From Nitrospinota bacterium (GTDB taxonomy: Bacteria; Nitrospinota; Nitrospinia; Nitrospinales; VA-1): a DNA stretch of 16,047 nt. How positions within the stretch are numbered: position 1 is the stretch's first letter; every line of letters starts with the position of its first letter. The stretch is from NCBI GenBank assembly GCA_038108555.1, contig JAYNIA010000046.1:6047-22093 (forward strand), read 5' to 3'. The translations under genes were made by a program, and so were the position numbers. The notes under the pieces were generated by a model that saw nothing but the letters and a program-made list of their open reading frames with translations, was not told where the DNA came from and did no database searches. Positions 1 to 16,047 of this stretch are shown here, one piece after another.

Positions 1-216
1 AAAAATCAAAAGGCCGAGCCGATTGAAGCATTGGGAAAACCCTTTGACCCAAATGTCCACGAAGTGTTAAACCAGCAGGAATCTGAAGAACATGAAGAAA
101 ACACAGTCATCCAGGAATATTCCAAGGGCTACACTCTCAATGGAAGAATCCTGAGATCAGCCAAAGTAGTGATTGCAAAAAAACCTGCCGATAATAAAAA
201 CAATAAAGATTCCTAA
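1..216 (+). CDS. grpE: Nucleotide exchange factor GrpE, C-terminal part (5' truncated by window edge)
   Basis: The frame is open from base 1: KNQKAEPIEALGKPFDPNVHEV...VIQEYSKGYTLNGRILRSAKVVIAK. This matches the GrpE C-terminal G.PFDP..HE and KGY.L..R.LR.A.V signatures. Confidence 0.93.
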   Translation, partial: KNQKAEPIEALGKPFDPNVHEVLNQQESEEHEENTVIQEYSKGYTLNGRILRSAKVVIAKKPADNKNNKDS

Positions 217-254
217 GTATTTACTTTAAGGGTTCTGAAAGTTTTTAACTGCTG

Positions 255-1070
255 ATGCCAGAATTGCCTGAAGTAGAAACCCTCCGTTGTGCGCTTCTGC
301 CCCTCGTAAAGAATCAGGTTTGTTCTCAGATAAAATTCTTCAGGAAGGATCTCAGATTTCCTATTCCACAAAATTCCTTAAAAGAGGGATTACTCAACGA
401 AACGATTTCGGACATAACTAGACAGGGAAAATATCTCCTTTTCAAGGCTCCAAAAGGTTCCATGCTTTTGCATCTGGGAATGAGCGGACGAATGGCATTG
501 CAAAAAAGCATGGAGCCACAGGAGAAACACACACATGCCATTTTTAAATTTTCGACGAACAACTTTTTACATTTTGTAGACCCAAGACGCTTCGGAAGTA
601 TTTCATGGGTTCCAGAATCCGGGAAACATCCATTGATCGACAAGCTGGGGTGCGATCCTTTTTCGGATGCGATGAAAGGAAAAACCATGAAGGCCTTGGC
701 TAGAAAATCGAGAGCTCCCATGAAATCATTCATCATGAATTCACAGAAAATATCAGGAATCGGAAATATCTACGCCTGCGAATCTCTATACCATGCGGGA
801 ATTCGTCCCACCAAACAAGCGGGTAAAATTACCCTTTCCCAATGGGAAAAATGGATCGATTGCATTCGTGATGTCCTCAATAAAAGTATTTCCAGCGGCG
901 GTACCACTTTGCGGGATTTTTTCGATCCAAACGGATCTCAAGGCTATTTTTCTGTCAGCCTCTCCGTTTATGGAAAAGAAGGCCAACCCTGCCCCAAATG
1001 CTCTCAACCTATTTCCCGGAAAATTCATTCAGGCCGCTCCACCTTTTATTGCAAAACCTGCCAAAGTTAA
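255..1070 (+). CDS. mutM: Formamidopyrimidine-DNA glycosylase / AP lyase (Fpg)
   Basis: N-terminal MPELPEVE catalytic motif, HLGMSG, DPRRFG, H2TH motif GIGNIYACESL, and a C-terminal CPKC...CKTC zinc finger. Confidence 0.97.
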   Translation: MPELPEVETLRCALLPLVKNQVCSQIKFFRKDLRFPIPQNSLKEGLLNETISDITRQGKYLLFKAPKGSMLLHLGMSGRMALQKSMEPQEKHTHAIFKFSTNNFLHFVDPRRFGSISWVPESGKHPLIDKLGCDPFSDAMKGKTMKALARKSRAPMKSFIMNSQKISGIGNIYACESLYHAGIRPTKQAGKITLSQWEKWIDCIRDVLNKSISSGGTTLRDFFDPNGSQGYFSVSLSVYGKEGQPCPKCSQPISRKIHSGRSTFYCKTCQS

Positions 1071-1097
1071 TAGTTAAACCGTTAAAAAATATAAAGG

Positions 1098-1126
1098 TAG
1101 ACAAGATTCCCTTTTACGCTTTTAAT
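1098..1126 (+). promoter_or_regulatory. Candidate sigma-70 promoter for the dual-receiver gene
   Basis: TAGACA (1098-1103), a 17-nt spacer, then TTTAAT (1121-1126). Both hexamers match consensus at 5/6 with canonical spacing, in the intergenic region. Confidence 0.5.
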
Positions 1127-1193
1127 AGAAGATGCACCCAATTAAATAACTCAATTTTCTTGCTAATTAAAAGCGCTAAAGGACGTCTCATTT

Positions 1194-1979
1194 ATGGAAA
1201 CCCATTACGAGCAAAAAAATGCATTGATCATTGATGATGCCCCTGTCGTTCTTGAAATTCTTAGAAAAAACCTTGAAGAAATGGGTTTTGCAGCGGATAA
1301 CATTTTTGAAGCAAACAATGGTTCTGCTGGGCTCAATTTACTACATGAAAAAAAGGTCGACCTGATTATTTCCGATTGGAACATGCCTAAAATGGATGGG
1401 CTGGAACTAATAAAAACCATAAAGGATTATCCGAATTTAGCAAACACGCCTTTCATCATGGTTACCTCTGAAAATGAGAAAGAAAAAGTCGATGACGCTT
1501 TCAAGGCCGGGGTCAGCCAATATATTTTCAAACCTTTTAAACCGAATTACTTCAAAGAAAAAATTATCCAAACCCTGGAAAAAAATTTATACGGAGCCAA
1601 ACAGGTTATGGTGGTGGATGATTCAATGGTTATCCGCCATATAATTGAAAAACAATTGCGGCAACTGGGATTCGGAGATTTTAATTTCATCAATGCCGCA
1701 GACGGAAATCAGGCTCTAGCTAAACTTGACGAGTATAAAGTAGATTTAATTATTACAGACCTTCATATGCCTGAAATGGATGGCATTGAACTGGTCAGGG
1801 AAATAAGAAGTAATGAAAAGACAGAATTGATTCCGGTCTTAATGGTTACTTCTGATTTCAATGCAGACAAGATGTTGGAGGCCTATGAGGCAGGTGTGGA
1901 TGAATTCATGCAAAAACCTTTTAAGGTGGTAGAGCTTGAAGAAAAGATAAAAACGGTTTTTGAGGATTCCAGGAATTAA
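1194..1979 (+). CDS. Response regulator made of two tandem CheY-like receiver domains, no output domain
   Basis: Domain 1: IIDD...ISDWNMPKMDG...MVTS...FKPF. Domain 2: VVDD...ITDLHMPEMDG...MVTS...QKPF. Acidic pocket, phospho-Asp, Thr and Lys are intact in both. Confidence 0.9.
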   Translation: METHYEQKNALIIDDAPVVLEILRKNLEEMGFAADNIFEANNGSAGLNLLHEKKVDLIISDWNMPKMDGLELIKTIKDYPNLANTPFIMVTSENEKEKVDDAFKAGVSQYIFKPFKPNYFKEKIIQTLEKNLYGAKQVMVVDDSMVIRHIIEKQLRQLGFGDFNFINAADGNQALAKLDEYKVDLIITDLHMPEMDGIELVREIRSNEKTELIPVLMVTSDFNADKMLEAYEAGVDEFMQKPFKVVELEEKIKTVFEDSRN

Positions 1980-2058
1980 ATTTTTCCACAAAACCTTTTC
2001 CATTCTAAAATAGTTCTAGTTTCACAATATCACACCACTCCAGATAAAAGGATTCCCC

Positions 2059-3696
2059 TTGGAACAGTCAATTGGGCTGGTAACACTTAATGCCAAATTT
2101 ATTCATTCCTCGCTCGGCCTGCGCTATCTAAGAAATGCCGCCCGCGATGCAGGGCATAAAAATGTCTGGATCAAGGAGTTTGTTATCAACCAGCCGGTCT
2201 GGAAAATCGCTTCTGAAATCCAAAAGCACAAACCGGATATTTTGGGTGTGGGCATTTATATTTGGAATCGAAGTCAAAGCTTCGAATTGATCGAACGGCT
2301 GAAAAAACAAAATCCGGATTTAAAAATCGTAATTGGAGGACCGGAAGTTTCTTTTGAAACTGAGACCTCGGCAGATTATCCCGTTATCTCTGGAGAAGGT
2401 GAAAAAAAATGGCTCGAATATCTTGAACTTATCAACTGCGGGAAATTTCCTTCGAAAGAAACGCTGGATCGATGGAACACCTACGGGGCAGATCTTCCTG
2501 AACTGAAACCCGCATATATTGAAGAGGATTATCCACAACTTAAAAACCGCATCATTTATTTCGAAACTTCGCGCGGGTGCCCCTATCTTTGTTCCTTTTG
2601 TTTATCCGCGCTGGACAAAACGGTACGCTACTTCGATGAAGAAATTGTCTACAGCCAAATAAAAAATTTAATTGGTGCCGGTGTTAATAAGATCAAATTT
2701 GTTGACCGGACGTTTAATTTAAAACCGGGCCGCATGAAAGACCTGATGGAATGGCTTTCACAATTCACAGGATCAGAATTTCATTTTGAAGTGGTTGGAG
2801 ATATTCTCACCCCAGAAATATTAAACTTTTTGAAAACCGTCCCTCCGGGAATGTTTCAATTTGAAATTGGAATTCAAACGACAGATGACTCTGTCCAGGA
2901 AAACATTCAGAGAAGGCAGGACAATCAAAAGCTATTCGACACGATCAAAAATCTGCTCGTTCAAGACCGGATCCACTTTCACTGCGATCTAATTTTTGGA
3001 CTTCCCGGAGAAACCCTGGAAAAAACATGGAGCTCATTTCGTGAGGTGCTTTCACTCCAACCCCATGAGTTGCAATTGGGATTCCTGAAATTTCTTCCCG
3101 GTGCCCCTATAAAAAGCAAAATTGCTTCCCATGAATACCAATTCCAATCCACACCTCCTTACGAATTAATTTCCAATAAGGACCTGAGCGCAGAAAAAGT
3201 AGATTATTTAAAAAAGTTCGCGGACATTTTTGACCGGTTTTATAATTCGAAAAGGTTCCGTTTTTCCATAGCCAACCTTATGCGGAGAATGGATTCCGTG
3301 GCTCTTTTTGACAGGCTCCTGGAATACCATGAGACAAACCATTTATTTATGAACCCAGTAGGGCTGGACAGACAATATGAAATTTTTCAGGACACATTTT
3401 TTCCAAACCCAACCAGTTCTGAAAAAGACCTGTTGAAACTCGACTATCTCTATTCCCAGCGCACCTATCGCCTACCCGCGTTCTTATCGGAAAAGTCTCT
3501 AATTTCTGATAAGACATGGAAAAAGGATAGAAAAACTCCCATCATTCCTTTCCGTCATAAAATTGAAATTTCGGGGTCTAATGCCCATTTAAAATCAATG
3601 GAACATCCTGTATACTACGCCATCTCACATTCCAATAACGGGGGGGGATATTTCCACCGTCCCGTATTGAACCGAATTGAAGAGCCGGGAATATAA
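2059..3696 (+). CDS. B12-binding domain radical SAM protein (YgiQ/DUF4080-like architecture)
   Basis: N-terminal cobalamin-binding-like region (NAKFIHSSLGLRYL, GIYIWN, IGGPEVS, GEGE) and radical SAM motif ETSRGCPYLCSFC. TTG start with AAGGA upstream. Confidence 0.88.
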   Translation: MEQSIGLVTLNAKFIHSSLGLRYLRNAARDAGHKNVWIKEFVINQPVWKIASEIQKHKPDILGVGIYIWNRSQSFELIERLKKQNPDLKIVIGGPEVSFETETSADYPVISGEGEKKWLEYLELINCGKFPSKETLDRWNTYGADLPELKPAYIEEDYPQLKNRIIYFETSRGCPYLCSFCLSALDKTVRYFDEEIVYSQIKNLIGAGVNKIKFVDRTFNLKPGRMKDLMEWLSQFTGSEFHFEVVGDILTPEILNFLKTVPPGMFQFEIGIQTTDDSVQENIQRRQDNQKLFDTIKNLLVQDRIHFHCDLIFGLPGETLEKTWSSFREVLSLQPHELQLGFLKFLPGAPIKSKIASHEYQFQSTPPYELISNKDLSAEKVDYLKKFADIFDRFYNSKRFRFSIANLMRRMDSVALFDRLLEYHETNHLFMNPVGLDRQYEIFQDTFFPNPTSSEKDLLKLDYLYSQRTYRLPAFLSEKSLISDKTWKKDRKTPIIPFRHKIEISGSNAHLKSMEHPVYYAISHSNNGGGYFHRPVLNRIEEPGI

Positions 3697-3706
3697 TCCG
3701 GCTTTT
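3680..3706 (+). terminator. Possible intrinsic terminator overlapping the radical SAM stop codon
   Basis: AGCCGGG-aatataa-TCCGGCT stem-loop (one G-U pair) followed by a short T run. Confidence 0.35.
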
Positions 3707-3761
3707 AATCATCTCATAATAAAAACAAAGGTATTTGTATTTTTAATTCAAGGAGTCATTT

Positions 3762-5450
3762 ATGTCAGAGAAGCCGGATTCGTTAAACTCTAAAAGCAAA
3801 GCCATTACCCAGGGGGATCGAAGAGCCCCGAATCGGGCGATGCTTCGTGCGGTGGGTTTTTCTGATGACGATTTCCAAAAACCCATTATCGGCGTGGCCA
3901 ATGGACAAAGCGATATCACCCCATGCAATGCAGGTCTTGGAAAACTGGCGGATATCGCAGCGGACCAGATAAGAAAAGAAGGTGGAATGCCACAAACTTT
4001 TGGAACCATCACCATCAGTGATGGAATTTCAATGGGAACCGAAGGCATGAAATGCTCCCTGGTCAGTCGCGATGTCATCGCCGACTCCGTCGAAACGGTT
4101 TGCCGTGGGGCAAGTATGGATGCCGTCATTTGTATTGGCGGGTGCGACAAAAATATGCCCGGTGCCATGATCGGAATGGCACGACTCAATATTCCTGGAA
4201 TCTTTGTCTATGGGGGAACCATCAAACCCGGCCATCTGGATGGAAAAGACTTAACTGTCGTCAGTGTTTTTGAAGCAGTTGGGCAATATGGTGCTGGGAC
4301 CATCGATAAAAACCAATTGACCGAAATTGAAAAACACGCATGCCCGGGGTTTGGCTCTTGCGGAGGAATGTACACGGCAAACACCATGTCTTCCGCATTT
4401 GAGGCTATGGGCATGAGTTTGCCTTACAGCTCAACTATGGCAAATGAAGACAAGGAAAAGGAGCTCAATACCGGTCTCTGCGCAAAGGCTCTTTTAAACA
4501 TGGTCCGGGAAAACATTCTTCCCCGTGACATCATGACCCGAAAAGCCTTCGAAAATGCAATAGCGGTTATCATGGCGATTGGAGGGTCCACCAACGCCGT
4601 ACTGCATTTATTGGCCATCGCTCATTCGGTGGGTGTGGAGCTATCCATTGATGATTTTGAATCGATTCGCAAAAAGATTCCTCTGTTCTGCGATTTAAAA
4701 CCTTCCGGGAAATACGTGGCTGTGGATTTACATCGTGCGGGTGGCATTCCTCAAGTTATGAAAATGATGTTGAACGCAGGTATGATTCATGGAGATTGCC
4801 TGACGGTAACTGGCAAAACAATTGCAGAAAACCTGAAAGACATCCCCGATCAGCCACCGGCTAATCAGGATGTCATTTTACCTCTCGATAACCCCAAATC
4901 CACTGAAGGCCATTTGGTTGTTCTAAAAGGAAACATTTGCCCTGAAGGTGGAGTTGCAAAAATTTCAGGAGTAAAAACACGAAATATTACGGGACCGGCC
5001 ATCGTTTTTGACTCTGAAGAGGAATGTCTCGATGCCATACTTGAAGACAAAATAAAAGCAGGAGACGTTGTGGTCATCCGCTTTGAAGGTCCGAGAGGAG
5101 GACCGGGAATGCGCGAAATGCTAGCCCCAACTTCAGCTCTCGTTGGTAAAGGGCTTGGTGACAAAGTTGCCCTGATAACTGATGGAAGGTTTTCAGGCGG
5201 TACCTACGGAATTGTAATTGGTCATGTCTCCCCAGAAGCACAAGTGGGAGGAACTCTTGCACTGATAAAAAATGGGGACACTATCAAAATCGATATTGAA
5301 AATAATCAGGCAAATGTTGAGTTATCCGATGAGGAGTTGGCCAACAGGAAAAAAGATTTTAAACCCAAAGAAATAAGATACAAAAAAGGTGTGTTGGCCA
5401 AGTACGCTAAACTCGTCAGTTCTGCCAGCAGGGGTGCCGTTACGGACTAG
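3762..5450 (+). CDS. ilvD: Dihydroxy-acid dehydratase
   Basis: Motifs [54 protein letters not shown] and TDGRFSG. AAGGAG RBS. Confidence 0.97.
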
Positions 5451-5455
5451 AGAAC

Positions 5456-6403
5456 ATGCATTATAAAATTCTTCCGGGCCACCTCTACTCGCAAAATCAA
5501 CGCGTCAATCTTTATTACCTGCACAATCTCTTTAGGGAAATCGCCACCCAGATTTCTCATCAAATGAAAGAAATCCATAATCTGGACACCCCTATTTCCG
5601 CCGGAATGTGGGGTGGGTCCTATATGGTGGCGTTAGATGACGGTGAAGCCCGGACTAATGTTGTGCGATTGTATTCAATTGTCAGCCTTCCTCAGAACAG
5701 TCCTCTCGATGAAAAGGAAAACTTTGAAAAGTTAATGCAGCTTTACCAAAAAAACTTTAGGGAAATATTTGGCAGGTACGGTCTGGACCTCGTCAACCCA
5801 AGATGGGGCGAGTTAATCCCCTACTCCAATAGAATAAGACCCACCACTGCCTTGCAGATGTGGGATACCCGTGGTCGAGCCAATTACGTCAGGGCTTTTT
5901 TCGTTTGGAATAAAGCCAGTTGGGAAGAATCCATTATTTACGATATGATCCGAAACATTAAAACGTTAAAGGAACTATTAAACATAAACACCCGCCCACC
6001 TAAAAAGGAGAGTTCGGAATTAAAGTTTTTACTCCAAGATGTGCTCATCACCTATGTCACACTACACGCTGCATTAACCCCTGATTTTGTCGAACACGCA
6101 GAACCGATCATCGAAAACCTTTTCAATCAATTTATAAATGGGTTGCATTCTGAGGAAAGCATCGAAGAGCAATATCACAGGGTTTACTCATCGGCTCTGG
6201 TCTACGGATTTGAGGAAGCCCTGTTGGAACCCTATAAAAAGGATAATCTGGATATCAGAAATGTAGAAGACTGGCCGGTGGATAAAATAAATTATGTCCC
6301 CAATGAACTTAAAGAAAAACTGGTTCCTGCGCTCCAAGCCCCCTGGAAAAAGTTTCATGCGACTCTGGAAAACAAATACGGGAAGACAAATTCCATTAAC
6401 TAA
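5456..6403 (+). CDS. Hypothetical soluble protein (315 aa)
   Basis: Long ORF starting 5 nt after the ilvD stop, with protein-like composition. No family recognised. Confidence 0.75.
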   Translation: MHYKILPGHLYSQNQRVNLYYLHNLFREIATQISHQMKEIHNLDTPISAGMWGGSYMVALDDGEARTNVVRLYSIVSLPQNSPLDEKENFEKLMQLYQKNFREIFGRYGLDLVNPRWGELIPYSNRIRPTTALQMWDTRGRANYVRAFFVWNKASWEESIIYDMIRNIKTLKELLNINTRPPKKESSELKFLLQDVLITYVTLHAALTPDFVEHAEPIIENLFNQFINGLHSEESIEEQYHRVYSSALVYGFEEALLEPYKKDNLDIRNVEDWPVDKINYVPNELKEKLVPALQAPWKKFHATLENKYGKTNSIN

Positions 6404-7163
6404 ATTTCAACAGCATCCACCCTGCCAAACCCTTTTGACCATTCAACTCCTTGTTCGAGCCATTCCACACAGCAACGGCCATTAAAACCGATTGACGAAA
6501 CTGGACGTCATTCATGTCATCGTTTACAAGGCGACGCTTAAAAATCAAACGCCAGGTATTATCTTTCCAAATCGCTGTTCCTTTAACATTTTGTTGATTT
6601 TGAAATGTCAGAGTGCTGAATCCTTCTGCGTTTAAATCCTCAACGGTATGAAAAACCAATGCTTTTTTCTCTTTCACTCCCGGTTGTCCCTTCTCACCTC
6701 CAATGGATTTCCATTGCCAGATATTCACGGGGACTCCCGGCTCTCCCATTGTGATTGAAGGGGCTTCACTAGCCGCTTCAACAGGAAACATCACAGCCGC
6801 CCGGTCTACATACAGCGAAGAATGTTCAAAAGTTCCATCCCTCGTTTCATCTTCCCATTCAAGCATGATGACAAGTTCCTTACGATTCGTAATCGCGCGA
6901 ATTGATACCTGCTTGGTCGATGGATTGGGCCATTTCGGATTTGTAATCATTTGCGGTCCCAACTCAATGGTAGTTACCGCCTGCTTGCCCTTCCAATAGG
7001 GATCAAAAGGATCAGTCGGCAAATTCCCCTCAACATTGGCAACCTCAATTGCCGGACCACAACTGCCCTCTTCCAAACAGCTTTCAATATTGGCGGAACA
7101 ACCCAATAAAGAAATTAAAATTACATAAATTAGCGTATTGTAAAAATACTTTTTAAATTTCAT
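6396..7163 (-). CDS. Lipoprotein with ethylbenzene dehydrogenase gamma-like (EbdC/NxrC-type, DOMON-like) heme b domain
   Basis: Basic N-terminus, hydrophobic stretch and LLGC lipobox. Family motifs LEWED, DRAAVMFP, ITMG, VNIWQW, AEGFSTLT, W...FKR.L, AVWNGS...GQK. The start is likely the ATG at 7163 (AGGA upstream); the alternative is TTG at 7178. Confidence 0.8.
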   Translation of the reverse strand: MKFKKYFYNTLIYVILISLLGCSANIESCLEEGSCGPAIEVANVEGNLPTDPFDPYWKGKQAVTTIELGPQMITNPKWPNPSTKQVSIRAITNRKELVIMLEWEDETRDGTFEHSSLYVDRAAVMFPVEAASEAPSITMGEPGVPVNIWQWKSIGGEKGQPGVKEKKALVFHTVEDLNAEGFSTLTFQNQQNVKGTAIWKDNTWRLIFKRRLVNDDMNDVQFRQSVLMAVAVWNGSNKELNGQKGLAGWMLLKFS

Positions 7164-7178
7164 TTTTCCTGGAGACAA

Positions 7179-8489
7179 CTAGAATTGATTGATCAATCCT
7201 TCAAGCTGGGATTTTAAGGGTGCGGTGTAAGGACCAACAAGAATTAAATTGAGTTTTTTAGGTTCAAAAATTTTTTCTGCAACTTCCAACATTTTTTCTG
7301 CCGTTACAGAATCGATGAGATTCCTTTCTTCTTCCACTGACATTTCCCTGGAATACAAATGGGGAAATGCATAACGAACCAGTTGTCTGTAGGGGTCATC
7401 CAGCTCGGCATCAAGATCAAAAAAGTATCTCTTTTTTATATGAGCCAGTTCGCTTTGCGTGGGCCCTTCCTTCGCAAATGTTTTTATTTCTTTAAGCAGA
7501 ATATTTGCCACCTCTACGACTTTTTCCGGGCGCACCGTCACATCAAAGTCTATGGTCCCCAGGTCTGACATGCTGGTGGCCCGGCATTCCACGGAGTATA
7601 CCAGTCCCTTTTCTTCCCTCAGTACCCTTTGCAAGCGGGAAGTAAAACCATCATCAAAAATTCGACTGATTAATGTCAAAACCAGAAAGTCGGGGTCGTT
7701 GTAGGAAAAAGATCGAAAACAAATCTGCAGTTCTATTTGACTGTCAGAATCCTCCTGAAAATGAAGCCCCGGCTTTTCCTGGCTTTCGTCAATGGTTCCT
7801 ATAAAATGATCTTTGGAGATAGGCTCTGTTCCATTGGATAAACCGGAAAAATATTTCCTGGTGAGATCCATCATCTCTACATGTTCAACGGGACCTGCAA
7901 AAGCCAACACCATATTTCCCGGCACATAGTGCTTTTCAAAATACTCCTGCAACATGTCTGTTTTTATCGATTTGATGGTTTCTTCCGTTCCAATCGTAGG
8001 CCAGGCCATGGGCGTTTCGGGATAAAGCAATTGGCAAGCCTGATTATTGATATCAACATTGACCCCTTCTTCATTGAGTTCTTCAAAATATTCCTCAAGA
8101 ATAATTCCCCGCTCAACTTCAATCTCGGGAAAAGTGGGTGACGAAAAAAACTCTGCAAATAATTCCAGTCCCTTTTCCAACTGCGACACATGGGGGCTGA
8201 ACCCATATTGAGTGTATTCTCCCAATGTGGAAGCTCTTAAATCGCGACCAATACTTTCAAACTCCATATTCAGTGCAATTGAATTGGGATATTTTTTATT
8301 GCCCCGAAACATCATATGTTCTAGAAAATGGGATATCCCATTATTTCTCAGGTTTTCAAAACGCAATCCGGCACGCACAAACATGGAAACTTCCATGGTA
8401 TGGATATGCGGCATCTCCACCGTAACTACCGTGAGGCCATTGGGCAGGCTATCTTTAAAATATTTTAAAGCAAATTCTTTAACTTCCAT
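7179..8489 (-). CDS. M16 family (pitrilysin-like) zinc peptidase
   Basis: LPNGL N-terminus, inverted zinc motif HFLEH in GISHFLEHMMFRG, ERGIILEE, and C-terminal SRL...LREEKGLVYSV. Confidence 0.92.
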   Translation of the reverse strand: MEVKEFALKYFKDSLPNGLTVVTVEMPHIHTMEVSMFVRAGLRFENLRNNGISHFLEHMMFRGNKKYPNSIALNMEFESIGRDLRASTLGEYTQYGFSPHVSQLEKGLELFAEFFSSPTFPEIEVERGIILEEYFEELNEEGVNVDINNQACQLLYPETPMAWPTIGTEETIKSIKTDMLQEYFEKHYVPGNMVLAFAGPVEHVEMMDLTRKYFSGLSNGTEPISKDHFIGTIDESQEKPGLHFQEDSDSQIELQICFRSFSYNDPDFLVLTLISRIFDDGFTSRLQRVLREEKGLVYSVECRATSMSDLGTIDFDVTVRPEKVVEVANILLKEIKTFAKEGPTQSELAHIKKRYFFDLDAELDDPYRQLVRYAFPHLYSREMSVEEERNLIDSVTAEKMLEVAEKIFEPKKLNLILVGPYTAPLKSQLEGLINQF

Positions 8490-8569
8490 GTTTCCTTGGG
8501 TATCATGCAGCCCCTGAGGACTTTTTGTTAACTTTTACCTTTTTAAATCTATTATCTCACAAACCGGAC

Positions 8570-9205
8570 ATGAATCAGGAAAATTGGACAAAAAATGATT
8601 ACCAAACCGGACTCAAGTTTCTTGCTGAACATGAAGACGAGGCTGCTTCGGATATGATTTTACCCGTTGGGAATGATGTCATTGTCATCCTTCCATTGGG
8701 ACTCCCTCTCTATGGGGCAGGATTTTACGGTATTTTCATGTTGGCTCCAATCATTCTTTTTATGCTCATTATTTCCTACTTTATGTTCATCATTCTGACT
8801 ACCCCATCCATGGAATTTCAATTTCAATTGTTGGTATCTGTGGTTGGATTGGTTCTCTTGTGGGGTCTGACCAAAGCACTAAAACTCCTGACCTCTTCCC
8901 GCGATCTGTTCCGTAGAAAATATTTTACGGTATTAGGAACGAAAGGGATTTCAGGGCATTATTCCAAATGGCATTTTCCAGGCCATTCAAATGGAGCCAT
9001 TGAATGGGGCGAAATTTCATCGGTCCGTTCTTATTCCACATTCTTTTTACCCGGAATTTTTGCAGGAATATTCAAATCAACCCTCGTGGAAATAACTTCA
9101 CAAGATGGGACTCTTCTAAAAATGCCATTTTATGTTCCCGAGGAACAAGTCCCAATATTTTCACAGAAAATTTTAGACCTGATCCAACAAAAAAGAGCTC
9201 ACTGA
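8570..9205 (+). CDS. Hypothetical membrane protein (two or three hydrophobic segments)
   Basis: Hydrophobic stretches FYGIFMLAPIILFMLIISYFMFIIL and LLVSVVGLVLLWGL. The ATG at 8570 (GGA upstream) is preferred over TTG at 8525. Confidence 0.7.
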   Translation: MNQENWTKNDYQTGLKFLAEHEDEAASDMILPVGNDVIVILPLGLPLYGAGFYGIFMLAPIILFMLIISYFMFIILTTPSMEFQFQLLVSVVGLVLLWGLTKALKLLTSSRDLFRRKYFTVLGTKGISGHYSKWHFPGHSNGAIEWGEISSVRSYSTFFLPGIFAGIFKSTLVEITSQDGTLLKMPFYVPEEQVPIFSQKILDLIQQKRAH

Positions 9206-9258
9206 TATAAATTGGGAAGAAAGTGATACCGCCCTTTTAATCTTCGGCGGTTTGCCTC

Positions 9259-12200
9259 CTATTCAAATAGGATTGCGTCTTCGCCAAGCAGGGATTGAAT
9301 TTGTTCGATAACCTCATCGGAAGGTTGAATGCGCAAGTCTTCAGAAACCGTGACCACGCGTTCCTTATTGTCTGGAGATATGAAATGCAATCTTGTATCG
9401 TTGTTTCCTTTATTCGCTGCCAGAATATCTTTCACGGCCAATAGCGTTTCTTTTTCCAATCCCAAAGTACGGAAGTGAATCATCACCCTGCCCTGGAACC
9501 TCTGTTTGGCCTGGATTAAAGGAAAAACTTCCTTGGCGATCACCTTCGGCATATTGCCCTCTGAGTCCACCTCCCCTTTTACAAGGATAGGTTCTTCAGC
9601 AAGTAAAATCGATTCCACTTTTGCATAGATTTCAGGCCATAAAATTACTTCAATGGAGCCATGCAAATCCTCCAAAGTAATGATCCCCATTTTATCTCCC
9701 TTGCGCGTGGTCTTCGGAAGATGTTTGATTGGAATACCCGCGATGCTTACCGTCTTGCTGCTTCCGGATTCCGCAACTGAAGCAGAAGTAGCATCAGTGA
9801 ACCAGGAAAGGTCTTTGGTAAACCGGTCCAAAGGATGGCCGGTGATATAAAATCCGATACTTTCTTTCTCAAATTTCAATCGATCCGCTTCACTCCATTC
9901 TTCTGCAGGAGTTCCATTGCCATTTTCCGGAGCAACATCCTCTTCGAAAGTATCAAACATGCTCGTCTGCCCCAGCGCCCGGTCACGCTGTTTCTTCTGC
10001 CCCTGTTCCATGGAGGCTTGCAGGTCTTTCAACATCTGAGCCCGACTCTGGCCCAGGGAATCGCAAGCCCCACTTTTTATCAGACTTTCAAACACGCGCT
10101 TGTTTGCGAGCTGCAAATCCACGCTCTCACATAGCTGGCTTAAGGAGTTAAATTTTTTCAACTCCTTTCGTGCTTCGATAATATTATCGATGGCCTTGCT
10201 GCCAACATTTTTGATCGCGCCCAGCCCAAACACAAGTTTGTTATCCGAAACCGAGAAATCCCTGTGACTCAAATTCACATCGGGAGGCTGCACAGTAATT
10301 TTCATTTCCCGACAATCGTGGATATAGCGCAAAACCTTGTCGGTATTGTCCATATCACTGGTAATTAACGCCCCAAAAAACTCCAGAGGATAATGTGCTT
10401 TGAGATACGCGGTCTGATAGGAGACCTGGGCATAAGCCGCACTATGTGATTTATTGAAACCATAACCTGCAAATTTTTCCATCAGGTCAAAAATCTTCTC
10501 CGCCTTTTTCAGGTCGATTTTATTGACTTCGGAACCTGCCATAAACTTTTCCCGTTGCGCGGCCATTTCCTCGGGTTTTTTCTTACCCATCGCGCGGCGC
10601 AACAGGTCTGCATCGCCAAGACTGAATCCTGCAAGCACACTGGCAATCTTCATTACCTGTTCCTGATAAAGAATCACGCCCTGAGTTTCTTTTAAAATAT
10701 CCCTTAGTTGCGGCAGGTCAAACTTCAACTCCATCGTTCCATGCTTACGCTTGACATAGTCATCGACCATTCCACTTTCCAGAGGCCCTGGACGATACAT
10801 CGCCAACAAGGCAATGATGTCTTCAAAACAGTCCGGCTTGAGTTTCTTTAAAAGGTCACGCATACCCGAACTTTCCAACTGGAAAACCCCCAACGTTCGC
10901 GCATCGCATAAAAGTTTATAGGTTTCAGGATCGTCCAAGGGAATCATGCTGATGTCGAGGTCTTTCCCCTGGGACTGCTTGATAAGCTTCAACGCGTTGT
11001 GGATCACCGTCAGCGTACGCAAACCAAGAAAATCCATTTTCAGAAGGCCCAGTTTTTCAACACTGCCCATCGCATACTGGGTCACGACTTCGTCATTTCC
11101 TCCCTTATATAGAGGACAAAACTCAGTCAGTGCTTTTGATGAAATCACCACTCCCGCCGCATGGGTGGAACAATGGCGCTGCAATCCTTCAAGACTCTTT
11201 GCAATATCCAGCAACTCCCCTACTTTTTCATTTTCCTTACGCAGACTTGCAAACTGTTTTTCCTCCTTGAACGCATCATCTAAAGTGATGTTCAGCTTGT
11301 TGGGAACCAGTTTTGCGAGCTTGTCCACCTCGCCGTAGGTCATATCGAGGACACGACCCACGTCCCGGATCACCCCTTTGGCGTTCATGCTGCCAAAGGT
11401 GATGATCTGTGTTACGTTCTGGTTGCCACCATACTTTTCCGTTACATATTTGATAACGTCATCGCGTCCATCCATACAAAAGTCGATATCGATATCCGGC
11501 ATGCTCACGCGTTCTGGATTCAAAAACCGCTCAAACAGGAGGTCGTATTGCATCGGGTCAATGTCAGTGATCTTCAAGGCATAGGCAACCACGCTGCCGG
11601 CTGCCGATCCACGTCCCGGTCCCACAGGAATATCTTGTTCCTTTGCGTGCTTGATAAAATCCCATACGATTAAAAAGTAGCCGGGATACCCCATGCGCTG
11701 AATGATCCCCAATTCCTCTTCCAGCCGTTTCTCGTAAATCGACTTATCGAAATCGATGCCCAGCTTTTCCAACTCTTCAAAACGGTCCTGGAGTCCCTTT
11801 CGCGAAATTTCTTCGAGATAAGTTTCGAGGGTATAGGATTCCGGCACCGGGTAGTCAGGAAGATTGAGCTTGTCGAACTCCAATTCCAATTCACACCGCT
11901 CGGCAATTCTCAGAGTATTTTCGATGGCTTCGGGAGTTTCCTTAAACAGCTCCATCATTTCCTGTGGAGATTTGAAATAAAACTCCGGCGCGGGGTACTG
12001 CATTCGGTATGGATCGCTAATGGTTTTTCCTGTCTGCAAACAGAGAAGGATTTCATGGGCACGAAAATCTTCTTTATTTAAATAATGACAGTTGTTTGTC
12101 GCCACGATCGGAATATCGAGCTTTTTGCCAATACCTATGATTTCTTTATTTATGCGATCCTGATTTTCCAATCCATGGTTTTGCAGTTCCAGGAAAAAGT

Positions 12201-12714
12201 TATTCGGACCCATAATTTCCGCATATTGCGCTGCAACTTTCGTAGCACGGGGCACATTCTCACGATTGACATTATGTGCCACCTCCCCACGAATGCAGGA
12301 ACTTAGGGCAATCAATCCTTCTGAATATTCCGACAACAACTCCTTATCAATACGGGGCTTATAATAGAACCCTTCCAGATAACCTTTGGTAATCAACCGA
12401 AGCAGGTTTTTGTATCCCGTTTCATTTTCCGAGAGAAGGATCAGATGGTAAGACGCATCACGCAGATTGTCTTTCGACTTTTTTTCATGTCGGCTTTCCG
12501 GAGCGACATAGACCTCACACCCTAAAATGGGTTTGATCCCGTGTTTTTTAGCTGTGTTGTAAAACTCGACGGCCCCAAACATATTGCCGTGGTCGGTCAT
12601 GGCAACTGCAGGCATCCCAAACTCCACAGCCCTTTTTATGAGGGGTTCGTGACGAATGGAAGAGTCGAGCAGCGAATAGGAAGTATGAAGGTGCAAGTGA
12701 ACAAAGTTGCTCAT
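9259..12714 (-). CDS. dnaE: DNA polymerase III alpha subunit
   Basis: PHP domain FVHLHLHTSYSLLD, GPGRGSAAGS, catalytic PDIDIDF, HAAGVVI, KMDFLGL, YGFNKSH, and a C-terminal OB fold. The start is likely MSNFVHLH at 12714. No intein is evident. Confidence 0.98.
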   Translation of the reverse strand: MSNFVHLHLHTSYSLLDSSIRHEPLIKRAVEFGMPAVAMTDHGNMFGAVEFYNTAKKHGIKPILGCEVYVAPESRHEKKSKDNLRDASYHLILLSENETGYKNLLRLITKGYLEGFYYKPRIDKELLSEYSEGLIALSSCIRGEVAHNVNRENVPRATKVAAQYAEIMGPNNFFLELQNHGLENQDRINKEIIGIGKKLDIPIVATNNCHYLNKEDFRAHEILLCLQTGKTISDPYRMQYPAPEFYFKSPQEMMELFKETPEAIENTLRIAERCELELEFDKLNLPDYPVPESYTLETYLEEISRKGLQDRFEELEKLGIDFDKSIYEKRLEEELGIIQRMGYPGYFLIVWDFIKHAKEQDIPVGPGRGSAAGSVVAYALKITDIDPMQYDLLFERFLNPERVSMPDIDIDFCMDGRDDVIKYVTEKYGGNQNVTQIITFGSMNAKGVIRDVGRVLDMTYGEVDKLAKLVPNKLNITLDDAFKEEKQFASLRKENEKVGELLDIAKSLEGLQRHCSTHAAGVVISSKALTEFCPLYKGGNDEVVTQYAMGSVEKLGLLKMDFLGLRTLTVIHNALKLIKQSQGKDLDISMIPLDDPETYKLLCDARTLGVFQLESSGMRDLLKKLKPDCFEDIIALLAMYRPGPLESGMVDDYVKRKHGTMELKFDLPQLRDILKETQGVILYQEQVMKIASVLAGFSLGDADLLRRAMGKKKPEEMAAQREKFMAGSEVNKIDLKKAEKIFDLMEKFAGYGFNKSHSAAYAQVSYQTAYLKAHYPLEFFGALITSDMDNTDKVLRYIHDCREMKITVQPPDVNLSHRDFSVSDNKLVFGLGAIKNVGSKAIDNIIEARKELKKFNSLSQLCESVDLQLANKRVFESLIKSGACDSLGQSRAQMLKDLQASMEQGQKKQRDRALGQTSMFDTFEEDVAPENGNGTPAEEWSEADRLKFEKESIGFYITGHPLDRFTKDLSWFTDATSASVAESGSSKTVSIAGIPIKHLPKTTRKGDKMGIITLEDLHGSIEVILWPEIYAKVESILLAEEPILVKGEVDSEGNMPKVIAKEVFPLIQAKQRFQGRVMIHFRTLGLEKETLLAVKDILAANKGNNDTRLHFISPDNKERVVTVSEDLRIQPSDEVIEQIQSLLGEDAILFE

Positions 12715-12885
12715 AATGGATTTTATAACCCTTTGCGAACTCCAAATCAACAGGTACCAATAAAGGCCAATAAATCAATACGTCAGAAAATAAGTCGCTC
12801 TTTTTTGCGCCGATAAAGGGTTCCCCGTTTCAAAACCAGATTCAGCAGCTCTTGATCAACATATCTTTTTCTAATTCCAAAAGAG

Positions 12886-12921
12886 GTAAAAAAATTTTTT
12901 AAAAGTTTAAAAAAAAATTAC
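12886..12921. promoter_or_regulatory. Candidate paired upstream activator sites, cassette 1
   Basis: GTAAAAAAATTTTTTA (12886-12901) and TTTAAAAAAAAATTAC (12906-12921). Centres are 20 bp apart, at about -125/-105 from the predicted sigma-54 start, the same positions as in cassette 2. Confidence 0.4.
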
Positions 12922-12991
12922 CCGATCAATTTCCAATCAAAAAAAAACATCATTTTATACGAATAAAAGAAGGATTAAGACACCCAATTTC

Positions 12992-13008
12992 CTGGCATGG
13001 ATTTTGTA
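12992..13008 (+). promoter_or_regulatory. Sigma-54 (RpoN) -24/-12 promoter, cassette 1
   Basis: CTGGCATGGATTTTGTA versus consensus YTGGCACGRNNNTTGCW, with correct spacing and the -12 GC varied to GT. The identical 17-mer recurs in cassette 2 while its flanks diverge. Confidence 0.75.
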
Positions 13009-13068
13009 ATACTAAAACCAATTGGTAGTTTTTTTATTCTTGGTTCTATTTTTGAAAGGAAAAATAAA

Positions 13069-13476
13069 ATGAAAACATATACGGAAGTAAAAAAAATCAC
13101 GGTTTTGGTTGCAATGTTTTTGGCAGGTTTCCTTGTTTTGGCAAACGGAGCCCTTGCTGGCTCTAACCATTTTGAAGAAGAAATGGCAGTGAAAGGAATC
13201 ACAGAAAATGCTGAGCATCGCAGTGGTCTGGGAACGGGCGAAAAAGGATTAACCCACCATCGAACTTTTTCCTCCCCAAAAATGAGATCTAATGTGGATC
13301 ATTTTGTTGAAGAAAGGGCCGCTAAGGGGATCGCAGATAAACCTGAGCATATTCATGGCCTTGGAACGGGTGAAAAGGATGCAGTTCATGGAAACACGGT
13401 CTTTCCATCAACAAGGGACACATACAAAGGCCTTTTTGATGAAGAAAGAATGGTTAAAGGGATACATAAAGATTAA
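13069..13476 (+). CDS. Secreted His-rich protein with 44-aa tandem repeats (135 aa)
   Basis: AAGGA RBS 8 nt before the ATG at 13069; the ORF-track start at 12997 lies inside the promoter. Sec-type signal peptide ending ALA. Repeats begin at 13168, 13300 and 13432. Confidence 0.8.
   Translation: MKTYTEVKKITVLVAMFLAGFLVLANGALAGSNHFEEEMAVKGITENAEHRSGLGTGEKGLTHHRTFSSPKMRSNVDHFVEERAAKGIADKPEHIHGLGTGEKDAVHGNTVFPSTRDTYKGLFDEERMVKGIHKD
13168..13473 (+). repeat. Intragenic 132-nt (44-aa) tandem repeat, about 2.3 units
   Basis: HFEEEMAVKGITENAEHRSGLGTGEK / HFVEERAAKGIADKPEHIHGLGTGEK / LFDEERMVKGIHKD. Units 1 and 2 share 19/44 residues, ungapped. Confidence 0.85.
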
Positions 13477-13496
13477 AGACAACAAAATAAAGAATA

Positions 13497-13550
13497 CACT
13501 TTTAACTTGGATCCTACTCAAATAGAACCAAGGGAAAAGTGAGAGTAGGA
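13497..13550 (+). ncRNA. Conserved structured 3'-UTR element, cassette 1
   Basis: CACTTTT-aa-CTTGG can pair with CCAAG-gg-AAAAGTG, and TCCTACTC with GAGTAGGA. AAATAGAACCAAG (13520-13532) is complementary to the 5' UTR at 13039-13051. The element is conserved in cassette 2. Confidence 0.55.
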
Positions 13551-13553
13551 AGG

Positions 13554-13588
13554 AAAGGCCCCGGATAATTAGCTTCCGGGGCCTTTTT
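13554..13588 (+). terminator. Rho-independent terminator, cassette 1
   Basis: AAAGGCCCCGGA-taattagct-TCCGGGGCCTTTTT, followed by further T's. Confidence 0.92.
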
Positions 13589-13702
13589 AGTTTTTTGCAT
13601 AACCTCTTACCAACATCCACAAACAGATTAACAATTTTTAATTTTCCCTTTCTAGTTGTTCAACCTTAAAAAGTTAACCGCAAGAAAGACAGTGCAGAAA
13701 TT

Positions 13703-13739
13703 AGAAAAATATTTTTCAACAAGTAAAATTTTTTTTACA
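13703..13739. promoter_or_regulatory. Candidate paired upstream activator sites, cassette 2
   Basis: Perfect palindrome GAAAAATATTTTTC (13704-13717) and AGTAAA-N6-TTTACA (13722-13739). Centres are 20 bp apart, at about -126/-106. Confidence 0.5.
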
Positions 13740-13809
13740 ACCTTCCTACTCCCCCTCCCTGAAATATCAATTTTAAGCCAAATAAAGCAGGGTTGAGGCG
13801 GAAAAAAGT

Positions 13810-13826
13810 CTGGCATGGATTTTGTA
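13810..13826 (+). promoter_or_regulatory. Sigma-54 (RpoN) -24/-12 promoter, cassette 2
   Basis: CTGGCATGGATTTTGTA, identical to 12992-13008. Confidence 0.75.
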
Positions 13827-13891
13827 CTACTGTTAGGCAATAGGTAATTAATAAATTTATTCTTGGTTCTATTTTTGAAAGGAAAAATAAA

Positions 13892-14026
13892 ATGAAAACA
13901 TATAGCGAAGTAAACAAAATCACAGTTTTGGTGGCAATGTTTTTTGCAGGATTCCTGGCTTTTTCAAATGCGGCAATGGCAAATCCAGGGTTATTTGTTG
14001 AAGAAATGGCAGTAAAGGGAATCTAA
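13892..14026 (+). CDS. 44-aa small protein MKTYSEVNKITVLVAMFFAGFLAFSNAAMA-NPGLFVEEMAVKGI (signal peptide plus 14-aa mature peptide)
   Basis: Absent from the ORF track. Same RBS as cassette 1. 31/44 aa identical, ungapped, to the N-terminus of 13069-13476, with 9 synonymous codon differences. Tandem TAA TAA stops. Confidence 0.75.
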   Translation: MKTYSEVNKITVLVAMFFAGFLAFSNAAMANPGLFVEEMAVKGI

Positions 14027-14052
14027 TAAAATTCCCAACAAGAGAAAAAATA

Positions 14053-14104
14053 CGCTTTGAACTTGGACCTGCTCTAATAGAACCAAGTTAAAAGTGAGAG
14101 TAGG
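14053..14104 (+). ncRNA. Conserved structured 3'-UTR element, cassette 2
   Basis: CGCTTT-g-AACTTGG can pair with CCAAGTT-a-AAAGTG, and CCTGCTCT with AGAGTAGG. AATAGAACCAAG (14076-14087) is complementary to the 5' UTR at 13862-13873. Confidence 0.55.
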
Positions 14105-14107
14105 ACG

Positions 14108-14139
14108 AGGCCCCGGAGAGTGAACTTCCGGGGCCTTTT
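14108..14139 (+). terminator. Rho-independent terminator, cassette 2
   Basis: AGGCCCCGGA-gagtgaact-TCCGGGGCCTTTT. Same stem as cassette 1 with a diverged loop. Confidence 0.92.
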
Positions 14140-14397
14140 GATTTTTGGAATAACTCTGATTTCACCCTGCCTTTAATGATTAAATTTCTTTAATGAAACC
14201 ACCTTATAAACCAATTCAACAAAGATTATTTTTTGTATCTTTTCCTCAAATAAATGATCTAATAATTAAAACAGGGAATCAATTCAACCTGGGGCAAAGA
14301 AAATGGCCACCCAAAAAAATGTAAGGAAACCTACCAACGAGTTGTCTGAAAATCACTTTGATGACAAGCCCTTTCTTTAAAAGATGAAAGTGGTCTA

Positions 14398-15387
14398 TTG
14401 GTCAACGACCAATTCGTAAGCGAAGGCCCCAAAATAAAAAAAATCAAGGACAAGATCCATCTGGTGGCAGATACCGATGTTGCCATTCTCATTCAGGGAG
14501 AAACCGGGACAGGGAAAGAATTGATCGCCCAGGTGATCCACGATAACAGTGAAAGAAGAAATGAAAACTTCGTGAAAGTAAATTGTCCCGCCATCCCCCG
14601 AGAACTTTTTGAAAGTGAGTTTTTTCGCCATATCCGTGGCTCTTTCAGTGGGGCCGTCAGCGACCGGGTCGGAAGGTTCCAACTGGCGGACCAAGGCACC
14701 CTGTTTCTGGACGAAATCACAGAAATCCCCCTGGACCTCCAAAGCAAACTGTTGCGCGTATTACAGGAAGGACAGTTTGAAAGGGTTGGAGAAAGTGAAA
14801 CCCGATTTATCGATGTCCGGGTCATCTCTGCAACCAACCGGGACCTAAAAAAAGAGGTCGAAGCCGGACGTTTCCGGGAAGACCTTTTTTACCGGCTGAA
14901 TGTTTTCCATTTAAACATCCCACCCCTGAGAGAACGATTGGTGGATATTGATCTTCTTTTTGACTACTACCTGAGGGTTTTCTGTGAAAAATATAAAGTT
15001 CCGATTATTACTCCCACTTCCTCGGATCGAAAAAAATTGAAAAGCTATTCCTGGCCGGGAAACGTGAGAGAACTGAAAAACATGCTGGAACGCGCTGTCA
15101 TTCTGTGCCGGAAAGATCCCGACAATTTCACCCAGGTCCTGGATGATCTCATGGGAAACATGGAACAGGAATTTCCCCAGTTCACAGATTCAGAAAAAAT
15201 CGTTGTCTCGAAGGAAAGCGACCTACAGGATTTGAACAAGGAAAACATTCTGAAAGCTCTCAGTGCGACAAACTGGAAAATATCCGGGGATCGGAGTGCA
15301 GCCCAGTTGCTGGGGGTAAAAGAAAGTACTTTGTGGAAACGAATCAATAAGCTGGGACTGAAAAAACCAAAAAATGTAGATATTTAA
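14398..15387 (+). CDS. Sigma-54-dependent Fis-family transcriptional activator (bEBP), AAA+ plus HTH, no N-terminal sensor domain
   Basis: Walker A GETGTGKE, ESEFFRHIRGSFSGA (GAFTGA variant), Walker B LFLDEI, LQSKLLRVLQ, FREDLFYRL, WPGNVREL, and a C-terminal HTH AAQLLGVKESTLWKRINKLG. The start is uncertain (in-frame TGA at 14362). Confidence 0.92.
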   Translation: MVNDQFVSEGPKIKKIKDKIHLVADTDVAILIQGETGTGKELIAQVIHDNSERRNENFVKVNCPAIPRELFESEFFRHIRGSFSGAVSDRVGRFQLADQGTLFLDEITEIPLDLQSKLLRVLQEGQFERVGESETRFIDVRVISATNRDLKKEVEAGRFREDLFYRLNVFHLNIPPLRERLVDIDLLFDYYLRVFCEKYKVPIITPTSSDRKKLKSYSWPGNVRELKNMLERAVILCRKDPDNFTQVLDDLMGNMEQEFPQFTDSEKIVVSKESDLQDLNKENILKALSATNWKISGDRSAAQLLGVKESTLWKRINKLGLKKPKNVDI

Positions 15388-15396
15388 TTCAGGGAT

Positions 15397-15606
15397 CTAC
15401 TGTTCCATCAAATCTTTGCCGAAAATCTCTTCGGGGGTCTTACCTTTCCAACGGGATAAAATCTTCTCATCGATGTTGAAGACATTGATCATTTCCTTCA
15501 ACACAACATCCTGGTTTTCCCGATCCTTACCGGGCAACTCATCAAGCCGGGCTTTTAAAATCGGATAACGCTTTTTAAAAATTTTCTTTTTTAAACGTTT
15601 TCTCAT
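15397..15606 (-). CDS. Small basic hypothetical protein (69 aa)
   Basis: ATG-initiated ORF ending 9 nt from the convergent bEBP stop, not overlapping another gene, with protein-like composition. Weak RBS. Confidence 0.5.
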   Translation of the reverse strand: MRKRLKKKIFKKRYPILKARLDELPGKDRENQDVVLKEMINVFNIDEKILSRWKGKTPEEIFGKDLMEQ

Positions 15607-15865
15607 TTAAATTCCAAGTAAAAAGGAAGCACTTAATGCATCTATTTAGCAGGTTCGATAGTCTAAAGCAAATATCTCAATCAACCACTAATAAATCAAA
15701 TAGTCAGAAATAAAATTTTATTGTCCTTGTTAGACGATACGGATCAAATAAATATAATACAGTGTTTCTTTCCCTGGCACTTTTCGGCTGGGTCGGCGGA
15801 TTGGTGGTCGCTACAAGAGCTACCATGCAACCGAAAACAGATGAATGTACCTATAATTAATCGAA

Positions 15866-16047
15866 TCACCCCACCGGGCGGGAGGGGAGGTTCAATCGCT
15901 TCAATGCAGCGATACGTTCATCCAGCGGGGGATGACTGGAAAATAGCGCTGAAACTTTTCCGGCATTAAATGCCAGCGCTGCCATTTCATCGGGCAGTTC
16001 CGGGGTTTCATGCGCGGCTTTAAGCCGTTCAAGCGCATTGATCATAT
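15866..16047 (-). CDS. htpX: Protease HtpX (M48), C-terminal part (5' truncated by window edge)
   Basis: Own translation: MINALERLKAAHETPELPDEMAALAFNAGKVSALFSSHPPLDERIAALKRLNLPSRPVG*. It carries the HtpX C-terminal MI.AL.RL and LF.SHPPL..RI.AL signatures. Confidence 0.88.
   Translation of the reverse strand, partial: MINALERLKAAHETPELPDEMAALAFNAGKVSALFSSHPPLDERIAALKRLNLPSRPVG

Follow-up and report, generated by a model that had tools for sequence, protein, structure and literature searches.

Two similar units in front of an activator gene

The stretch of DNA analysed here (16,047 nucleotides of a Nitrospinota genome, G000; hereafter, the window) raises the question of why two look-alike units, each with a promoter-like box and a short gene for a presumptive secreted protein, lie in front of a gene for an enhancer-binding protein (bEBP) that has no sensor domain. 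The preliminary description of these letters had proposed a self-contained regulon of duplicated sigma-54-driven cassettes with a built-in RNA switch. The two units are paralogous and share the order of their parts: an A/T palindrome pair, a sigma-54-type box, a leader, an ORF with a signal peptide, a 3' element and a terminator (Table 1). Every part named in that description was found in its place. By genome scan, the two units are the sole copies in the 2.9-Mb genome. There are indeed two cassettes here, but only this genome shows the duplication; in the relatives seen there is a single unit, with three repeats. Likewise, the leaders, described as identical, are so for the ~36 nt before the ATG but differ between units in their first 15-20 nt.

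Table 1. Features of the two units and of the bEBP gene, in window coordinates.
Feature	Position	Strand	Remark
Unit 1 paired A/T-rich palindromes, predicted bEBP binding sites (UAS)	12885..12922	+	pair 20-21 bp apart
Unit 1 sigma-54-type -24/-12 box, non-canonical -12, predicted start 13019	12993..13008	+	rank 2/1896
Unit 1 conserved leader; core 13039-13051 complements 3' element; SD ~13054-13060	13033..13068	+	
ORF1, 135 aa, predicted signal peptide (1-30) and three FxEExxxKGI repeats, chain predicted disordered	13069..13476	+	
Unit 1 conserved 3' element, alternative helices; arm 13520-13532 complements leader	13497..13550	+	
Unit 1 terminator-like hairpin (13554-13586) and T run	13554..13590	+	
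Unit 2 paired A/T-rich palindromes, predicted UAS	13702..13737	+	
Unit 2 sigma-54-type box, predicted start 13837	13811..13826	+	rank 1/1896
Unit 2 conserved leader; core 13862-13874	13856..13891	+	
ORF2, 44 aa, predicted signal peptide and one motif, predicted 14-aa mature peptide	13892..14026	+	
Unit 2 conserved 3' element; arm 14076-14087	14053..14105	+	
Unit 2 terminator (hairpin 14107-14137)	14107..14141	+	
Homologous start of bEBP gene, 25 codons then stop, out of frame with remainder	14303..14380	+	
Sensorless bEBP (AAA+, lid, Fis HTH) from TTG; GSFSGA loop 14638-14655; FGH>FRH codon 14626-14628	14398..15387	+	

The two boxes are identical over 16 nt, as had been described, and read GG-N10-G with the correct spacing and with T replacing C at -12. 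This C is replaced in all units, and 15 related promoters have A at that position. The palindrome pair, with its spacing of 20-21 bp, is also present in 15 promoters of related loci, and by position the pairs lie at the distance (~80-150 bp) typical of upstream sites of a sigma-54 promoter. A promoter model was trained on 15 promoters from other genomes; close homologs of the window's own promoters account for two entries of the training set and generic boxes for three. It ranked the window promoters first and second of 1896 boxes (36.8 and 29.4; next best 20.6). The proposed link between a predicted sigma-54-type unit and the bEBP is supported by the presence of rpoN in this genome and by the conservation of the unit-bEBP order elsewhere.

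A sensorless activator lineage, possibly damaged in this genome

The bEBP matches PF00158 (Sigma54_activat, E 1.7e-68), PF25601 and PF02954, and consists of an AAA+ domain with Walker A/B, a lid and a Fis HTH; its loop, GSFSGA, is common to the window, G016, G079, G077 and others. Domain comparison and a phylogenetic tree agree with its description as a truly sensorless lineage: the five sensorless proteins group as a single clade (100/100) inside the PAS-PAS proteins, whose monophyly was rejected (p-AU 0.0023). One sub-lineage of the Nitrospinota PAS-PAS activator clade has lost both PAS domains. An excerpt of PMC3844500 presents an engineered bEBP deprived of its regulatory and DNA-binding domains as constitutive.

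Two lesions in the window bEBP were absent from the preliminary description. The ORF read from TTG covers only the later part of a gene; the homologous ATG lies upstream, and near its start the gene is one base short compared to two relatives. In addition, FGH is replaced by FRH in 1 of the 12 orthologs listed, that of the window, and in a Logan-derived record of the same protein. The loop, GSFSGA, weighs against the explanation proposed below: an excerpt of PMC3467059 reports that the PspF variant T86S loses binding to one of two sigma-54 patches. Because of the frameshift in the first 25 codons and the unique G>R change in FGH, the activity of the bEBP in this genome is doubtful, and the protein may be damaged.

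One can then suspect that the whole module is decaying here, with a dead activator, silent promoters and a unit 2 that is a truncated duplicate. Besides the frameshift and FRH, one more finding speaks for this: of the 11 genomes of the genus that contain the 5' end of dnaE, only 2 have the module beside it. Yet dN/dS of the bEBP against G016 is 0.057 and its branch length is ordinary, so any decay must be recent. Between G016 and L026 the lost 25 codons differ by 10 non-synonymous and 0 synonymous changes and so are unconstrained, an in-frame TTG exists, and both units retain every cis part intact. Decay is possible, if on the unlikely side, and would concern the copy of this genome, not the family.

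A family of small repeat proteins, likely exported

ORF1 and ORF2 share a motif with consensus D[LH]FxEExxxKG[IF], found three times in ORF1, 44 codons apart, and once in ORF2, which likely originated through a deletion between repeats 1 and 3. Of the 13 members known for this protein family, all 12 long ones carry three motifs. In 12 of the 13, a conserved AxA site closes a hydrophobic stretch, and ~100 hydrophilic residues follow. An AF2 model was of low confidence (pLDDT 55.8), with short helices at the motifs; pN/pS of ORF1 against L026 is 0.39. The small proteins gave nothing above cut-off in Pfam, NCBIfam, PDB and PHROGs and no match of at least 0.9 in the ESM Atlas. The module had been held to be unlike any described one, and its protein indeed has no match to a described family (Pfam, NCBIfam, PDB). 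These proteins likely represent an undescribed family of small repeat proteins, with export predicted from their signal peptides. Metal handling had been suggested as a role, but it finds no support: the 12 long members contain no Cys, and their His (2-9) and Met (0-4) residues are not conserved. We also considered PcoE/SilE metal sponges and rejected them: their conserved His/Met metal-binding motifs were not found in the 12 long members, and the Atlas look-alike score of 0.87 falls under the 0.9 bar.

In the family alignment only the motif is conserved while spacers drift, as would be expected of secreted signalling-peptide precursors whose repeats are cut out as 10-14-aa signals. ORF2 would be a single-core precursor releasing a 14-aa peptide that ends exactly at the motif, and its pN/pS against ORF1 (0.35) fits this too. 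Nevertheless, the alignment shows no conserved cleavage site around the repeats, the module contains no receptor, protease, modifying enzyme or transporter, and the bEBP has no sensor with which to read a signal. We therefore judge such precursors improbable.

The module derives from a wider regulon

The homologs and synteny looked for beyond this genome were found: besides the 13 family members, the order dnaE, unit, bEBP is conserved in two other genomes, G016 and L026, with a single unit each. The closest bEBPs are 597-aa PAS-PAS proteins from G079 and G077. About 2 kb upstream of their genes lie the same promoter design and a gene for a small secreted protein whose signal peptide is related; the related units there keep promoter and terminator, and the inverted repeat is absent. 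A PAS-PAS ortholog is also present in four genomes of another family, in which the promoter design precedes small secreted proteins, groES, an ATP-grasp/GGT operon and a histidine-kinase-like gene, with YfdX and glutaminase nearby. Hence the regulon is not, as had been claimed, free-standing but derives from a wider PAS-PAS bEBP regulon with the same promoter design. A stress role of the module is proposed by analogy with these neighbours in other genomes only. Within the phylum, the full repeat protein was found in 2 of 120 genomes, and a search for related loci across genome contigs confirmed 0 of 56 candidates.

Secreted proteins at PAS-PAS loci lack the repeat motif: the three sequenced motif-bearing loci are sensorless, and the six PAS-PAS genomes examined have no motif. 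This co-occurrence would suit a secretion monitor, in which the motif inhibits the sensorless bEBP, as PspA does PspF, and protein export sets activator output. It represents, however, one evolutionary event and hence not independent evidence, and a protein with a signal peptide should leave the cytoplasm. A monitor of this kind has a slim chance of being right.

Predicted pairing of leader and 3' element

The leader and the 3' element of each unit contain an exact 5'/3' complement of 13 nt in unit 1 and 12 nt in unit 2, lengths reached by 1 and 7 of 5000 shuffles, respectively. As a genome-wide control, 5 of 3230 ORFs reach a complement of at least 12 nt. The complement is kept in 4/4 units, all with an invariant leader core, and the 3' element is 91% identical versus 62% for the mature coding region. 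Alternative helices pair in both states in 112 of 112 cells with 0 two-sided changes, a count made on four related sequences only; the helix changes in these four are one-sided wobbles with no compensatory pair, and the four in the 3' helices are all A>G opposite U, tolerated in RNA only. The long-range helix is predicted to be favoured in unit 1, G016 and L026 (about 0.6-1.0) and not in unit 2 (0.03). The conserved helix stops upstream of the SD, for which predicted pairing is partial and varies among units. Of the claimed RNA switch, the complement between leader and 3' element stands, beyond chance and in all four units; the switch itself is unproven because the helices show no compensatory change. 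The predicted pairing of mRNA ends would be a candidate extra RNA layer of control.

None of 17 weak matches in Rfam 15 reached the gathering threshold. An RNA model (R1) recovered the held-out L026 unit at 149 bits and, over 120 genomes, gave strong matches in G000 and G016 only, plus one weak match; in PAS-PAS loci its matches were all weak (29-34 bits) and probably terminators. Both exact arms were found in the G000 and G016 loci only, among 146 loci. A scan of genome contigs with a 17-nt leader pattern returned chance matches in unrelated taxa, and two other bEBP genes of G000 have leader-like matches nearby that did not prove to be further units. Hfq was not found in this 92%-complete genome. 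CsrA is present in G000 and was not found in G016; its titration by 3' GGA sites is a candidate role, as yet unsupported.

Leader core, 3' element, repeat motif and PAS loss occur together in one lineage and are jointly absent from its sister lineage. Control might have moved to RNA after PAS loss, with the 3' element flipping between a local hairpin and a pseudoknot-like leader pairing (in cis or between paralogous mRNAs) as a switch for the new exported three-motif family; we find this rather doubtful.

Pairing of mRNA ends around a 44-aa ORF2 with one hydrophobic stretch also recalls a type I toxin-antitoxin locus, where a small hydrophobic toxin has its mRNA silenced by 5'-3' long-distance pairing, as in aapA/IsoA in the excerpted text of PMC6733600. 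But the stretch leads to the conserved AxA and the hydrophilic residues seen in 12/13 members, and the conserved helix ends upstream of the SD. Membership in this class is unsupported: a scan of 12750-14420 for sigma-70-like promoters, the one type it covered, found 0 antisense promoters for an RNA antitoxin. This leaves such a locus a very slim chance. The slimmest goes to a DNA role of the 13-bp inverted repeat, which would bound a segment, invertible or formerly mobile, that holds the ORF: a perfect 12-13-bp repeat does surround each ORF, but 4/4 units lie in one orientation, the window has no recombinase ORF, the 3'-helix changes are those that RNA alone tolerates, and the G079/G077 units keep promoter and terminator without the repeat.

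A proposed explanation

Starting from what was observed (the parts, their synteny, the loss of PAS and a promoter design shared with PAS-bearing relatives), we favour, with moderate confidence, an accessory two-copy cassette with predicted sigma-54 promoters, likely exporting small predicted-disordered repeat proteins under a neighbouring bEBP whose lineage lost two PAS domains, and likely a shrunken remnant of a Nitrospinota stress island. The bEBP would bind the paired A/T palindromes ~80-110 bp upstream and open the sigma-54 promoter; without PAS, it would probably be constitutively active, or else held back by its own abundance or by a partner in trans. Sec export and cleavage after AxA would release the hydrophilic chain, whose three short helical motifs could bind a partner or shield proteins or the membrane in the periplasm. 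Finally, in the finished mRNA the 3' arm would base-pair with the leader immediately ahead of the SD; the local 3' hairpin would compete with this pairing, which may tune translation or half-life.

The module would add to Nitrospinota an undescribed, predicted sigma-54 regulon in which the binding site is predicted, the -12 base is shifted and the loss of sensor domains is documented, so that sensor-bearing and sensorless forms are directly comparable. It also adds a new family of small repeat proteins with predicted export and, outside toxin-antitoxin systems, a candidate 5'-3' mRNA element. The weight of the finding is limited by its rarity (2/120 phylum genomes) and because the module may be damaged here.

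Comparison with known systems

The predicted pairing of mRNA ends around a short ORF resembles aapA/IsoA as presented in the excerpt of PMC6733600; unlike the system described there, the SD lies outside the conserved helix, no antisense promoter of the type scanned was found, and the product resembles a cleavable exported protein.

The hydrophilic repeats are reminiscent of GsiB/KGG (PF10685)/LEA_5 (PF00477) hydrophilins, and F, E, K and G have the same spacing as here in repeats from two Bacillaceae genomes. The window proteins differ from them in their signal peptide and 37-45-aa spacing. Membership was rejected: the Bacillaceae repeats score ~-15 bits on the family matrix versus 23-38 for members, with no Pfam match.

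In ZraSR-zraP and Cpx-cpxP/CpxQ, small periplasmic stress proteins are accompanied by a neighbouring regulator or a 3' UTR RNA. The window module is similar in its small, predicted exported protein, dedicated activator and conserved structured 3' UTR, and differs in that its ORFs have no Pfam or NCBIfam match to ZraP/CpxP, the module has no sensor kinase, and Hfq was not found.

PspF, in turn, is regulated by PspA. Against the PspF model TIGR02974 the window bEBP scored 252 bits (cut-off 444), its loop is GSFSGA, and the target is not PspA, with no PspA match for the ORFs in Pfam or NCBIfam. Like PspF/pspA, the module combines an activator made of AAA+ and HTH only with an adjacent, predicted sigma-54 target and an envelope-related product; unlike PspF, the window bEBP descends from a PAS-PAS clade and lies co-directional with, and downstream of, its target.

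Layout and distribution of the units

The preliminary description's pair of units with common ordered parts is present between dnaE and the gene for the sigma-54 enhancer-binding protein (bEBP). Each of the two paralogous units carries, in order, a pair of A/T palindromes, a sigma-54-type box, a leader, an ORF, a 3' element and a terminator. As for the parts described as identical, the box is so over its whole length and the leader over the 36 nt preceding the ATG. There is no third copy in the 86 contigs of the window's genome (G000). The source is of Nitrospinota type, its nearest protein homolog carrying the NCBI label Nitrospinae.

The expected synteny with the bEBP was recovered in a related genome, G016, and on a related contig, L026, each of which holds one three-repeat unit in the order dnaE - unit - bEBP. 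Both also have an extra hairpin between 3' element and terminator (L002 1399-1422 in G016; 2795-2811 in L026), absent from both window units. A profile of the repeat protein matches 4/120 genomes of the phylum. The hits in G000 and G016 are full, those in G079 and G077 weak and mainly owing to the signal peptide. The module is accessory, since the unit adjoins dnaE in only two of the 11 genus genomes (out of 17) for which the dnaE 5' end is available, and in G004 dnaE is next to the 69-aa gene and the htpX-like gene that come after the bEBP in the window. Genes upstream of dnaE vary among most genus genomes. On the far side of the 69-aa gene, the window, G016 (L161 815-947) and G004 (L195 1074-1137) have a further stretch similar to the 5' end of dnaE or to the region upstream of it, and the dnaE region may be an integration hotspot.

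Features of the window
Feature	Position	Strand	Remark
315-aa ORF	5456-6403	plus	no Pfam match
Ethylbenzene-dehydrogenase-type heme b domain protein, PF09459	6396-7178	minus	Pfam
dnaE	start 12714	minus	flanks units
Two units	12885-14141		paralogous
Sigma-54-type boxes	12993 and 13811		16 nt, identical between units
bEBP, homologous ATG	14303		first 25 codons short by one base
bEBP, in-frame TTG	14398		remains
Basic 69-aa ORF	15397-15606	minus	conserved in G016 and G004
dnaE-5'-end/upstream-like sequence	15634-15708		also in G016 and G004

The PF09459 protein is of a type that includes candidates for the nitrite oxidoreductase gamma-subunit.

The repeat-protein family

ORF1 (unit 1) encodes 135 aa with three FxEExxxKGI motifs and ORF2 (unit 2) 44 aa with a single one. 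The 5' side of ORF2 aligns to repeat 1 and its 3' side to repeat 3 plus the 3' UTR, so that a deletion between repeats is its likely origin. Searching 1.84 billion representatives with a profile yielded 7 proteins, and a second search 11 at the 90% level. In a comparison set of 13 members, all 12 long ones have a signal peptide, predicted from a pattern rather than a dedicated predictor, and exactly three D[LH]FxEExxxKG[IF] repeats spaced 37-45 residues apart by hydrophilic spacers. Export of the product is predicted with good confidence. An AlphaFold2 model computed with nine sequences (pLDDT 55.8) shows the motifs as short helices and the spacers at low confidence. The genes are under weak purifying selection (pN/pS of ORF1 0.39 against L026, 0.67 against G016 and 0.35 against ORF2, compared to 0.08 for dnaE). 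As anticipated, the peptide falls outside characterised families: Pfam, NCBIfam and PDB hold none that matches.

Predicted pairing between leader and 3' element

The leader core is exactly complementary to the 3' arm over 13, 12, 13 and 11 nt in the four units, a level reached by 1, 7, 4 and 50 of 5000 shuffles, respectively; 5 of 3230 genome ORFs attain 12 nt. The leader core does not vary among units, and their 3' elements are 91% identical, more than the coding region. The 3' arm is predicted to pair either locally (z -2.5, -2.9) or with the leader, and a third predicted helix would display it in a loop. Predicted folds without pseudoknots prefer the local helix for unit 2, and the long-range helix for the other three units. 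Both proposed states are paired in 112/112 cells; non-terminator helices show four changes, all A>G opposite U, and no two-sided change. Neither leader core nor 3' element occurs in the G079 and G077 units, and Rfam has no matching family. Functional 5'-3' pairing is slightly favoured, and a true two-state RNA switch appears unlikely.

Promoter design and regulon

A common design is found at every examined locus of the bEBP clade: a pair of A/T palindromes with centres near -100 and -80, spaced 20-21 bp, and a TGG-N10-G sequence whose -12 base is A. Together with the presence of rpoN in G000, this supports the proposed bEBP-linked sigma-54-type units, and a sigma-54/bEBP unit by descent is highly probable. 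A strict pattern detects the design in 3/5 genomes, missing unit 2, G079 and G077. With a matrix built from 15 promoters of other genomes and three generic boxes, the window's two promoters rank first and second among 1896 boxes in G000; this is supportive, not independent, because two training promoters are closely homologous to them. No other promoter there scores comparably, so the predicted regulon in G000 comprises just the two units.

In the PAS-PAS genomes, the design precedes small acidic secreted proteins, groES, a histidine-kinase-like ORF and an ATP-grasp/gamma-glutamyltransferase/formylglutamate hydrolase operon, with YfdX and glutaminase nearby. In four of them (L174-L177; G050, G047, G041, G044) the bEBP lies within a larger island, which carries as many as five same-design promoters, YfdX, glutaminase, groES/EL, the ATP-grasp/GGT/FGase operon, MgtE-like genes, an MCP-like fragment standing alone, and several secreted proteins that are small, unnamed and either acidic or Lys-rich. 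This island has the appearance of a sigma-54 stress regulon as yet undescribed. The top-scoring promoter of G050 (L174 2704-3450) is followed by ~400 nt with inverted repeats and no long ORF, a candidate sigma-54 non-coding RNA. Between secreted-protein gene and bEBP, G079 and G077 conserve two small ORFs (L156 6858-7320; L157 5600-6060), neither above the Pfam cut-off and one with CxxC motifs.

Loss of PAS domains in the activator

The closest relatives of the bEBP are PAS-PAS-AAA+-HTH proteins of 597-610 aa, encoded by G079, by G077 and by four genomes from a different family. In a tree of 22 rows, five sensorless proteins (338-357 aa when intact) form a clade (100/100), sister to the G079 group (100/99); a tree uniting all PAS-PAS proteins was rejected (p-AU 0.0023), and a second tree analysis was concordant. 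Given this clade and this rejection, PAS loss is a single shared event and no assembly break. Two further sensorless bEBPs lie on contigs equal in length to those of two peptide homologs, from which we infer that they are linked.

Besides its shortened start, the window bEBP has FRH in place of FGH, found in 1/12 orthologs listed; an identical protein recorded from a Logan contig possibly derives from the same reads. The apparent lesions are recent, as dN/dS against G016 is 0.057, and the chances that this allele is active are about even. The GSFSGA loop is common to the whole sub-clade. The T86S variant of PspF is reported to bind only one of two sigma-54 patches, having lost the other contact (PMC3467059), and a truncated DctD without its regulatory and DNA-binding domains was constitutive (PMC3844500); by analogy, PAS loss may likewise make the window-lineage bEBP constitutive.

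Proposed mechanism and comparison with known systems

Most likely, the bEBP would drive both units from the palindromes, the paired mRNA ends would tune output, and the exported product would act through its helical motifs as a stress protectant or binder in the periplasm; the stress role itself is tentative. Membership tests failed for type I toxin-antitoxin systems, for KGG/LEA_5 (repeat proteins) and for PspF (bEBP). Metal handling, an option raised earlier, is unsupported: the metal-sponge test failed, the 12 long members having 2-9 His, 0-4 Met and no Cys. A thin literature search gave no mention of Nitrospina, Nitrospinota or Nitrospinaceae among the matches listed, and 'Nitrospin' is absent from the main text of a pan-bacterial sigma-54 survey (PMC12316311).

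The module had been presented as unrecognised. This stands for its parts, which are real and undescribed, but not for its layout, which is familiar and similar to those of PspF/pspA and ZraR/zraP.

Follow-up and report, generated by a model that had tools for sequence, protein, structure and literature searches.

As given in the portions of the reports that were available, few bacterial interactions between the 5' untranslated region (UTR) and the 3' UTR have been tested, namely, those of RNAIII, icaR, and hbs (PMC7821165), and long-range intramolecular pairing across hundreds of nucleotides has been reported in vivo in Bacillus subtilis (PMC12697547). The closest known case to the one described here is the B. 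subtilis hbs mRNA, in which a 14-bp UTR-UTR helix masks an RNase Y site and is protective (PMC5737220). In ColIb-P9 rep (repZ), a long-range pseudoknot just upstream of the Shine-Dalgarno sequence (SD) activates by keeping the initiation site open (PMC4705826), while the 3' UTR of Staphylococcus aureus icaR pairs with the SD via UCCCCUG and represses (PMC3868564). The type I toxin mRNA aapA represses by means of a 3' element that pairs with the SD itself, with hok cited alongside for its 5'-3' interaction (PMC6733600), and in timP a pseudoknot and a long-range helix free the SD (PMC13000454). Our literature search, which was not exhaustive, found no description of the element reported below or of a bacterial pseudoknot that encloses an open reading frame (ORF).

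We analyzed a 16,047-nucleotide stretch of DNA from a Nitrospinota bacterium (the window), in which two tandem cassettes are located between dnaE and a sigma54 activator gene. Each cassette has the same plan, with an AT-rich dyad, a TGGCA-N6-TTGT promoter, a 50- to 55-nt leader, an ORF, and a terminator, and all stranded features given here are on the forward strand. In cassette 1, the dyad (positions 12885 to 12922), a putative activator-binding site, lies about 100 bp upstream of a promoter (12993 to 13008) that we take, from the consensus, to be of the sigma54 -24/-12 type, and transcription would start near 13019. The leader carries a 5' arm (13039 to 13051) with an upstream UUU-AUU extension (together 13033 to 13051) and an SD-like GAAAGG (13054 to 13059), followed by ORF1 (135 amino acids [aa]; 13069 to 13476) and, downstream of the 3' arm, by an intrinsic terminator-like hairpin (13554 to 13592) that was found by folding and was not flagged by the terminator scan. 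In cassette 2, the corresponding features are the dyad, again a putative activator site (13708 to 13740), a sigma54-type promoter (13811 to 13826) with a predicted transcription start near 13837, the 5' arm (13862 to 13873) with its extension (13856 to 13873), ORF2 (44 aa; 13892 to 14026), a 3' element (14053 to 14105), and an intrinsic terminator that the scan did flag (14107 to 14143). Each gene is likely a sigma54-driven single-gene message. We also observed that positions 13741 to 13756, upstream of promoter 2, are complementary at 14 of 16 positions to segment e of cassette 1 (described below) and its flank, a pairing that could occur only in read-through transcripts.

An earlier, sequence-only reading of this DNA had claimed that the ends of each message are complementary, and this was borne out. 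In cassette 1, the 13 nt at 13039 to 13051 are the exact reverse complement of those at 13520 to 13532, and in cassette 2 the same is true of the 12 nt at 13862 to 13873 and 14076 to 14087; the stretches lie in the 5' and 3' UTRs of one transcript, the ends of which were placed from the promoter and terminator. As also claimed, the 5' arm stops just short of the SD, 2 to 3 nt 5' of GAAAGG, so a helix between the arms (the clamp) would keep the SD free. Relative to the AUG, the arm occupies -30 to -18, or -25 to -13 in a homolog from another genome (G016), where the clamp covers the first G of the SD; across copies the SD starts at -15 to -13, and the stretch from -20 to the AUG takes in 3 to 8 nucleotides of the arm. 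To the extent that the published accounts could be consulted, this arrangement resembles that of hbs, with a perfect 13- to 14-bp match that joins the 5' UTR upstream of the SD to a stretch before the terminator, in a single-gene mRNA with a free SD. It resembles icaR in that the UTRs would pair in cis and RNase III is available, and it differs from what the available part of that report describes in that the clamp halts before the SD.

When the UTRs were dinucleotide shuffled, Watson-Crick complementarity of equal length and without mismatch appeared in 1 of 1,000 shuffles for each window copy, in 0 of 1,000 for G016, and in 12 of 1,000 for the metagenome locus L020, where the match is 11 bp. 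With G-U pairs allowed, the counts were 40, 71, 14, and 15 per 1,000 for the four copies, and by duplex energy they were 3, 45, 4, and 7 per 500. Among 2,454 crudely called ORFs of at least 100 codons in the genome, matches of at least 12 bp between the 55 nt upstream and the 130 nt downstream flanked 5 (about 0.2% per gene), and matches of at least 13 bp flanked 3; ORF1 is absent from these matches because the ORF caller chose an upstream ATG. A single UTR match is thus rare, not unique, and could be chance, so the case rests on homologs and conservation.

Two more copies with DNA were found, in G016 (locus L002) and at L020, each as a single cassette at the same locus. By pattern, protein-profile, and covariance-model searches, the element occurs only in the window genome (G000) and G016 among 120 genomes of the phylum, and the metagenome search added at least one locus (L020), which has approximately 500 bp of extra DNA between dnaE and the cassette compared to the window (L020 positions 1620 to 2100). 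Nine further homologs (P0003 to P0007 and P0011 to P0014; 36 to 60% identical) are available as protein only and stand outside the four-copy RNA comparison. There was no match in the viral contigs and plasmids searched. A pattern scan of wider genome contigs gave at least 120 matches over unrelated taxa, which we treated as chance and not as evidence of absence, the pattern being too loose, and we also rejected an RNA-model match, L154 (E value of 0.005), that sits within a long open frame, which we take to be an acetolactate synthase gene. Weak protein matches (L014 to L017 and L019) looked unrelated on reading. Two further loci, L008 and L009, were rejected as homologs and excluded from all counts; the apparent pairing between their ends, 6 and 8 bp long, does not exceed chance (824 and 146 per 1,000, respectively), and neither locus fits the RNA model. 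These loci (L008, 1330 to 1880, plus strand; L009, 1270 to 1830, minus strand) hold genes of genus g20 that have a sigma54 promoter, an AT-rich dyad, and a similar signal peptide, encode acidic low-complexity proteins, and are missing the 3' element, a combination that suggests a shared regulon or swapped cargo.

A 5' block of 16 nt is invariant in all four copies, and column identity in the 3' element is about 91%, while 74 of the 127 pairwise comparisons at 4-fold degenerate codon sites (58%) show the same base, the pairs not being independent. The arms are near-invariant in all four copies despite the roughly 3-fold difference in ORF length (135 versus 44 aa), in agreement with the sequence-only reading, and the loss of complementarity in homologs that would have spoken against that reading was not seen, as G016 and L020 keep both arms. 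Clamp positions 1 to 12 are paired in all four copies, one of them as U-G, and position 13 is U-A in two copies, G-C in G016, and a U-U mismatch in copy 2; the G-C pair is weak evidence because a 3-nt leader deletion precedes it. All three core-stem substitutions are A to G opposite U, a change that keeps pairing only in sense-strand RNA and therefore points to sense-strand RNA. Of the compensatory changes looked for, ones consistent with pairing are present in the four sequences, but covariation in the 3' element does not stand out from shuffles (116 of 500 score at least as high). These substitutions bear on the reading in which the arms act as DNA, as inverted repeats that flank the ribosome-binding site (RBS) and ORF and serve as protein-binding or invertase sites. 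An exact 13-bp inverted repeat of near-invariant sequence would suit such a role, but the A-to-G changes opposite U break the DNA symmetry while keeping the RNA pairs, the orientation is identical in all four copies, and no recombinase was found among the window ORFs examined (nine against Pfam and the others by eye), all of which make this reading very improbable. Contigs of four DNA runs from one study, none of which spans the stretch, contained no joint. Summed over all readings that include it, a selected long-range RNA helix in cis is, in our judgment, the probable explanation of the arms.

We also found that the 3' arm sits within a larger bistable element, overlooked by the sequence-only reading, that consists of segments a to e and has two further conserved helices. 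In cassette 1, segment a (13497 to 13510) is the left strand of a local hairpin and a mimic of the 5' leader; segment b (13512 to 13519), which contains CCU and is anti-SD-like, pairs with segment e (13543 to 13550); segment c (13520 to 13532) is the 3' arm, with its first 8 nt in the hairpin loop as a predicted toehold; and segment d (13535 to 13541) pairs with a in the hairpin and would be the A-rich loop 3 of a pseudoknot. The corresponding segments of cassette 2 are at 14053 to 14066 (a), 14068 to 14075 (b), 14076 to 14087 (c), 14090 to 14096 (d), and 14097 to 14105 (e). Segments a and b presumably resemble the 3' end of 16S rRNA. The potential helices a:(c,d), b:e, and 5' arm:c are conserved in the four copies. 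In the local hairpin, a pairs with CCAAG of c and with d, which hides half of the arm and leaves AAUAGAA of c in the loop, where ATAGAA is invariant and has the 5' arm as its only pairing partner. Because the hairpin and the clamp both use CCAAG, they are mutually exclusive. The leader repeats segment a in register (UUU-3 nt-CUUGG), and this copy together with the looped AAUAGAA suggests a layout for toehold strand displacement. Of the 91 pairing cells of the 3' element, 87.9% pair, compared to 36 to 50% with the partners slid, and one pair changes on both sides. A search of Rfam gave nothing above the gathering threshold, the only match being His_leader (29.1 versus 49 bits), which was driven by the terminator. 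In G016 and L020 an extra hairpin lies between e and the terminator (L002, 1462 to 1500; L020, 2793 to 2815), and both window copies are without it.

Helix b:e has 8 to 9 bp and directly abuts the clamp in each of the four copies; the one base of copy 2 that has no partner in the leader finds one in e. In geometry, the four copies fit an H-type pseudoknot, with stem 1 of 12 to 15 bp, stem 2 of 7 to 9 bp, loop 2 of 0 nt (1 nt in copy 2, where that base pairs within stem 2), an A-rich loop 3 of 8 to 10 nt, and a loop 1 that holds the SD and the ORF and spans 200 to 470 nt. Flank shuffles produced an abutting helix to match b:e in length in 16 to 43 of 5,000 cases and one together with CTTGG in 0 to 4 of 5,000, both in tests designed after the pattern had been seen. 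The hairpin and b:e states have energies of -15.0 and -12.2, -15.1 and -13.6, and -12.6 and -12.1 kcal/mol in three copies (a gap of 0.5 to 2.8), and in G016 the b:e state is the minimum; ViennaRNA handles nested folds and not pseudoknots, and the pseudoknot energy was approximated by adding stacks. Like ColIb-P9 rep, a loop sequence here would pair over a long range with bases immediately 5' of the SD to give a pseudoknot; in the available account of rep, the partner is upstream, formation is triggered by translation of a leader peptide, and an antisense RNA blocks it, whereas in the present messages it follows the stop codon and neither a leader ORF nor an antisense RNA was found. The pseudoknot of timP, as far as its report was available, is in the 5' UTR, unlike the present geometry. 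For hbs, the accessible part of the report describes no competing 3' hairpin or stacked second helix, whereas segment c has two alternative partners, and the decoy strand and stacked second helix thus appear to be the new part of the present system.

Full-transcript folding supported the long-range helix in three of the copies, with a probability at 37°C of 0.80 in copy 1, 0.03 in copy 2, and 1.0 in both G016 and L020. At 4 to 15°C the probability was 0.0 to 0.02 for both window copies in nested folding, which omits the pseudoknot stack; an RNA thermometer was rejected, since only one of the four copies showed temperature dependence. Nested folding prefers the local hairpin for copy 2 and, at low temperature, for copy 1 as well, which would be expected if the 3' element functioned alone, as a local hairpin or a pseudoknot of a:c and b:e that confers stability, with the 5' match as a by-product, and the per-gene chance of a match given above is compatible with this. 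Such a role would leave unexplained both the invariant 16-nt 5' block and the equally invariant ATAGAA of the loop, for which the 5' arm is the sole partner, and we think it quite improbable.

In local folding, removal of the 5' arm lowered the cost of opening the RBS from 4.7 to 2.1, 4.3 to 0.9, 4.2 to 0.6, and 6.5 to 0.6 kcal/mol, or by 2.6 to 5.9 kcal/mol in all four copies, which fits the earlier suggestion that the clamp might activate rather than repress. At -2.6 to -5.5 kcal/mol, the hairpins that form locally at the 5' end have little stability, and their register differs among copies, which leaves a clamp with little to activate. When the full-length RNA is folded without pseudoknots, the unpaired state of the SD drops from 0.92 to 0.42 in copy 1 and from 0.93 to 0.44 in L020, which in these models is consistent with b extending the helix onto the SD when b:e is absent, and the RBS-opening cost shifts in no consistent direction. 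In the duplexes inspected, pairing of b with the SD is weak and secondary (3 to 4 bp).

The drop in SD accessibility in these two copies is among the observations that would favor a clamp that shuts translation off as a folding timer, in which the 5' arm is captured late on account of hairpin a:(c,d), translation proceeds for a time, and closure then covers the U-rich standby site while stacked b:e or b-SD pairing blocks 30S loading. The position of the arm, at -30 to -18 (-25 to -13 in G016), borders the 30S footprint, local folding gives the hairpin ahead of the synthesis of e, and aapA and icaR set a precedent for repression by 5'-3' pairing. However, the 3' element of aapA and icaR pairs with the SD itself and segment c does not, the 3 to 4 bp of b-SD compare with 8 to 9 bp for b:e, and the full-length RBS-opening cost lacks a consistent direction of shift. 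On balance, we regard this shut-off reading as possible but doubtful.

The reading that we prefer, somewhat short of even odds, is that the arms pair in cis as one state of a two-state switch, the paired state shielding the U-rich leader and holding the RBS open. In the predicted order of events, the nascent tail would fold hairpin a:(c,d) first, leaving AAUAGAA of c looped. The SD-proximal half of the 5' arm may then pair with this toehold and displace a, as a carries identical CUUGG and UUU in matching register. Segment b would pair with e and stack end to end on the clamp, for a total of 20 to 22 bp in an H-type pseudoknot, and would thereby be kept, anti-SD-like as it is, off the SD. The finished transcript would be stabilized against RNase E/G, two genes for which are present in the genome, the RBS would be released from weak local pairing, and the stop codon would be brought beside the start. 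A fuller version, in which a long-range H-type pseudoknot loops out the RBS and ORF, toehold displacement of the built-in leader-copy decoy licenses only finished transcripts, and terminating ribosomes are freed beside their own start, is in our view unlikely in its entirety. Thus, of the translational gating in cis put forward earlier, the long-range helix is supported by conservation and by changes that preserve pairing, and the mechanism is one that we infer. Two GGA motifs are invariant in the element, and the genome has a CsrA gene, next to one that we take to be fliW; CsrA as the input to the switch is speculation.

The nucleases encoded here bear on how far the parallel with hbs extends, since the available account of hbs concerns an RNase Y site and the present genome has RNase E/G, RNase III, and sigma54-like transcription. 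They also bear on the view that the arms form a processing stem, an extended nested helix that RNase III would cut in leader and tail, leading to maturation or decay. This helix would reach about 19 bp by adding U-G pairs, an A-A mismatch, and UUU/AAA to the 13 bp, its register reaches -6, UUU/AAA is invariant in all four copies, RNase III is present, and icaR is a precedent. The extension is broken in copy 2 by two U-U mismatches, and the stem is incompatible with the conserved b:e, which it leaves unexplained, so we hold this view to be improbable.

The sequence-only reading had also raised cross-regulation of both paralogs by a 3'-derived small RNA (sRNA), which now appears unlikely and is not needed. 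In such a scheme, the tail (element plus terminator) would be processed to an Hfq-independent sRNA that pairs in trans with its own and the paralog leader. The tail has structure and a terminator at its end, and each arm would bind that of the paralog as strongly as its own partner (-16.4 to -19.3 kcal/mol), but G016 and L020 are single copy and keep both arms, and no sigma70-type promoter was found inside the ORF ends. Hfq (PF17209) was found in 0 of 70 genomes of the family and in 0 of the 32 that are at least 90% complete, in a search whose control detected it in 5 of 14 known genomes. Apart from the arms themselves, no perfect 12-nt site lies close to a start codon; a single additional exact copy of the arm, near position 36062 of contig C1 of the window genome, is 8 codons inside a 272-codon open frame and is possibly a chance site or a trans target. 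Weighing these points, we give an sRNA acting in trans little credence.

The sequence-only reading had overlooked both the sigma54 promoters and the dedicated activator gene (14398 to 15387), which encodes an AAA+ domain with a GSFSGA loop and a Fis helix-turn-helix, and no receiver domain by Pfam. The TGGCATG of the promoter is invariant in the alignment, rpoN is present in the genome, and a similar AT-rich dyad lies at equal distance in the four copies and in L008 and L009. We found an ortholog of the activator (86% identical) in 1 of 16 other genomes of the genus, the one that bears the cassette, and the gene is adjacent to the cassette in L020 as well. Since the close ortholog co-occurs with the cassette, the activator likely drives both cassette promoters, as far as can be judged from gene content. 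The window activator seems to be frameshifted near 14375 (14303 to 14398), where an ATG-led 25-codon frame stops as the conserved frame starts, while those of G016 and L020 are continuous across the corresponding N-terminal stretch; it also has R where G016 has G just ahead of the GSFSGA loop.

The ORF1 product has a signal-peptide-like N terminus and three xF.EE...KGI repeats with low-confidence linkers between them. ORF2 is a truncated paralog of proteins of 116 to 137 aa and encodes, in 44 aa that include a hydrophobic stretch, a signal peptide with an AxA pattern and one repeat, for a predicted mature peptide of 14 residues. The products are thus probably secreted, given their Sec-exported look. 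Searches of Pfam and NCBIfam found no family for ORF1, neither ESM Atlas nor AlphaFold yielded a family or a confident fold (top Atlas score, 0.89; pLDDT, 55.8; pTM, 0.19), and no longer fused relatives were found, which is weak evidence. The family is small; clustering at 50% leaves 7 representatives, and clustering at 90% leaves 11 proteins. The closest named homolog carries a Nitrospinae annotation. It is an unnamed family of exported peptides with one to three xF.EE...KG(I/F/V) repeats and disordered, often His-rich linkers, and the product may be a signal, a metal-binding peptide, or a precursor peptide. The messages would share alternative folds and end-to-end pairing with the type I toxin mRNAs aapA and hok and with timP, but the parallel with hok and aapA fits poorly against the published parts of their description that were available, because an anti-SD is missing from the 3' arm and the product has the look of a Sec-exported protein, with a signal-peptide-like N terminus and homologs of 116 to 137 aa. 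Consensus scans found no minus-strand sigma70 promoter or terminator in 12700 to 14450 and no Rfam match that would point to an antisense antitoxin RNA.

The system is compact, with a predicted message of 306 nt in copy 2 and of 572 nt in copy 1, and it encloses ORFs of 44 to 136 codons. With its apparently built-in decoy and stacking helix, it would offer an easy test of whether end-to-end pseudoknots can couple completion of a transcript to its stability and to re-initiation, and it may be a portable frame for synthetic expression. Its general weight is limited by its narrow distribution, in 2 of 120 genomes of the phylum. For the organism, the element is a candidate for post-transcriptional control in an Hfq-less lineage of marine nitrite oxidizers.
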